The notes beneath the pieces are model-generated. The model had not been told where the DNA came from. It saw only the letters and a list, made by a program, of their open reading frames with translations, and did no database searches. A stretch of DNA of 64,000 nt from Acidimicrobiales bacterium (lineage in GTDB: Bacteria > Actinomycetota > Acidimicrobiia > Acidimicrobiales > BPGG01), in NCBI GenBank assembly GCA_026002915.1, contig BPGG01000001.1, positions 1,312,366 to 1,376,365 on the forward strand, given 5' to 3'. Both the position numbers and the translations under genes were made by a program. Positions 1 through 64,000 of the stretch are shown here, one piece after another (position 1 is the stretch's first letter; each line of letters begins with the position of its first letter).

Positions 1-725
1 CCCAAGGACACGTTCCGGAACACGCCAAGGATTACGCGCGCGAAAAGATCCTCCGACTCTCTCACGTGGCGAAGGGGATCCCTTGGCGCGCTCATGTCCA
101 CCTGGAGATGTCGGGTAACCCGGCCGTAGATCGCCCCGCGCTCGCCGAGGCCACCATCTACGTGGACGGCACGCCCGTGCGAGCACACGTCGCCGCACAC
201 GACCACGAGGCGGCCGTGGATCTGCTCGAAGATCGGCTCCGCCGTCGCCTGTCTCGGCGGTTCGAGATCCGGCGGGGCGATCGTGTCGGTGCCATTCGCT
301 CACGGAACCACCAGCACCGCCCTCAATGGGTCGAGCTACCACCCGACGAACGCCAGATCGTGCGGCACAAGACTTTCGCTCTCGAGCCGATGACGGTGGA
401 CGAGGCGGCCTTCGACCTCGAGATGCTCGACCACGACTTCTACCTGTTCACGGAGATGTCTACCGGAGCCGACTGCGTCATCTACCACTCGGAGGGCGGA
501 CTCGTGCTTTCCATGCCCGAGTCGACCCAGGGTGATCCGATCTCCGGTGCGGCAGCCGAGCTGAGGCTCGGCCCACCCGCACCGACGCTCACACGGGCGG
601 AAGCGGTCGAGCGGCTGGAGAGCGGAAACGAGCGGTTCGTGTTCTACGTCGACAGCGAGACCGGCCGCGGCAACGTGCTCTACCACCGTTACGACGGCCA
701 CTACGGGCTGATAACGCCGGAGTGA
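1..725 (+). CDS. HPF/RaiA-family ribosome hibernation factor-like protein, 5'-truncated by the window edge, with two copies of the long-HPF C-terminal domain
   Basis: The frame is open from position 3, and track ORF 66..725 is its internal GTG part. Upstream in-frame residues HAKDYAREKILRLSHVA resemble the S30AE/RaiA N-domain. IVRHKTFALEPMTVDEAAFDLEMLDHDFYLFTE and ERFVFYVDSETGRGNVLYHRYDGHYGLITPE are two copies of the long-HPF C-terminal motif. Confidence 0.7.
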   Translation, partial: QGHVPEHAKDYAREKILRLSHVAKGIPWRAHVHLEMSGNPAVDRPALAEATIYVDGTPVRAHVAAHDHEAAVDLLEDRLRRRLSRRFEIRRGDRVGAIRSRNHQHRPQWVELPPDERQIVRHKTFALEPMTVDEAAFDLEMLDHDFYLFTEMSTGADCVIYHSEGGLVLSMPESTQGDPISGAAAELRLGPPAPTLTRAEAVERLESGNERFVFYVDSETGRGNVLYHRYDGHYGLITPE

Positions 726-728
726 CAG

Positions 729-1748
729 GTGCGGGCCGCAGTCCTCTCGAAGCCCGCGAAGATCTCCGAGAGGCCGCTCGTCATCGAGGATCTGCCGGAT
801 CCCACGCCCGGGCCCGGCGAGCTTTGCCTGAGAGTCGAGGCCTGTGCCGCTTGCCGTACAGACCTGCAGCTCGTGGAGGGAGACCTTCCACCTCGAAGGC
901 TGCCCATCACACCGGGCCACCAGGTCGTGGGAGTCGTGGCGGCCCATGGGCCCGGAGTGAGCCGACCTCCCCTCGGTTCGCGAGTGGGAGTGGCTTGGCT
1001 GGGACGATCGTGTGGGGAATGTCGCTTTTGCCGCTCGGATCGCGAGAACCTCTGCGAGTCGGCGCGCTTCACGGGATGGGATCGCGACGGCGGCTTTGCG
1101 GAGATGATGACGGTCGACGCCGCGTTTGCGTATGAGCTGGAAGACGAGTGCGACCCGGTGGCCCTGGCGCCTCTCTTGTGCGGCGGCGCGATCGGATGGC
1201 GCTGCCTGCGCGTGGCGGACGTGCGAGCCGGGGGGAGGCTGGGGCTGTACGGCTTCGGCGCATCGGCTTCGATCGTCGCTCAGATAGCGGTGGCCCGGGG
1301 AGTGGAGGTTTACGTGGTCACCCGCTCGGAGAAGGAACGACGACGAGCAGAAGAGCTGGGAGCCGTATGGACGGGGGCTCCGGGCGTGCGACCACCCGTT
1401 CCGCTCGACTGGGCGATCACGTTCGCTCCGGTGGGTGACGTCGTCGTCGACGCCCTCGCTGCAGTAGACAGAGGAGGAATCGTGGTGGTCAACGCGATTC
1501 ACCTGGACCGGATCCCCCAATTTCCCTATGAGCTCCTCTGGTGGGAGCGCTGCCTCAGATCCGTCGCCAACGTGACCAGGGATGACGTGCGCGGGCTGCT
1601 CAGAGAAGCGGCAGCCACGGGAGTACGCACTCGCTTCGACGTGTATCCCTTGGATGCAGCGAACGAAGCACTCCGGGCCATCGCCGAGGGCACCGTCAAC
1701 ACGGCGGCTGTGCTCGTGCCCGGTGCTGTGTCACTCTCGGGGCCGTGA
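729..1748 (+). CDS. zinc-type alcohol dehydrogenase family oxidoreductase
   Basis: Has the PGHQVVGVV catalytic-zinc region, the CGECRFCRSDRENLC structural-zinc loop and a GLYGFGASA Rossmann motif. The GTG start lies 4 nt after the upstream stop. Confidence 0.85.
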   Translation: MRAAVLSKPAKISERPLVIEDLPDPTPGPGELCLRVEACAACRTDLQLVEGDLPPRRLPITPGHQVVGVVAAHGPGVSRPPLGSRVGVAWLGRSCGECRFCRSDRENLCESARFTGWDRDGGFAEMMTVDAAFAYELEDECDPVALAPLLCGGAIGWRCLRVADVRAGGRLGLYGFGASASIVAQIAVARGVEVYVVTRSEKERRRAEELGAVWTGAPGVRPPVPLDWAITFAPVGDVVVDALAAVDRGGIVVVNAIHLDRIPQFPYELLWWERCLRSVANVTRDDVRGLLREAAATGVRTRFDVYPLDAANEALRAIAEGTVNTAAVLVPGAVSLSGP

Positions 1749-1865
1749 CCTCGATCGGCGAGGGAGGGTGCGTGGCGGAGATCGGACCGGTTCCCTGTCT
1801 GGATCGGTGGGGCGTGGCGACCCTTGTGGACGAGGGTGGCGACCGTTGTCGATGAGGGAAGAGTA

Positions 1866-2780
1866 GTGAGGGAGGACGAGTTCCTCTCCGAGCTTCTCGG
1901 GTGCCTCGACGAGGCTCCCGAGGGACAAGTCTGGGCCGGTGACGACGCCGCCATCGTCGAGGGGCAGGTCGCGGTCGCAACCGACTCGCTGGTCGAGGGC
2001 GTGCACTTTCGCCTCGATTGGGCCGACCCCGAATCTGTCGGATACAAGGCACTGGCCGTGAACTTGTCCGACCTTGCCGCGACGGGGTGCCTGCCCACGT
2101 CCTGCGTGGTCTCCGTGGTGGTGCCCCCCGGCGGCGGTGAAACGGCACTCGCGGTGCTCAGAGGTCTGCGAGACGCAGGTCGCATCTGGAGCTGTCCGCT
2201 GGTCGGAGGAGACACGTGCACGGGATCCTGCTTCGTCGTGAGCGTCGCGGTGACTGGACGGCCGGCGGCATCCGCTCCGCTCCTCCGATCGGGCGCGCGA
2301 CCGGGCGATCGGCTATGGCTCACGGGTGAGGTGGGGGGAGCATCGGCCGTTTTGCGACGTCTCCGCTCTGGTGAGACGCCCGACCCTGAAGAGACGAATC
2401 GCCTTAATCGCCCGACGCCGCGCCTGCGGGAGGGGGCCGTCTCGGCCGAATGCGGAGCCACTGCCGCGATCGACGTGTCAGACGGGCTGGCGCTCGACTT
2501 GGCGCGGCTGTGTCGGGCTTCAGAGGTGGGCGCAAGAATCGATTCCTCCCGCGTCCCCAAGGCGGCAGCCGCAGACTGGGACGACGCCTTCCACGGCGGC
2601 GAGGACTACGAACTACTGCTCGCTGCACCACCATCGGTGGACCTGCGGCACGCGTTCTCCACAGCCGGTCTGGATCCTCCGCATCTGATCGGAGAACTCA
2701 CCGCGGAGCCGGACATCGTGCTGGTGGAGAAAGGAAGCGTGCGGGCCCTTGATACTCGCGGCTACCTACACGAGCTCTGA
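1866..2780 (+). CDS. thiL: thiamine-monophosphate kinase
   Basis: Motifs GDDAAIV, VATDSLVEGVHF, YKALAVNLSDLAATG and GGDT. Start placed at GTG 1866 with GAGGGA upstream; the track ORF begins at 1824. Confidence 0.85.
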   Translation: MREDEFLSELLGCLDEAPEGQVWAGDDAAIVEGQVAVATDSLVEGVHFRLDWADPESVGYKALAVNLSDLAATGCLPTSCVVSVVVPPGGGETALAVLRGLRDAGRIWSCPLVGGDTCTGSCFVVSVAVTGRPAASAPLLRSGARPGDRLWLTGEVGGASAVLRRLRSGETPDPEETNRLNRPTPRLREGAVSAECGATAAIDVSDGLALDLARLCRASEVGARIDSSRVPKAAAADWDDAFHGGEDYELLLAAPPSVDLRHAFSTAGLDPPHLIGELTAEPDIVLVEKGSVRALDTRGYLHEL

Positions 2781-2961
2781 GCGAGGTTTGCAGGGAGCCG
2801 AGACGCGGGGACGGGACCCTCTCGTGGTCGAAGGCCACGGCGCACGTGAGTCACCGACGGGCGTGACCCCGTAGCCGGAACGGTCCCTCCGGCGAGACTC
2901 CCCGCCGGGCCGTGAGATTGGGGCAGACTGTGGCCGACGGGACCGGACGAACGATGAAGAC

Positions 2962-3339
2962 TTGACTTCAGATCAGATAAGACTCGACTTTCCCGCTCGC
3001 GGCGAGTACGGCCGTATCGCGAGGACGGCCGCAGCTGCTTTGGCGCGCCGCCTGGGATTCGACGCGGAAGCCACCGGTCAAATATGCCTCGCGGTGGACG
3101 AAGCGGTGATACTCCTCCTGAAGACGAGGGGCGAGATGGGGACGGTACGAGTTGTCTTCGAGCCGTCGTCTGAATTCCTTGTCATCGAGCTGTCGCACAT
3201 GGGAGACGCCGATGCATCGGTAGACCGCGAGACGGTCGCCCGATTCCGAGCCATCGCGACTCAGACGGTGGACGACTTCGACGTGAACGAACAACGGTGC
3301 CGGATTCGCCTCGCAAAGGCACGTCCGGTCCCATTCTGA
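2962..3339 (+). CDS. hypothetical protein, weakly RsbW/SpoIIAB-like (HATPase-type anti-sigma regulatory factor fold, degenerate)
   Basis: TTG-start ORF of 125 aa in a gene-sized gap. GQICLAVDEAVILLL resembles the N-box helix of anti-sigma kinases, but the Asn is absent. This is a weak call. Confidence 0.4.
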   Translation: MTSDQIRLDFPARGEYGRIARTAAAALARRLGFDAEATGQICLAVDEAVILLLKTRGEMGTVRVVFEPSSEFLVIELSHMGDADASVDRETVARFRAIATQTVDDFDVNEQRCRIRLAKARPVPF

Positions 3340-3361
3340 CGGGGACTGAGATCTCCACGGC

Positions 3362-3805
3362 TCACCGACCGGTGTGCCCGAACCCTCCCTCTCCTCTGGG
3401 TGTGTCGTCGAGCGACTCCACTTCCACTAGCTCCGCATCTGCGACCGGTATGACGACGAGCTGTGCGATGCGGTCCCCTCTACGGATGACGTGGGGCTTC
3501 TCCCGGTCCGTGTTGATCAACAGCACCTTCACCTCTCCTCTGTAGCCGGGATCGATGAGACCCGGCGTGTTCAGGCAGGTGACGCCGTGCCGCAGGGCCA
3601 GACCGCTTCGAGGCTGTACGAAGCCCGCGAATCCCGGCGGGATCGCGAGGGCTATCCCGGTGCCGACCAGTCCACGCTCCCCCGGTCCGAGCTCGACGTC
3701 GTGTGCCGCGTGAAGGTCCAAGCCCGCGTCGTCGGGCATCGCCCTCGAAGGGAGAGGCACCTCCGGATCGAGTCGTCGGACACGGATCGTCAGACGGGAT
3801 GACAC
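3362..3805 (-). CDS. dut: dUTP diphosphatase
   Basis: Motifs [24 protein letters not shown] and [11 protein letters not shown] 3805 is preferred over the track start at 3835. Confidence 0.9.
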
Positions 3806-4380
3806 GTGCCGAGAGCCTACGTGCGAGAATCGCACCCGTGCTCGCCTGGATGGACCTGGAGATGACCGGATTGGATCCTTCGAGGGATGCGATCGTCGAG
3901 ATAGCTACGTTGATCACCGACGACGACCTCGAGGTGATAGCAGAGGGGCCCGACATCGTCGTGCACCAACCCGAAGAGGTGCTCGCGCACATGAGCGATG
4001 CAGTGCGGGAGATGCACACGCGCAACGGGTTGTTGGACGAGGTGCGCCGTTCCACGACCACGTTGAGGAGAGCAGGTGAACTCACCCTGGAGTTCCTCAA
4101 GAAGCACATACCGGAGCCGGGTACGGTCCCGCTGTGCGGCAACTCCATCGGCACCGACCGCCGCTTCCTGGCTGCCCAACTCCCCGAACTCGAAGAGTTC
4201 TTCCACTACCGAGTGGTGGACGTGTCCTCGATCAAGGAACTCGCCCGCCGATGGAACCCCGCATTACTGGAAGAGGCACCCGTCAAGAAAGAGGGCCACA
4301 GAGCCTTGGACGACATCCGCGAGAGCGTCGAAGAGTTGCGCTTCTACCGCCATCGGTTCTTCCGACTCCAGCAGCCCTGA
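3799..4380 (+). CDS. orn: oligoribonuclease
   Basis: DEDDh exonuclease motifs [23 protein letters not shown] and [14 protein letters not shown]. Start is ATG 3799 or a slightly later GTG/ATG; the track ORF from 3703 overlaps dut. Confidence 0.9.
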
Positions 4381-4411
4381 CAAGTGGCCCCATCGCCGAT
4401 GCGGGCGCTAA

Positions 4412-5260
4412 TCATGACACCGCTCGCCAGCGACCCTGCACGCTCCGCCCCGAGACGAGCCCCTCGGCCCGCAGCTTGAGCAGATGCGCCCACACGTTCA
4501 TCGCAGCCCACTCGTGCATCGATTCGGGAACGTCGCGGTAAACCTCTCTGACGATGTCCCCCACCGTCGCGGATCCCAGCCTCTGGACGGCTTCGTAGAT
4601 CGCCTTCTCACGTGCGGCGCGGTGGGTGATGTAGTGATCGATCACTTCGCGCGGGTTTTCGATGAAGTGTCCGTGTCCGGGCGCTATCGCCCGCAGGCGT
4701 AGCGACCGGACCTTCTCCAGCGAATCCATGTAGGCAGCCATGTCTCCATCTGGAGGCTGCACCACCACGGTCGAACCCTCGATTATGTGATCGCCGGAAA
4801 GAAGCGTCCTCTCCTCCTCGAGGAGAAAGCAGAGATGGTCTCTCGAATGGCCGGGAGTGTGCACGGCCGTCAGACGAAACTCCGTCGCCTGCAGCTGGTC
4901 GCCATCTTTCATCCTACGATCAGGAACGAAATCGTCTTTCTTGGAGAATCCCAATATCTCCGCCCCTGTCATTTCCTTTAGTCGTGCTGCACCAGGAGAG
5001 TGGTCTGGATGCGTGTGAGTGACGAGAATCCAACGTATTCGGTCTCCTCCACATCCCGCGATGGCGTCGAGGTGCTCCTGCACGAGGGGTCCCGGATCGA
5101 CGACGGCTATCTCGTCGATCCCGACCAAATACGTGTTGGTTCCTGCACCGGTGAGAGGGCCCGGATTCGGTGCCGTGATTCGCCGCAGCAGGGGGCTGAG
5201 CGCACGGGCGACCAAATGTTCGATCGGGAGTGGCGTGGGTGTGTCCGACGTGCCGTTCAT
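4412..5260 (-). CDS. MBL-fold metallo-hydrolase with C-terminal winged-helix-like tail
   Basis: THTHPDHSPG (HxHxDH) and downstream His/Asp ligands. ATG 5260 overlaps the Nudix stop (TGATG); the track ORF extends to 5536. Confidence 0.8.
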   Translation of the reverse strand: MNGTSDTPTPLPIEHLVARALSPLLRRITAPNPGPLTGAGTNTYLVGIDEIAVVDPGPLVQEHLDAIAGCGGDRIRWILVTHTHPDHSPGAARLKEMTGAEILGFSKKDDFVPDRRMKDGDQLQATEFRLTAVHTPGHSRDHLCFLLEEERTLLSGDHIIEGSTVVVQPPDGDMAAYMDSLEKVRSLRLRAIAPGHGHFIENPREVIDHYITHRAAREKAIYEAVQRLGSATVGDIVREVYRDVPESMHEWAAMNVWAHLLKLRAEGLVSGRSVQGRWRAVS

Positions 5261-5922
5261 CACCTCACCGCCCGCGCCGACTCGTCGGCTCCGCAGCGCA
5301 GCTGTTCGATGAGAGACGCCACCGTGGCGTGGCCGTCGATCGAGCGGAGGTTCGCCATGGTGGGCAGCATCAGATTCTCCTCGCCCCGGGACGCGCGGGC
5401 CAGGGCCTCGCCGGGTCGCAGCCAACAGACCTGCGTGACTTCGACTCCGTCGGGTTCCGGATCTGCGTGCGCCGGAACCTCGCAGGCGTAGAAGCGGGTG
5501 TCGTAGCGCCGAGGTTTCCCGGGTGGCGTGACCCATCTGCTGACGAAGACCAGGCGTTCGGGCCGAATGCGTATCCCGATCTCGCCGAGAATGTCGACAA
5601 AGCGCGAGGGTTGGGCCTTGGTCACCTGCCGCAGGTGCCGCAGCGTCTGGGGATCGGGCTGCGAATCGACCGCGACGAGTATTCCGGACTCTTCCAACGT
5701 CTCCCGGATCGCAGCCACGCGGTATCCGAGATGGTCGTCGGAGATACCGGCGGAGAGATCCAGCTCCGACTCTTCGAGCGCCCCACCCGGGAACAACAGG
5801 ACGCCGGGGACGAACTCAGACCGCTCGGTCCTCCTCAACATCATGACTTCGGGTCCGCTCGGCGAATCCCGCAGAACCATGAGGGTGGCTGCGGGCCGCG
5901 GCACGACCCCCGCTGCAGTCAC
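5260..5922 (-). CDS. NUDIX hydrolase
   Basis: Nudix box region FPGGALEE...AAIRETLEESGI. Confidence 0.8.
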   Translation of the reverse strand: MTAAGVVPRPAATLMVLRDSPSGPEVMMLRRTERSEFVPGVLLFPGGALEESELDLSAGISDDHLGYRVAAIRETLEESGILVAVDSQPDPQTLRHLRQVTKAQPSRFVDILGEIGIRIRPERLVFVSRWVTPPGKPRRYDTRFYACEVPAHADPEPDGVEVTQVCWLRPGEALARASRGEENLMLPTMANLRSIDGHATVASLIEQLRCGADESARAVR

Positions 5923-5945
5923 GAATCAAATGCTAGTCGTCGCCT

Positions 5946-6203
5946 TCAGGATCGCTCGGCAACGAGCTGACGACGCTCGGCTTCTGTGAGCCCACCCCAG
6001 ATGCCGTGCTGCTCGTTGATGCTGAGCGCATATTCGAGGCACTCCTCGCGCACCGAACACGTGGCGCATATGGCCTTCGCCCGAGCCTCTCGTTCGCGCT
6101 TTTCTTCTTTCCTTTCGAAGTGTGACGGTGGAAAGAAGACCGCCGCGTGTGGGCCGCGACACGCCGCCTTTGCCTGCCAACTCGCCACATTCAGCGCACT
6201 CAT
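5946..6203 (-). CDS. whiB: WhiB-family transcriptional regulator
   Basis: Four Cys in a C-x29-C-x2-C-x5-C pattern (AAC...AICATCSVREEC) plus the GIWGG turn. ATG 6203 chosen as start; the track ORF extends to 6305. Confidence 0.85.
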   Translation of the reverse strand: MSALNVASWQAKAACRGPHAAVFFPPSHFERKEEKREREARAKAICATCSVREECLEYALSINEQHGIWGGLTEAERRQLVAERS

Positions 6204-6317
6204 GATCGTCGCGTCTCCCCCCTCTGTCTGAACGCGGACCATACAGGCGGCATCTACGGGTGTACAAGAGAAATTTCGCGAGCATGATCGCGAAACTCCA
6301 AGCACAACATTTACCGT

Positions 6318-7757
6318 TCACCCCGGCCCGCCGCTCGATTGCGACGATTCGTCGACAGGCTCGACTCGCAGGAACATCCCCTCCACTCCGGACACCGATA
6401 CCGTCGCTCCCTTGCCGACAGGCGTCGCCCGGCTGGTACGAGCGCGCCAGGGCCCTCCGTCCACCGAGACGACTCCCTCGGGGTCGAGGTCTGTCAGCGC
6501 TACGCCAACGGCTCCGATCAAAGCCTCGCGCCCCACCGTCTTGGTCGAGAATCGTGACCGAATCATCGACGAGACACCTGCCAGATAAAACAGCAGCGAT
6601 CCTCCGACTACGGTGGCCAGAGTTATCCAGGTGACTTCGAGGCCTCGGTACGAACCGAGGGTTCCCACCAAGACGGCCGCCGTTCCCAGTGCGGACCAGA
6701 GCCGCGGAACGCCGGTCTGGAGGTCGACGGCGAAGGCGAACGCCGAGAAGGCCACGGCGGCGACGGCCCACCAGTTCACCGGGAGTTCGTCGAATGCCCA
6801 GAAGGACGAGATCAGTAACAGCGCGCCCGAAAATCCCGCGATCCCGATGCTGGCGGCGAAGAACTCGAATACGATCAGGCCCAAGCCTGCCACCAGGGAG
6901 ACCCACGCCAGATCCGGACTAGAGAGGGCATGCAGGACCTGGTGGGTGAACGGGAGCTGGCTGAAGCGGATCTGCGCTCGCGGCTCGCGCCTCGGCTGAC
7001 CGTCTACCCGCACCACCTCAGAGGCGACACCGGGAATGTCCACCACCAGGTCACCTAGAGTCGGGTAGCCCTCCAGATTCGACCCCACTCCCCGGTTCGA
7101 GCGTGGCGCGACTATTCCCAGCTCGAGGGCTTCATCGTCGTCGACCGTTCCGGCACGGAGTCGGGTCGCCCAACGACCGAAGAGTCGACCGAACTCCTCT
7201 TGCGGGAGACGTTGACGACCTATCCTGCCCAACGAAGTGCCCGGAGCCATGCCGAGGAGGTCCGCCAACGCGACGATCTCTGCGGCGCCGCCGTGAGCGA
7301 CCGCTCCCGACGGCCCCACCCACACCGCCACGGTGGTTCGCATCCGAACGATGGTGCGGGCCAGTCGAACGAAGCGAGCGTCGTCCACCAGCACGCCGGG
7401 ACTGTCCAACTGAATCACCACCGCCGTCACCCGGCGTTCTTCGGCCCGTTCCAGCTGGCGTTGCAGGAACGACACCGAGATCCGGTCCAACCAACCCGTC
7501 ACCTCGACGACCTCCACCGTGCCGCTGCGAGGAGGGTCGGATGCCGGAAGCGAGTCCAACCACCCTGCCCGTAAGGTCTGCTCTGCCCGTGCGGCCGCGC
7601 CGGAGACGCCAGTCACCACCGCGACAGAAAAAACGAGTGCCGATGCGAGAAATGCACGGAGGCACGCACGACGGATCACGCCGAGCGCGGCGCGGCGGAT
7701 CGCGCAGCGGTACGAGGTCCTCGTGGGCTGCGTGGATGGCTGTCGACTCTCGCTCAT
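6318..7757 (-). CDS. NfeD-family membrane-bound serine protease (ClpP class)
   Basis: N-terminal signal/TM, ClpP-like domain (VVIQLDSPGV), a block of TM helices, and a C-terminal NfeD OB domain (GVVSVDGGPWRARTS...GATVSVSGVEGMFLRVEPV). Confidence 0.75.
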   Translation of the reverse strand: MSESRQPSTQPTRTSYRCAIRRAALGVIRRACLRAFLASALVFSVAVVTGVSGAAARAEQTLRAGWLDSLPASDPPRSGTVEVVEVTGWLDRISVSFLQRQLERAEERRVTAVVIQLDSPGVLVDDARFVRLARTIVRMRTTVAVWVGPSGAVAHGGAAEIVALADLLGMAPGTSLGRIGRQRLPQEEFGRLFGRWATRLRAGTVDDDEALELGIVAPRSNRGVGSNLEGYPTLGDLVVDIPGVASEVVRVDGQPRREPRAQIRFSQLPFTHQVLHALSSPDLAWVSLVAGLGLIVFEFFAASIGIAGFSGALLLISSFWAFDELPVNWWAVAAVAFSAFAFAVDLQTGVPRLWSALGTAAVLVGTLGSYRGLEVTWITLATVVGGSLLFYLAGVSSMIRSRFSTKTVGREALIGAVGVALTDLDPEGVVSVDGGPWRARTSRATPVGKGATVSVSGVEGMFLRVEPVDESSQSSGGPG

Positions 7758-7796
7758 GTGCCCTTCCCGGTCTCGAGCACGCGTAGGCTCGCCGTG

Positions 7797-8825
7797 ATGG
7801 CGGTCGGATCCAACGGCTCCAGAGTCGCGACAGTCGACCCTGCCGTGTTCTTTCGCTCTTCCAAGGTCCTCATCGTGGCCGGGAAGGGAGGAGTGGGCAA
7901 GACGACGGTCTCCGCGGCCATGGCAAGGGCAGCTGCCCTCTCCGGCCTCTCCACACTCATAGTCGAAGTCGAGGGTAAGAGCGGCTTGGCGGCCCTTTTC
8001 GGTCGGGAGCCGCTGGGATACGAGGAAGTGGTGTTGGATCCCGGCGGTGGACCACTAGGCGCAGCAGACATCCGGGGGCGGACCATCACGCCCGACGAGG
8101 CGCTGCTCGAGTATTTGCGCGATCACGGCATGAGCCGCGTCTCCAAACGCCTGCTCTCTTCAGGCGCGCTGGACGTCGTGTCGACTGCGGCACCCGGGAT
8201 CCGGGACATCCTGATACTCGGCAAGGTGAAGCAGCTCGAACGCCGGGGGGAGGCGGACCTGATCGTGATCGACGCTCCGGCGGCGGGACACGCGGTCACC
8301 TTCTTGCAGTCTGCTTCCGGCCTGGCGGACGCGGTGCGCGTCGGACCCGTGAGAGCCCAAGCCGAAGAGGTGCTCGAGTTGCTCACGGACGCTTCGCGCT
8401 GTCAAGTGGTCTTGGTGACGCTTCCCGAGGAGACGCCCGTCAACGAGGTGGTCGACACTGCCTACAGCCTCGAGGACCGCGTCGGCATCCACCTCGGGCC
8501 GGTGGTGGTCAACGGCGTCTACCCCCCACTCGACGGCCTGGAGGAGGATCCCGAGAAAGCTGCGGCAGAGTGCGGAGCTTTCCTCAGACCGGGCGAAGCC
8601 GGCGTATTGGCGGCAGCCGCGAGTTTCCGTCTGCGCCGTTCGCGCTTGCAGGCGGAGCAGATAGCCCGGCTCACCGAGCAACTTCCGCTCCCCCAGCTGG
8701 TCCTGCCGTTCAGGTTCTCTCCCGACCTGGACCGCGGTGACGTCGAGGGGTTGGCTCGAGCGCTGTTGGAGCAGATCGCCCAGATGCCCGAACTGGCGGG
8801 CGACACGACTGGTGCCGAATCCTGA
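7797..8825 (+). CDS. ArsA/Get3-like ATPase (Rv3679-like)
   Basis: Deviant Walker A KGGVGKTTVSAAMA and DAPAAGHAVTFL. Start placed at ATG 7797 because GTG 7758 would abut the divergent NfeD start at 7757. Confidence 0.8.
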   Translation: MAVGSNGSRVATVDPAVFFRSSKVLIVAGKGGVGKTTVSAAMARAAALSGLSTLIVEVEGKSGLAALFGREPLGYEEVVLDPGGGPLGAADIRGRTITPDEALLEYLRDHGMSRVSKRLLSSGALDVVSTAAPGIRDILILGKVKQLERRGEADLIVIDAPAAGHAVTFLQSASGLADAVRVGPVRAQAEEVLELLTDASRCQVVLVTLPEETPVNEVVDTAYSLEDRVGIHLGPVVVNGVYPPLDGLEEDPEKAAAECGAFLRPGEAGVLAAAASFRLRRSRLQAEQIARLTEQLPLPQLVLPFRFSPDLDRGDVEGLARALLEQIAQMPELAGDTTGAES

Positions 8826-8828
8826 GAG

Positions 8829-9974
8829 GTGGACTTGGACGTCGCGAACGGACCCCGGGAACGTTCCGGACGGGAAAGCCCAACAGGTGAGCAGAGCCGC
8901 CTGGCCCTTCTCGTAGCCGAGTCGTCGGTGATCATATGCACGGGATCCGGAGGGGTGGGGAAGACGACGGTCGCGGCGAGCATTGCCATGGAGGCAGCTG
9001 CACAGGGAAAACGTGCATGCGTCGTGACGATCGACCCGGCCAAGCGCCTGGCCGACGCTCTCGGATTGAGAGGGGGGCTCTCGAACGAGCCGCGTCGCAT
9101 CCAGGGGCCTTGGAGCGGTGAGTTGTGGGCGATGATGCTCGACACGAAGTCCACCTTCGACGCGCTGGTCGCCAAGTACGCGGGGGACCCCCAGCAGGCA
9201 GAGCGGATACTGAAGAACCGCTTCTACAGAAACATCTCCGGTGCCCTGTCGGGAACGCAGGAGTACATGGCGATGGAGAAGCTCTACGAATTGCACGAAG
9301 AGTCGGACTTCGATCTCGTGGTCGTCGACACACCACCCACCCGGAACGCTCTGGATTTCCTCGAGGCTCCCTCTCATCTGACCCGCTTCCTCGACCATCG
9401 CCTCTACAGGCTGCTCACCGCCCCGGGCCGTGGGGCCCTGCGCGCCGTGAACCTGGCCGCCCAAGCGTTCCTGCGCACCGTCTCCAGGGTCGTCGGGAGC
9501 GAAGTGGTGGAGGATGCCATCGCCTTCTTCCGAGCCTTCGAGGGGATGGAAGACGGGTTCCGCAACCGGGCCAAGAAGGTGGACGAGCTGATCGCGAGCC
9601 CCGGCACTGCTTTCGTGCTGGTGACCTCGCCGAGGCGCGACACCCTCGAGGAGGCTCGATATTTCGCCGAAAAGCTCGCCGAATCAGGTCTGCGGGTGCA
9701 GGCGCTGGTCGTGAACCGGATGCATCCGAGGTTCGGAGAGCCGAGGTCCGCGGACGCCAACAGAGAGCGAGCGAGGACCTTCGCGGGGAAGCCGCTCGGA
9801 GCCCTCTACGAGAACCTCGCGGATCTGCAGACCGTGCGTGGCCGGGAGGAAGAGCACTTGCAGGGGATCACGGCCTTGGCGCCAGATGCAGCCGTGGTGA
9901 TGGTGCCGTTCCTCGAAACAGACGTCCACGACCTCGACGGTCTTGCGAGGGTGTGCCGCCACCTGTTCGACTGA
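8829..9974 (+). CDS. ArsA/Get3-like ATPase (Rv3680-like)
   Basis: GSGGVGKTTVAASIA P-loop, VTIDPAKRLADALGL and VVDTPPTRNALDFLEAP. The GTG start lies 4 nt after the upstream stop. Confidence 0.8.
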   Translation: MDLDVANGPRERSGRESPTGEQSRLALLVAESSVIICTGSGGVGKTTVAASIAMEAAAQGKRACVVTIDPAKRLADALGLRGGLSNEPRRIQGPWSGELWAMMLDTKSTFDALVAKYAGDPQQAERILKNRFYRNISGALSGTQEYMAMEKLYELHEESDFDLVVVDTPPTRNALDFLEAPSHLTRFLDHRLYRLLTAPGRGALRAVNLAAQAFLRTVSRVVGSEVVEDAIAFFRAFEGMEDGFRNRAKKVDELIASPGTAFVLVTSPRRDTLEEARYFAEKLAESGLRVQALVVNRMHPRFGEPRSADANRERARTFAGKPLGALYENLADLQTVRGREEEHLQGITALAPDAAVVMVPFLETDVHDLDGLARVCRHLFD

Positions 9975-10030
9975 GCTCGTCCGAGTCGAGTCGGTCTCCG
10001 GCTCTGCCGGTGGTTGCCGTCATGACGTAG

Positions 10031-10372
10031 TCAAGAGACTCCCAAGGCTTCTGCAGCTTCCTCGACCGTTTCGGTCACCGGGACTATCCGGTCGAAGCCG
10101 GTGGTGTGCAGCAGCCTCGTGAGGCTCGCCCGGCTGCACGCCACCGCCACGTCGGTGTTGGCTTCTCTGGCGCGACGAATACCCCCAATGAGGGCCCCGA
10201 GCCCCGCGGAATCCATGAAGGGCACCTCCGACAGGTCGATCAACAATCGCTTGCTGGTCGCGAGCTCGTTCAGCTTCTCACGGAAAGGTCCCACCGTGTA
10301 GGCGTCGAGCTCTCCGACAGGGCGGCAGATGACGTGATCGTTCCGCTCTTCGACCCGGATCTCCAGCATCAC
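10031..10372 (-). CDS. STAS-domain anti-sigma-factor antagonist
   Basis: LLIDLSEVPFMDSAGLGALIG contains the conserved phosphorylatable Ser in DSAGLG. Length is 113 aa. Confidence 0.85.
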   Translation of the reverse strand: MMLEIRVEERNDHVICRPVGELDAYTVGPFREKLNELATSKRLLIDLSEVPFMDSAGLGALIGGIRRAREANTDVAVACSRASLTRLLHTTGFDRIVPVTETVEEAAEALGVS

Positions 10373-10467
10373 ACCTCCGTTCGATCTACGCGGGGAGGGT
10401 AACCGAGCCTCCTCGCAATGTCAGGGCTGGCAACCTGTCCGGCATCATCCGCCCGCGTCGCACTCCC

Positions 10468-10492
10468 AGTGACCCACGCGTAGTGACCCACG
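10468..10492. promoter_or_regulatory. 11-nt direct repeat AGTGACCCACG x2 (14-nt period) between divergent STAS and response-regulator genes
   Basis: Identical copies at 10468-10478 and 10482-10492. The second copy overlaps a CACGTG palindrome. Confidence 0.3.
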
Positions 10493-10556
10493 TGCCTGGC
10501 AACTATGAGCGTGCGGTGGGGACAGGGATCGACCGTCGGAAGCGACGGAAGCTCCG

Positions 10557-10995
10557 GTGGGTAGGCTTACGGGGGTGACCAAGATCCTCGTAGTCACCGA
10601 CTCCGACTCTTTGGCGAGTGAGTTGGAGCTCCAGCTTGCCGGCCCCCACACCGAAGTGCGACGCTTCGCCGACGGCCGAGCGGCGCTGGTAGCCGTGGCG
10701 TTAGACGCACCGGATGTCGTCATCTGTGACATGCAGGTCTCGAACATGGGCGGGATAGCGATCTGCATGGACCTCAAGCTGGAGGCGGGGGCAGGTCGCC
10801 TTCCCGAGGGTACCGGTCCTGCTGCTACTGGATCGGCCGCACGACGTCTTTCTGGCCCGGCGTGCACACGCAGATGCATGGCTGGTAAAGCCGTTCCACG
10901 CCCATGAGCTGAGGAGGACGGTGCACCGCCTCGTCGATGCCCCTCAGAGCGCAGACGCGCTGCCAGCGCAAGTACCGGCCGGCAATCCTGGCTGA
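10557..10995 (+). pseudogene. stand-alone receiver-domain response regulator, interrupted by a 1-nt frameshift
   Basis: Frame 0 encodes beta1-alpha3 (KILVVTDSDS..., VVICDMQVSNMGG) and then runs into nonsense. The +1 frame from 10810 encodes the rest ([42 protein letters not shown], stop 10993-10995). The junction is at the G run 10808-10810. Confidence 0.7.
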
Positions 10996-11056
10996 AGGGG
11001 TCCGAACCGACGACGGTCCGACCTGCCGGGAACGTGCGGTAGGATTCACCCCCGCA

Positions 11057-11133
11057 CGGGCTGTGGCGCAGTTTGGCAGCGCGCTTCGTTCGGGACGAAG
11101 AGGTCGCCGGTTCAAATCCGGCCAGCCCGACCA
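11057..11133 (+). tRNA. tRNA-Pro (anticodon CGG)
   Basis: Manual cloverleaf: acceptor CGGGCTG/CAGCCCG, D stem GCGC/GCGC, anticodon stem CTTCG/CGAAG with loop TTCGGGA, T arm GCCGG-TTCAAAT-CCGGC, encoded CCA. Confidence 0.9.
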
Positions 11134-11363
11134 AACAATCAAGCGGCGAGCACGTCGGTCATCGATCAACTTCCTAGAGAGAGTGTGGAGTATGTGGTGA
11201 GAGGTGATGAACGAGAGGTGATGTTCGTTGAGCACCATCTCCTCCGTACTAATGCTGGCGCTAGCGAACAGGACCACTGGGTCTGCGCCACCCTCAAGCT
11301 TTGAGACGCTGCACACCTCTGAGATGGGCGTTCCCCACTCCCTCTGGCTATTATTGCTTTACT

Positions 11364-11693
11364 GTGAAGCGGACCCGAACCGGAGCCGAGCGGTACCTAG
11401 CGAGCCGACTGTTGGATCCTACCTATCGGCGGGAGTATGAAGCGGCCCGCGAACAGATCAATCAAGTGGACGATCAAATACAAGCTATCATAAAAGCCCT
11501 CAAGGTGCGTCGGCAAGAGCTGCACATGACCGACGCCGAGCTTGCTAGGCGAGCTGGCCTGGGGCCCAAAGCGGTTCGTGAGCTACTCTCAAGAGATAGG
11601 CCCAATCCTAAGCTCCATACATTAGTAGCCGTCGCATGGGCGTTGGATTTGGAATTTGCTGCCACTCCACACAAATCGCGCAAGTCTAGTTGA
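11364..11693 (+). CDS. XRE-family helix-turn-helix protein (HigA-like antitoxin type)
   Basis: AERYLASRLLDPTYRREYEAAREQ leader followed by HTH_3 (MTDAELARRAGLGPKAVRELLSRDRPNPKLHTLVAVAWALDLEF). GTG 11364 chosen; the track ORF starts at 11301. Confidence 0.75.
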   Translation: MKRTRTGAERYLASRLLDPTYRREYEAAREQINQVDDQIQAIIKALKVRRQELHMTDAELARRAGLGPKAVRELLSRDRPNPKLHTLVAVAWALDLEFAATPHKSRKSS

Positions 11694-12135
11694 GTACCGT
11701 CTTACGTCTCTTAAACTCAGCATATAGGCGCCTGACCCGGTCGTAATCACTCTTACTCGCCGGAGCACGCAGCGGCTTTGATAGCCCAGCTATGCAGACG
11801 ATGCTTGGGCCGCCGAGTTCGTGCGCATTCCGTTCAAGTACACAGAAGAGTCGGTAATTCATTTCTTCTCCGCGTATTCGTAGTTCATACAGCCCGGACA
11901 TCTCGTCCCGCATCGCTTTCCACTTACCTCGAGCAACAAACGATGGTGGAGGACCCTGAGCCACTGCTTCAAGTAAAGCGTGAAAGCGGGCAGCTACCTT
12001 CGGGGGCAATGCGTCAAGAAATTCCTGGGCCGGAACGCTCTCTTGAGGGTCATCTTGAGGATGGCGCTGGAAAAAGTGTATGAGCCAAGGCTCTTTGGGT
12101 TCTTCTGGTCTCGGACTGGCCATGGAGTCACGCAT
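11686..12135 (-). CDS. Gp49/HigB-like (RelE/ParE superfamily) type II toxin
   Basis: PWLIHFF...VPAQEFLDALPPKVAARFHALLEAV...GLYELRIRGEEMNYRLFCVL...IVCIAGLSKP...DYDRVRRLYAEFKRR matches the phage Gp49-like toxin pattern. ATG 12135 lies 1 nt after the upstream stop. Confidence 0.7.
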   Translation of the reverse strand: MRDSMASPRPEEPKEPWLIHFFQRHPQDDPQESVPAQEFLDALPPKVAARFHALLEAVAQGPPPSFVARGKWKAMRDEMSGLYELRIRGEEMNYRLFCVLERNAHELGGPSIVCIAGLSKPLRAPASKSDYDRVRRLYAEFKRRKTVLN

Positions 12136-12136
12136 C

Positions 12137-12952
12137 CTATCCTTCACTCTGGTTATCAGCTTCGAGAGGCTCAGCAGACAGGCGTTCCGCCAAAGTCTCG
12201 ATCCGCTGGACGACATCGCCGATGGTATTGAATGCGCTGGCTGGGAGCGGCCCGTCAGACATGATTTCTAACTTGATCGTCACACGGCCGACTTGCCAGA
12301 CTTGGTGAAGAGTAGGACCGTGTTCTCCCCGGATCTCTTTCGACTGTGAGTGTGTATCGAATTCGACTAAATGGCTGTCAAAGTCAACACCATCTTCTGC
12401 ATCTCTGTGGGCGCCCTCCACTGCTTCAAAGGCTTTGAGAATTATGTGCTGATCAGGCCCAAGTTCTGCCAGTCCAGCTTTCACCGCACTGCGCGCGAAT
12501 GACTCAACAAATTTATCCTTAGACTTCGGTGAAATGCCCAACTCCAATACGGCAACGTTACCCAGCTGCTCCAAGGCGAGAAGTTGCCCCTTCTGACTCT
12601 CCTTATATAGGCGGGCAAACACCGAACAACTCATGAATGCGTCCCTTAATGCCAGGCACTCACCCTCAGGGTCCCTTGGGTATGCGATCGCGCGGCCAAC
12701 ATCGGTCATAGCTAGGCGCTCGCCTCGCCCGCTAACCAGGCCCCAATCACGAAGCGCCGCAAGTTTTTGGCGGAAAGCCCCGCTGTTTGCAGAGCTGTGT
12801 CCTAGGAGTTCGGCAATCGTTGCGATGGAGTGCTCTTCACCATACTTGCCGATCTCCTTGAGGACAGTCGAGGCATCCGTGAGTGGTAAGACGGGGAAAC
12901 CGACCGAACGCCTGCGCTTCACACGAGCCGATGTCTGCCCTGCCGTCTGCAT
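12137..12952 (-). CDS. hypothetical 271-aa protein with winged-helix-like N-terminus, family not recognised
   Basis: ATG 12952 is preceded by AAAGGA. N-terminus SIATIAELLGHSSANSGAFRQKLAALRDWGLVSGRGERLAMTDVGRAI looks like a wHTH. I recognise no motif in the rest. Confidence 0.6.
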   Translation of the reverse strand: MQTAGQTSARVKRRRSVGFPVLPLTDASTVLKEIGKYGEEHSIATIAELLGHSSANSGAFRQKLAALRDWGLVSGRGERLAMTDVGRAIAYPRDPEGECLALRDAFMSCSVFARLYKESQKGQLLALEQLGNVAVLELGISPKSKDKFVESFARSAVKAGLAELGPDQHIILKAFEAVEGAHRDAEDGVDFDSHLVEFDTHSQSKEIRGEHGPTLHQVWQVGRVTIKLEIMSDGPLPASAFNTIGDVVQRIETLAERLSAEPLEADNQSEG

Positions 12953-13117
12953 GTGTTGTCCTTTCGTTCGGATGCCTTCTCCTGAACCCTCTCGCAATCC
13001 TTCACCTCCGTATTCCAAAGCCCGTTACCAAGAGTCCCGCGCTCGCCCGCCGACACAGTGTATCTGGATGCTCGCTGGCCAGTGGGCTACTACTGCCTAC
13101 TATTCGCATAATAAACC

Positions 13118-13123
13118 ATTATA
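13118..13123 (-). promoter_or_regulatory. possible -10 hexamer (TATAAT on minus strand) upstream of the 271-aa ORF
   Basis: Plus-strand attata at 13118-13123 sits within the most AT-rich stretch of the intergenic region. No good -35 is present, and the implied leader would be about 155 nt. Confidence 0.2.
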
Positions 13124-13455
13124 GCCGGATCCGGGCCCAGCGTCGCAGCTCTCGGCATTTACTTCGCACAGTCTGTAACAGTCTTCTTGCGGGCTAGTTG
13201 GACACTCAGCGTGACAGTTCGCAAGTGAGGCGCGTGCGCTAGTTACGCGCTCGTGTAACGTGCTCCGCTTGCTAGGTACACAACGCCGCGTACCGTTAGT
13301 CGGTCCCGTAGACAGCGGCTGCCACATTCGCGGATGCGCTAGTGCCCTTTGTGCTCAGAATGGCGGGCTCAACAGATCCTGGACCTTGGTGGCATCTTCC
13401 TCTAGTCGACCGCCCAGATCTGCACAGAGCGCAGCGATTTATCGCAGGATTCCCC

Positions 13456-14199
13456 TCACAGCGCCCAACACTTCAGCCGCACCGGCTCCCCTCCGAGGGC
13501 GTCCCGGATCCCGTCGTATACGGCACCGTCGAGGATCAGCCCTACATGGCCGACCACCCGCGCCCAGCACTGGTCCTGCACCTTCACGTTCTGTGCACCG
13601 TGGCGCTGGGTCGCGTTCTGGACCGGCCTCACCAGCTCGTCATACGCCGTGTAGATGTTCGTGTAGCGCACCGGACCGTAGGTGTCGTCGGTACCGTTCA
13701 GATTCGCCAGGAAAGACGACCCGATCGCCATCTGCTGGCAGGAGACGACGCCGAGACAACTCCCGAGCCCGAAGAAGTTCGCGATGTTCGCCACATAGGT
13801 GCCGTAATGGGGCGTACCCAGGCTTATGAGGCTGTCGACCTTCGAGGCACCCCCGTAGTACTTGACATACGTCCTCGCGACGAGACCTCCCTGGCTGTGC
13901 CCGACTAGGTCGACCTTCGTCGCACCCGTCTGGGAACGCACACGTTCGACGAGGTCTGCCAACGGGCGCGCCGTCTGCATGATGTCGCCGGTGCCCAGCC
14001 CGGGCAGCTCGTAGATCCACACCTGGTACCCGTCGTTGCGCAGGCGTGCGGCAAGCGGTTCGTTGGCAAACGCCGGCGAGAACGTTCCTGCGACGATGAC
14101 CACCGGGTCCCTCGTGGACGACGCAGTGAGCCCAGCAGGAAACACCACAGTGGCTAGCGCTACGGCCAGCGCCGCAGCGACACGTGAGACGACACGCAT
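13456..14199 (-). CDS. secreted triacylglycerol lipase/esterase (lipase class 2-like alpha/beta hydrolase)
   Basis: Signal peptide MRVVSRVAAALAVALATVVFPAGLTA and nucleophile elbow GHSQGG. AGGGAG lies 10 nt upstream of ATG 14199. Confidence 0.8.
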   Translation of the reverse strand: MRVVSRVAAALAVALATVVFPAGLTASSTRDPVVIVAGTFSPAFANEPLAARLRNDGYQVWIYELPGLGTGDIMQTARPLADLVERVRSQTGATKVDLVGHSQGGLVARTYVKYYGGASKVDSLISLGTPHYGTYVANIANFFGLGSCLGVVSCQQMAIGSSFLANLNGTDDTYGPVRYTNIYTAYDELVRPVQNATQRHGAQNVKVQDQCWARVVGHVGLILDGAVYDGIRDALGGEPVRLKCWAL

Positions 14200-14285
14200 T
14201 GTTCGACTACTCCCTCCTGCTCCCTCTCCCGCCGGCGAATGGTCCGTGAGGATCATGCCGGGATCGACGCCTTCGGGGAGAGCGT

Positions 14286-14303
14286 ATGGGTCGTCAGACC
14301 CAT
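14286..14303. promoter_or_regulatory. 7-4-7 inverted repeat ATGGGTC-gtca-GACCCAT in the divergent lipase / kinase-like intergenic region
   Basis: Perfect 7-bp arms read directly from the sequence. Its position between divergent starts suggests an operator, but that is only a suggestion. Confidence 0.3.
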
Positions 14304-14461
14304 GTCAAGAACCGGGCGGTAACAACTCCAATCGGTCGTCGGGACACGATGATCCCCTGTCCGATCGTCCCTGCACGCCAGTCCGCACGATTCTTGCACG
14401 CGTGGCTCGTTTCGATGTCGTGTCGTACGATCGAGTCGCAGTCCTCTGGACGGGGTGGGTG

Positions 14462-15184
14462 ATGGACAGACAAAGCGAACTGGAATTGCAGCTCGCCCGG
14501 CTCGAAGCTCACATCCATGAGCTGCACGCCCTTTGCGAATACGTCGCAACCGCAGACCGCCATTACTTGTCCGACACACTGCACGACGGGTGTCTTACGC
14601 CCTTGAGTGAGGCACATGCCCTCCTCGCCACGCTGAGGCAGAGAAGTGATGAAGACGAGCCGAAGCTGGCTCGGGCGCGCGACCTGATCGCTGAGACGAT
14701 CCACAACCTGAAGACCCTGCTCTCCGAGACAGACCCCTCACACCTCGACGAGGTCGAAGACCTCGCCGAGGCCCTGCGCACCTACGCGGAAGAAACCTTG
14801 TCCGACGTCAGAGTCGTCGTGGTAGACCAACTCGACTGCCTCCTCACCGACAGGGTGAGACTGGCACTGCACAGGATTCTGGTGTCCGCCCTCAAATACC
14901 TGGTCGCACCCGTGGCCCGCGGTGCCGTCGTGGTGAAACTGGCCGACGACGCCACCCACGTCCGGACCACCGTCGTCGCCGAGGTGGTTGCGCCCCCCGA
15001 CGAGAGAGTCGGACTTCGCTCGGGCCCAGACCTCACCGCCGTGCGACGTCTCATCGACGCGCGCGCCACCTTGATCGGGGCGAGGGTTCGGGTTTCCATG
15101 GACGCGGACACTTGGACCATGGAGGTATCGCTGCCCCGCGGCATAGCCACCGGTACGGAGCGACTTTTGACCTTGCCGTTCTGA
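14462..15184 (+). CDS. soluble histidine-kinase-like protein (HisKA_3 H-box, degenerate ATPase domain)
   Basis: Coiled-coil N-terminus followed by DTLHDGCLTPLSEAHALL. The C-terminal half aligns to HATPase_c in outline (GARVRVSMDADTWTMEVSLP), but the N-box Asn and DxGxG are not recognisable. No TM helix. ATG 14462 chosen; the track ORF from 14036 runs antisense through the lipase gene. Confidence 0.55.
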   Translation: MDRQSELELQLARLEAHIHELHALCEYVATADRHYLSDTLHDGCLTPLSEAHALLATLRQRSDEDEPKLARARDLIAETIHNLKTLLSETDPSHLDEVEDLAEALRTYAEETLSDVRVVVVDQLDCLLTDRVRLALHRILVSALKYLVAPVARGAVVVKLADDATHVRTTVVAEVVAPPDERVGLRSGPDLTAVRRLIDARATLIGARVRVSMDADTWTMEVSLPRGIATGTERLLTLPF

Positions 15185-15236
15185 ACGTCGAAGTCCGCAA
15201 CCCGACCCCACACCGACGAGACCCCTCCTCAGGCAC

Positions 15237-15300
15237 GTCGGTGGGACAGTTGGTGGGGCAGTCGGTAGGTGCGATAGTCGGAGGGACGGTCGGTGGTATG
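15237..15300. repeat. imperfect 12-nt G-rich tandem repeat (about 5 units, consensus GTCGGTGGGRCA)
   Basis: Units gtcggtgggaca, gttggtggggca, gtcggtaggtgc, (gata) gtcggagggacg, gtcggtggtatg, lying between two convergent gene ends. Confidence 0.6.
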
Positions 15301-15304
15301 TCTG

Positions 15305-16849
15305 TCAGCCGATCACTGCCTCTATCAGGTGCGGTCCGGGCTCGGAGAAAGCGTTCCGGAGGGCGTCGACGGTTGCCTCGGCCGTGTCCACACGGACGCC
15401 CGGCACGCCGTGAGCCTCGGCCAGCTTCACGAAGTCGATCGTCGGCCGGGTCAGATCCGTGAGACCCGCGGCGTTCGGTCCCGGCTGGGTGACACCCGCC
15501 CGCATCAGCTCGATCTGCAAGATCGCGTACTTGCGGTTCGCGCAGATCAGCACGCACACGTCGAGGCCCTCACGGGCCATCGTCCACAAAGCCTGAGACG
15601 TGTACATGGCAGAGCCGTCGGCCTGGAAGGCGAGGACCTTCCGATCGGGACAGGCGATCGCGGCACCCACGGCGCACGGCAGGCCCATTCCTATCGACCC
15701 GCCGGTGAGACCCAGCACCGTGTGCGGAGGCGAACCCGCGGACACCGCCGGATAGGCGATACCGGAGGTCGCGGCCTCGTCCACGACGATCAACCCCTCC
15801 GGCTGCACGGCGGCGATCGCCCTGGCCAGGGTCGTGATGTCCAGCCCACCGACAGGCGGGTCGCACGGCTCGGGAGCCTGCGATGGCTCATACGCGGGTG
15901 CACCCAAATGCTCCGCGAGAGCCTCGAGTGCATCGGAGGGATGCGTCTCGGGCGAAGAGAGGGGGATGCGCCTCGCGTCGTCGGGAAGCATGCGACTCTT
16001 CGTGTGGGGGTAGCCGAAGAACGCCACAGGTTCGGGGGCGCCGGCGAGCACGGCGACCCTCACGTTGGCGAGTTCTTGGGCCGCCTGTTCCGGGAAGTAG
16101 GGAACGCGATCGAACGTGGGGAGGTCGGGGGCTCGCTCGAGGCGAGCGCTGAACGTCTCCTGCACGACCCTGCAACCGGTTGCGGCGCGGACCCTCGCCG
16201 CGGCTGTGAGCCCTCTCCTGTCGAGTGCCCTACCGCCGACGAACAGCACCGCCCCCGGCTCCCGCAGCATGCGAGCTGCTTCGGCGACCGCCTCTTCGTC
16301 TGGGGGCAGCGCAGACGTCTCGACCGACGGCGCCGCGGCGTCTTCAGGGACCTCCTCCCATGCCAGGTCGGCCGGGACGATGAGTGAAGCCACGCCCGAC
16401 GGGGGTCCTACGGCGGCGGCTATGGCGTTGGCGGTCTCCTCCCCGAGGCTCCTCGCGCTCTTGGCGGTGTGCACCCAGCGGGACACGGGCTGCGCCAGAG
16501 AGACGATGTCTGAGGTGAGCGGAGCGTCGGCGTCCAGATGCCAGGTGGCGTGATCCCCGATGAGGTTCACCACCGGACTCGATGCGCGACGAGCGTTGTG
16601 CAGGTTGGCGATCCCATTACCGAGCCCGGGCCCGAGGTGCAGGATGGTGAGCGCCGGTTTCCCGGTCATCCTCCCATACCCGTCTGCCGCGCCCGTGCAC
16701 ACGCCCTCGAAAAGTCCGAGCACCGCTCGCATGCCGGGGACCGTGTCGAGTGCCGCCACCAGGTGCATCTCCGAGGTGCCGGGGTTGGCGAAACAGACGT
16801 CCACGCCGTTCGCCACGGCCGTCCTCATCACCAGTTCCGCTCCGTTCAT
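15305..16849 (-). CDS. thiamine-pyrophosphate-dependent enzyme (acetolactate synthase large-subunit family)
   Basis: NGVDVCFANPGTSEMHL and GYGRMTGKPA, plus the C-terminal TPP motif GSIGMGLPCAVGAA...ADGSAMY. ATG 16849 is preceded by GAGGGAGGG. Confidence 0.8.
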   Translation of the reverse strand: MNGAELVMRTAVANGVDVCFANPGTSEMHLVAALDTVPGMRAVLGLFEGVCTGAADGYGRMTGKPALTILHLGPGLGNGIANLHNARRASSPVVNLIGDHATWHLDADAPLTSDIVSLAQPVSRWVHTAKSARSLGEETANAIAAAVGPPSGVASLIVPADLAWEEVPEDAAAPSVETSALPPDEEAVAEAARMLREPGAVLFVGGRALDRRGLTAAARVRAATGCRVVQETFSARLERAPDLPTFDRVPYFPEQAAQELANVRVAVLAGAPEPVAFFGYPHTKSRMLPDDARRIPLSSPETHPSDALEALAEHLGAPAYEPSQAPEPCDPPVGGLDITTLARAIAAVQPEGLIVVDEAATSGIAYPAVSAGSPPHTVLGLTGGSIGMGLPCAVGAAIACPDRKVLAFQADGSAMYTSQALWTMAREGLDVCVLICANRKYAILQIELMRAGVTQPGPNAAGLTDLTRPTIDFVKLAEAHGVPGVRVDTAEATVDALRNAFSEPGPHLIEAVIG

Positions 16850-17178
16850 ACGCCCTCCCTCGTCCGTCCGTGTGAGTTTGCCACCGGAGGACGCTCCCTG
16901 TCGTCCGAGCGAACGGTCGACAGATGCGACTGCCGTCCACCGAGCGGATTCCATACAGCGAGCAAACGCAGAGTGAAGCTTCGGTAACATCCGTCGCCGG
17001 GCGAGACGTGCGGGTTGCCGGGGCCTGTCGAGGTCGTCACAGGCCTGTGCGGGTGTGGCTCGACCGGCCCGCCCGGACCAAATCGGGCAATCCCGAGTGT
17101 AGAGAGGACCGGCCAGTGACTCTGTTGCGCGAGTTGGAGAGGAGCCTGTCGAGGCGCTTCTCGGCCGGCGCGCCCACC

Positions 17179-19287
17179 ATGACGGAGGCCCGGGCGTTCC
17201 TCGAACTCCTCGCCGTCTCGAATCTGGCCGTGGCCTTGCCCCTCCTCACCGACTTCGCAGGGGACCCGCAGACCTTCGTCACCCTGGAGGTGACCCGAAC
17301 CCAGCTTTTGGCGCTCGCGATCCTGCTGGTCCTCGGACCACCCGCGTCGGCCTACCTACTCACGCGGCTCGCGGGCCTGTTCTCCTCGGTGTTCCGCTGG
17401 AGCCTGCACTGTCTCTGGGTCGTCATCTTCTCGGGCCTCTTTCTTCAACAACTTCTCAAGTCGCTGCTGAAGATCGGCGGGCCGAGCCTGGTGGTCGCCA
17501 CGGTCTGCCTCAGCCTCGTCGTCGGGCTCTCGTACCTGCGGGCGAGGGCTCTCGGCTCGACTCTGAGGAACCTGGCCGTCCTACCGCCTCTCCTCGTCGC
17601 CTGGTTTCTCTTCCTGTCGCCGCTGTCGGGCATCTTCTTCGGCCGCGAACCGGAGGTCGCACGAGCGGACAAGGTCGAAGGCCAGAGCGGACCAGGAACG
17701 ACGACGACCACAAACCCGGCCTTGGCGCTCCACATCAAGCCCGACACAGCCGAGGGAACGGTCGACACGAACGTACGGATAGCAAGACCGAGGGACGTCG
17801 TCGTGGTGGTTTTCGACGCGCTCCCCACCGCCCTTCTGCTCGACGGATCGGGGAAGGTGGACGCCGACCTGTACCCGAACTTCGCAGCACTGGGCAAACA
17901 GAGCACGTTCTTCAGGAATCACACCACCGTCTCCACGGCCACCCAAGGCGCTGTCCCGGCGATCCTCACAGGCAGGATGCCCAGGGAAGGTGCGACTCTG
18001 GCTTCGGTGAAAGGTCACCCGAGGAACCTCTTCACCCTGCTCGGCTCCCGCTACGAGATGACCGCGCTCGAGCCCGCGACCAGCCTTTGCCCCCGAGGTG
18101 CGTGCGAGGACATCAGGCAGACGACTGAGTCGAACATCGGAGTGCTCCTCTCCGAGGCCGTAGAGCTCTTCGGGAGGCGGGTATCCACCGACCCGCAGGA
18201 CCTCGAACCCCAATACGAGGCCACCGGGGTGGGTGACCGCCCAGAGGTCCTGAGGACGGCAATAGACAGCATCCGACCCGAGCGCGATCCGAACCTGTGG
18301 TTCATACATTCGGTGCTCCCGCACAACCCCTGGGAGTTCACACCTTCGGGGAAGCGCTACGAGGTTCCGGAGAGGCGCTGGGAGGAGCTGGCCGGTTGGC
18401 GGGACGAAGCGACGGCCGGATTCGCGCGGCAGCGACACATCGCCCAGATCCGGTTGGCAGACCGTCTCATCGGCCGCATGATCTCTCGACTGCGCGACTC
18501 CGGTCTGTGGGACGAGACTCTCTTGATAGTCACGGCGGATCACGGCGCGGGCTTCACGCCCCGCAACCCCCACCGAACCGTGGGGAAGGACCAGGCCAAC
18601 GTCCACGAGATCGTCTGGGTTCCTCTCTTCGTGAAGTTCCCGAACCAGCGAGAAGGAAGGCTTGTCGAGCATGTGACCTCGAGCATCGACATCGTCCCGA
18701 CCATCGTCGAGGAGCTGGGGATCAAGAGCGACTGGTCGTTCGACGGCGGCCTTCTCACACGGCGACAACCGGGTCGTGAACGACTCCGCGTGAAGAATCC
18801 CGACGACTTCATCACGGTCGACGCCGCTGCCGGCTACAGGAGGCTCCTGCAATCGCGCGCGACGGAGGCTGGTGGAGATCCCAAATGGGACATATACGGC
18901 ATCGGACCTCACCAGAGTCTGGTCGGACGCGCAGTCACCGGAACTCAGAATATCGCCGGGGGGAATGCCGGATCTGGAGCCCTCAGGGCCGACGTGACGG
19001 GTTCGGATGCGTGGGATGACGTCGACACCTCGGCGGACGTCGTGCCAGTGGTCGTGGAGGGCGAGCTCAGCAGCAATCGCCCCGTGGACCTCCGCTCGGC
19101 ATCCCTCGCTGTCGCCGTCAACGGCCGCATCGCAGCGACCACGATCTTCTCCAGCAAGGGCGTGCGCGCGACTTTCGCGACTCTCATACCAGAGGACGCC
19201 TTGAGAGACGGTCGGAACGACCTACAGATCTACCTCGTGACCGGCTCTGCGGCTTCCCCAACGCTCAGCAGAATCTCGATCGACTGA
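17179..19287 (+). CDS. membrane-anchored sulfatase/alkaline-phosphatase-superfamily protein (LtaS/phosphotransferase-like)
   Basis: Several N-terminal TM helices and a Thr-rich linker, followed by VVVVFDALP, TVSTATQGAVPAILTG and LLIVTADHGAGF. Confidence 0.7.
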   Translation: MTEARAFLELLAVSNLAVALPLLTDFAGDPQTFVTLEVTRTQLLALAILLVLGPPASAYLLTRLAGLFSSVFRWSLHCLWVVIFSGLFLQQLLKSLLKIGGPSLVVATVCLSLVVGLSYLRARALGSTLRNLAVLPPLLVAWFLFLSPLSGIFFGREPEVARADKVEGQSGPGTTTTTNPALALHIKPDTAEGTVDTNVRIARPRDVVVVVFDALPTALLLDGSGKVDADLYPNFAALGKQSTFFRNHTTVSTATQGAVPAILTGRMPREGATLASVKGHPRNLFTLLGSRYEMTALEPATSLCPRGACEDIRQTTESNIGVLLSEAVELFGRRVSTDPQDLEPQYEATGVGDRPEVLRTAIDSIRPERDPNLWFIHSVLPHNPWEFTPSGKRYEVPERRWEELAGWRDEATAGFARQRHIAQIRLADRLIGRMISRLRDSGLWDETLLIVTADHGAGFTPRNPHRTVGKDQANVHEIVWVPLFVKFPNQREGRLVEHVTSSIDIVPTIVEELGIKSDWSFDGGLLTRRQPGRERLRVKNPDDFITVDAAAGYRRLLQSRATEAGGDPKWDIYGIGPHQSLVGRAVTGTQNIAGGNAGSGALRADVTGSDAWDDVDTSADVVPVVVEGELSSNRPVDLRSASLAVAVNGRIAATTIFSSKGVRATFATLIPEDALRDGRNDLQIYLVTGSAASPTLSRISID

Positions 19288-19333
19288 CGTGCGTATCACC
19301 TCTCGACGTGCAGACCACTCCTCGACTTGAGGA

Positions 19334-20356
19334 TCACTTCTCGACTATCAGCTCGGCGATCTGCACTGCGTTCAGGGCCGCCCCCTTGCGGAGGTTGTCT
19401 CCCGAGAGGAACAACGACAAGCCGTTCTCGAAGACCTCGTCGCGCTTGATGCGGCCCACCAGGGTCACGTCGCCGCCGGCCGCCTCGAGCGGCGTGGGAC
19501 ATTCGGTCACGCGCACACCCGGCGCTTTCTCGAGGAGCCGACGCGCCTCGTCCGGCTCGAGGCTCCTGTCGAAGTCTGCGGTGAGGGCAAGCGAGTGCCC
19601 GCACCACACAGGCACCCTCACACACGTGGCAGACACTCGAACGTGAGGCGCGGCGAGGATCTTGCGGGTCTCGTCGCGCAGCTTCCGCTCCTCGTCGGTC
19701 TCACCCGAACCGTCGTCGAGGAGACTCCCGGCGAACGGGACGACGTTGAAGGCGATCGGCTTTGCGAAGACAGCGGCCTCCAGGTCCGACACGCCGTCGC
19801 CCCGGAGCAGGTCGTCCGCCCGTGATGCCGCCTTCTCCAACTGCCGTGCCAACTCGTCGTTGCCGCGGCGTCCCGCTCCGGAGACAGCCTGATATGAGGA
19901 GGCGACCACCGCCCGCAACCCCGCTGCTCGGTGCAGGGGTGCCAGCACCGGCATCGCGACCATCGTCGTGCAGTTCGGGTTCGCCACGATCCCCTTCGGT
20001 CGGCGCTCGAGAGCTTCTGGGTTCACCTCGGTGACGACGAGAGGCACGTCTGGGTCGAGGCGCCATGCCGAAGAGTTGTCGATGACCACGGCGCCCGAGC
20101 CGGCGATCTCCGGCGCCAACTCGCGCGACGCCTGCTTCCCCGCCGACATGATCACCACGTCGAGACCGGACCAGTCCGAGCGCGTGGCGTCTTCGACGAC
20201 GATAGAGCGGTCTCTCCAGAGGACCTCCAGACCCGCAGAGCGCGGCGAGGCGAAGCAGCGCAGCCGATCGACGGGGAAGCCTCTCTCGTCCAGGATGTCG
20301 AGTACGAGCCGCCCGACCTGCCCGGTGGCGCCCACCACTCCTACGTTCACGCCCAC
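19334..20356 (-). CDS. asd: aspartate-semialdehyde dehydrogenase
   Basis: VGATGQVGR NAD motif and ANPNCTT active-site Cys region. Sits immediately downstream of ask. Confidence 0.95.
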   Translation of the reverse strand: MGVNVGVVGATGQVGRLVLDILDERGFPVDRLRCFASPRSAGLEVLWRDRSIVVEDATRSDWSGLDVVIMSAGKQASRELAPEIAGSGAVVIDNSSAWRLDPDVPLVVTEVNPEALERRPKGIVANPNCTTMVAMPVLAPLHRAAGLRAVVASSYQAVSGAGRRGNDELARQLEKAASRADDLLRGDGVSDLEAAVFAKPIAFNVVPFAGSLLDDGSGETDEERKLRDETRKILAAPHVRVSATCVRVPVWCGHSLALTADFDRSLEPDEARRLLEKAPGVRVTECPTPLEAAGGDVTLVGRIKRDEVFENGLSLFLSGDNLRKGAALNAVQIAELIVEK

Positions 20357-20481
20357 GTCTGGCGATCGTATCGGGGGTAGGGTCGACCCGTCTCACGGAG
20401 CAGCTGCACCACCGTACGGCTACGGCAGGGCGCGCAATCGAAGCGGATCACTTCGTTGCCACACCGACCAAGGCGGCGGTC

Positions 20482-21720
20482 TCAGGTACCGGACCGGCCC
20501 GGCTCGGGATCGCCGAGCGAAAACGCCTCGTGTAGGGCATTGACCGCCCTCTCGACGCGATCCTCCCGGATCACGCAGCTGATGCGGATCGCAGACGTCG
20601 AGATCATCTCGATGTTGATCCCCTCCGCGGCGAGGGTCTCGAACATCGTCGCCGCCACGCCCGGATGCGTCTTCATCCCGGCTCCCACCAGGCTGACACG
20701 CCCGATCCCGGCGTCGGTCGTCACACGCTCGGCCCCCAACGACGAAGCCACCTTCTCGGTCTCTTCGGTGGCGACCCTCAACTGTTCGCGGGGAACTGTG
20801 AAGGAGATGTCGGTCACGCCGTGCTCCGAGACGTTCTGGACGATCATGTCGACGTTCACGTCGCGGTCTGCCAGAGAGCGGAAGAGACGACCGGCTATCC
20901 CCGGTTGGTCGGGAACACCCACGATGGTGACCTTCGCCTCGGAGATGTCGTGTGTGACGGCCGAGATGATCGCCTGTTCCATCGAATCGTCCTCCTCGAC
21001 GACCAGAGTGCCCGACTCCCAGGTGAAAGCCGAGCGGATGTGCAGACGAACCCCGTGGGTGCGAGCGAACTCGACTGCTCTCATCGCCGGTTTCGGGCAG
21101 CCGGTCGCGGTCATCTCCAAGAGTTCGTCATAGGTGATCTTGTCCATCTTGCGAGCAGTCGGGACCAGCCGAGGATCCGCCGTGAACACCCCGCTCACGT
21201 CCGTGTACAACTCGCAGATGTCGGCACCCAGCGTGTGAGCCAACGCCACTGCCGTTGTGTCGGAACCGCCTCGACCCAAGAACGTCACGTCGCTCGTGGT
21301 CGACACTCCCTGGGCGCCGCCTACGACCGGCACCTGCCCTTCGTCGATCGCCCTCCTCACCCGATCTGCCCTCACCTCGAGGATCCGTGCGTTGGTGTGA
21401 GTGGTGTCGGTGATGAATCCCGCCTGGCTTCCGGTGAGCGACACGGCGGGGACGCCGAGATCCCACAGAGCCATGCACAGCAGTGCCATCGCCTTGCGCT
21501 CACCCGACGTGATCAGCATGTCCAACTCTCGGCCGGGAGGGTCCTCGGACACCTCTCGCGCCAAGCGGAGTAGTTCGTCCGTCTCCTTGCCCATCGCGGA
21601 GATGACGACCGCCACCTCGTCACCCCGGCGGCGCGTGCGCGCCACGTGGTCTGCGACGATGCGAATTCGCTCGGCGTCTGCCACCGAAGTCCCGCCGAAC
21701 TTCTGCACGACGAGGGCCAC
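20482..21720 (-). CDS. lysC: aspartate kinase
   Basis: KFGGTSV and VVISAMG, with two C-terminal ACT domains. There is an internal in-frame ATG at 20982 with GAGGAGG upstream (see findings). Confidence 0.95.
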   Translation of the reverse strand: MALVVQKFGGTSVADAERIRIVADHVARTRRRGDEVAVVISAMGKETDELLRLAREVSEDPPGRELDMLITSGERKAMALLCMALWDLGVPAVSLTGSQAGFITDTTHTNARILEVRADRVRRAIDEGQVPVVGGAQGVSTTSDVTFLGRGGSDTTAVALAHTLGADICELYTDVSGVFTADPRLVPTARKMDKITYDELLEMTATGCPKPAMRAVEFARTHGVRLHIRSAFTWESGTLVVEEDDSMEQAIISAVTHDISEAKVTIVGVPDQPGIAGRLFRSLADRDVNVDMIVQNVSEHGVTDISFTVPREQLRVATEETEKVASSLGAERVTTDAGIGRVSLVGAGMKTHPGVAATMFETLAAEGINIEMISTSAIRISCVIREDRVERAVNALHEAFSLGDPEPGRSGT

Positions 21721-21822
21721 GACCCGAGACTACGGCCAAACCGGCGGTGGGCGGAAAGCCCACGTGCGACCGCCGATGCGCGCCTGCCACGCAAGGGGGC
21801 CTAAAGGGTAGTTTCCCCACCC

Positions 21823-22737
21823 GTGGTCGGGTCCCCTTCCAGGCGAGCCCGCCGAGAGGCTGCTCGTCGCGCACGAAAGAACGAGCGCACGAAAGGTGCT
21901 GTCTCCAGGCCGCGCGGGCGGGCCCTCGTCGCCGTCGTCGCAGCGTCGACCATCCCGGGCCTCGTGCTCGGCGGCGTGATCCTGGCCCTGGCCCGCAACG
22001 ACGAGCCGGCCAACCATACGACGACCAGCTCGACCCCGACACCGCGCCCGGTGGACCTCAGACGCCCCGCACCCGGCCGAACGCTGGAGGGAGCCACGCC
22101 TTGTCCCCCACTGGACGGTTCCGCACCGAGGACTACGGGTTTTGCCTCCCCACCGCCGATGTGCATCGACCCGTCCGTGGGTTGGGAGGCGGTGCTCGAG
22201 ACGGATCTGGGTGACATCACCATCCTCTTGGAGAACAAGCGGACACCGAAGACCGTGAACAACTTCGTGGTGTTGGCCCTCTACCACTTCTACGACGATG
22301 TCCCTTTCCACCTGATCGACCCGGGAAACCTGGTAGCCACGGGCGATGCCACAGGCGACCCTCCCGGTACCGGAGGTCCCGGCTACACGATCCCCGACGA
22401 GATCGCGAAAGAAGGGGTCATATATCCGCCCATGACCGTCGCGATGTGGCACGACGGGACCAAGAAGGATCAGAACGGAAGCCAGTTCTTCGTTGCGACG
22501 GGCCCACGAGCCGCGGGGCTTCCGCCCTTCTACACGCCTTTCGGGACGGTTACGAGAGGTGACGACACGCTGCGACGCGTAGAAGACTACGGCACTCCTG
22601 GGACCGGCGCGCCGACACGGGACATCCGGATAAGGCGCGTCCGCGTGAGTCGCCTGGGTCCGGAAGGCGCGGCTCGAACCACTGCCCCGAACCGGGCCGA
22701 CGACACGAGCGCAGACGACACGAGAGGGGAGCGTTGA
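21823..22737 (+). CDS. membrane-anchored cyclophilin-like protein, catalytic residues degenerate
   Basis: Basic tail, one TM helix, Thr/Pro linker and a cyclophilin fold (TPKTVNNFVVLALYHFYDD, NGSQFF). However, it has FHLIDPGNLVATGD and AMWHDG in place of FHRIIPGFVVQGGD and AMANSG. Confidence 0.75.
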   Translation: MVGSPSRRARREAARRARKNERTKGAVSRPRGRALVAVVAASTIPGLVLGGVILALARNDEPANHTTTSSTPTPRPVDLRRPAPGRTLEGATPCPPLDGSAPRTTGFASPPPMCIDPSVGWEAVLETDLGDITILLENKRTPKTVNNFVVLALYHFYDDVPFHLIDPGNLVATGDATGDPPGTGGPGYTIPDEIAKEGVIYPPMTVAMWHDGTKKDQNGSQFFVATGPRAAGLPPFYTPFGTVTRGDDTLRRVEDYGTPGTGAPTRDIRIRRVRVSRLGPEGAARTTAPNRADDTSADDTRGER

Positions 22738-23549
22738 CCAGCAACAAGCGTCTGAGGAAGAAGGAGGCTCGCAGGAGGCGCCTCGAAGAAGAATGGCGAC
22801 GATGGCGCAGGGCACGCCTGATCAGGCGGATGGTCGTCGCATTCTCCGCAGCGGTCGGGGTGGGGGTCCTCCTCCTCGTCCGTCCCGGAGCCGGAAACCG
22901 TGACCGGGAGGCGGCATCGCCGCGGACGACTACCACCACCACACCTCTGCCGACCGTAACTTCTCCTCCCGAGGGAGCCCGGATCGACGGCGACACGCCG
23001 TGTCCGGCGCCCGACGGCTCCTCCGAGCGGACCACGCGGTTCGCCAAGGCTCCGCCCATGTGCATCGACATCAACCGGAAATACGAGGCGGTCGTGTCCA
23101 CCGACAGAGGAGAGTTCACGATCGCCTTGGACACCAAGAAGGCCCCGAAGACGGTGAACAACTTCGTCGTCCTCGCCCGGTACCACTTCTACGACGGGGT
23201 CCCCTTCCATAGGATCATCCCCGGTTTCGTGGTCCAGGGAGGCGACGCGACCGGTGATCCACCTGGGACCGGCGGACCCGGCTACACGTTCGAGGATGAA
23301 CTCCCGCAGTCGGTGTCCGCCTACAGGCCGGGATCTGTTGCGATGGCCAACTCCGGTCCCGACACGAACGGCAGCCAGTTCTTCGTCTACACCGGGCCGA
23401 GCCCCTTGCCGGGTCCAGACTTCAGCCTGTTCGGACAGGTGGTCGACGGTTACGAGGAAGTGGTCAAGAAGATCGAGGCTCTGGGCACGCCATCCGGTCG
23501 ACCGCGAGAGGTGGTGACCATCGAGAAGGTGCAGATCGTGGAGTCATGA
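22734..23549 (+). CDS. membrane-anchored peptidyl-prolyl cis-trans isomerase (cyclophilin type)
   Basis: APKTVNNFVVLARYHFYDGVPFHRIIPGFVVQGGD and SVAMANSGPDTNGSQFF. The TTG start overlaps the upstream stop (TTGA). Confidence 0.85.
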   Translation: MTSNKRLRKKEARRRRLEEEWRRWRRARLIRRMVVAFSAAVGVGVLLLVRPGAGNRDREAASPRTTTTTTPLPTVTSPPEGARIDGDTPCPAPDGSSERTTRFAKAPPMCIDINRKYEAVVSTDRGEFTIALDTKKAPKTVNNFVVLARYHFYDGVPFHRIIPGFVVQGGDATGDPPGTGGPGYTFEDELPQSVSAYRPGSVAMANSGPDTNGSQFFVYTGPSPLPGPDFSLFGQVVDGYEEVVKKIEALGTPSGRPREVVTIEKVQIVES

Positions 23550-23566
23550 CACCGACGGACGGGGCG

Positions 23567-24253
23567 TCACGAACTGCCGTCCACACGCACTCCTTCCAAT
23601 ACCTCTAGTCCCACTGGTTGCCCTGCCCTGAACAACTCGACCTCACCGACGCCGGACGCGTACCAGGAGCCGTCCGCGCGTCTGATCAAAGCGGTCCCGT
23701 TCGGGATCCCGGCCAACACGACGTCCGGAGGGGCGAGTGTCACGGTTCGATGGATCTTCTCGTGGGACCAAGAGTCGAAACGGGGTATCACCGACAACCG
23801 GTGCAGCAGACCGAGGCCCACAGTGAACGCGCCGCCTCGAGGGTCGACCATCGGATCACACAAGACATCCGCCCCGGCACCGGATCCGGCCAGAACGGCT
23901 CCCGATCTCCAGGCCTCCAGGCACGCCTTCCACACCAGGGAGTCCTTCAGGACCGAACGCAGGTGCATCGAACCGCCGTCACACAAGTAGATGAGACCGG
24001 CCCCGGAGACCTTGCCCGCGTTCTTCTCGTCCATCGCGTCTTCCCGGCGGAACACTTCGAGAACATCCATCTCGGCTCCCAGTGCCTCGAACCACCGTTC
24101 AGCCCGCTCGAGGAGCCGGCGAAAGTTCTCGAACGCGGCAGCCGCCGGGACGACGAGGACCCGCCGAACCTCGGCCGCCTCCAACAGGTCGCGATCGAAC
24201 GAACACCCGTCCGTCCACTCCTCACCGCCAACCAACGCCAACCAGCCGGTCAT
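23567..24253 (-). CDS. peptidase S51/cyanophycinase-like (class I glutamine amidotransferase-like fold) protein
   Basis: LALVGGEEW, LIYLCDGGSM and VLAGSGAGADVL. ATG 24253 overlaps the upstream stop (ATGA); the track ORF extends to 24718. Confidence 0.6.
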   Translation of the reverse strand: MTGWLALVGGEEWTDGCSFDRDLLEAAEVRRVLVVPAAAAFENFRRLLERAERWFEALGAEMDVLEVFRREDAMDEKNAGKVSGAGLIYLCDGGSMHLRSVLKDSLVWKACLEAWRSGAVLAGSGAGADVLCDPMVDPRGGAFTVGLGLLHRLSVIPRFDSWSHEKIHRTVTLAPPDVVLAGIPNGTALIRRADGSWYASGVGEVELFRAGQPVGLEVLEGVRVDGSS

Positions 24254-24831
24254 CTCCCGATCTCCCTTCTGGCACGCCCGACCGCCAGATACCGCCACGC
24301 AAGCCGCGGGGTTTGCACGCGACGCCTCTCGAGTGCGGTCAACTCCAACCCGGCGGATCGGACCACAGAGGGTACATCCCGCACGATGACCGGGCGACGA
24401 GAAGCGCGGGTGAGCACTTCCGGCAGGCGTCCTGCGAATCCGGGCCCCAGCGTCGGTTCCGCGAAGACCAGTTCGGCCTCCCGACCGACCACCTTCGACA
24501 GCTGCCAAGCGGGACTCGCCATCGACGACACCGAGCCGACCGAGACGACTGTGTCGACATCTGCATCGCCCAGTTCCCGGACGTCTGCCACGAAGCCCAA
24601 CCGGTCTCGAGCTCGCCCGGCGATCCGCTGCCCGACAACCTGCTCCTCGATGCCGTCCGGATCCAAGACCCACAGTCGTCGGACCCTCGCGTTGTTCAGA
24701 TAGGAACCGATCCGCCACTGCGCCCCACCGAGGTCGAGCACGTCGCCGCTCACGGAGACGGCCACGTCCCGCCCGGCCCTGATCAGCTCCTGACGGGCAG
24801 CAAGGTCTTCGACGTAGACGATCGGGTCCAA
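24250..24831 (-). CDS. class I SAM-dependent methyltransferase-like protein
   Basis: VLDLGGAQ (motif I-like) and VDTVVSVGSV. The start is uncertain: TTG 24831 is the first canonical start downstream of the divergent hbd gene. Confidence 0.5.
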   Translation of the reverse strand: MDPIVYVEDLAARQELIRAGRDVAVSVSGDVLDLGGAQWRIGSYLNNARVRRLWVLDPDGIEEQVVGQRIAGRARDRLGFVADVRELGDADVDTVVSVGSVSSMASPAWQLSKVVGREAELVFAEPTLGPGFAGRLPEVLTRASRRPVIVRDVPSVVRSAGLELTALERRRVQTPRLAWRYLAVGRARREIGR

Positions 24832-24918
24832 CTCTCCACGGTCCTCGTGTGCTCGAAGGTCGTCGTCCTGACCGATCGGCTCTGATCCGTCCGTTCGATC
24901 CCGGATAGTCTCACGCCC

Positions 24919-25767
24919 ATGCAGATCCAGAGTGTGGGAATCGTCGGCTCCGGAATCATGGGTTCCGGAATCGCGGAGGTCGCCGCAAAGTCTGGCTTCT
25001 CGGTGGTGCTCAGGTCCAGGAGGCTGCAGACGGCCGAAGAGATGCTCCGCGGAATCGAGAAGTCCCTCGCGCGCCAGGTGGAGAAGGGTCGACTCGAGGC
25101 GGACGCAAAGGACGAGGCGTTGGCGCGGGTGACAGTCACCGAAGACTTGAAGGACTTGGCCTCGTGCGATCTCGTCATCGAGTCGGTCGTCGAGGACCTC
25201 GCCGTGAAAAAGGAGCTCTTCGGGGAGCTCGACGACATCTGCGGCGAATCCACGATCCTGGCCACCAACACCTCGACCCTGCCGGTGGTCGAACTGGCGG
25301 TCTCCACGAAGCGGCCCGACCGCGTCTGCGGCATCCACTTCTTCAACCCGGCGCCGTTGATGAAGTTGGTCGAGATCGTGCGGCCGCTGACGGCAGCAGA
25401 AGAGACGATCTCGACGGCGAAGGCGTTTGCCGAGTCGTGCGGCAAGCAGCCGGTGGAGGTGCAGGACCGAGCAGGCTTCGTGGTGAACGCTCTACTGTTC
25501 CCCTACCTGAACAACGCCGTGCGGATGCTGGAGGCCGGAACGGCCACCAGAGAAGACATCGACACTGCCATGAAGCTGGGGTGCAACTTCCCGATGGGCC
25601 CCTTCGAGCTCCTGGATCTCGTGGGCATAGACACTTCGGTGGCGATCCTGGACGCTCTGTACGAGGAGTTCCGCGATCCCAACTTCGCCCCTGCTCCCAC
25701 GCTGCGGCGCATGGCCGCGGCGGGGCTTCTCGGTCGGAAGAGCGGTCGGGGATTCTACGAGTACTGA
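24919..25767 (+). CDS. hbd: 3-hydroxybutyryl-CoA dehydrogenase (NAD-dependent 3-hydroxyacyl-CoA dehydrogenase)
   Basis: GIVGSGIMGSGIA, HFFNPAP and the C-terminal 3HCDH domain. Confidence 0.9.
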   Translation: MQIQSVGIVGSGIMGSGIAEVAAKSGFSVVLRSRRLQTAEEMLRGIEKSLARQVEKGRLEADAKDEALARVTVTEDLKDLASCDLVIESVVEDLAVKKELFGELDDICGESTILATNTSTLPVVELAVSTKRPDRVCGIHFFNPAPLMKLVEIVRPLTAAEETISTAKAFAESCGKQPVEVQDRAGFVVNALLFPYLNNAVRMLEAGTATREDIDTAMKLGCNFPMGPFELLDLVGIDTSVAILDALYEEFRDPNFAPAPTLRRMAAAGLLGRKSGRGFYEY

Positions 25768-25773
25768 TCGAGT

Positions 25774-26439
25774 TTGCCCCGGCCGGTAGAGCCCCCGCCC
25801 TGCCGCTGGGATTTCCCTGACCCCGAGACGGCCGACGACGTCGGTCTGGTCGGAGTCGGCGCAGACTTGGCTCCGGGAACTCTGCTCGCCGCGTACCGAA
25901 GGGGGATCTTCCCCATGCCGCTCAGACCCGGTGGGCCGATCGCGTGGTGGTCGCCGGACCCGAGAGGGATCCTTCCGCTGGACGGCCTCCGGGTGACTCG
26001 CTCACTGCGAGCCTCATGCAAGCGTTACGAGACCACGATCGACGAGGCGTTCGAGCGGGTCGTCGAAGGCTGTGCATCTGTCGAACGCCCGGGTGCCTGG
26101 ATCACCCGAGAGGTGATCGACGCATACGTCCGGCTCCACGAACTCGGGTGGGCGCACTCGGTGGAGACGTGGTCGCGGGACGGAGCGCTCGTGGGCGGTC
26201 TGTACGGCGTGGCCATAGGAGGATTCTTCGCCGGCGAGTCGATGTTCCACCTGGCACGTGACGCCTCCAAGGTGGCCCTCGTGAGGCTGGTGTCGGTGCT
26301 GCGCGAGTGTGGAGCGGAGCTGCTCGACGTCCAGTGGGTCACGCCGCATCTCGCCGGCCTCGGTGCGGTGGAGATCCCCAGGTCGGAGTATCTGCGGCGA
26401 CTGCGACGGGCCGTGTCACTCGAAGTGCGCTTCCCCTGA
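25774..26439 (+). CDS. aat: leucyl/phenylalanyl-tRNA--protein transferase
   Basis: GLVGVGADLAPGTLLAAYRRGIFPMP, WWSPDPRGIL and GGLYGVAIGGFFAGESMFH. The start lies 6 nt after the hbd stop. Confidence 0.85.
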   Translation: MPRPVEPPPCRWDFPDPETADDVGLVGVGADLAPGTLLAAYRRGIFPMPLRPGGPIAWWSPDPRGILPLDGLRVTRSLRASCKRYETTIDEAFERVVEGCASVERPGAWITREVIDAYVRLHELGWAHSVETWSRDGALVGGLYGVAIGGFFAGESMFHLARDASKVALVRLVSVLRECGAELLDVQWVTPHLAGLGAVEIPRSEYLRRLRRAVSLEVRFP

Positions 26440-26530
26440 GATCGGCTGTCCGAATGCCAAAGCCGGTACCAAAAACGCGCTCGGGCAGTCAGAATTTCTC
26501 CTACCGGGCCAGAATCTGCCCCGATTCTCG

Positions 26531-28579
26531 ATGGGTCGGACGAGGGAGAGACCTGACGTGTCCAGCCGAGACGTAGATCAGAACGAATCGCCGGAAAGCG
26601 CAGGCAAGCCGCTGCACCACGAGAAGGACAAGCCGTGGCTGATGCGAACGTACTCGGGCCATTCGACCGCAAAGGCCTCCAACGAGCTGTACAGGCGGAA
26701 CCTGGCGAAGGGCCAGACGGGCCTGTCGATCGCATTCGACCTGCCGACCCAGACCGGTTACGACCCCGACGCCCCCGAAGCGAAAGGTGAGGTCGGGAAG
26801 GTCGGGGTGCCGGTGGCCCACCTCGGGCACATGGCCCAGCTCATGGAGGGCATCCCCGTCGGGGAGATGAACACCTCGATGACCATCAACGCCACGGCCG
26901 CCTGGTTGCTCGGTCTGTACGTGGCACATGCGGAGAATCAAGGCGTGGAGCCGAAGGTGTTGCGCGGGACCACCCAGAACGACATCGTCAAGGAGTACCT
27001 GTCACGGGGCACCTACATCTTCCCGCCGGTTCCTTCTCGTCGTCTCATCGTCGACATGATCGCGTTCTGCTCGCAGTGGATCCCCAAGTGGAATCCGATG
27101 AACGTCTGCAGCTACCACCTGCAGGAGGCGGGTGCGACGCCGGTTCAAGAGGTCGCCTACTCCTTGGCGACCGCCGTGGGGGTGCTGGACGCGGTGCGCG
27201 AGTCGGGCCAGGTGCCTGAGGACCGGTTCCCGGCCGTGTTCGCCTCGATCTCGTTCTTCGTCAACTCGGGGATCCGCTTCATCGAGGAGACCTGCAAGAT
27301 GCGGGCTTTCGTGGAGCTCTGGGACTGGATCGGAAAGGAGCGCTACGGGGTCACCGACCCGAAGGCCCGTCGCTTTCGCTACGGGGTTCAGGTCAACTCT
27401 CTGGGGCTCACGGAGGTTCAGCCGGAGAACAACGTGCAGAGGATCGTCCTCGAGATGCTGGGGGTGACCCTCTCCAAGCGAGCGAGGGCGAGATCCATCC
27501 AGCTTCCCGCGTGGAACGAAGCGCTCGGCCTGCCGCGCCCCTGGGACCAGCAGTGGTCTCTGCGAATTCAGCAGGTGCTCGCCTACGAGACCGACCTGCT
27601 GGAGTACGAGGACATCTTCGACGGCTCGAAGGTGATCGAACAGCGCACCGCCGAGATCAGGGAAGCGGCTCGGGCGGAACTGCAGGAGATCATCGACATG
27701 GGCGGCGCCTTCGAGGCCATAGACGAGATGAAGGCGAGGCTGGTCCGCTCCCACACGGAGAGGATGCGAAAGATCGAACGTGGGGAGATCCCTGTGGTCG
27801 GGGTGAACATCTTCACCGAGAGCGAACCGTCGCCCCTGGTCGGCGACGAGCACATCCTCAGAGTGGACCCTTCGGTCGAGGAAGAACTCGTCGCCGACGT
27901 GCGGGCCTGGCGCGCCTCGCGCGACCAGGACGCGGTGAAGCGGTCGCTCGACGAGTTGAGGCGGGCGGCGATCGAGGGGCGGAACATCATGCCGGCGACG
28001 ATCGACCTGGCCCACGCCGGAGGCACGACCGGAGAGTGGGCGGGTGTCCTGAGAGAGGTGTTCGGCGAGTATCGCGCACCCACGGGCATCGCCCGGGCGG
28101 TGGGTGCGGGCGGAATCTCCGCAGGCCTCGCTGCCGTGGCCGCACGCGTACGGGAGCTCCCCGGCGGCCCGCCTCGCATCCTCGTGGCGAAACCCGGGCT
28201 CGACGGCCATTCGAACGGAGCCGAGCAGATCGCCGTGGCGGCGCGCGACGCCGGAATGGAGGTGATCTATCAGGGGATCCGTCTGCGCCCCGAGCAGATA
28301 GCCGCCGTCGCCCGTGACGAGGACGTCGAGCTGGTGGGGCTCTCCATTCTCTCCGGAAGCCATCTCGAACTCACCGAGGCGACGCTGGAGCTGCTCAGAG
28401 CCAACGGCGTCACGGCGCCGGTCGTCGTCGGCGGGATCATCCCCGAAGCCGACCGACCGACCTTGATAGAGATGGGCGTGGCCGCGGTGTACACGCCGAA
28501 AGACTTCGACCTGGGTCGGATCATGTCAGAACTAGTGGACCTGGTGGCCCGCTACCGCCAAGGCTTGGTGGTCGCCTAA
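26531..28579 (+). CDS. ecm: ethylmalonyl-CoA mutase (MeaA-type fused B12-dependent acyl-CoA mutase)
   Basis: KPWLMRTYSGHSTAKASNELYRRNLAKGQTGLSIAFDLPTQTGYDPD closely follows MeaA/Ecm N-termini. The C-terminal B12-binding domain has KPGLDGHSNGAEQIA (DxHxxG). ATG 26531 chosen. Confidence 0.85.
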   Translation: MGRTRERPDVSSRDVDQNESPESAGKPLHHEKDKPWLMRTYSGHSTAKASNELYRRNLAKGQTGLSIAFDLPTQTGYDPDAPEAKGEVGKVGVPVAHLGHMAQLMEGIPVGEMNTSMTINATAAWLLGLYVAHAENQGVEPKVLRGTTQNDIVKEYLSRGTYIFPPVPSRRLIVDMIAFCSQWIPKWNPMNVCSYHLQEAGATPVQEVAYSLATAVGVLDAVRESGQVPEDRFPAVFASISFFVNSGIRFIEETCKMRAFVELWDWIGKERYGVTDPKARRFRYGVQVNSLGLTEVQPENNVQRIVLEMLGVTLSKRARARSIQLPAWNEALGLPRPWDQQWSLRIQQVLAYETDLLEYEDIFDGSKVIEQRTAEIREAARAELQEIIDMGGAFEAIDEMKARLVRSHTERMRKIERGEIPVVGVNIFTESEPSPLVGDEHILRVDPSVEEELVADVRAWRASRDQDAVKRSLDELRRAAIEGRNIMPATIDLAHAGGTTGEWAGVLREVFGEYRAPTGIARAVGAGGISAGLAAVAARVRELPGGPPRILVAKPGLDGHSNGAEQIAVAARDAGMEVIYQGIRLRPEQIAAVARDEDVELVGLSILSGSHLELTEATLELLRANGVTAPVVVGGIIPEADRPTLIEMGVAAVYTPKDFDLGRIMSELVDLVARYRQGLVVA

Positions 28580-29814
28580 CCCTCTGTCGACTTTTCGCGA
28601 CTCTCTCCGGACGCGCCTCCGTGAGTTCTCGGCCGCTGGGCTGAGAGACCCAACCACAGGGTCACGGCGAACGCCGCTGCTGCCCACAGGAACTGGGCCT
28701 CGGGGTAGGAGTACCCGCGATTGTTGGCTATCCCCAGAGGGATTCCTGCCGAGAGGGTGGCAGGCCAAGCCCACAGCTTGCGGCCGGATCTACCGTCTCC
28801 GAGGGCGACCCCCATCGCAGCTGCCGAGGCGACCGTGTAATGCCACCAGGCGAGGGGAGCCAGCAGAGGAACCGCAGACCAGAAGAGTGCCCATCGGGAG
28901 CTCTCCTGTCGCATCCGTGCGAGGGAAAGAACGAGCACCGCCACGACAGCGAACCTCACCAGTGTCCCGACCCGGAGCGCCTCGGAGGCTTCTTCGGAAC
29001 CCAGTAGGCGAAACGCGAAGGCATCGGCCGACCCGTTGTAGGGATTGACGGAAGCCTGCCGAGAGATCGCCTCTGATGCGTCGCGGTATCCCTCCATTAT
29101 CTCCGTTCCGCCTGCCAGGACCACGGCTAGTACGCCGAGGCACAGAACAGCGGACGCGCAGTAGACGAGCAGACGCCAGCGTCGGGACAGCAGCGGTACC
29201 AGCAGTACGACCACCGGAGTCGCCTTGAAAACAGCCACGAGCACCATCACCGCCACAAAGAGGAACCGTCTGATGCCGGGACGGTCCCACAGACAGGGGA
29301 TCATCGCCGCTGCGGCGAACATGAAGGCCGAGGTCTGGCCGAGCCCTGTGACGATCAGGGTGTGGGGAGTGACGGCAGCAGCAGCCAGGCTCAGGACTGC
29401 CGGCGCTCTGGGATCGGTGGGGGCGAGGCGGGCCCAGAGCAACACCATCCCCAGGGTCATCGCCAACGCAGCGGTCATCCGTGTCAGTAACGCGCCCGCC
29501 CACGGGCCGACAAGAGAGAGGATCCTCACGATCGGGAGAGCCGGTGGCGGCGACACGAAAGCCACGGCGAACTCTTCACAGTCGAGCTGGTCGGCCATGA
29601 TCTCGCACGACCGCTCCCTGAAGTCGGGATGTAGGTCGAAAAGTCCGCCACTGACGGGCACGTAAACGGCCTCAGGTCTACTCACGACCAGCTCACCTGC
29701 TACGACGAGCGGGATGGCGTCTTGTGCGTCGCGGGGGTCTCGTATCAGCGGTACCACGAGCCAGGCGACCATGAGGGCCAGACAGACGAGACCTTCCCGC
29801 GTTCCGATCAGCAA
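28576..29814 (-). CDS. polytopic membrane protein, glycosyltransferase family 87 (DUF2029)-like
   Basis: About 10 predicted hydrophobic helices with an acidic first loop (RDPRDAQDAIPLVVAGELVVSRPEAVY). Function is a weak call, and the start (TTG 29814 or ATG 29772) is uncertain. Confidence 0.5.
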   Translation of the reverse strand: MLIGTREGLVCLALMVAWLVVPLIRDPRDAQDAIPLVVAGELVVSRPEAVYVPVSGGLFDLHPDFRERSCEIMADQLDCEEFAVAFVSPPPALPIVRILSLVGPWAGALLTRMTAALAMTLGMVLLWARLAPTDPRAPAVLSLAAAAVTPHTLIVTGLGQTSAFMFAAAAMIPCLWDRPGIRRFLFVAVMVLVAVFKATPVVVLLVPLLSRRWRLLVYCASAVLCLGVLAVVLAGGTEIMEGYRDASEAISRQASVNPYNGSADAFAFRLLGSEEASEALRVGTLVRFAVVAVLVLSLARMRQESSRWALFWSAVPLLAPLAWWHYTVASAAAMGVALGDGRSGRKLWAWPATLSAGIPLGIANNRGYSYPEAQFLWAAAAFAVTLWLGLSAQRPRTHGGASGESREKSTEG

Positions 29815-29930
29815 TCGGAACCAACTGGTGGGCCTCTGGGAACTCCGCGCGGCCGATTCGATAATGCGCGTTATACCGCATGCTGCGCCGTGCGGCTTGA
29901 AATCGGCTTTCGACTTCCGATGGTTCTGAC

Positions 29931-30701
29931 GTGGAAGAACGGCGTGGGGTGCTGCTCCTCGCCACGGGTGTGACGGGGCTTCTGCTGGGAGTGGGAGGGG
30001 CGCTCTGGGAGTCCTTCCAGATGGCCGTGATCGCAGGAGCACTCGCACTGGTGGGTGGGGTGTCGGCCTGGCGCCTGGTCGGGCTCCTCCGAGAGGCGCG
30101 GAGGGAAATCCGTGCTCTCACGGGCGAGGTGAACCGTCAGCGTCGTGCTCGTGAGATGGCCGAGGCACAGCGAGACCGCATACGCGTCCAAGGCGTCGCA
30201 CGCATGGCAGTCAGAGAAGCTCCGACGGGCGACTTGCTCTTGGACCCCGCCACCGGCCTGTACAGCGAGGACTACTTCATGGTGGCCCTCGACGGCCGGG
30301 TCACCACCGCCAAGAGGACGATCCGACCGGTGACTTGTGCGCTGGTCGACACGGCCGTGAAATGTGAAGACGGCTTCGGCCCGGCGGATGCTCTTGTCGT
30401 CTCCGAGGTCATCCGAGCCGCTCTCGACCAGCGGCACACGGCTGCCCGCCTGGCGGGTGGCGAGTTCGGGATAATCATGGACGACACAGACACGGAGACG
30501 GCAGTGATCGAGGTCCGCCGTCTGCGTGAGGAGATCGCTTCCCGTATCCCGGGTGCCACCGTATGGGGTGGAGTCGCCTGCTACCCGGCTCACGCCTCGA
30601 ACTCCGACGACCTCGTCAGAGCCGCGGAAAAGGCGTTGATATGCGCCCGCGAGTGGCGAAACGGCAAGATAGAGGCCGCCACGACGGCGGAAGAATACTG
30701 A
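29931..30701 (+). CDS. membrane-anchored diguanylate cyclase (GGDEF domain)
   Basis: Two N-terminal TM helices and a coiled coil, followed by DPATGLYSEDYF and RLAGGEFGIIM (GGEF motif). Confidence 0.8.
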   Translation: MEERRGVLLLATGVTGLLLGVGGALWESFQMAVIAGALALVGGVSAWRLVGLLREARREIRALTGEVNRQRRAREMAEAQRDRIRVQGVARMAVREAPTGDLLLDPATGLYSEDYFMVALDGRVTTAKRTIRPVTCALVDTAVKCEDGFGPADALVVSEVIRAALDQRHTAARLAGGEFGIIMDDTDTETAVIEVRRLREEIASRIPGATVWGGVACYPAHASNSDDLVRAAEKALICAREWRNGKIEAATTAEEY

Positions 30702-30723
30702 CCGAATCTCGCACCAGGACTGC

Positions 30724-31581
30724 ATGAGTACGGCGGGCACGGACGAAGGAGAAAGGGTGCTCACCGTACGTCGAGTACGTTTCGCGTGGCCCGAGGCGAT
30801 CGATTCGGACTGGATTCCCGCCCACCCCGAGTTCGCTTACGCGGCCAACGGTGTTTCCCTGCTGATGCCGTATGCCGAACCGCTCTTCATAGACGCGGTC
30901 AGAGAGGCGGCACAGGCCCTCCCACCCAAAGACGCAGCTCGGCTGGCTGCTTATACAGGCCAGGAGACCACGCACTGGCGCGAGCACGAGCGGTTGAACT
31001 CCCTGCTCCGACGTAGGCACCCTTCTCTCTCCCGCGTCGAGAGGTGGGCGGACGCCTGCGCCAGATGGGTCCGCAGGCGGAGCACCGCATTCAAGGTGGC
31101 GTTTGCGGCAGGTGGTGAGGTGATGTCGTTCCTGCTCGCACGCTGGGTCGATCGGAACGCCCCCAGAGTCTTCCGGGGTGCAGACCCGATGGTCGCAAGT
31201 ATCTTTCTCTGGCACCTGGCCGAAGAGGTTGAGCACAAGAGCGCCGCTGCCGACGTGTTCGAAGCAGTCGACGGCTCCCGAGTGCGCTACGCGGTCGCAA
31301 TGGTCACCGGTAGCTCGATGCTCTTCTTCCTCGTCTGGATCGCGATGCTGATCCAACTCCGAGACGCCGGAAGGCTCCTCAGTCCTCTCGCTCACCTCAG
31401 GATCCTCCGGTGGGCGCTGGACCTCGGGTTCACCCTGCTCCCCGGGATGTTCGTCTCCGCCCTCCCCGGGCACGGCCCCAGAACGTTCGCCGACCCTCCG
31501 CTGCTCAGCACCTGGCTGCGCTCCTACGACCCCGTCTCGCGCACGATGCCGCTGTGGGAGCGGGACGGCCGTACGGCGTGA
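30724..31581 (+). CDS. predicted metal-dependent hydrolase (PF10118-like)
   Basis: TGQETTHWREHERLN and FLWHLAEEVEHKSAA are His/Glu-rich putative metal sites. Confidence 0.55.
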   Translation: MSTAGTDEGERVLTVRRVRFAWPEAIDSDWIPAHPEFAYAANGVSLLMPYAEPLFIDAVREAAQALPPKDAARLAAYTGQETTHWREHERLNSLLRRRHPSLSRVERWADACARWVRRRSTAFKVAFAAGGEVMSFLLARWVDRNAPRVFRGADPMVASIFLWHLAEEVEHKSAAADVFEAVDGSRVRYAVAMVTGSSMLFFLVWIAMLIQLRDAGRLLSPLAHLRILRWALDLGFTLLPGMFVSALPGHGPRTFADPPLLSTWLRSYDPVSRTMPLWERDGRTA

Positions 31582-31721
31582 GACCACCGAGAGTGCATGC
31601 TGCTGGTCGCATATGACCGGTTCACACGACGGGTTCACGACCGACGCTTGGTGCGTCTAGCCGTCTCACTCGGGCGACCGGGCGTTTGTCGGCGACTCGC
31701 CGGGCAGGGGCCGGGTCTTTG

Positions 31722-32723
31722 TCAGCGACTCGTCTGGATGAGAAAGCAGCGATCCGCCAGTTCGCCGAAGGCGTACTGCTCGTAGGTACCCCCGAACATG
31801 TCTCGCGTGCGTTCGGTCCAGGCCAGGGCCTCTGGAGAAGAGACCCTGCGGTGGATCTGCAGGATGCCTCCCTCGAACACCCGGTACTCCGCCCACGCTC
31901 CCGGGTAGTCCTTCACGCAAGCGACTTCCACCCACGGCACGTCGCCGGTGGCAGAGAACCGTCTGACCCGGTTGCGATGTGTGTGTCCGGCGAAGTATCC
32001 GACGAGTTTCGTCTGCCGGACGAAGAGGTCGACCAGTTGCTCGGAGTCGTCACAGTTGATGCCGAAATATCCCTCGGGGCGCGTCCGGGAATCGGGGCTC
32101 CAGCAGTGGTGGTGGCCGAAGACCATCACGGGAGCATCGCTCGCAGCAGCTATGTCTCCGAGCCATTCGATCTGCTCGGCCGTGACACGACCGGTCGTCT
32201 CGAACGGAATCGTGGTGTCGATCACCGCCAGGCGGACACCGGGGAGGTCTACGTAGAACGGGGCGTCCGACGCGAAGTCCTCGCCTCGGTAGGCGTCGTG
32301 ATTCCCTCGCACATAGTGGAGTCGCTCACCGAAGACGGGCTCGTAACAGTCCAGGAACTCCCTGAACTCCTCTCGGATCCCGTGAGTGGTGAGGTCACCC
32401 TTCACCACCACGGCCGAGGGATCCACCTCGGAGATCTCTCGGACGGCGGCCTGGTTCATAGTCTGCGGATAAGGCGGGGCACCCTCCGGGCTTCGGTAGA
32501 CGGGGCCCACGTCCATCCCTTCCACGACGCCGCATTCGGTCTCACCGAAGTGGACGTCGTTCACGGTGGCGAACCTGCACAGCAACTCACCCGGACGTGG
32601 GAGAGTCCGGAAGGTGAATCCGTCGAACTCATAGACGGTGTCCGGTTCGAGGTCCCCGTAAGTCCTGACGGTCGCGCCGTCATGTACGACCGCCTCGTCG
32701 TCGGCGACCGTAGTCAGTTCCAC
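31722..32723 (-). CDS. metallophosphoesterase (calcineurin-like)
   Basis: Motifs VNDVHFGE, VVVKGDLTTHG, GNHD, FGHHH and GHTHRN. Confidence 0.8.
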   Translation of the reverse strand: MELTTVADDEAVVHDGATVRTYGDLEPDTVYEFDGFTFRTLPRPGELLCRFATVNDVHFGETECGVVEGMDVGPVYRSPEGAPPYPQTMNQAAVREISEVDPSAVVVKGDLTTHGIREEFREFLDCYEPVFGERLHYVRGNHDAYRGEDFASDAPFYVDLPGVRLAVIDTTIPFETTGRVTAEQIEWLGDIAAASDAPVMVFGHHHCWSPDSRTRPEGYFGINCDDSEQLVDLFVRQTKLVGYFAGHTHRNRVRRFSATGDVPWVEVACVKDYPGAWAEYRVFEGGILQIHRRVSSPEALAWTERTRDMFGGTYEQYAFGELADRCFLIQTSR

Positions 32724-32821
32724 GCAGCTCAGGATAAGGGCAGGCTCGAGACGTGGGGGCTCACCGCAGGCCGGTCACCGCAGGTCACCTCAGCCGGATA
32801 TCCGCAGAAGACACCGGGGGC

Positions 32822-33091
32822 TCAACGCATCGGGCGATCGCGTCTGAGCGGCACCGGCTTGGACCACCACCTCCCCGAGAACCGCCACCTGGTCGAACTG
32901 CGCGTCGGGCGACCCTCGATCCGCTTCGCTCGCAAGACGCTGAGAGCGGCGACCACGGCGGCCACCTCCTCGTCCGACGCTTCCCCCGAAGACGGGCTGA
33001 GCTCCACAGCGGCGGCGTCCGATGCGATTCCAGGATCACCGGCTCGGCGCTCTTGGTGCTCTTCGCCGGTGTTCTGTCCCTGCCTACTCAC
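32822..33091 (-). CDS. acyl-CoA carboxylase epsilon subunit
   Basis: The GTG start overlaps the pccB stop (GTGA). [18 protein letters not shown]...RWRFSGRWW matches the short AccE pattern. It is not listed as a separate ORF in the track; it is the tail of 32822..33871. Confidence 0.6.
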
Positions 33092-34641
33092 AGCGGGATG
33101 TTCCCGTGCTTCCGTCTCGGGAGCTCTTCGCGCTTGGAGCGGAGCATCTCCAGCCCGGCTATCAGCTTCGGTCTGGTCTCTGCAGGATCGATCACGTCGT
33201 CGACGTAACCCCTCTCTGCGGCCACATACGGGTTGGCGTACCGCTCCGTGTACTCCTCCACCAGCTGCTGACGTCTGGCCTCGGGGTCTTCGGCCTCCTG
33301 CAGCTCTCTCCTGTAGATGATCTCGACCGCACCCTGTGGACCCATGACGGCCAGCTCGGCGGTCGGCCAAGCGAAGGCGAGATCCGCACCGATGGACTTC
33401 GAGTTCATGACGACGTAGGCGCCGCCGTACGCCTTGCGCACCACCACCTGTATGCGCGGCACCGTCGCCTCGCAGTACGCGTACAACAGCTTCGCGCCGT
33501 GCCTGATGATCCCGCCGTGCTCCTGGTCGACACCCGGGAGGAAGCCCGGTACGTCGACGAACGTGACCAAAGGAATGTTGAAGGCGTCGCAAGTCCGCAC
33601 GAAGCGAGCGGCCTTCTCCGAGGAGTCGATGTCCAGCACCCCTGCCAACACCATCGGCTGGTTGCCGACCACCCCGACGGGGTGACCGTCGAGCCTGGCG
33701 AACCCGCACACGATGGACTGCGCCCAGTGAGGGAAGTACTCGAAGAACTCGCCGTCGTCTACCACAGCCCGGATCACTTCCTTCATGTCGTAGGGCTGCG
33801 TCGAGCTGTCCGGGAGCACGTCCAGCAGCTCGGGAGTGGTGCGCCTCGGGTCGTCGGACGGCTCTACCCAAGGCGGCTCTTCGAGGTTGTTGGAAGGCAG
33901 GAAGGACAGCAGGTACCGGACGTCGTCGAGCACCTCCTCCTCACTGTCACCCACGAACGCCGCCACACCGGACTTCGAGGCGTGCGTCTGGGCACCGCCG
34001 AGTTCTTCGAGCGTGACGTCTTCGCCTGTCACGGCCTTCACCACGTCGGGGCCGGTTATGAACATGTGAGAGCTCTCCCGGACCATGAACGTGAAGTCCG
34101 TCATCGCCGGGCTGTAGACGGCACCGCCGGCGCACGGACCCAAGATCACGCTTATCTGGGGTGTTATCCCGGAGGCTTGGACGTTCCGGTAGAAGATCCC
34201 GCCGTACGCCGCCAGTGAGACCACTCCCTCTTGGATGCGCGCGCCCGCTCCGTCGTTCAGGCCGATCACGGGAGCTCCCACCTTCAGAGCCAGATCCATG
34301 AGTTTGTGGATCTTCTCGCCGAAGACCTCACCGAGGGCGCCGCCGAAGACGGTGAAGTCCTGTGAGAAGACGAAGACCTTCCTCCCGTCGATCGTTCCCC
34401 AGCCCGTGATCACCCCGTCGGTGTATGGACGCTCCGACAGGCCGCTGTCTAAAGCCCTGTGTCGGGCCAGCAGGTCCAGCTCGTGGAAGCTGCCTTCGTC
34501 GAGCAGATACTCGACCCGCTCCCGGGCGAGCATCTTCCCCTTCGCCTTCTGACGCTCGACGGCCCGCTCGGACCCGGCGTGCAACGCCTCTTCCTTGCGC
34601 TTCCTGAGCTCGTCGAGCTTGCCCCGTACGGTCTGCGACAT
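33088..34641 (-). CDS. pccB: propionyl-/acyl-CoA carboxylase carboxyltransferase (beta) subunit
   Basis: [18 protein letters not shown], tandem carboxyltransferase domains and [14 protein letters not shown]. Confidence 0.9.
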
Positions 34642-34724
34642 ATCAGGCGCAAGGCTAACTTCGACTCCTGTCTTTGCGCGAAAGAGAAGTCAGCCACTGG
34701 TCCGGCAACCGGAGGACGGTGTTC

Positions 34725-35849
34725 GTGACGCGAACGAGAGACCGATCACGAGAGGACGCAGAGGGGGAAGGGACCGACGGAGGGGTCTTCTTCCCGATCG
34801 ATCCGATTCTCGCCCGTCCTGTCGAAGACTTCGACGCGTTGCCTGAGGGCGAGATGATCTTCGAACCCAAGTGGGACGGGTACAGGTGCATCGCCTTCGT
34901 AGGACGCGGCGAGGTCGTCCTGCAGAGTCGCAACCAACTGGACATCACCGCTTACTTCCCCGAGATGGCCTCGGCGTTCCTCCGAAGGATCACGACCCCC
35001 TGTGTGCTCGACGGTGAGCTGATGGTGGTGGACGGCGGCACGCCCGACTTCGGGGCACTTCAGGCTCGCATCCATCCCGCTCCGTCACGCATCGCCCTCC
35101 TCGCAGAGCGGACGCCTGCTTGCTTCGTCGCCTTTGACCTGCTCCAACTCGAGGGGAGCTCTCTGCTCGCCACCGCGTTCTCCGAACGGCGCAGGCTCTT
35201 GGAGGAGACGGGCGCACTGTTCGAGGCGCCCCTGCACGTCACGCCGTGTACCCGGGACGTCTCGAGGGCACGACGGTGGTTCGAGAGCTTCACGGGAGGC
35301 GGGGTCGACGGTGTGATCGCGAAGCCGGCCGATTCCCCCTACAGGCCGGGCAAGCGGGACCTGTTCAAGATCAAGCACCGGAGAACCGCCGACTGTGTCG
35401 TCGCCGGATGGCGACCCGAACGCAACGGCGACGGGGTCGGCTCCCTCCTACTGGGCCTCTACGACGGCGAGGGGCGTCTGTGGTACGTCGGCGGCGCCTC
35501 GGGTTTTACCCGGTCCACACGCAGATCCCTGGTCCGAGAGATCGCGCCGTTGGTCGTCGCAGACGACGAACCCCACCCGTGGCTCGAGGATTCGCCGGTG
35601 AGACGGCCGGGTGCGTCCAACCGTTGGAAGACGGGGAGGGCTTGGCTTCCCCTCAGACCGCTGCGGGTGGTCGAGGTCGAATACGACGAGGCGACCGCAG
35701 ACCGATTCCGGCATGCGACACGAATGTTGCGTTGGCGGCCGGACAAGGAGCCCCGAGAAGCCACCTTGGACCAATTGGCGCCACCTTCTCCCGCCGACCT
35801 GTCGCCGCTCTTGCATCCGAAGTCTCCCCCAGGCTCGTCGCCATCCTGA
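34725..35849 (+). CDS. ligC: ATP-dependent DNA ligase (LigC-type, stand-alone)
   Basis: EPKWDGYR (motif I Lys), GVDGVIAKP (IV) and LFKIKHRRT (V). Start is GTG 34725 with GGAGGA 9 nt upstream; the track ORF starts at 34674. Confidence 0.85.
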   Translation: MTRTRDRSREDAEGEGTDGGVFFPIDPILARPVEDFDALPEGEMIFEPKWDGYRCIAFVGRGEVVLQSRNQLDITAYFPEMASAFLRRITTPCVLDGELMVVDGGTPDFGALQARIHPAPSRIALLAERTPACFVAFDLLQLEGSSLLATAFSERRRLLEETGALFEAPLHVTPCTRDVSRARRWFESFTGGGVDGVIAKPADSPYRPGKRDLFKIKHRRTADCVVAGWRPERNGDGVGSLLLGLYDGEGRLWYVGGASGFTRSTRRSLVREIAPLVVADDEPHPWLEDSPVRRPGASNRWKTGRAWLPLRPLRVVEVEYDEATADRFRHATRMLRWRPDKEPREATLDQLAPPSPADLSPLLHPKSPPGSSPS

Positions 35850-35853
35850 CCGT

Positions 35854-36891
35854 TCACGACGGCCCTTGGGGGTGCCGCGCACGGGAGGGTTGAACCCTAG
35901 GTGGTTCGCCGGGCATCTTCGGGAAGTTGGGAGGCCAAGGGAGGTCTCCGAGACCAGCTGCCGCGTCCCGTTCCGCCCACTCCAAAAGGGGCGAGATGTC
36001 CGAGTGGACCTCGTCTAGTTCGGACATGGGGTCGCCGTGCAGTTGCAGGAGGGCCGGAGCCGTCCGCAACGTCACGTCTCCCGGGTGGATGCCTTGGATC
36101 TCCTCCCAACGGAAGGGAAAGGACACAGTGCCCTCTTCGTTCGGCCGCACGCTCCAGGCGGCGGCAAGCGCCCTGTCGGGCCCGTTCTGGTTGTAGTCGA
36201 TGAATATCCTCCTGCCTCGCTCCTCCTTCCACCACGAGAGCGTCACCAGGCTCGGCAGACGCCGCTGCACCTCTCGGGCTGCTGCTATGCCGGCACGGCG
36301 CACTTGATGGTGGCTCCAACGCGGGGCGATACGGGCGAGCACGTGGATCCCCCGTGAACCGCTCGTCTTCGGCATGGACGCTACTCCAGCCTCTCCCAGC
36401 ACCTCTCTGCATACCACGGCCACCTTCTTCACCTCCTCGAACCCGATGCCCGGTGCGGGATCGAGGTCTAGCCGCAGCTCGTCAGGTGTGTCGGGGTGGG
36501 AGCACCGAGATGCCCAGGCGTGCAGGTCGACGCATCCGGCGTTCACCGCCCACAAGAGGTGGGCGAGGTCTGCGCAACAGAACATCTGGGCGCGTCTACC
36601 CGAAGGGAATGTGGCCGCGACCGTCTTCAGCCACGGCGGGGCACCTCTGGGAGGGCGCTTCTGGTAGAAGACCCTCCCACCGACCCCGTCCGGCATCCGA
36701 CGGAGCACCGTAGGGCGGCCGACGACCGATCTCCTGACTGCCGGCGCGACCTTCAGGTAGTAGTGAACCAGCTCCCACTTGGTCCATCCGCGGGTAGGGA
36801 AGAACACCTTGTCGGGGTTGCTGATCCGGACCGTCTTTCCGTCTACCTCCACGTTCACGGAGGCGGACGAGCCGACAGATCCCCGCGCCAC
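35854..36891 (-). CDS. LigD-type primase-polymerase (AEP) domain protein
   Basis: ISNPDKVFFP, ELRLDLDP, SGSRGIHV and IDYNQN. GTG 36891 chosen; the track ORF extends to 37194. Confidence 0.85.
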   Translation of the reverse strand: MARGSVGSSASVNVEVDGKTVRISNPDKVFFPTRGWTKWELVHYYLKVAPAVRRSVVGRPTVLRRMPDGVGGRVFYQKRPPRGAPPWLKTVAATFPSGRRAQMFCCADLAHLLWAVNAGCVDLHAWASRCSHPDTPDELRLDLDPAPGIGFEEVKKVAVVCREVLGEAGVASMPKTSGSRGIHVLARIAPRWSHHQVRRAGIAAAREVQRRLPSLVTLSWWKEERGRRIFIDYNQNGPDRALAAAWSVRPNEEGTVSFPFRWEEIQGIHPGDVTLRTAPALLQLHGDPMSELDEVHSDISPLLEWAERDAAAGLGDLPWPPNFPKMPGEPPRVQPSRARHPQGPS

Positions 36892-36988
36892 GCACCGCAG
36901 CCTAAGACGGAGGAGTGGGCGGGATGGCGGACGGCCCCGAAGGTCGAAAAGTGCGGCGCCGACGACGGGAGGCGTAGTCTCGGGGCCG

Positions 36989-37288
36989 GTGGACCGGAGG
37001 GAGTACGTCAGGCGATGGCAGCAAGTGGAGGAGGACCTCCTGAGGGCGAGACGTGCCCTCCCGCCCGAAGCTCCCAGAGAGCCTCTCGTACGATTCCACG
37101 ACCACTTGGACGAAGGGAACCTCTCCGACGCCCTCGAGGTGCTCGAGGCGATAGGGCACACCTGCGATGTGGGTGTCGAGTTCTGGCAGGCCATGGTCGA
37201 CGCAGCCTGTCACCTCGGGCGCGCCGACAAGATGGAACGGTTCCTCGCCTCCAACCCCGGGACTTTCATCCGGGAACCGAGCGAGTGA
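36989..37288 (+). CDS. hypothetical small protein (99 aa)
   Basis: Fills the gap between the Prim-Pol start and the exonuclease end. Third-position G+C is high, about 80% by hand count. No recognisable motif. Confidence 0.35.
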   Translation: MDRREYVRRWQQVEEDLLRARRALPPEAPREPLVRFHDHLDEGNLSDALEVLEAIGHTCDVGVEFWQAMVDAACHLGRADKMERFLASNPGTFIREPSE

Positions 37289-38159
37289 TCCTCCTCGCCC
37301 GCTCGAGGAGACCCGCCGCATCTGCCTGAGAACAGACCGCCTCCGCGTCGGGGGCGGGTCCCCGCCACGCGAGCTCGTCGACATCGTCGAACACGAACAG
37401 CGAGTCGACCAGTCGGGCCAGTCGACGCCACAGCTGCACCTCTTGTGAATGCTCCCTGAGGCTCGCCGCAAGCCTCTCGGCACCGCGTACCTTCACCCGC
37501 CAGGCTTTGGGATCGTCCGGGATGTCGTCCAGCGACCCGTATGCAGCGAGGAGTGCCGCAGCCGAGCTCTTCCCCCAGCCCGGCACGCCGGGTATCCCGT
37601 CTGCCTTGTCTCCTACGAGTGCCAACCAGTCCGGTACAGAGGCGGGCTCCACCCCGAAGTTGGCGATCACCCACTCCCTGTCCCGGAACTCTCCCTTGCG
37701 ACGATCCAACAAGACCACCTTCCCGTCCGGATCCAGGCACTGGGCGAGGTCTTTGTCCGGAGAGCAGATCACGATCCGCTCCACCCTCTCGTCCCCCACG
37801 AGCTTTCGAGCAGCCGAGGCGAGGGCGTCGTCCGCTTCGTGCTCGACCATCGGCCACACGACGAATCCGAGTGCCCTCAAGACCTCCTCGTAGAGCGGGA
37901 ACTGTCCGAGCAGTTCCGGAGGGACTCCTTCAGACGTCTTGTAGCCCTCCCACAGCTCATTCCTGAAAGATTCGATGACGTGATCGGTGGCGACGGCCAC
38001 ATGGGTCGCTCCCTCTTCGACGATCCTGAGGATCGAGCCGGCGGCGCCCCGAAGAGCGGCCACTTCACGGCCGTCGGCCGTACGGTGCGAGGGCAGTGCG
38101 AAGTGATGGCGGAAGAGTTCGTAGGTCCCGTCCACGAGATGGACGACGGTTCCGCTCAC
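37266..38159 (-). CDS. 5'-3' exonuclease (FEN/Pol I N-terminal-like)
   Basis: LVDGTYELFRHHF, EADDALAS, DKDLAQC and GIPGVPGWG (H3TH). The GTG start overlaps the upstream stop (GTGA). Confidence 0.85.
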   Translation of the reverse strand: MSGTVVHLVDGTYELFRHHFALPSHRTADGREVAALRGAAGSILRIVEEGATHVAVATDHVIESFRNELWEGYKTSEGVPPELLGQFPLYEEVLRALGFVVWPMVEHEADDALASAARKLVGDERVERIVICSPDKDLAQCLDPDGKVVLLDRRKGEFRDREWVIANFGVEPASVPDWLALVGDKADGIPGVPGWGKSSAAALLAAYGSLDDIPDDPKAWRVKVRGAERLAASLREHSQEVQLWRRLARLVDSLFVFDDVDELAWRGPAPDAEAVCSQADAAGLLERARRITRSVPG

Positions 38160-39130
38160 CTGCCGCCTGCCGCCTTGGTCATCCGGTCGCGCACCGCTCG
38201 TCCGAGACCCTGAGGCGTCGGCAGGACGGCGACTATCCGATCGGCGCCCGAGACGTCCGCTTCTCGCATGCGGGCGTACAGCTGGTGGGAGAGCGACTCC
38301 TCGTCGCCTCCGGCGTCCCAGTACCAGACGACGGCATCACGGGTGGCGTCGATGCGCGAGTCGATGCGCGAGAGGTCGATCGGCCTGGGCGCGATCACGG
38401 CGACTCGCAGACCCTCTGCCGCCGACCGCTCCACCACATCCGGGGCCTCGTCGAGCTCGCAGGCGACCACCTCGGTTCTGGGCGCATAGTGGGAGGGGAG
38501 CATCCCCGGCGCCCGAGGTCGCCCGCCCGGGTCCGTCTCGACGGCGATCCCGGTGAGCGCTTCGATGGCCTCGACGGTCACACCCCCGGGCCGGAGGAGT
38601 CGGATCGCCCCCTCGACCACCTCCACGATCGTCGACTCCACGCCGACGTCTGAGCGCCCGCCGTCCAAGACCAGATCGACGGCCCCGCCGAGGTCTGCGA
38701 CCACGTCTGCCGCACACGTCGGGCTCACGCGACCGAAGCGGTTCGCCGACGGTGCGGCCAACCCGCCGCCGAAAGCCACGAGGAGCCGGCGTGTCACCGT
38801 ATGGGCGGGGACCCGCACGGCGACCGTCTCCAACCCACCCGTCACCACGTGGGGAACCCGCGCAGACTTCGGCAGCACGATCGTGAGCGGACCAGGCCAG
38901 AACGCGTCGGCCAGTCGTCGGGCGAGCTCGGGGAGCTCGGCCACCCACTCTCGCACCTGCAAGACGTCCGCCAGATGGACGATGAGCGGGTGGTTTCGAG
39001 GGCGACCCTTCACCTCAAATATCCGCTCCACGGCCTCGGGCTGCGACGCATCTGCGGCGAGGCCATAAACGGTCTCCGTCGGTATCGCCACCAGACCGCC
39101 GCTTCTCAGGACCTCGACCGCCAGGGCCAA
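38156..39130 (-). CDS. tsaC: L-threonylcarbamoyladenylate synthase (Sua5/YwlC long form)
   Basis: AIPTETVYGLAADA, KGRPRNHPLIVH and GLAAPSANRFGRVSPT, plus a Sua5 C-terminal domain. TTG 39130 is the first canonical start after the epimerase stop; the track ORF extends to 39547. Confidence 0.85.
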   Translation of the reverse strand: MALAVEVLRSGGLVAIPTETVYGLAADASQPEAVERIFEVKGRPRNHPLIVHLADVLQVREWVAELPELARRLADAFWPGPLTIVLPKSARVPHVVTGGLETVAVRVPAHTVTRRLLVAFGGGLAAPSANRFGRVSPTCAADVVADLGGAVDLVLDGGRSDVGVESTIVEVVEGAIRLLRPGGVTVEAIEALTGIAVETDPGGRPRAPGMLPSHYAPRTEVVACELDEAPDVVERSAAEGLRVAVIAPRPIDLSRIDSRIDATRDAVVWYWDAGGDEESLSHQLYARMREADVSGADRIVAVLPTPQGLGRAVRDRMTKAAGGR

Positions 39131-39228
39131 GCCGTTCTCGTCGGGGGAGACGACTGCAGGAGTCCTCGCGGCCTCGGGTACCTCCGAAGCCCGGGGCTGT
39201 TCCCGACGAGGCCCGCCGTCCGACCCGC

Positions 39229-39639
39229 TCAGCTCGCAGGCTCCTCCACGAGCTCGATGAGAGTGCCGAAGCTTCCCTTCGGGTGGACGAACGCGACGGT
39301 CGTCCCCCTCGAGCCCGGGCGCGGCTTCTCGTCGATGGGACGACCACCCGCCTCGATGACCCGCCGGAGCGCCTCTGCGCAGTCGGCCACCCGATATCCG
39401 ATGTGGTGTAGACCTTCTCCTCGCTTCTCGAGGAACTTGGCCACGGGCGAGTCGTCCCTGGTCGGCGTCAGCAGCTGCACGTAAGACTCCGCCACCCGCA
39501 GCAACGCCTCCTCCACCCCGTCGGACTCGACTACCTCCCGGTGACACACCTCTGCTCCGAAGGCCTTGCGGTAATAGTCCACGGCGGCCTCGAGGTCGCG
39601 CACCGCTATGGCCACATGGTCGATCTCGGTGAGAATCAT
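39229..39639 (-). CDS. mce: methylmalonyl-CoA (ethylmalonyl-CoA) epimerase, VOC family
   Basis: IDHVAIAVRDLEAAVDYY, LHHIGYRV and IELVE. Length 136 aa. Confidence 0.85.
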   Translation of the reverse strand: MILTEIDHVAIAVRDLEAAVDYYRKAFGAEVCHREVVESDGVEEALLRVAESYVQLLTPTRDDSPVAKFLEKRGEGLHHIGYRVADCAEALRRVIEAGGRPIDEKPRPGSRGTTVAFVHPKGSFGTLIELVEEPAS

Positions 39640-39798
39640 CGCCCCACTCCTCTCATCGCTCCCGACGAGGCACCAGCAACCGAGTCGGAGCCTCCTCTGG
39701 GTGCCCCGTCTCCATGTGCGGTTCTCCGTGTACGGGCTTCATAGTCTCATATCGCCTCATGTAGAGGCGCGGGTAGAGGCCCGCCGACGACCGGCAAC

Positions 39799-39832
39799 TC
39801 AGCTCTTCTTCGCATTCAGCTCTTCTTCGCAT
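39799..39832. repeat. perfect 17-nt tandem duplication (tcagctcttcttcgcat x2) spanning the ccr stop codon
   Basis: Copies at 39799-39815 and 39816-39832 are identical. The second copy encodes the last residues (HAKKS) and the stop of ccr on the minus strand. Confidence 0.95.
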
Positions 39833-41162
39833 GCCGGCGGAAGAGCGTGAGCCTGTCCTCGCCGACCTGCTCGCGCTTCTCATGGTCGAGAACGCCCTTG
39901 CCCTCCGATTCGGCGAGGCAGAGTACGGCGAGCTTCCCTTCGTGCAGGTTGTGATGGATCTGATAGGTCGCCTCGCCGACCTGATCCAGCGGGTAGGTCG
40001 CCGAGATGATCGGCACGACGTCGCCCCGGCGGATGGCGTCGTTCGCCTCCCAGGCCTCCCTGTAGTTGGCGAAGTGCGACGCGACGATCCTCTTCAGCTT
40101 CATCCACAGGTGGCGGTTGTCGTACTCGATCATGTATCCGCTGGTGGCCGCACAGGTGACGACCGCCCCTCCGCGGGCCGCCACGAATACGGAAGCCCCG
40201 AACGTCTCCCGCCCGGGATGCTCGAAGACGATGTTCGGGTCGCGCCCGACCAGGTCCCGTATGTCCTTCCCGAAGCGACGCCATTCGCTCTCGTCCTGGG
40301 CGTGAGGGTCCTTCCAGAAGCGGTAACCCTTCTCTTTCCGATCGATCACATACTCCACCCCCAGCTCCCTCAACAGGGCGGCCTTCTCGGGAGACGAGAC
40401 GACACCCACGGGGATCCCTCCACCGTTCAGGACGTACTGGCAGGCGTAGCCGCCCAGACCACCGGTCGCCCCCCATATGAGGACGACATCACCCTGCTTC
40501 ATGGGAACTGCGTTCTTCGAGACGAGCATCCGGTAGCTGGTCGAGTTGCAGAGGCCGTTCACCGCGGCCTCCTCCCAGGTGAGGTGCTCGGGCATGGGCA
40601 TCAGCTGGTTGGCTTTCACGATCGCCAGCTCTGCCAGGCCGCCGAAGTTCGTCTCGAACCCCCAGATCCGCTGGTTGGAGGCGAGCATCGAGTCGTCGTG
40701 GGCGAACGGGTCCTGGTCGTCGACGTAGTTGCAGTGGATCACCACTCGGTCGCCCGGCTTGAAGTTCCTCACCGCGGGGCCCGTGCGGAGGATCACCCCC
40801 GACGCGTCGGAGCCCACGATGTGGTAGGGGAGGTCGTGACGCTTGGCCCAGTAGGACTCACGTCCGAGCCTCTTGAGGAACTGGAAAGTCGGAAGTGGCT
40901 CGAAGATCGACGTCCAGACGGTGTTGAAGTTGATGGCAGATGCCATCACAGCGATCACGGCCTCGTCCGGAGCGAGCTCGGGCAGCGGAACCTCCTTTAT
41001 GTGGAGGGACTTGCGGGGATCTTTCTCCCAGCTCTCGAGCCCCTCGAACATGTCCACTTCTTCCTCGAGCACGACCGCTGCGCGGTACGACTCGGGAAGT
41101 GGGATGTTCGCGATCTCTTCGCCCGACGCCCCCGTTTCGATTGCTTCCACGATCTCGCGCAT
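39816..41162 (-). CDS. ccr: crotonyl-CoA carboxylase/reductase
   Basis: Near-colinear resemblance to Streptomyces Ccr: LPESYRA, DPRKS.H...VP.PEL, AVMAS.N.N.VWTSIFEP, RIWGFETNFGGLAE, SHFANYREAWEAN. ATG 41162 chosen. Confidence 0.9.
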   Translation of the reverse strand: MREIVEAIETGASGEEIANIPLPESYRAAVVLEEEVDMFEGLESWEKDPRKSLHIKEVPLPELAPDEAVIAVMASAINFNTVWTSIFEPLPTFQFLKRLGRESYWAKRHDLPYHIVGSDASGVILRTGPAVRNFKPGDRVVIHCNYVDDQDPFAHDDSMLASNQRIWGFETNFGGLAELAIVKANQLMPMPEHLTWEEAAVNGLCNSTSYRMLVSKNAVPMKQGDVVLIWGATGGLGGYACQYVLNGGGIPVGVVSSPEKAALLRELGVEYVIDRKEKGYRFWKDPHAQDESEWRRFGKDIRDLVGRDPNIVFEHPGRETFGASVFVAARGGAVVTCAATSGYMIEYDNRHLWMKLKRIVASHFANYREAWEANDAIRRGDVVPIISATYPLDQVGEATYQIHHNLHEGKLAVLCLAESEGKGVLDHEKREQVGEDRLTLFRRHAKKS

Positions 41163-41395
41163 GGGCGGCAGCCTACCCACTGTGATCCCGCACGGAGAAC
41201 CCACCCGGCTCCGGGTGCACCGCCGTGACACGCTCCCGTCTCTCGAGCCACACACCCCGCTCTGACTCTCGCGACCCCGCACTCGACCTCACACGGAAGC
41301 GACCACCGACCCGCGTGCCTTGCCGCCCAGGTGGCCCACCGCCGAGCAGTTCCGTAGACTCCTCTCGTCCGCACGGAGAGGGAGGAACTGCTGGC

Positions 41396-42577
41396 ATGGC
41401 TGGTTCGGTGATCCTCGCAGGGGCTCGTACGCCGATCGGGAAGCTGATGGGCGCGTTCGCCTCGCTGTCGGCGACCGACCTCGGTGGAATCGCCATAAAG
41501 GCCGCTCTCGAACGCTCCGGTGTCTCGCCCGACGCGGTCGACTACGTGTTCATGGGACAGGTGCTGCAGGCGGGTGCAGGACAGATCACGGCCCGGCAGG
41601 CGGCCGTCAAGGCCGGCATCCCGATGTCCGTCCCTGCGACGACGGTGAACAAGGTCTGCCTCTCCGGACTCAACACCATCTACCTGGCCGACAAGATGAT
41701 CTCCGACGGGGACGCCGAGATAGTCGTCGCCGGCGGCATGGAGTCGATGACGGCGGCGCCCTACCTCCTACCCGGTGCCAGGGCGGGGTACCGCATGGGT
41801 GATCAGAAGGTCGTCGACTCGATGATGTACGACGGGCTCTTCTGCGCCTTCGACCACTGCGCCATGGGTGAGGGAACCGAGAGATACGCCTCCGAAGCAG
41901 GCATAGCGCGCGAGTCTCAGGACGAGTTCGCCGCACGGTCGCACGAACGAGCCGCAGCCGCCCAGAAGGACGGGATCTTCTCCGAAGAGATCGTCCCGGT
42001 GGAGGTCCCACAGCGCAAGGGCGAACCGGTGGTGGTGGACGCCGACGAGGGGGTCCGACCCGGCACCACCGTCGAGACCCTGGCGAAGCTGAAGCCCGCC
42101 TTCGCCAAGGACGGCACCATCACGGCGGGAAACGCGTCACAGATCTCCGACGGAGCTTGTGCGGTCATCGTCACCTCGCGTTCGAAGGCCGAGCAGCTCG
42201 GTGTGGAGCCGTTGGCCGAGATCGTCTCCTACGGGCAGGTGGCAGGCCCGGATGCTTCGCTGCTCACCCAACCCTCCCGTGCGATCAGACGTGCTCTGGA
42301 GAAGGTGGGGATGGCCGTCTCCGAGGTCGACCTGTTCGAGATCAACGAAGCCTTCGCCGCGGTCGGCATCGCCTCGATGCAGGATCTCGGAATCGGCGAG
42401 GACGTGGTGAACGTCAACGGCGGGGCCATAGCACTAGGTCATCCGATCGGCATGTCCGGCAACCGGCTCGCACTGCACCTCGCCTTGGAGCTGAAGCGGC
42501 GCGGTGGTGGCGTAGGAGCCGCCGGTCTCTGTGGCGGAGGTGGCCAAGGCGACGCGATCATCCTGAAGGTGGGCTGA
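41396..42577 (+). CDS. acetyl-CoA C-acetyltransferase (thiolase II)
   Basis: NKVCLSGL (active Cys), NVNGGAIALGHPIGMSG and GLCGGGGQG. ATG 41396 is preceded by GGAGAGGGAGGA. Confidence 0.9.
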   Translation: MAGSVILAGARTPIGKLMGAFASLSATDLGGIAIKAALERSGVSPDAVDYVFMGQVLQAGAGQITARQAAVKAGIPMSVPATTVNKVCLSGLNTIYLADKMISDGDAEIVVAGGMESMTAAPYLLPGARAGYRMGDQKVVDSMMYDGLFCAFDHCAMGEGTERYASEAGIARESQDEFAARSHERAAAAQKDGIFSEEIVPVEVPQRKGEPVVVDADEGVRPGTTVETLAKLKPAFAKDGTITAGNASQISDGACAVIVTSRSKAEQLGVEPLAEIVSYGQVAGPDASLLTQPSRAIRRALEKVGMAVSEVDLFEINEAFAAVGIASMQDLGIGEDVVNVNGGAIALGHPIGMSGNRLALHLALELKRRGGGVGAAGLCGGGGQGDAIILKVG

Positions 42578-42579
42578 GG

Positions 42580-43188
42580 TCAGGAATCGGAGGCGAGTTC
42601 CCTCCGGCCTTCCAGCGCCCTTCCGAGAGTGACTTCGTCTGCATATTCGAGGTCGCCGCCCACGGGTAGGCCTGATGCGACCCGGGTCACCTTGACACCT
42701 AGAGGTGCCAGAAACTCGGAGAGCCACGCGGCCGTCGCGTCCCCCTCGACCGTGGGGTTCGTACAGAGGATCACCTCCCGCACTGCCTCTGAGCGGATCC
42801 TTTCTGCGAGCTCATTCACCGTGAGCTGATCGGGGCCTATCCCCGACATCGGGTCGAGCGCTCCGCCCAAGACGTGGTACAGGCCCTTGAAGGCCCCGGT
42901 ACGTTCGACGGCTATCACGTCACGAGGTTCTTCCACCACACACATGACGCTCCGGTCACGTGAAGGATCGGCGCAGACCGAGCAGACGTCCCCTTCGGCC
43001 AGGTTGAAACACCGTCTGCAGCGCGTGATGCGGCGACGGGCATGTGAAATGGCCTCTGCGAGCATCTCCACCTCGTCTTCGGGTGCCGACAGCACCCAGA
43101 ACGCGATCCGTTGAGCCGACTTGGGCCCGATACCGGGTAGACGGGCGAGTCGCTCGATCAACTCTCGAAGAGCGGCCGGGTAAATCAC
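42580..43188 (-). CDS. recR: recombination protein RecR
   Basis: GIGPKSAQRIAF helix-hairpin-helix, CRRCFNLAEGDVCSVC zinc finger and a Toprim region. Confidence 0.95.
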   Translation of the reverse strand: MIYPAALRELIERLARLPGIGPKSAQRIAFWVLSAPEDEVEMLAEAISHARRRITRCRRCFNLAEGDVCSVCADPSRDRSVMCVVEEPRDVIAVERTGAFKGLYHVLGGALDPMSGIGPDQLTVNELAERIRSEAVREVILCTNPTVEGDATAAWLSEFLAPLGVKVTRVASGLPVGGDLEYADEVTLGRALEGRRELASDS

Positions 43189-43191
43189 CGG

Positions 43192-43710
43192 TCAGCCCAC
43201 CTCGTCTCCGGATGTTCGATGCGGTGTGTCGAAAGGCTCCGAACCGCCGGACGGGTCGAAGCTCCCGGGTAGCCCGACGCCGTCGCTCACTCGACCGGCC
43301 GGTCCACCAAAAGAACCCAAGATTCCCTCCAGGTCGATGCCGCCCATCGTCCGGCGCTGGATCTCGTTCGCCCTCGCCACGGCGTCCCTCACCGCTGCCA
43401 GGACGAGGTCCTCCAGCATCTCGCGGTCTCCCTGCGAGAACGCTTCGTCGGATATCTCGACCGACCGGAACTGGAGATCTCCCGTCACCCGCACTCTCAC
43501 GAGTCCGCCGGCGGCCCTCCCTTCCACCTCGGTCTCGGCGGCACGAACCGAAGCCTGTCTGATCTGCTCACCCATCTTCAGGGCGCTCTGCAGAACCGCC
43601 GACAGATCCAACCCTCCTGCCTCCGGCTGCGCCTCCTCCATGTCAGACGCCGAGGTCTCGTGAGCGTCGTCGGCTCCCCGGTTATCGTCGCCTTCCGTCG
43701 CGTCCCCCAT
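43192..43710 (-). CDS. ybaB: YbaB/EbfC-family nucleoid-associated protein with acidic N- and Gly-rich C-terminal extensions
   Basis: LQSALKMGEQIRQA...VEGRAAGGLVRVRVTGDLQFRSVEISDEAF. Conserved position between dnaX and recR. Confidence 0.8.
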   Translation of the reverse strand: MGDATEGDDNRGADDAHETSASDMEEAQPEAGGLDLSAVLQSALKMGEQIRQASVRAAETEVEGRAAGGLVRVRVTGDLQFRSVEISDEAFSQGDREMLEDLVLAAVRDAVARANEIQRRTMGGIDLEGILGSFGGPAGRVSDGVGLPGSFDPSGGSEPFDTPHRTSGDEVG

Positions 43711-43741
43711 CGCTCCTCCCTGTGACTCCCGTCCCGCTCCG

Positions 43742-45724
43742 CTAAGAATCCACGATCCGCGCACCCGGGAAGAACCTCTGGATTCGCTCCAGGGTCGTGG
43801 CCGGATCTGCGTCTTCCAATTCGTCCACGGCGATCGCTTCGACCCGCGGGTCCGCTGCGTCCGAGACGTCGCCCGGGGCCTCGTCACCGCTCGCCTCTCC
43901 TCGCTCTCGGCTCGCCCGTCCGCCTGAACCTCCGTCCAGTGCACCGGTCCACTGGAATTCCCGAGGAGGGGCGGATCCGTCGTCCACGACCACCCGCAGC
44001 CTCACCTTCGTGCCAAAACGCCTCGAGAGCTGCTCCTCTACCTCGGGAGCCAACTCCCTGCATCGGCGGAGAAAACCCTCGTCCGGCACCGCGAACACTG
44101 CGGTGCCGTTGTCGGAGGGGAGGAAGCGTCCCACCTTGAACCGTGCCCGGGCAGGCGGCGTCAAGCTAGGCAGGATCTCGTCGGCCCACACGAGAGTTAT
44201 CTCGTCACGACTGGGCGCACACACGGGATCCGCTTCCACGGCTTCGGCGGTGGCCACTTCGGGAGTGGCCACTTCGGGGGTTGCTACTTCGACGGTGGCC
44301 ACGCCCGACGCAGCCGCTCGTGCAGCTCCACCAGCGCCCCGAACCCGCGGGTTGGACGGGGGATCCGCCGAGGTGCTCCTCGGAGCCGAGCCGACCGTCT
44401 GGTCTCGTGGTTCTCCGCGGCGTCTGTCCGGCGCCGGACTCTCGGCGCCGCCCTTGAGCAGTCTGCGAGCTTCCTCGGCGGGGCTCATCCTCTCACCGGA
44501 TGCTTCTCTGGAAGCTTTCCGGCTTCCGCCCTTCGGGGAGGGGCGGACCGCGGCGGCACCAGGTGCAGACCTCCCGCCCACGTCTCCCTGGACCACCCCG
44601 GCCGACGCCGCGGGGCCTCCGGACGCGCCCGTCAGTCTCTCCAGGCGCTCGACCCGAGCCGCGAGGGCGTCGAGGTCTCGATCCAGTTCGGGGCGACACG
44701 CCCTGACGAGGGCCAGCTCGAGCGGGACACGCGGGTCGGGAGCGTTCCGCATGTCGACGATCGCTTCTCCGAGCAGTTCGATAGACCTCGTCACCGCACG
44801 AGGCCCGAGGGAGGTTGCCAACTCGGAGAGTTCTTCCCTCCGCGTGTCCGGCACGGGCCCCGGGTCGGCACCCATCTGAACGAGGAAGATCTCTCGCAGC
44901 CGCCGGATCAGGTCGTCGGCGACGGCGCGCGGCTGCACGCCCGCGTCGATCACTGCGGCCACCGATCTCAACGCCGCCGCCGGGTCACCGTCCCTCAGCG
45001 CAGCGACTATCTCGTCTGAGCCTCGAGATTCGACGACGGATCCCCCGGTCGCCACCACCTGCTCGAGGGCGGAGAGGGTGTCCCTGGCGGAGCCGGCGCC
45101 TCGCCTCAGCACGTACTCGACTGCCTCGTCGTCGACCTCGAGTCCGGCCTCCCGGATCACCGTCTCGACCAGATCCCGAAGTTCGGAGCCCGGCAGGAGG
45201 TGGAACTCGAAGTGCTGCGTGCGCGAGCGGATGGTGGGAAGCACCTTCTGTGGATCAGTCGTGGCGAGCACGAACACGACGTGTTCCGGTGGCTCCTCCA
45301 GCGTCTTCAGGAGAGCGTTCGACGCGGCCGTGGAGAGCATGTGCACCTCGTCGAGGATGTAAACCTTGGTCCGCCCGGGAGTGCCGAGTGCGGCCCTCTC
45401 CACCAGCTCGCGTATGTCGTCGACCCGGTTGTGCGAGGCGGCGTCGAGTTCGTGGATGTCGAACGAGCGCCCCTCTTCCACCGCGATGCAGGAGTCACAT
45501 TCGCAGCAGGGCTCGCCGTCGGAGGGGTGCTCGCAGTTCAGCGCCTTCGCGAGAATCCGGGCGGTGGAGGTCTTCCCCGTCCCCCGCGGTCCGCTGAAGA
45601 GATAGGCGTGAGAGACCCGGCCTTCCCGGACCGCGTTCTTCAGAGCTGCCGCGACGTGCGGCTGGCCTCGCAGCTCGGCGAACCGACGAGGTCTGAAACG
45701 GCGATAGAGAGACTGGTAGGCCAT
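43742..45724 (-). CDS. dnaX: DNA polymerase III subunits gamma/tau
   Basis: GPRGTGKTS Walker A, DEVHML and Cys cluster NCEHPSDGEPCCECDSC. Confidence 0.95.
   Translation of the reverse strand: MAYQSLYRRFRPRRFAELRGQPHVAAALKNAVREGRVSHAYLFSGPRGTGKTSTARILAKALNCEHPSDGEPCCECDSCIAVEEGRSFDIHELDAASHNRVDDIRELVERAALGTPGRTKVYILDEVHMLSTAASNALLKTLEEPPEHVVFVLATTDPQKVLPTIRSRTQHFEFHLLPGSELRDLVETVIREAGLEVDDEAVEYVLRRGAGSARDTLSALEQVVATGGSVVESRGSDEIVAALRDGDPAAALRSVAAVIDAGVQPRAVADDLIRRLREIFLVQMGADPGPVPDTRREELSELATSLGPRAVTRSIELLGEAIVDMRNAPDPRVPLELALVRACRPELDRDLDALAARVERLERLTGASGGPAASAGVVQGDVGGRSAPGAAAVRPSPKGGSRKASREASGERMSPAEEARRLLKGGAESPAPDRRRGEPRDQTVGSAPRSTSADPPSNPRVRGAGGAARAAASGVATVEVATPEVATPEVATAEAVEADPVCAPSRDEITLVWADEILPSLTPPARARFKVGRFLPSDNGTAVFAVPDEGFLRRCRELAPEVEEQLSRRFGTKVRLRVVVDDGSAPPREFQWTGALDGGSGGRASRERGEASGDEAPGDVSDAADPRVEAIAVDELEDADPATTLERIQRFFPGARIVDS
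44250..44309. repeat. 15-nt tandem repeat inside dnaX linker (encodes VATPE-type pentapeptide repeats)
   Basis: Units gtggccacttcggga, gtggccacttcgggg, gttgctacttcgacg, gtggccacgcccgac. The minus-strand translation is VATVEVATPEVATPEVATAE. Confidence 0.7.
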
Positions 45725-45740
45725 CTGCGCCGAGCCTATG

Positions 45741-45870
45741 CCGCTCTCACGAGTGGCGGCCAGGCTTGCTGCGGCACTCCGTGGGATCCGCTGAGAGCTG
45801 CTGCCTCCCGGCCCTGACTCGGTTCACGGTCCACGGATGCACAGGACCCGACCGCCACACGCGAGAGCGG
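45741..45870 (-). ncRNA. ffs: signal recognition particle RNA (small bacterial SRP RNA)
   Basis: The minus strand reads ...GUGAACCGAGUCAGGGCCGGGAGGCAGCAGCUCUCAGCGG..., the conserved domain IV core. It is closed by a 21-bp terminal helix (CCGCUCUCGCGUGUGGCGGUC / GGCCGCCACUCGUGAGAGCGG). It sits directly upstream of dnaX, as is typical. Confidence 0.8.
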
Positions 45871-45943
45871 CCTCGCGACAGGATAGCCTCGGCGGCTGCG
45901 ACCGCCCGTCGGTGCCCGGCCGAGCCTGCGAGGCCGCTGCAGC

Positions 45944-45995
45944 GCCGGATCGGCAGCGGGCCGGCCGGATCGTCGGCGGGCCGGATCGTCGGCGG
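45944..45995. repeat. 16-nt tandem repeat (gccggatcgtcggcgg, 2 perfect + 1 diverged unit) just upstream of tRNA-Ser(GGA)
   Basis: Units at 45944-45959 (2 mismatches), 45964-45979 and 45980-45995 (identical to each other). Confidence 0.85.
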
Positions 45996-46002
45996 CGTGA
46001 GA

Positions 46003-46087
46003 GGAGGGGTGCGAGAGCGGCCGAATCGGCACGCTTGGAAAGCGTGTGTGGGGCAACCCACCGTGGGTTCGAATCCCACCCCCTCCG
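46003..46087 (+). tRNA. tRNA-Ser (anticodon GGA)
   Basis: Manual fold: acceptor GGAGGGG/CCCCTCC, anticodon stem CACGC/GCGTG with loop TTGGAAA, long variable arm GTGGG-GCAA-CCCAC, T arm GTGGG-TTCGAAT-CCCAC. No encoded CCA. Confidence 0.9.
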
Positions 46088-46194
46088 CGGAAGAGATCGT
46101 GTGTGGAGACCGCGGCCTGCGCAGACGTCCAGGCCGCTCCCACCGTCGGCTTTGGGTGCCGACGGTAGGGATGTAGGCTCGCCGCGCCGTCTCC

Positions 46195-46281
46195 GGAGGG
46201 GTGCCAGAGCGGACGAATGGGGCGGCCTCGAAAGCCGTTGTGGCCTCCGGGTCACCGTGGGTTCGAATCCCACCCCCTCCG
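46195..46281 (+). tRNA. tRNA-Ser (anticodon CGA)
   Basis: Same acceptor and T arm as the first tRNA-Ser. Anticodon stem GCGGC/GCCGT with loop CTCGAAA, and a long variable arm. Confidence 0.9.
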
Positions 46282-46298
46282 CCGTGTCCGAGAGCCCG

Positions 46299-46352
46299 GC
46301 CTCGTCAGACCGGACCGCCTCGTCAGACCGGACGGTACCGTCCGACCAGACG
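46299..46352. repeat. 18-nt tandem repeat (gcctcgtcagaccggacc, 2 near-perfect + 1 diverged unit) just downstream of tRNA-Ser(CGA)
   Basis: Units at 46299-46316, 46317-46334 (1 mismatch) and 46335-46352 (diverged). Confidence 0.85.
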
Positions 46353-46355
46353 CTG

Positions 46356-46823
46356 ATGCGCGCCGCACTCGAGGAGGCCCACAAGGCCGTCGACCGCTCG
46401 GAAGTGCCGGTCGGCGCGGTGGTGGCCCTCGGGGGCGAGATCGTCGCCAGGGCCCACAATCGCAGGGAGGAGCTCGGCGACCCGACCGCTCATGCCGAGA
46501 TTCTCGCCCTGAGGGAGGCCGCGGCGCGGATCGGGTCCTGGCGCCTCGACGGGGCGACGGTCGCCGTGACCCTCGAACCGTGTCCGATGTGCGCAGGGGC
46601 TCTGGTCGCTGCCAGGGTGGCCCGAGTCGTCTACGGTGCCCCCGACCCGAAGGCGGGCGCGCTCGGCTCGCTTTACAACCTCGCCGCGGACCCGAGGTTG
46701 AACCACTCGTTCGAGCTCCGATGGGGAGTCGAGGAGGCGGCCTGCTCTGCACTGTTGTCGTCTTTCTTCGAAAGTCTCAGGCGCACCGAACGCGGAGGCG
46801 CGACATGCGGTTCAGGGGGCTGA
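46356..46823 (+). CDS. tadA: tRNA adenosine(34) deaminase
   Basis: HAEILALREA and TLEPCPMCAGAL zinc-binding deaminase motifs. ATG 46356 chosen, because the track ORF from 45837 runs through both tRNA genes. Confidence 0.9.
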   Translation: MRAALEEAHKAVDRSEVPVGAVVALGGEIVARAHNRREELGDPTAHAEILALREAAARIGSWRLDGATVAVTLEPCPMCAGALVAARVARVVYGAPDPKAGALGSLYNLAADPRLNHSFELRWGVEEAACSALLSSFFESLRRTERGGATCGSGG

Positions 46824-48658
46824 TCGGACACGACCCTGCCGAGGTGGAGGGGGCGAGGATATCTGGGGACCTCGTACGTCGAGTCTGGCGATTCGCCCGT
46901 CCGTACAGGACGATGATCTTCGCCTTCGTGGGCACAATCGTGGCCTCCAGCCTGCTGCAGCTGGTGCCTCCGCTCCTGTTCCGGGAGATCATCGACCGGG
47001 CGATCCCGCGGGGCGACAAGGCGCTGCTCGACTTGTTGGCCGTGGGAGTGGTCGTGGCTGCCTTTCTCTCTGCGGCGGCGGCGCTGTTGCAGAGATGGCT
47101 GTCGGCGAAGGTCGGGGAGGGGCTCATCTTCGACCTGCGCGTGGCCCTGTTCGACCACGTCCAACACATGCCGCTCGCGTTCTTCACCCGAACCCGTACG
47201 GGCGCGCTCGTGAGCCGGCTCAACTCGGACGTGATAGGAGCGCAGAGGGCGCTCACCCAGACCCTCGGATCGGTCGTCTCGAACGTCGTCACGCTGGCGA
47301 CGACCCTCACCGCCATGGCGGCGCTCGCCTGGCAGCTGACGCTCGCCTCGCTGGCCCTGCTCCCCGTCTTCCTCGTGCCCGCCAAGAGGGTGGGGAGGCG
47401 CCTTCAGCGCCTGACGAAGGATCGGATGGACCTCGACGCCGCGATGAGCTCGACGATGACCGAGCGTTTCTCGGTGGCCGGTGCCTTGCTCGCCAAGCTG
47501 TTCGGCCGACCCGACGAGGAAACGGCGCAGTTCGCCGAGAAGGCCGCTGCCGTGCGGGATTCGGGAGTGCGCGTTGCTCTGTTGGGTCGGGTGTTCTTCG
47601 TGACCCTCGGATTGGTAGGTGCGCTTGCAGTCGCCGCCATCTACTGGTGGGGCGGGAGGATGGTGCTGGCTGGTTCCCTCACGCTCGGCACCCTCGTGGC
47701 GCTGGCCGCGTTCGTGACTCGCATCTACGAGCCGCTCACGAGCCTCACAAACGCCAGGGTCGACCTCATGACGGCCTTCGTCTCGTTCGAACGCGTCTTC
47801 GAGGTGCTGGACACCCCGCACGCGATCTCAGACAAGGTCGACGCGGTCGATCTCGTCGAGCCTCGCGGCGAGATCGAATTCGACGACGTCTGGTTCACCC
47901 ACCCCAGACCCGAACAGGTCTCGATCCGTTCGCTGGAGGACGTGACACACGCGTTCGGGGACGTCTCGGACCGGCCGGTCATAAGGGGCGTGAGCGCGCA
48001 CGTAGCGCCCGGACAGAAGGTCGCGCTGGTCGGCCCCTCGGGGGCCGGGAAGACCACCCTCGCCCTGCTTGTCCCCCGCATCTACGACGTCACTTCCGGG
48101 GCGGTTCGCTTCGACGGCGTCGACGTGCGGGATCTCCGCCAGGCGTCGCTGAGGGCGGCGATCGGCATGGTGACCCAGGACCCCCACCTCTTCCACGACA
48201 CCGTCGCGAACAACCTCCGCTACGCAAGGCCGGACGCCACCGACGAAGAACTCGTGGAGGCCTGCGTCCTGGCTCGTATCCACCACGTGATCGCCGCCCT
48301 TCCCGACGGATACGAGACCGTGGTCGGCGAGAGGGGCTATCGCCTGTCCGGCGGGGAGAAGCAGCGTCTGGCCATATCACGTGTCCTTTTGAAGAACCCG
48401 GCGGTGGTGATCCTCGACGAGGCCACCAGCCATCTCGACGCGGAGAACGAGGCCGCTGTGAGAGAAGCCTTGGAGGTCGCCCTCGAAGGTCGGACCGCCC
48501 TGGTCATAGCGCACCGACTCTCGACGGTCGCGGGAGCAGACCAGATCCTGTTCATGGAAGACGGCCGGATCGTCGAGACGGGCTCCCACGAGGACCTGGT
48601 GGCAGCCGGAGGACGCTACGCCCAGACGTACAAGGTGCTCATCGGCGCCGATCGATAG
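46805..48658 (+). CDS. ABC transporter, fused permease/ATP-binding exporter (MsbA/MdlB type)
   Basis: Six-helix exporter domain followed by [17 protein letters not shown] and ILDEATS. ATG 46805 overlaps the tadA end. Confidence 0.9.
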
Positions 48659-49436
48659 AGGAATCGCCCGAGGAGTCGAGAGCCCCGAGGCGTTCGCGCA
48701 GCCACGCGATGTCCTCTGCGCGTGCGTCCTCGGCAGTCTCGCAGACGACGTCACAGCCGGCCTGACGAACCACCTCGACGATGGCGTCCGGATCGATCTT
48801 CCCCCGCCCCAAGTGCTCGTGCCGGTCCCTTCCAGAACCCGCCTCGTCCTTGGAGTCGTTGCAGTGGACGAGGTCGATCCTTCCCGTGATCCGCCGTATG
48901 CGCTCAACGGCCGTGAGCAGATCCTCACCCGCCGCGTGAGCATGGCACGTGTCGAGGCAGAAGCCCACCCCCAGGTCCCCGATGTGTTCCCAGAGTCTTG
49001 CGATGACGTCGAAGTGGCGTGCCATCGCGTGCTGCCCGCCGGCCGTGTTCTCGATCAAGACGGGGACCTCGGACTCCAACGTCTCGAGCGCCTTCCGCCA
49101 TCGCTCGAACCCGGCGACCAGGTCCTCGTCGGAGGTGACGTGACCACCGTGCACCACAACACCCGCCGCCCCGATGGCGGCTGCCGCCTCACAAGTCTGC
49201 TGCAGCAGCTTTCGCGAAGGTATTCGGATGCGGTTGTTCGGGGATGCCACGTTGATCACATAGGGCGCATGCACGTAGATGGGTATTGCGGCGGAGCGGA
49301 GCTCGTCGGCGTCGCTGCGAGGCGTCGGAGCCTTCCAACTCTGCGGATTTGAGAGGAATATCTGGACACATTCGGCTGCTTCCGCTTCTGCGACACCCAG
49401 CGGATCGTCTGCTCCGACGTGACCCCCGATGCGCAC
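48639..49436 (-). CDS. nfo: deoxyribonuclease IV (endonuclease IV)
   Basis: [20 protein letters not shown] and [11 protein letters not shown]. Confidence 0.9.
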
Positions 49437-49531
49437 GCAGCAACCCTACTCGCCACAGCGCCCCGGGCCGACCCGATCCACTCCAGGGAGGGCTCGTGGA
49501 GTTCAGCCTGTCCGACCTAGCTCACGTCTCG

Positions 49532-51379
49532 CTAGCCACCGAGGGGAGGGTCCCAGCAGGTGGCGGTGGCCGTGGCCGCATACGGGTCGCCCAATAGCTC
49601 ACACACGGGAGAGGAGAGTCTCCTCGGAGGGTCGGATTCCAGCAGGTCGTCACATCTCGGGGGCGAGGTGAGCGCGTTCCTGTCGACTTCCCGGGCGATC
49701 TCGACGACCCGTTCGAACAGTCTCCGTTCGGCCGCACCCAGCAGCGACAGGTCGTCGGAGACGAACACGGCTCCTCCGGATGCGGCCACTGCCTTCGCCC
49801 ACGCCTCCACTGCCTCGGCGGAGAGATCGGTGTCCGTGGTCCGCAAGAGCAGGCAGTCCGGGTCGGAGATCCACAGCCTGCGATGCGTGAACGAGCGTGC
49901 CAGCGTGGCACTCCAGGCGTTGAGCACCGCCGGTTCGACCTCGGCGTAGGAGGGGAACATCGGCGAGACGACTTCCCAGTGGGGAGCCACGTCCGGCCCG
50001 ATCCTCATCCCGTCCACCAGACCAAGCGCTGCGCCCAGCGGCGCTCCGCATCCGAGAAGGAACACGTCGTCGCCTGCGGCCTCCCGCACCGTCTCGAAGC
50101 CGATCCGCACGCGTTCGGCCGGGGTCATCTCCGGATCGGACCAGAGCCCCCGCAGCGACGGGGCGTACGTGAAGTCGAGCTTCAGGTACCTCCACCCCAT
50201 CTCGACGAGCTCTCTCACCTGCGTCGCGAGATGCTCCCGTACCTCGGGGTTGGTGACGTCGAGGGCGAGTGCCCTCCCACCCCAGCCGGGGTTCACCATC
50301 CCAACCAGCTCTCCGCCGGTCTCGTGCATCGCCACCCATCCGGCACGACGGGCCGCTTCGGCTTCCGGCGAGACGAGGAAGGGAGCGATCCAAAGGCCCG
50401 GCACCATTCCGGCCCGCTCGATGCGTCCGGCCAACTCGCCCAGTCCTCGTGGGAAACGCTCGCTCGTTACCGTCCACTCCCCTATCTGCCGCTGGTAGCC
50501 GTCGTCTACTTGAAATATGTCGAACGGCCAGTCGGCGGCCGCGGCGAGGTTGGAGAGGATCTTCTGCTCGTCGATGTCGTGGAAGTACTGGTACCAGCTG
50601 CACCATCCCACGGGGAGAGGCTTGCGGGGACTCGTCACTCCCTCTGCGGCGGCGAGAGCGTCGCACCACGCGACCAGCATGTCGTGGTGGTCGCCTCCCA
50701 CCCACGAGACGACGTCGTGCAGCGTCCTCGCGACCGACGGCCGGAGAAGCGCTCCCCCCAGATGCGCCTCGACCGCGAGCTCCGGTCCCTCTTCGGTCGC
50801 CGTAACGCGGAAGGTGCCGTCGTGGCGACTACCTCCGAGGAAACCCAGACACCAGATCCCACCCGAACCGTCCGCCAGGAGCGTCACCAGCTCGGAGCGC
50901 AGCTCCTCTTCCCCCGCCGGCTCCTGGTCGGCGTGGTGCATCCCGCGCAGCAGCGAGGGCACGTAACCGACGGTCGACGGGTCGAGGTCTCTGCCGACCA
51001 CTGCCACACCGCAGGGTGACCACGACTGGAAGCCGTGGCGGAACATGCGCAGAGGTCCCGCGTGCTCGACTTGGAAGACCAGCCTCACGGCCCGCACCCG
51101 GACCGCCGCGGACTCGGCGTTGGTCAACTCCCATGCGATCAGTCGGCTCGGCCCGGCCCGGGACTCGTCGGTCGGACTCCGCCGCGTCGCCTCCGCCCGA
51201 GCGGAGCTCGACGCCCACGCCGCCATCGAACTTGGCTCGCCCACCTCGACCGTGAGCTCACAGGGGCCGAGCCGAAGCCTGCCGGTCTCGCCACCCCAGG
51301 CGGACGACCAGCAGTGCCCGGGGTGCGCGGGGTCTGCCCTGTCTGCCCACAGCTCGGCGCGTAGGGGTCGGATTTCCAC
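49532..51379 (-). CDS. alpha-galactosidase (GH36/melibiase-like)
   Basis: VGWCSWYQYF, FQVDDGYQ, GLWIAPF and YLKLDF. Confidence 0.7.
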   Translation of the reverse strand: MEIRPLRAELWADRADPAHPGHCWSSAWGGETGRLRLGPCELTVEVGEPSSMAAWASSSARAEATRRSPTDESRAGPSRLIAWELTNAESAAVRVRAVRLVFQVEHAGPLRMFRHGFQSWSPCGVAVVGRDLDPSTVGYVPSLLRGMHHADQEPAGEEELRSELVTLLADGSGGIWCLGFLGGSRHDGTFRVTATEEGPELAVEAHLGGALLRPSVARTLHDVVSWVGGDHHDMLVAWCDALAAAEGVTSPRKPLPVGWCSWYQYFHDIDEQKILSNLAAAADWPFDIFQVDDGYQRQIGEWTVTSERFPRGLGELAGRIERAGMVPGLWIAPFLVSPEAEAARRAGWVAMHETGGELVGMVNPGWGGRALALDVTNPEVREHLATQVRELVEMGWRYLKLDFTYAPSLRGLWSDPEMTPAERVRIGFETVREAAGDDVFLLGCGAPLGAALGLVDGMRIGPDVAPHWEVVSPMFPSYAEVEPAVLNAWSATLARSFTHRRLWISDPDCLLLRTTDTDLSAEAVEAWAKAVAASGGAVFVSDDLSLLGAAERRLFERVVEIAREVDRNALTSPPRCDDLLESDPPRRLSSPVCELLGDPYAATATATCWDPPLGG

Positions 51380-51503
51380 GGTCCGACACTACGTCCCCTG
51401 CCGCCGACACGCTCGGGCCGCGTGGGAAGGAGGAACACAGTGGTAGACGGCGACAGATGGGAGCACATGTCGGCCGGGACCTCGCGGGCCGAGCCCGGCT
51501 AGC

Positions 51504-52898
51504 GTGATCGACGTGTCGATGGCTGACGACACGTTCACGGTCGGCGAGCTGAACGAACTCCTGCGGGAAGGTGTCCGCACCCTCTTCCCCGAGGCGATCT
51601 GGGTGCAGGGAGAGATCGGCTCGCTGGATCGCAGCCGGAACGGCCACGTGTTCTTCGAACTGCATGACCCGCCGGAGGACTCTTCGGGTCGAGTACCCGC
51701 CCGAATCAACGTCGTGCTGTTGGCCCGTGACAGATCCAGCGTGAACCGGACGCTGAGGGAGGCGGGAAACACCGTCCGGATGCGTGACGGGCTCTCCATC
51801 CGGATCAAGGCCTTCGTCGACGTCTACGCCCCGGCGGGGCGCCTCCAGCTGCGCATGGTGGGCATCGATCCCACACACACGCTCGGGGAGCTCGAGCTGC
51901 GGCGCCTGCAGACCATCGCCCGGCTCGAGAAGGAGGGGTTGCGGCACCGCAACGCGCGACTCCCGTTTCCACCGTTCCCCTACAGGATCGGCCTTGTGAC
52001 GGCGGAGGGGTCGGCTGCCGAGGCGGACTTCCTCCACGAGCTGGAGGCCTCGGGGCTTTCCTGGAATGTGCTCTTGGCGTACGCCGCGATGCAGGGAGCG
52101 GACTGCGAGAGGTCGGTCCGCTCTGCTCTGTTGACCCTGGAGAAGATGCGTCCGGATGCGATCGCGGTGGTCCGCGGAGGCGGTGCGAGGACGGACCTCG
52201 CCGTGTTCGATTCGGAGCTGTTGGCTCGCACCGTCGCACTGCTGGACATACCGGTGGTGGTCGGCATCGGTCACGAGACGGATCGTTCCGTGCTGGACGA
52301 GGTTGCCCACGTCTCGTGCAAGACGCCGACCGCGGCCGCCGCCCATCTCGTCTCGGTGGCCATCGGGGCGGTCGAGCGCGCCGAGCAGGCATGGGAGGAG
52401 GTGCGCTCGGCCTCCCTGGAGACGCTGCGAGGTCATCGGCAGAGGATCGAGTCGTTCGCACACTCGGCGAGGTCGTCGACGTCGAGACGCACGACCCTCG
52501 CCCGCCAGGAAGTGGAGAGGAAGGTCCGCTCGATCCTCACGAGGGGAGTGGCGCGACTGGCGGCCGACGACGAGAGGATCTCCGGCTGTGGCTCACGGGT
52601 CGCGGCCAGGTCTTCGACCATCCTGCGCCACCACAGAGATCGGGTGGGCACGTTCGAGCGGATCGTGAGCCTCGCAGATCCGGCCCGCCAGCTCGCACGG
52701 GGCTGGTCGCTCACTTACACGCGGGACGGAAAGCTCCTCCGCTCCCCGGCCGACGTGGAGAAGGGCGACGATCTGGTGACTATCGTCGCGGCGGGTCGGG
52801 TCTCCTCCACGGTGACGGGCGCCGAGATCCGACCCACACGATTCGTCGTCGAAGGTCCTGGGGTCGCCGACGAGTTCACAGATGACACGAGAAGCTGA
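51504..52898 (+). CDS. xseA: exodeoxyribonuclease VII large subunit
   Basis: FTVGELNELL and the OB-fold region WVQGEIGSLDRSRNGHVFFELHD. The start could instead be ATG 51519. Confidence 0.9.
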   Translation: MIDVSMADDTFTVGELNELLREGVRTLFPEAIWVQGEIGSLDRSRNGHVFFELHDPPEDSSGRVPARINVVLLARDRSSVNRTLREAGNTVRMRDGLSIRIKAFVDVYAPAGRLQLRMVGIDPTHTLGELELRRLQTIARLEKEGLRHRNARLPFPPFPYRIGLVTAEGSAAEADFLHELEASGLSWNVLLAYAAMQGADCERSVRSALLTLEKMRPDAIAVVRGGGARTDLAVFDSELLARTVALLDIPVVVGIGHETDRSVLDEVAHVSCKTPTAAAAHLVSVAIGAVERAEQAWEEVRSASLETLRGHRQRIESFAHSARSSTSRRTTLARQEVERKVRSILTRGVARLAADDERISGCGSRVAARSSTILRHHRDRVGTFERIVSLADPARQLARGWSLTYTRDGKLLRSPADVEKGDDLVTIVAAGRVSSTVTGAEIRPTRFVVEGPGVADEFTDDTRS

Positions 52899-53235
52899 CA
52901 TCCCCTACGCAGAGGCTCTGCGGGAGCTGGAAGAGATCGTCTCCCGTATCGAGCGGGACAACCTCGACGTGGACAGGCTGGTCGAGGACGTCCGTCGCGC
53001 GGCCGAGTTGATAAGGGTCTGCCGCCGTCGACTGGATCAGGCGACCGTAGAGATAGAGCAGATCGTCGCGGACATCGAGTCCGAGATCGATCAACCTCGC
53101 CTCGAGGTGGCGGCTTCGAGTCGCGCTCGGAACACGCACGGGGCCGAAGAAGGTTTCTCAGACGAGGAGATCGCAGAGACGGACTACGTTTCCGGCGAAT
53201 GCGAGGAAGGCGAGGAGGAAGGGGAATGGTCGTGA
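52882..53235 (+). CDS. xseB: exodeoxyribonuclease VII small subunit (with acidic C-terminal tail)
   Basis: PYAEALRELEEIVSRIE...LEDVRRAAELIRVCRRRLDQA. Overlaps the xseA end by 17 nt. Confidence 0.85.
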   Translation: MTREADIPYAEALRELEEIVSRIERDNLDVDRLVEDVRRAAELIRVCRRRLDQATVEIEQIVADIESEIDQPRLEVAASSRARNTHGAEEGFSDEEIAETDYVSGECEEGEEEGEWS

Positions 53236-53891
53236 CCGTCGCCCCTGCGGAACGCAAGCTCACGACGGAACTGGTGGTGCAGGCCGCTAGGAAGATCGTC
53301 GCAGAACATGGCGTGGCCGGGTTGTCGTTGAGGAGGCTCGCGGCCGACCTCGGGGTTACCGCCCCGGCCCTCTACGGACACGTCGGGAACAAGGAGAACC
53401 TCCTCAGGCTGGTCGCGGCCGAGGAGTACCGGGAACTGGCCACGCGCATGCGGACGGTGGACGAACCGGACCCCGTGAGACGCATCAAGGCGAACGCCTT
53501 CGTGTACTTCCAATACGCTCTCGAGAGCCCCGGGCGGTTCGGCGTCCTCTTCGCCTTCCGGCCGTGGGCGCCGACGGACCTCGCGGACGCCGAGGGAGAT
53601 CCGACGCTTCATCCGGACGCCGCCGAGATGTTCGAGGTTGCCGTCGCCTCGGTCCGGGAAGCCGTCGAAGAGGGCCTCATCGACCGGACCGACCCGTTTG
53701 AGGCGGCGCTGTGCGTGTGGGCCGCTGTGCACGGAGCGGTGACCGTGGCCCTACTCGGCCTCGGGCTCGGCGAGGGTGTCGAGCTCCGCCTCTTCGAGGA
53801 CGTGGTCGACACGGTGCTCGTCGGCATGGGAGCCGACCGGTCCCGGCTGCAGGGGGTAGCGGTGGGCGTTCAGCCGGAGGCTCGAGCGTAG
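53226..53891 (+). CDS. TetR-family transcriptional regulator
   Basis: HTH LSLRRLAADLGVTAPALYGHV. ATG 53226 overlaps the xseB end. Confidence 0.85.
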   Translation: MVVTVAPAERKLTTELVVQAARKIVAEHGVAGLSLRRLAADLGVTAPALYGHVGNKENLLRLVAAEEYRELATRMRTVDEPDPVRRIKANAFVYFQYALESPGRFGVLFAFRPWAPTDLADAEGDPTLHPDAAEMFEVAVASVREAVEEGLIDRTDPFEAALCVWAAVHGAVTVALLGLGLGEGVELRLFEDVVDTVLVGMGADRSRLQGVAVGVQPEARA

Positions 53892-54538
53892 AGCCGGAGA
53901 GCCTCGTCGAGCGAGCACTCGACGACCCCCGGCTCGGCGACCGTCGCTTCCAGCCACTCGGGACGCACCACGCAACAGACGGCTATCGCCGGGTCGACGC
54001 TCCCGTATTCGATGGCGTGCCTCACCCAGGTCACCGCGTAGTCCGGAGGCCTGACGTCGCGGGACAGCTCGACCAGGGCGAACGGGTCCGGCGGCCCGGG
54101 GTCTGCTCCCACCGCGACCGCCGCTATCCACGGGGAGCCGGGCCGTATGCCCCCGCCTATCAGGCCGGGCCCGTCGCAGAGGATCGCCCCGACCACTGCG
54201 TCGGCGCGTGCCCCGGCTGCCAGCAGCGCTATGTAGGCGCCGAGTCCCCTTCCGAGCAGGGTCGCCCGCCCGAGATGGCAGAGTGCTGCGTCGACGTCGG
54301 CCATCAGCACCTCCGCCGTGTACCCGCCTCCTACGGGGATGGTGGACTCGCCGTGGCCGGTGAAGTCCAACCCCCACACCGACCCTGGCCACTCTCCGAG
54401 CCATTCCGGGACCTTCGAGGGGGTGCGCTCGCCGAGTCCGTGCAACAGCAGCAGGTCGTGCCCGTCTTCGGCAGCTCGCAGCCGGTGCAGCGCCAGTCGC
54501 ACCCTCCCGTGTGTCAGGTAGACCGTCTCTCCGCTCAC
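53870..54538 (-). CDS. alpha/beta-hydrolase-fold protein, nucleophile elbow degenerate (GRGLG)
   Basis: LLLLHGLGE and GHGES, but ATLLGRGLGAYIAL where GxSxG is expected. The GTG start overlaps the upstream stop (GTGA). Confidence 0.65.
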   Translation of the reverse strand: MSGETVYLTHGRVRLALHRLRAAEDGHDLLLLHGLGERTPSKVPEWLGEWPGSVWGLDFTGHGESTIPVGGGYTAEVLMADVDAALCHLGRATLLGRGLGAYIALLAAGARADAVVGAILCDGPGLIGGGIRPGSPWIAAVAVGADPGPPDPFALVELSRDVRPPDYAVTWVRHAIEYGSVDPAIAVCCVVRPEWLEATVAEPGVVECSLDEALRLYARASG

Positions 54539-55464
54539 CTCGACTCTTCCAAGAACTCCAACACCATCTTCGCCACCCGTTCGGGCTGTTCGATGTGTAT
54601 GAAGTGGCCCGCGTCCTCGAACACCTCCAGCCGACCTCTGGGCGGGAGATAGGGGGTCACGTCCTCGGGTTGGGTGCCCCACCCCATCAGCTCCGGTTGC
54701 ATGCCCAACATCCCGAGCACCGGGATGGCCAGTCCGGGGAGACGCCCTAGCGACCACTCGGGGTTCCAGGGACCGAACCCTCCGAAACGCAGGGCAGGGT
54801 CCAGCTTCCAGCGCCATCCCTCCGGGGTGAGCTCGGCGCCGACGGTGACCAGGTAGCGGAGCCACTCCCTGTCGAGGCGGGTGTTCATCCGCCCCCGCCG
54901 CTCGGCGAGCTCGTCGATGGTTCCCGGTCGACGCATCTTGGAGGCAATCGCACGCCTGTGCTCCAACCAGGCCTGCACCTCGGCGTGCCGCATCCGGGTG
55001 CGTTCCCGGTCGGGGACGTCGGGCGCATTGCGGGCAGAGGGAAGGCCGTCGATGTTCACGAGGTGGCTCACCCGGTGGGGCATGGCGTCGGCGAGCTCCA
55101 TCATGAGGCTCCCGCCCTTGGAGTGGCCGATCAAGGGAACCGGCCTGCGGGTCGTGGAGTCGAGCACCGCGAGCGCGTCCCGTACGTCCGCCGACCAGCT
55201 GTAGAGGTGACAGTGGGCCGAGTCCCCGTGACCTCGCTGGTCCCAGGAGACGACCCGCCACCCGCCGTCTGCGAGCAGCGGGGCGAAGACGTCGAACGTC
55301 CTGGCGAAGTCGAGACCGCCGTGAGCGAGCAGCAGCGGTGGGGCGTCCGGGTCGCCCCATTCGTACACAGCTATGCGTACCCCTGCCGCATCCACGGTCC
55401 TGCGGCGGTCGGGGGCGCGAGCGCCCGGGTAGTGGACGAAAGGAGCCTCGGTCGTCGCTGTCAC
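54535..55464 (-). CDS. alpha/beta hydrolase
   Basis: LLLAHGGLDFARTF, GHGDS, an intact nucleophile elbow IGHSKGG, and a C-terminal GHFIHIEQP catalytic His region. GTG 55464 chosen. Confidence 0.75.
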   Translation of the reverse strand: MTATTEAPFVHYPGARAPDRRRTVDAAGVRIAVYEWGDPDAPPLLLAHGGLDFARTFDVFAPLLADGGWRVVSWDQRGHGDSAHCHLYSWSADVRDALAVLDSTTRRPVPLIGHSKGGSLMMELADAMPHRVSHLVNIDGLPSARNAPDVPDRERTRMRHAEVQAWLEHRRAIASKMRRPGTIDELAERRGRMNTRLDREWLRYLVTVGAELTPEGWRWKLDPALRFGGFGPWNPEWSLGRLPGLAIPVLGMLGMQPELMGWGTQPEDVTPYLPPRGRLEVFEDAGHFIHIEQPERVAKMVLEFLEESR

Positions 55465-55501
55465 GACCGCGAGGCTACGCGTATGGAGAGACCACGCGTC
55501 T

Positions 55502-55554
55502 TGAGAGGCCGTGACGTCTGAAGAGGCCTTGGCTTGTGAAGAGGCCGTGCGTCG
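55502..55554. repeat. three imperfect 17-18-nt direct repeats (TGA(A)GAGGCC core) in the divergent hydrolase/fur intergenic region
   Basis: tgagaggccgtgacgtc, tgaagaggccttggcttg, tgaagaggccgtgcgtcg. Confidence 0.6.
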
Positions 55555-55611
55555 TCGCCACCCGACCGGGATGGGCGGCGGGAGATCCGGGCTGCAAGTT
55601 AGGGTGACGGC

Positions 55612-56046
55612 GTGGAGCTGGGCGACGTCCATCAGGCGGTGGAGATGCGGCTCGCCCGTGAAGGCCTGCGCTACACCGCGGCCAGGCGGTCGCTGGTGGC
55701 GGCGCTGGTTGCGGCGGCCAGGCCGCTCACCATTCCCGAGCTGGTGCAGGCGGGTGAGGGTCTGGCGGTGAGCTCGGCTTACCGCAACCTGGCCGTGTTG
55801 GAGACGGTGGGTGTGGTCGAGCGGGTGGTCACCCCGGACGACCACCAGCGCTGGGAGCTCTCCGGTGACCTGCGTGGGCATCACCACCACCTGGTCTGCG
55901 TCGTCTGCGGCGGTGTGGAGGACTTCGATCTGCCGGGTGAGCTGGAGGAGTCGCTGGGTCGCGTCGTCGGGCTGGCGGCCGCGAACGGTTTCGAGGTGGA
56001 AGACCACCGGCTGGACCTGATCGGTCGATGTGGGGAGTGTCGATGA
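55612..56046 (+). CDS. Fur-family metalloregulator
   Basis: wHTH N-domain (RYTAARRSLVAAL...PLTIPEL), the His cluster GHHHHLVC, and paired CxxC motifs (CVVCGG...CGEC). Confidence 0.85.
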   Translation: MELGDVHQAVEMRLAREGLRYTAARRSLVAALVAAARPLTIPELVQAGEGLAVSSAYRNLAVLETVGVVERVVTPDDHQRWELSGDLRGHHHHLVCVVCGGVEDFDLPGELEESLGRVVGLAAANGFEVEDHRLDLIGRCGECR

Positions 56047-57223
56047 GATGGGAGGAGCGGTGAGCGGACGGTTCTTCGGCGAGGTGGATGCCGCTTTCGA
56101 GCCGGTGCGGGAGGCCTTCGCAGAGAACTTCTCTGCGGGGCGGGAGACCGGAGCGGCCCTGTGCGTATACGTGGACGGGAGGTGTGTCGTCGACTTGTGG
56201 GGTGGCGTTGCCGACTCTGCGTCCGGCAGGCCGTGGGAGCGCGACACGCTGCAGCTCGTCTTCTCGACCACGAAGGGTGCGACGGCTCTCTGCGCACAGC
56301 TGTTGGCGGCACGTGGGATCCTCGATCTGGACGCCCCCGTGGCCTCGGTCTGGCCGGAGTTCGCCGAGGCCGGGAAGGAAGGGGTCACGGTGCGGCATCT
56401 CCTCCGCCACGAGGCGGGGCTTGCGTGGGTGGACCGACCGCTCTCGTTGGACGAGGTTCTGGCCTGGGATCCGGTCGTGCGTGCGTTGGAGAGCCAGCGC
56501 CCCGCCTGGCAGCCGGGTACACGCCACGGATATCACGCCGTCACCTTCGGTCATCTGGTGGGCGAGGTGGTGAGACGGTTGGACGGCCGCAGCCTTGGGC
56601 GTTTCTTCGCCGAAGAAGTGGCCGCTCCGCTCGGTTTGGACTTCTGGATCGGCCTGCCCGCCTCCGAACATCACAGGGTCGCCCTACTCGAGTCGCCGGA
56701 GGTCCCCTTCGACGACCCTGCGGTGGCGGCTGTTGTGGAGCAGGTGCTCGGACCGGATACCCCGCTCGGCAAGGCGCTCTTCATGGGGGGAGCGTTCGGT
56801 GCGGGGCGGTTCGACACGTTCAACCTGCCCGAGGTGTGGTCGGCTGAGATCCCCGCCGCGAACGGGATATGCGACGCTCGGTCGTTGGCGAAGATGTACG
56901 CGGCGTGCGTGTCGGAGGTCGACGGGCTACGGCTGCTGGACGACGGTCACGTCGACGAGATCGTCTCGGACCGGACGGAAGGACCGGACGCGGTGCTCTT
57001 CGAGATGGACATGCAGCACGCCGGGGGGTTCATGGTGCCGACGGGTTTCGTGAAGTTGGGTGGGCCGCGCAGCTTCGGGCACTACGGGGCGGGAGGTTCG
57101 GTGGGTTTCGCCGACCCGGACGCACGTGTCGGCTTCGGCTATGTGATGAACCGGATGTTCGTCGGGCTCACGGGTGACCCGCGCACACAGACGCTCATCG
57201 ACGCGGTGTACGAGTGTCTGTGA
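56030..57223 (+). CDS. serine hydrolase (class C beta-lactamase/esterase family)
   Basis: FSTTKG (SxxK) and LLRHEAGL; length and pattern are those of the beta-lactamase fold. The start may be ATG 56048. Confidence 0.85.
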   Translation: MGSVDEMGGAVSGRFFGEVDAAFEPVREAFAENFSAGRETGAALCVYVDGRCVVDLWGGVADSASGRPWERDTLQLVFSTTKGATALCAQLLAARGILDLDAPVASVWPEFAEAGKEGVTVRHLLRHEAGLAWVDRPLSLDEVLAWDPVVRALESQRPAWQPGTRHGYHAVTFGHLVGEVVRRLDGRSLGRFFAEEVAAPLGLDFWIGLPASEHHRVALLESPEVPFDDPAVAAVVEQVLGPDTPLGKALFMGGAFGAGRFDTFNLPEVWSAEIPAANGICDARSLAKMYAACVSEVDGLRLLDDGHVDEIVSDRTEGPDAVLFEMDMQHAGGFMVPTGFVKLGGPRSFGHYGAGGSVGFADPDARVGFGYVMNRMFVGLTGDPRTQTLIDAVYECL

Positions 57224-57275
57224 CGACGTCCCCGCCCCAGCGACGAGTCCCTCGTGGCGGGACGGGCGCCGCCGA

Positions 57276-58991
57276 ATGCCGACTACGGGATCTCCGCTGG
57301 ACGGGATAGCCGAGGAGGTGGGGGAGACGTCAAAAGACCCCGGCGGTCGCCGGGCTCCTACCGGCCCTGGACGTACGGGGCGGTTGGTGCGCCTCGGATG
57401 GGTCGCGGCATGCGTTGGGTGCGCGGTCGTCGTCTTCTCGCTGGTGTACGCCTGGCGGGCCGGGGTGGACGGCGGACGGCATCTAGGGTCGGGCGTGAGC
57501 GTGAGTGCGTCTTCCGGCTCACCCGGGGTGTCTTCGGGGGCGCCCGGCGGCCCGGCAGGCGACGATGCGGAGTCGACGCCGGGCGGTCGGGGCGGCGGTT
57601 ACGGCTCGCAGGCCGACGGCACGACCGGCTCGAGATCTGACGGCACGGCCCCCGCTGGCCGGCGTCCGACGATCTGGGCGGATCCGTCCGGTGTCGGCCG
57701 CCCGTGGGGGACGAAGGTGAGCGGCCTTCTCACCTTCCGGGGAAACCCTTCCCGCACCTTCTACGGGGTCGGGCCCGTGCCCCGCCGTCCGAAGGTGCTG
57801 TGGCGGTTCCCCACCTCCGGCCGCATGTGCTCGATCTCGGACGACAAGGAGTGGTGCGGCACCGGCTGGACCGGACAGCCGGCCGTCTGGGAGAGGGACG
57901 GGAGGACCTGGGTGGCGTTCGGTGCGTACGACTCTGCGATCCACTTTCTCGACGCCGAGACCGGCGAGCGGGTGCTCCCCGACTTCAGGGTCGGTGACAT
58001 CGTGAAGGGTTCGGTGACGGTGGACCCGGACGGGTTCCCGATCCTGTATTCGGGGAGCAGGGACGGGAACTTCCGGGCGCTGGCCCTGGACAGGCGGGAG
58101 CCGACCGAGCTGTGGCGGCTCGGGGCGCACGAGGTGAGCCCGACGATGTGGAACGACGACTGGGATTCGTCCGCGCTGGTCGTGGGAGATCACCTGCTCG
58201 TCGGCGGGGAGAACAGCCAGTTCCACGTGGTCCGTCTCGGCAGGGGCCGTGACGGGGAAGGGTTGGTGACGCTGTCGCCGAGGCTCGTCTTCAACACGCC
58301 GTCTTGGGACGAGGAGCTGCTGGCTGCGGCCGGGGACAGGGAGATGTCCATAGAAGGGTCGGTGGCTCTGCACGGTTCTGTGGCCTGGTTCGCGAACTCG
58401 GCGGGGTTGGTGCAGGGGTGGGACTTGGCCGCGCTCGACAAGGGTGAGCGACCCCGACGCGTCTTCCGCTTCTGGACAGGGGAGGACACCGACGCCTCGG
58501 TGGTGGTCGACGAGGAGGGGATGCTGTACGTGGCGTCCGAGTACGAGAAGGGGAGGGAGCGGGCCCGGCAGGTCGGCCAGCTGATGAAGCTCGACCCACG
58601 CAAGGAGGACCCGCTCGTATGGTCGGTGCACGTTCGGGACACGAAGCCGGGCGGACTGTGGGCGACGCCCGCCTTGTTCGAGGATCTGGTGATAGCGGCG
58701 ACGAACGACGGGAGGGTGCTTGGCGTGGAGAGGGCTTCGGGTGCGCTCCGGTGGGAGTTGGAGCTTCCGGGGCCTCTCTGGCAGTCGCCGGTGGTCGTGG
58801 ACGGCGTGCTCGTCCAGGGTGACTGTGCGGGTGTGTTGCACGCCTTCAACGTGTCGGACACTTCGCGACGGCCGACCGAGCTGTGGTCACTGGAGCTCGG
58901 CGGATGTATCGAGTCCACCCCGGCCGTCTGGAAGGGTCGGATCTGGGTGGGCACCCGTGCGGGAGCCTTCTTCGGCATAGGTGGATCCTGA
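57276..58991 (+). CDS. membrane-anchored PQQ-like beta-propeller repeat protein
   Basis: One TM helix and a Gly/Ser-rich linker, then repeated blades (AIHFLDAETGERV, VLGVERASGALRWEL, VLHAFNV). Confidence 0.7.
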   Translation: MPTTGSPLDGIAEEVGETSKDPGGRRAPTGPGRTGRLVRLGWVAACVGCAVVVFSLVYAWRAGVDGGRHLGSGVSVSASSGSPGVSSGAPGGPAGDDAESTPGGRGGGYGSQADGTTGSRSDGTAPAGRRPTIWADPSGVGRPWGTKVSGLLTFRGNPSRTFYGVGPVPRRPKVLWRFPTSGRMCSISDDKEWCGTGWTGQPAVWERDGRTWVAFGAYDSAIHFLDAETGERVLPDFRVGDIVKGSVTVDPDGFPILYSGSRDGNFRALALDRREPTELWRLGAHEVSPTMWNDDWDSSALVVGDHLLVGGENSQFHVVRLGRGRDGEGLVTLSPRLVFNTPSWDEELLAAAGDREMSIEGSVALHGSVAWFANSAGLVQGWDLAALDKGERPRRVFRFWTGEDTDASVVVDEEGMLYVASEYEKGRERARQVGQLMKLDPRKEDPLVWSVHVRDTKPGGLWATPALFEDLVIAATNDGRVLGVERASGALRWELELPGPLWQSPVVVDGVLVQGDCAGVLHAFNVSDTSRRPTELWSLELGGCIESTPAVWKGRIWVGTRAGAFFGIGGS

Positions 58992-59107
58992 GTCGGGTTG
59001 GTGTGCCATGCCGACACGGACGGCCGGTCGTCTGCGGACGGCGGTTCTTCCGGCACCGGCGAGGATGGCGGTTGTAGCGTTTGTGTGCGTAGAGAGAGGA
59101 GGCGCTC

Positions 59108-59878
59108 ATGACGATCATCGAGGGTCTCGACCACGTCAGCACCCGCGTGCAGGACGCCGACGCGGCCTTTCACTTCTTCCACAAGACGTTGGGGATGGAG
59201 ATGGCGTGGCCGCCGAACGACTATGGACCTCTGCGCTCGGCGGGTCTTCGGCTGGGGAACTTCAACTTGGAGGTGGTGCAGGTTCTGGAGGAGGACCCTG
59301 ACCAGCCGTGGCCTCCTCAGATGATCTCGGTGCGACCGGTGGCCCTGGCGGGGCTCACCGTCGAGCTGGACAACAGGGGGCTGCGTTTCTCCGAGCCCCA
59401 GACGGTGAGGGGCCCTGTCCCTCCGTCGGGAGAGGAGGGCGACCTCTGGACTTCGATCCGCCTGCACGGGCGTTTCGCCGGTGCCTGTGGTGTGCAGGTG
59501 ATGCGATACCACTTCGACCCGACCGACACTCCCGTTCAGGACGAGCCCGCCAACAGGCTCGGCATTAGGGCGGTGGACCATGTGTGGGTCGGGTCGACGG
59601 ACCCGCAGAGCACGATCGAGGTGTGGCAGAGGCTGCTGGTGCCGGTGAAGTTCAACGGCGAGTTCTGGGAGTTCGACAACGGGCCGAAGCTGCGGGTCAC
59701 CGCCGCGGGTGAGGACTGTCTGATGGGGCTGGTGACGATCGTCGACTCGGTGGAGAAGGCGGCAGGGGCTCTGGAGGAGCTGGGTATCCACGAGGAGAGT
59801 CCGGACCTGCTGCGCACCCAGGGGATCGGGCTGGCCGGTGTCAGGTTCTTCTTGCAGGACGCGCCCCCGCTCCCGTGA
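59108..59878 (+). CDS. glyoxalase-like (VOC) two-domain protein
   Basis: GLDHVSTRVQD and IRAVDHVWVGS half-domains. ATG is preceded by GAGAGGAGG. Confidence 0.55.
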   Translation: MTIIEGLDHVSTRVQDADAAFHFFHKTLGMEMAWPPNDYGPLRSAGLRLGNFNLEVVQVLEEDPDQPWPPQMISVRPVALAGLTVELDNRGLRFSEPQTVRGPVPPSGEEGDLWTSIRLHGRFAGACGVQVMRYHFDPTDTPVQDEPANRLGIRAVDHVWVGSTDPQSTIEVWQRLLVPVKFNGEFWEFDNGPKLRVTAAGEDCLMGLVTIVDSVEKAAGALEELGIHEESPDLLRTQGIGLAGVRFFLQDAPPLP

Positions 59879-59944
59879 GCCCGCGGGGCTAGACCGAACG
59901 GAGCCGTCCCTTCTGACAGAACTAGGGCGTCCTCGGTGGTCGCC

Positions 59945-61156
59945 TCAGGTTCCCGCGAAAGGCCCGGTGACCTCGTAGGTGACGCCCGGGTTGCGCTGCG
60001 AGCTGAAGTAGAGGCGTCTGCCGTCGGGTGAGAACGAGACGCCGGTCATCTCGGATCCGTCCACCCCGGTGAGGCGGAGGAAGGCACCGGCCCTGCCCTC
60101 CTCGTCTATCAGCCCGATTTCCATGTTGTCGCCGTCCTCACATACGTACGCGTGGGGTGCGGTGGGTGCCACGACGATGTTGTCGACGCCTCGGATCACC
60201 GGGTTCGGGTTCGTGTCGTCGTCGTATTCGACCGTGAGGTCCCCGGTTCGCAGGTCGTAGGACCAGATGCGGTTGTCGCCCTTGGTGGCGAACAGGACGT
60301 GGCCGTCGGCGTACCAGGCTCCTTCGGCGCTGGCGAACCTCTTTCCCCGGGGGATCTGGTGCCTCGTCTCGGTGCGGCCCGGCTCGGGGTTGGGCTCGGG
60401 GACGTCCACCCAACGGAGCACACCGTCCTCTTCCACCAGCGCCTGCAGGATGCCCGAGGAGAGGTCCGGGTAGTCGTCGGGGACGAACCTGTACAACAGC
60501 CCGTCGGGTACGTCCTCGGTGAGGTAGATGGCTCGGCCCTCGGGGTCGACGGCGGCGGCTTCGTGGTTGAACCATCCCATAGCGTCGTGGCGACGTGCCC
60601 GCCGGGAACCGGTCGGGTCGCACTCCCAGACGGTGCCGAAGGGGACCTCTTCGCAGGAGAGCCACGTCCCCCACGGGGTGGGGCCGCCTGCGCAGTTGCG
60701 GGACGTGCCTTCGAGGATGCGCCGGGCTTCGGTGATGTTGCCCTCGGCGTCGAAGCGGACCATGGACACCCCGCCGCCCTTGTCGGGGACTTCGCTGTTG
60801 GAGACGTAGATCCACCCGCCGTCGTCGGTGGGGAAGCACGCGCCCCCGTCGGGCGCCGCGTGCCAGCGGTATCCGGTGGAGGCGACCTCTTCGCCGGAGA
60901 CGGCGACGATGCGGGAGGTGAAGCCGTCGGGGAGCATGAGCCCGTTGCGGTCGGGCGGACGGAGCGGGCCGTATGTGAGGGTGCCGTCTGCCGGCACTGT
61001 GGTGGCGGTCCGGCCCGTGGCGGAGGCGGTGCGCCTGGTGGTGCCTTCCCGTCCCTCGCCGCTCGTGCAGGCGGCCAGCGCCAGACCCGGGGCGAGTGCC
61101 GCGAGTCCCCCGCCGACCGCTGCTCGAGCCAGGAACGTTCTGCGTGACAAGTCCAT
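59945..61156 (-). CDS. PhoX-like/DUF839 beta-propeller protein with Tat signal and lipobox
   Basis: SRRTFL twin-arginine motif, LALAAC lipobox, GGWIYVSNSE, NCAGGPTPWGTWLSCEE, HEAAAVDP and IYLTED. Confidence 0.75.
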   Translation of the reverse strand: MDLSRRTFLARAAVGGGLAALAPGLALAACTSGEGREGTTRRTASATGRTATTVPADGTLTYGPLRPPDRNGLMLPDGFTSRIVAVSGEEVASTGYRWHAAPDGGACFPTDDGGWIYVSNSEVPDKGGGVSMVRFDAEGNITEARRILEGTSRNCAGGPTPWGTWLSCEEVPFGTVWECDPTGSRRARRHDAMGWFNHEAAAVDPEGRAIYLTEDVPDGLLYRFVPDDYPDLSSGILQALVEEDGVLRWVDVPEPNPEPGRTETRHQIPRGKRFASAEGAWYADGHVLFATKGDNRIWSYDLRTGDLTVEYDDDTNPNPVIRGVDNIVVAPTAPHAYVCEDGDNMEIGLIDEEGRAGAFLRLTGVDGSEMTGVSFSPDGRRLYFSSQRNPGVTYEVTGPFAGT

Positions 61157-61336
61157 TGTCGGAGACCTCTCCCCACGGCCGCCCGGCGTGACGGGCGTCT
61201 GTGTGACGATCAGGGTGGCACGGGCGCTGAGCCCTCGCCGTGGAGGATGCTAGGCGCGGAGGAGTGGCAGTGGTGGGCGTTGTGGCACTTGGAGAGCTAC
61301 CTCGGCCGCCGAGGCAGGTAGCCTCATCTGTCCGGA

Positions 61337-61409
61337 GGGGCTGTAGCTCAGTTGGAAGAGCACCGGCTTTGCAAGCCGGGGGTCGTGGGTTCGAGTCCCA
61401 TCAGCTCCA
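61337..61409 (+). tRNA. tRNA-Ala (anticodon TGC)
   Basis: Manual fold: acceptor GGGGCTG/CAGCTCC with the G3:U70 identity pair, anticodon stem CCGGC/GCCGG with loop TTTGCAA, T arm GTGGG-TTCGAGT-CCCAT. Confidence 0.9.
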
Positions 61410-61511
61410 CCGACGACTTCTGTCCGCATGCGCAGGTACACGTCTGTCACGGACGCACCTACACGTCTTTCAGGCGTCTCTATCACGGACACGCGTTTCC
61501 GGTCGTCTCTA

Positions 61512-62360
61512 TCAGTCGTCGGTGATGAGCGGCACGTACTGGTGCGCCGTCACAGTGGTGTTGCCTGTAGTGGTGATGTCTGGCAGCCTCCCGCTGGTGC
61601 CGTCGCTCCCCCACCAATCGACCGTCCAGTGGATGGTCGCGGTGAGCCGGTGTGTCCCCGAGTCCTGCCAGACGTGCTCGCAGTCGCTGCGCTGCAGCGG
61701 ATCCATGCCCTGTCGCCACACGATTCCGGGGTGGTCGCAGACGATGGTCTCGTCGGCGTCGGTCTCCCACACCACCCTCTTGGGCGTGGCCCTCACCGTT
61801 CCCGTGATGCCGCCGAGGGTGACGCTGGCCTGACTAGGCCGCCAGTCTCTGACGGCCAGCCAGACGGGGAAACCCACGATCACCCTGTCGGCGGGCGGGC
61901 TGAGCGCAAGGCGTGGAGCCGGAGGGGTGAGCCTGCGGCGTGCGATCTGGGCCGCCCACCAACCGGTCTCCAGACCCGAAAGCGGCTGACGGCTCTGATA
62001 GGTGAGGTAGCGGTCGTACACGATCTCGCCCTCTCCGAGACCACCCCGCCAGCAGACGAGGCGGACGATCTGCCCGTCCACCGGGCGGATCGGTCGGCCT
62101 ATCGGAGCGGGACCTGGATAGCTACCCGGCGCGTCTCCGTAGTAGGCGCAATCCCAACCTTTTGCTCTGCCGCCCACGCGCACCGGCCTGTTCCCGCCGG
62201 AAACACCCCACATGACCACAACCTCAGGAATGCCTTCGTTGATGCGTGCTGAAACCCCGTCAGATTCTTGTTCTCTTTCCCAAAAATTTGCGTATGCTGC
62301 AGGGCAGGCACAGGCAAACATAATCAAGAAAAAGATCACGTGTGTAACAAGGTACTGCAA
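61512..62360 (-). CDS. secreted hypothetical protein (Trp/Cys-containing beta-rich domain)
   Basis: Signal peptide MQYLVTHVIFFLIMFACACPAAYA. The body contains VGFPVWLAVRDW...VRATPKRVVWETDADETIVC...DCEHVW...HRLTATIHWTVDWWG. High GC except for the first 40-45 codons or so. Confidence 0.6.
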   Translation of the reverse strand: MQYLVTHVIFFLIMFACACPAAYANFWEREQESDGVSARINEGIPEVVVMWGVSGGNRPVRVGGRAKGWDCAYYGDAPGSYPGPAPIGRPIRPVDGQIVRLVCWRGGLGEGEIVYDRYLTYQSRQPLSGLETGWWAAQIARRRLTPPAPRLALSPPADRVIVGFPVWLAVRDWRPSQASVTLGGITGTVRATPKRVVWETDADETIVCDHPGIVWRQGMDPLQRSDCEHVWQDSGTHRLTATIHWTVDWWGSDGTSGRLPDITTTGNTTVTAHQYVPLITDD

Positions 62361-62959
62361 ACCGTTCTTCCCTCCTGTGATATAATTATCTTTGTAGACT
62401 CAACCTTCCACTCCTGACCTACTCTTCGTAGAGTGATTTCCCAAAGCTGTGTAACCACATCATCATCTACAACGCGACCGGTTTTGACTTCGTAGATGAC
62501 GCCGTCGTCGGTGGCACAATCTCGTGCTGTGACTTGCTCCTCAGCAGCGGAAAGGATTTCGACGTGGTGCTCTGGAAGCTGCCCAGATGGAAATCGACCG
62601 GCCAGACCCTTTCGCCGCAACTCCTGCACATTGCCCCAAGAATGTTCCAGCTGCGGCCCTGTGGCCACCTCAGCTAGGTCCTCATATGTAAGAGAATCTG
62701 GGTTGAAATAACCTCTACTAATTACGGCCCAGAATTTCTCTATTGCACGGACAATTTCCGCGCGAAGGGCTTCGGCGGAATGGTCTTGAGCCGTAGCTTG
62801 TTCAGAGCGAGTTGTTGTGGTGATTTCGACTCGAGGCTCGTCATCGACTGCGGGAACCGTTTTCGCTGTCTCGACGGTCGGCTCGGAGTTTGCGCACGCC
62901 GAAAGCGCGACCACACAGGCCGTGACACCGGCCAACACCCTCGCCTGTAGGAGCCCCAC
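62336..62959 (-). CDS. lipoprotein, NTF2-like/unknown function
   Basis: Lipobox VVALSAC after a hydrophobic leader. The mature part (AEIVRAIEKFWAVISRGYFNPD...WEITLRRVGQEWKVESTKII) looks like a cone-shaped alpha+beta fold. Low-GC codon usage. Confidence 0.6.
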   Translation of the reverse strand: MGLLQARVLAGVTACVVALSACANSEPTVETAKTVPAVDDEPRVEITTTTRSEQATAQDHSAEALRAEIVRAIEKFWAVISRGYFNPDSLTYEDLAEVATGPQLEHSWGNVQELRRKGLAGRFPSGQLPEHHVEILSAAEEQVTARDCATDDGVIYEVKTGRVVDDDVVTQLWEITLRRVGQEWKVESTKIIISQEGRTVCSTLLHT

Positions 62960-62965
62960 GGGCTG

Positions 62966-62971
62966 ACGTTA
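62966..62971 (-). promoter_or_regulatory. possible -10 element (TAACGT, TANNNT type) placed for a leaderless lipoprotein mRNA
   Basis: The minus strand reads TTGTCG-N18-TAACGT-cagccc-GTG, so the GTG start would coincide with the expected transcription start. Confidence 0.25.
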
Positions 62972-63057
62972 GGCACCAGCAACCTGTGACGACAAGCTCA
63001 CATATGGTGACTGTATGAGCGGTCTGAGGAAGAGGGCGCGGGAGTGTTCTCCAGCTC

Positions 63058-63987
63058 TCAGCCCCACACGGCGCCTATGCGATCGGCGACCTCTCGCCCG
63101 AGCCGCCTGCCGAGTTCGGCAGCTTGTTCCACCAACCCGAAGTCCATGAGGCGCATGCCTAACCCAGAAAGAGACAGGAAGTCCATGTCGGGCACGATCA
63201 CCTCCACTGCCGCCCCTTCGGCACGCAGTCCGTCGACCTGCTCGCGCTGCATGTCGAAGAACCTGATGAGCCTCTCGTCTCCGAGCCCCGGCGGAAGCTG
63301 TAGCGGCATGACCGAGACGACTACGACCACGTCATACCCGGCGGCGAGATCTGCGTTCAGCGGGGAGCGGACGCCGCCGTCCATCCATCGTCCGCCGTCG
63401 ATAGTCACCGGCGGGTAGATCATCGGCACCGCGCAGCTCGAGGCAACCGCCAGCGACACCGGCACGCCGCTCGACTGGTCCCACACCCGAAACTCGCCGG
63501 TCTCGGCGTTCACCGCCGTGCATCTGAACGCAGCCGGCCATTCCCAGCCTCCGAACGCCCTCTCCAAGGCGGTGACGTAAGCCTCTTCGGGGATCGTCTC
63601 CGCCTCCAGAGCCGACCGACCCAGCTCCCGGAACACCTCCTCGGCGCCACCCTCTCCGACTCTGGAGGCCAACTCCATCATGGTCTGCATCAAAGTCATG
63701 ATCGCCGTCTCGGGGATCCGGTCGACCCCGGTGCCGTCGACGTTCGACCGGAACATCTCCCCGACCTTGGAAGCCAGCTCGACAGGGTCGTCTCCCTTGC
63801 AGAGGTAGGCGCCCGTGATCGACCCGGCAGACGTCCCGATCACACAGTCGGCTTCCGCCAGGTTCACCCCTGCCTCGGCGATCCCCGCCCCGAGGCCCGC
63901 CTCCCATCCGACGCCGACCGGACCTCCCCCGCCGAGCACCAGGGCACGACGTTTCGTCGACGACGCTTCAGCCACCTCTGCCATCAC
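63058..63987 (-). CDS. patatin-like phospholipase
   Basis: LGGGGPVG oxyanion region, GTSAG nucleophile (GxSxG) and the MDGG catalytic Asp motif. Confidence 0.85.
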   Translation of the reverse strand: MMAEVAEASSTKRRALVLGGGGPVGVGWEAGLGAGIAEAGVNLAEADCVIGTSAGSITGAYLCKGDDPVELASKVGEMFRSNVDGTGVDRIPETAIMTLMQTMMELASRVGEGGAEEVFRELGRSALEAETIPEEAYVTALERAFGGWEWPAAFRCTAVNAETGEFRVWDQSSGVPVSLAVASSCAVPMIYPPVTIDGGRWMDGGVRSPLNADLAAGYDVVVVVSVMPLQLPPGLGDERLIRFFDMQREQVDGLRAEGAAVEVIVPDMDFLSLSGLGMRLMDFGLVEQAAELGRRLGREVADRIGAVWG

Positions 63988-64000
63988 TCGTCCCCCGTTC

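Follow-up and report, generated by a model that had tools for sequence, protein, structure and literature searches.

Co-transcription of toxin and antitoxin is central to models of how a safe ratio between the two proteins is maintained. How might such a ratio be reached when the two genes lie on opposite strands and run into each other? This question is raised by a locus in a 64,000-nucleotide stretch of Acidimicrobiales DNA (here, the window), where a toxin-like gene and an XRE-family gene interlock at their stop codons. In known gp49 modules, the toxin gene is followed by the antitoxin gene on one strand and the two are co-transcribed (PMC11980606, PMC10767807), and TADB/TAfinder explicitly require a same-strand bicistronic operon for type II systems (PMC10767807). 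The initial annotation of the locus had offered two accounts of the convergent pair: a fortuitous inversion in a decaying island, or a regulatory arrangement that sets the toxin:antitoxin ratio through convergent transcription or antisense pairing.

Results

Direct reading of the sequence confirmed the geometry. The XRE-family HTH gene, encoding a putative antitoxin and repressor of 109 aa, occupies positions 11364 to 11693 on the + strand and ends in TGA (11691 to 11693). The Gp49/HigB-like toxin gene, encoding a 149-aa member of the RelE/ParE superfamily, occupies 11686 to 12135 on the - strand; its TAG stop codon reads CTA at 11686 to 11688. The two genes thus have the eight nucleotides CTAGTTGA (11686 to 11693) in common, and both stop codons lie within them. 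The start codons assigned to the genes are also supported, as the GTG at 11364 agrees with the N termini of XRE homologs (M..RTGAERY) and the toxin ATG at 12135 is preceded, 4 nt upstream, by the Shine-Dalgarno-like motif GAAGGA.

Both gene identities proposed in the initial annotation were borne out by Pfam, NCBIfam, Foldseek, and AlphaFold2 (AF2) analyses, together with alignment of the toxin. The toxin passed the Pfam Gp49 model (PF05973) with 28.9 bits against a cutoff of 23.9 (E = 1.2e-6; residues 65 to 128 of a 176-aa open reading frame), although no NCBIfam model matched it. Its AF2 model (pLDDT 91.4, pTM 0.84) has a RelE-like alpha/beta fold, an antiparallel sheet against which two N-terminal helices pack, and the top Foldseek matches were RelE2 Rv2866 (3g5o; TM 0.74, E = 7e-4), RelK (3oei), and HigB2 (5ja8/8a0x). 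Specific to this family is an additional N-terminal strand, PWLIHFFQRH. Homologs numbered 110 (best E = 1e-51), the best of them 63% identical to the window copy. By these sequence and model comparisons, the protein is a Gp49/HigB-like toxin with a RelE fold, its toxicity being a prediction.

The XRE protein matched Pfam HTH_3 (25.8 bits, cutoff 23), and homologs were found down to E = 3e-29. An N-terminal helical extension of about 45 residues (approximately 7 to 52) precedes the HTH (57 to 93) and a disordered tail; the AF2 model has a pLDDT of 86. Its Foldseek neighbors include HipB, SinR, HigA, and the C-proteins C.BclI, C.Esp1396I, and C.AhdI, and NCBIfam gave weak matches to the antitoxin families Y4mF/HipB and dnstrm_HI1420. 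JGI labels the protein a "DNA-binding phage protein." In sequence and predicted structure the XRE protein looks like an antitoxin, and it is predicted to bind the toxin. Toxin and XRE distances correlate across the family (mirror-tree r = 0.75, a value reached in 0 of 2,000 Mantel permutations), a sign of coevolution that supports a functional pair.

The convergent layout is not peculiar to the window. In 79 of 80 loci from related genomes (Acidimicrobiia, Streptosporangiaceae, Nocardioides, and others), the toxin gene is followed directly on its 3' side by an XRE homolog encoded on the other strand; the loci are phylogenetically related, so that these counts do not represent independent events. 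Convergent pairs were detected by tblastn in 77 of these loci, and L030, L034, and L058 were examined by profile search. All seven further loci, including plasmids of Streptomyces, Nocardia, and Rhodococcus, were likewise convergent, bringing the total to 86 of 87, with toxin identity down to 38%; a co-directional toxin-XRE arrangement was found in none of the 87. Plasmid carriers of the pair include Rhodococcus erythropolis BG43, where it lies on pRLCBG43 at 182175 to 182678 and 181789 to 182178, Streptomyces goshikiensis B-1662, and Nocardia sp. NBC_01503. On PGAP-annotated plasmids, the pairs converge with 4-nt overlaps or a 12-nt gap, and the toxin is listed as a "hypothetical protein." Convergence also appears in independent gene calls for a subfamily of about 50% identity. 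The family comprises several hundred 50%-identity clusters, with 428 representatives at E of ≤1e-10. As far as sequence comparison goes, the convergent layout is a fixed arrangement of this whole actinobacterial toxin-antitoxin-like family, far beyond chance. The fortuitous inversion in a decaying island is therefore refuted, because the relatives share the inverted layout rather than the canonical operon. In the literature on convergent or tail-to-tail type II systems that we covered, which is incomplete and leaves novelty unproven, this layout is not described.

Convergence in this family is also tight. The 3' ends overlap in 55 of 77 pairs (by 8 nt in 18 and by 50 nt in 20), lie 0 to 8 nt apart in a further 20, and are separated by larger gaps in only 2, so that they abut or overlap in 75. 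The 8-nt stop interlock of the window (TCA-NCT-RR on the toxin strand) accounts for 18 of the 77 and is spread over seven separate toxin clades. Overlap length differs between clades, from -68 to +8, and the -50 class looks as though the -8 stop codon had simply been lost. For comparison, the remaining convergent pairs of these loci are separated by a median of 162 nt, with about 18% lying ≤8 nt apart by crude gene calls. A bidirectional terminator hairpin at the junction was considered and rejected: no terminator-like site was found in the window between 10900 and 13500, the junction fold there gave z scores of +1.3 and +1.5, and across the 77 loci the junction showed less structure than the interiors of the genes. 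T tracts of at least five residues were seen behind the stop codons in 0 of 77 and 1 of 77 cases.

The toxin gene is packed closely behind o293, a co-directional gene at 12137 to 13018 on the - strand whose likely start is the ATG at 12955 (272 aa). Its TAG stop codon (12139 to 12137) ends 1 nt before the toxin ATG at 12135. This tight packing had escaped the initial annotation. Homologs of o293 hold the equivalent position in 24 loci, with stop-to-start gaps of -8 to +8 nt in all 24, and the toxin here is probably the distal gene of an o293 operon, judging by this spacing. Searches of Pfam, NCBIfam, PADLOC, and PDB assigned o293 to no family, giving only subthreshold TraC and CasR matches. 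Across the family, the toxin is preceded by an o293-like protein of 270 to 290 aa, by a tyrosine integrase (21 loci), or by other genes. The upstream proteins were also considered as the true antitoxin, a candidate that we rejected since the position belongs to an integrase in 21 loci and since the o293 family bears no relation to the 218-aa family.

The XRE gene, on the other hand, has regulatory features of its own at the family level. The 16-bp palindrome GTAAC-N6-GTTAC was found in 65 of 81 sequences, once in each locus and invariably a short distance before the XRE start; 700 kb of sequence yielded one additional match. No spacing other than N6 occurs, save for a single N12 match that overlaps the same site in locus L007. 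The palindrome overlaps the XRE promoter only, and none lies upstream of the toxin operon. With start codons and upstream genes in the related loci called heuristically, TANNNT lies 5 to 8 nt (typically 6 to 7 nt) before the start codon in 58 of 71 XRE genes, compared with 0.5% of random positions, and a Shine-Dalgarno-like motif precedes only 6 of 71. Most XRE genes of the family thus look as if they were transcribed into leaderless mRNA.

The window copy departs from this pattern. The region upstream of its XRE gene (11134 to 11363, + strand) has neither the family operator, for which only chance-level matches with 2 mismatches were found, nor a Shine-Dalgarno motif, nor a local palindrome. 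The sole -10-like hexamers there are TATTAT (11349 to 11354) and TTTACT (11358 to 11363). An everted GTTAC-N8-GTAAC at about 13242 to 13259, upstream of o293, was rejected as an operator, being unique to the window and of chance frequency. Also set aside was a 16-nt inverted repeat (11393 to 11408 and 13264 to 13279), of which we estimate that about one would be expected by chance in 3.6 kb; one of its arms encodes the conserved RYLASR motif.

The pair resides in a low-GC islet of about 2.2 kb (11134 to 13300), delimited by composition, which holds only the XRE gene, the toxin gene, and o293. GC content drops from about 0.65 to 0.55 to 0.56 over 11001 to 13000, compared with 66% for the host. 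A tRNA-Pro gene (CGG; 11057 to 11133, + strand; ARAGORN) forms the islet boundary, co-directional with the XRE gene and 230 nt upstream of it; loci L022, L055, L057, and L077 also have a tRNA gene immediately before the XRE promoter. The open reading frame list contains no integrase within the islet, and blastn-short gave no sign of a directly repeated tRNA-Pro 3' end (att) around it. Exact look-ups of toxin, XRE, and o293, using four start variants, had no match. Such a three-gene islet lacking an integrase recurs next to a tRNA gene in L077 and, with no tRNA gene found, in L040. A phage origin was rejected, as no homolog was found in 2.9 million viral contigs (IMG/VR) or 50,697 phage records. 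The window copy deviates at 5 of 56 conserved toxin columns, tying for the most deviations, and at 6 of 26 conserved XRE columns, ranking third; the toxin changes G68A and G69R fall in a near-invariant GGG motif. Neither the missing operator nor this divergence had been recognized in the initial annotation. The window copy is intact yet divergent, and some local decay of its regulation is conceivable.

Discussion

We lean, with little more than even confidence, toward reading this pair as a type II-like module in which overlapping convergent transcription couples the two genes, a link that we infer. According to this model, the toxin would be transcribed as the last gene of an upstream operon (led by o293 here and by a tyrosine integrase or other genes elsewhere) and XRE as a separate unit, with an XRE dimer repressing its own promoter at the palindrome. 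The N-terminal helical extension of XRE may bind and neutralize the toxin, as in HigA2/HigB2 of V. cholerae, where HigA2 joins an N-terminal toxin-binding region to a C-terminal HTH (PMC5416850). Each transcript would run on into the opposite gene, and transcription through both genes would, by geometry, make duplex formation at the 3' end of the toxin mRNA unavoidable. Through collision of polymerases and/or cutting of the duplexed mRNAs by RNase III, antitoxin transcription would lower the expression of the toxin and of the gene upstream of it, and such antisense/collision coupling would replace the co-transcription that usually ties toxin to antitoxin. Expression of the window XRE gene might, more speculatively, be driven by a weak -10 element nearby or by transcription reading through from tRNA-Pro.

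The regulatory design suggested in the initial annotation is supported in part, as it fits the abutting or overlapping gene ends in 75 of 77 pairs, the lack of a detectable terminator, an operator confined to the XRE promoter, and a toxin that belongs to a separate operon; transcript overlap and its effect on expression would follow if both units are read through. This overlap could, however, be precluded by termination within the partner gene, whether Rho-dependent or at a hairpin alone; the abutting ends could be neutral compaction once terminators had become dispensable, and regulation may be degenerate in the window copy, which has no operator. As a bolder and more doubtful extension, which we put forward tentatively, the module may be a type I/type II hybrid, wherein an antitoxin mRNA from a leaderless, self-repressed promoter both encodes XRE and, reading through unterminated as an antisense or colliding transcript, silences the toxin and the integrase or o293 gene upstream. 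Such a hybrid would act as a threshold switch, the toxin appearing only when the upstream operon outruns antitoxin transcription, for example, upon integrase induction on a small tRNA-integrated element.

Another explanation accepts a genuine toxin-antitoxin family but gives convergence no regulatory role, and we consider it rather unlikely. Each gene would have its own promoter, Rho-dependent or cryptic termination would prevent antisense transcription of any consequence, and the balance would come solely from promoter strengths, XRE autorepression, and proteolysis, the tight ends reflecting neutral compaction in small mobile elements. The roughly 18% of other convergent pairs that are equally close by crude calls are consistent with this explanation, as is the operator, which alone explains XRE control, and the clade-to-clade variation in overlap, including a -50 class that looks like a lost -8 stop codon, argues against a precise constraint at the RNA level. 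Yet the layout persists in 86 of 87 loci, at toxin identities as low as 38%, and in no case has a terminator or spacer been regained; with neither co-transcription nor a common operator, this explanation leaves no other visible link between toxin and antitoxin output. It is less probable still that the window locus is a decaying remnant of a functional family, a copy no longer regulated or active. The missing family operator, the lack of an integrase and att repeat, an islet GC content of 55% in a 66% host, the many deviations at conserved columns, G68A and G69R among them, and a closest homolog that is merely 63% identical are all compatible with decay. The three open reading frames are intact, however, with family-typical starts and stops, and integrase-free three-gene islets occur elsewhere (L040 and L077). 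Moreover, L043, L076, and L080 have diverged just as far and likewise have no canonical palindrome, a pattern that points to changed operator specificity instead of decay.

Even further from our preferred reading, and in our judgment improbable, is a lysogeny-type switch of a small integrative element that is no toxin-antitoxin system at all, in which XRE is the repressor and the RelE-fold protein, co-expressed with the integrase or o293, serves as a nontoxic co-regulator or anti-repressor. The position of the module at island ends adjoining tRNA genes and directly after a tyrosine integrase in 21 loci would suit such a switch, as would the Cro/CI-like HTH of XRE, the palindrome overlapping its promoter, and its JGI name. 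Speaking against it are the confident RelE/HigB2-like fold and the Gp49 gathering score passed by the partner protein, the absence of homologs from the viral contigs and phage records searched, and the occurrence of the module without an integrase, on plasmids, and beside conjugation or housekeeping genes.

A family that never uses an operon would imply that the same-strand rule for type II systems is not obligatory, and convergent modules of this kind escape current predictors, as the PGAP label of the toxin illustrates. The family is also a natural setting in which to ask whether operon coupling can be replaced by convergent transcription or by pairing between mRNAs. Since the toxin rides behind integrases, it could furthermore reveal how the maintenance of small tRNA-integrated elements is tied to the expression of integrases.

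Among known systems, the closest in protein content are the HigBA/Gp49-XRE type II modules such as HigB2-HigA2 of Vibrio cholerae and HigB2/HigA2 of Mycobacterium tuberculosis. In common with these, the family has a RelE/ParE-fold toxin that passes the Gp49 model, an XRE protein whose N-terminal extension precedes a C-terminal DNA-binding domain as in VcHigA2 (PMC5416850), and, at the family level though not in the window copy, a palindromic operator over a promoter. In contrast to them, the antitoxin gene lies tail to tail on the opposite strand rather than being co-transcribed on the same one, the family operator is found at the antitoxin promoter only, with the toxin appended to a different operon, and the toxin carries the extra strand PWLIHFFQRH.

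In the Gram-positive type I systems txpA/RatA and bsrG/SR4, the genes are convergent with overlapping 3' ends, and a noncoding RNA serves as antitoxin to a small membrane peptide. Genes that converge and overlap at their 3' ends are also found here, but what lies opposite the toxin gene codes for a conserved HTH protein of 109 aa, and both genes specify folded proteins of classic type II families. Some restriction-modification systems likewise have convergent R and M genes under C-protein control. They resemble our module in being addiction-type pairs that encode poison and antidote on opposite strands and have a small controller of the XRE type, whereas their enzymology is different and that controller is separate from the antidote, a third protein.

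Convergent transcripts control each other reciprocally in prgQ/prgX of pCF10 (PMC3181467) and in scbA/scbR of Streptomyces (PMC3134472), and convergent overlapping 3' untranslated regions (cutoRNAs) and excludons are found in Gram-positive bacteria (PMC5502269, PMC7154746). Neither prgQ/prgX nor scbA/scbR is a toxin-antitoxin pair, and their promoters lie close together with the overlap in the 5' regions, whereas here whole genes separate the promoters and the overlap is at the 3' ends. With these systems, as with the cutoRNAs and excludons, our family nevertheless has in common facing units without a terminator, one of which encodes a repressor, and a proposed coupling through reciprocal transcriptional interference or RNase III.

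Results

Direct reading of window positions 11100-12400 bore out the initial annotation, which had described convergent XRE and toxin genes with interlocked stop codons. TGA at 11691-11693 closes the plus-strand ORF of XRE, the putative antitoxin (11364-11693), TAG at 11688-11686 closes the minus-strand ORF of the toxin (12135-11686), and CTAGTTGA (11686-11693) is common to the ends of both. The start codons proposed there also agree with those of the homologues: XRE homologues start with M..RTGAERY, which fits GTG 11364, and in toxin homologues an invariant Trp is preceded by 4 to 12 residues, which fits ATG 12135 or ATG 12123; a GAAGGA motif lies 4 nt 5' of ATG 12135. Their Pfam matches and many homologues show both ORFs to be real genes.

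The toxin passes the Pfam gathering score for Gp49 (PF05973; 28.9 bits against 23.9) and has 110 homologous matches, with E values down to 1e-51, while among PDB sequences its family profile weakly matches YoeB and RelK. The structures closest to its AlphaFold2 model (pLDDT 91.4, pTM 0.84) are RelE2 Rv2866 (TM 0.74), RelK, and Vibrio cholerae HigB2, and these matches identify the modeled fold as that of a RelE/ParE-superfamily, Gp49/HigB-like protein with an additional N-terminal strand (PWLIHFFQRH), invariant across alignment A1. XRE matches Pfam HTH_3 with 25.8 bits (cut-off 23), and its homologues reach an E value of 3e-29. In its model (pLDDT 86), a short first helix (7-15) and a long second one (19-52) precede the HTH, which has three helices (57-93) and is followed by a disordered tail; the nearest relatives of the HTH are HipB antitoxins, SinR, restriction-modification C-proteins, and HigA. 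Weak family matches fall in the antitoxin groups Y4mF/HipB and dnstrm_HI1420, the latter being the usual partner of Gp49-like toxins. XRE shares the domain order of V. cholerae HigA2, with the HTH at the C-terminal end and an extension in front of it; the N-terminal region of HigA2 neutralizes HigB2 (PMC5416850). By analogy, XRE may bind the toxin.

The initial annotation had raised the possibility that the convergent layout is a fortuitous inversion. A scan of one genome per species yielded 80 loci with toxin relatives 50-63% identical, from Acidimicrobiia, Streptosporangiaceae, Solirubrobacterales, Euzebyales, Nocardioides, and other Actinomycetota MAGs. In 76 of them, tblastn places an XRE homologue directly 3' of the toxin and on the other strand; a profile search added a partner in L030, L034, and L058, leaving L078 as the only one of the 80 without a partner by either search. 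Independent gene calls gave the convergent layout in a ~50%-identity subfamily as well. It recurs in NCBI's annotation of toxin relatives that are farther removed (38-44% identity; on Streptomyces, Nocardia, and Rhodococcus plasmids), where the gene of a "hypothetical protein" stands opposite that of a "helix-turn-helix transcriptional regulator" and the two overlap by 4 nt or are 12 nt apart. No co-directional toxin/XRE arrangement occurred among the relatives examined. An accidental inversion is therefore refuted, and we hold with high confidence that the strictly convergent pairing is a conserved family trait. The two proteins also co-evolve, with a correlation of r = 0.75 between the distances of the toxins and those of their XRE partners (reached by 0 of 2000 Mantel permutations), so the pair travels and diverges as a single module. 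At E <= 1e-10 the family numbers 428 representatives of 50%-identity clusters, and none of its members was found in phage and viral collections.

Two module copies occur ~24 kb apart on contig CAZFOB010000013.1 (L010 and L022), and one MAG likewise has two (L013 and L021), so the module can be multi-copy; XRE promoter regions are near-identical within each of these genomes. L046 carries a second XRE homologue (3254-3517; 44% identity to the window XRE) ~1.7 kb off the module, with no toxin match adjoining it.

The toxin lies directly behind another co-directional gene: a homologue of o293, the ORF preceding the window toxin, in 24 loci, a tyrosine integrase in 21 (Pfam Phage_integrase, E = 2e-22), an unrelated 218-aa family in 9, a ribonucleotide reductase in 3, and a DUF5343 protein in 1 (L022). 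In every o293 and 218-aa locus, and in most loci with an integrase, the stop codon of this preceding gene falls -11 to +8 nt from a candidate start of the toxin. With the toxin thus appended to an upstream operon, toxin and XRE would each depend on a promoter of their own, the two promoters facing one another from either side of the gene pair.

Members of the o293 family (270-290 aa; e.g., L004 3177-3917, L040 4180-4971, and L077 3797-4573) are conserved and always directly upstream of the toxin in the 24 loci and the window; their N-terminal part resembles a winged helix, and a C-terminal segment is conserved (HQxWxIxxGxIVFEI...LPA..F..IG.VVA.LE.LA). No family assignment was found in Pfam, NCBIfam, PADLOC, or the PDB. 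o293 may be a third component of the module. The ~218-aa family (L017, at -662 to -6 relative to the toxin start, and L001, L005, L020, L023, L029, L048, L062, and L074) occupies the slot of o293 but is unrelated to it by hhalign, and has its own C-terminal motif (YPFPIR.G.LA.LELP.DLT..EA.R..AF..SLA).

In about 15 loci the order is tRNA-Leu(UAA), integrase, toxin, and facing XRE (L003, L008, L009, L012, L021, L032, L041, L045, L052, L060, L064, L070, and L078 among them); the minimal arrangement spans ~3650-5800 in each listed locus and is followed by apparent host genes (ECF sigma factor). These loci may be integrative elements of little beyond integrase and module. An ECF sigma factor and its neighbors come next beyond XRE in L003, L041, and L042, where the "island" may likewise be little more than this. 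In L022, L055, L057, L077, and the window, a tRNA is found a short distance 5' of the XRE promoter, and L084 adjoins a TraC/TraG-type conjugation ATPase.

In the window, GC content drops from ~0.65 to 0.55-0.56 after tRNA-Pro(CGG) (11057-11133) and stays low as far as ~13300, delimiting an islet of ~2.2 kb with three genes: XRE (+), toxin (-), and o293 (12137-13018, -; 272-293 aa). Much the same islet, o293-toxin and XRE alone between dnaB and a tRNA, is found in L040 and L077. As the o293 stop codon (TAG 12139-12137) ends one base short of the toxin ATG, o293 and the toxin very probably form an operon in which the toxin is the distal gene. The islet holds no integrase, and no repeat of the tRNA-Pro 3' end was found around it. 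A second low-GC patch (0.56 at 62001-63000) follows closely after tRNA-Ala(UGC) (61337-61411) and holds two minus-strand ORFs, one lipoprotein-like (207 aa) and one of 282 aa; 61337-63000 may be another small tRNA-associated islet.

With at most one mismatch allowed, 65 of 81 sequences carry the palindrome GTAAC-N6-GTTAC 5' of XRE, one per locus, always 715-812 nt after the toxin start and hence just before the XRE start; there was one match elsewhere in 700 kb. It is exact in 41 loci, and among other spacings (2-14) the sole exact match was an N12 form in L007 overlapping the same site. No copy precedes the toxin or its upstream gene. In most loci 9-16 nt separate the end of the palindrome from the start codon, and TANNNT occurs 5-8 nt, mostly 6-7 nt, before that codon in 58 of 71 XRE genes (0.5% at random positions); a Shine-Dalgarno-like motif is present in only 6 of the 71. 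Leaderless mRNAs are common in Actinomycetota. At the family level, the XRE promoter bears the signature of a leaderless mRNA, with a single predicted operator overlapping it.

The window copy is intact yet atypical. Upstream of its XRE gene the family operator is absent and there is no local palindrome; XRE has a 4-residue insertion in the long helix and is off-consensus at 6 of 26 conserved columns, several in the HTH, as is the toxin at 5 of 56 (G68A and G69R included). L043, L076, and L080 are equally divergent and likewise miss the canonical palindrome, which makes a changed operator specificity as likely as decay. No terminator lies between tRNA-Pro and the XRE gene, so read-through from the tRNA promoter could, speculatively, contribute to XRE expression. 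An everted pair of half-sites (GTTAC-N8-GTAAC, 13242-13259) is confined to the window, where it lies ~225 nt 5' of o293 and marks the far end of the islet; it occurs at about chance frequency.

Across 77 toxin/XRE pairs, the window included, nearly all gene ends abut or overlap, without a terminator: ORFs overlap in 55 (by 50 nt in 20, 8 nt in 18, and 62 nt in 5), gaps measure 0-8 nt in 20, and 2 have larger gaps (19 and 49 nt). For other convergent pairs flanking the same loci the median gap is 162 nt, with ~18% at 8 nt or less, a crude comparison based on heuristic gene calls. In the 8-nt class, the window too, the toxin strand reads TCA-NCT-RR; the class is spread over 7 separate toxin clades, the deepest included, so it is either old or recurrent. 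The 50-nt class resembles the 8-nt form after loss of its XRE stop, the next TCA lying inside a conserved toxin codon pair. In the 50- and 62-nt classes (e.g., L004, L007, and L026; P0260-P0274) XRE has an added Arg-rich tail of ~15 aa (..SGTRRRTA), encoded antisense to the conserved toxin C terminus, so a short stretch codes on both strands. Window positions 10900-13500 contain no terminator-like site, and the junction folds there score z = +1.3 and +1.5; over the 77 loci the junction is less structured than gene interiors, and T-runs of five or longer come after the stops in 0/77 and 1/77 cases.

Discussion

We propose a model in which XRE represses its own promoter, its N-terminal helices neutralize the toxin, and each side's transcript enters the facing gene. 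Through polymerase collision and/or RNase III cleavage of the duplex, antitoxin transcription would depress the toxin (and integrase or o293), and the reverse, so that convergent coupling would stand in for the co-transcription of ordinary type II systems; mutual degradation would add a threshold response. We judge this mechanism as a whole to be somewhat favored. Type I systems that converge and overlap at their 3' ends are precedents, as are convergent restriction-modification systems. Reciprocal control has further ones in prgQ/prgX of pCF10 (PMC3181467) and scbA/scbR (PMC3134472).

Reviews and databases describe gp49/HigB modules as toxin-then-antitoxin operons (PMC11980606), and type II-VII predictors demand same-strand tandem genes (PMC10767807). 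The full-text literature searched gave no account of type II systems that form a convergent family, which, as coverage was incomplete, is no proof. The boldest reading, a type I/II hybrid that acts as a threshold switch and is coupled to integrase expression, is tentative and rather doubtful. Compared with type II systems, the locus shares the protein families but has no common toxin-antitoxin operon; compared with type I systems, it shares the geometry, but its putative antitoxin is a protein and not an RNA.
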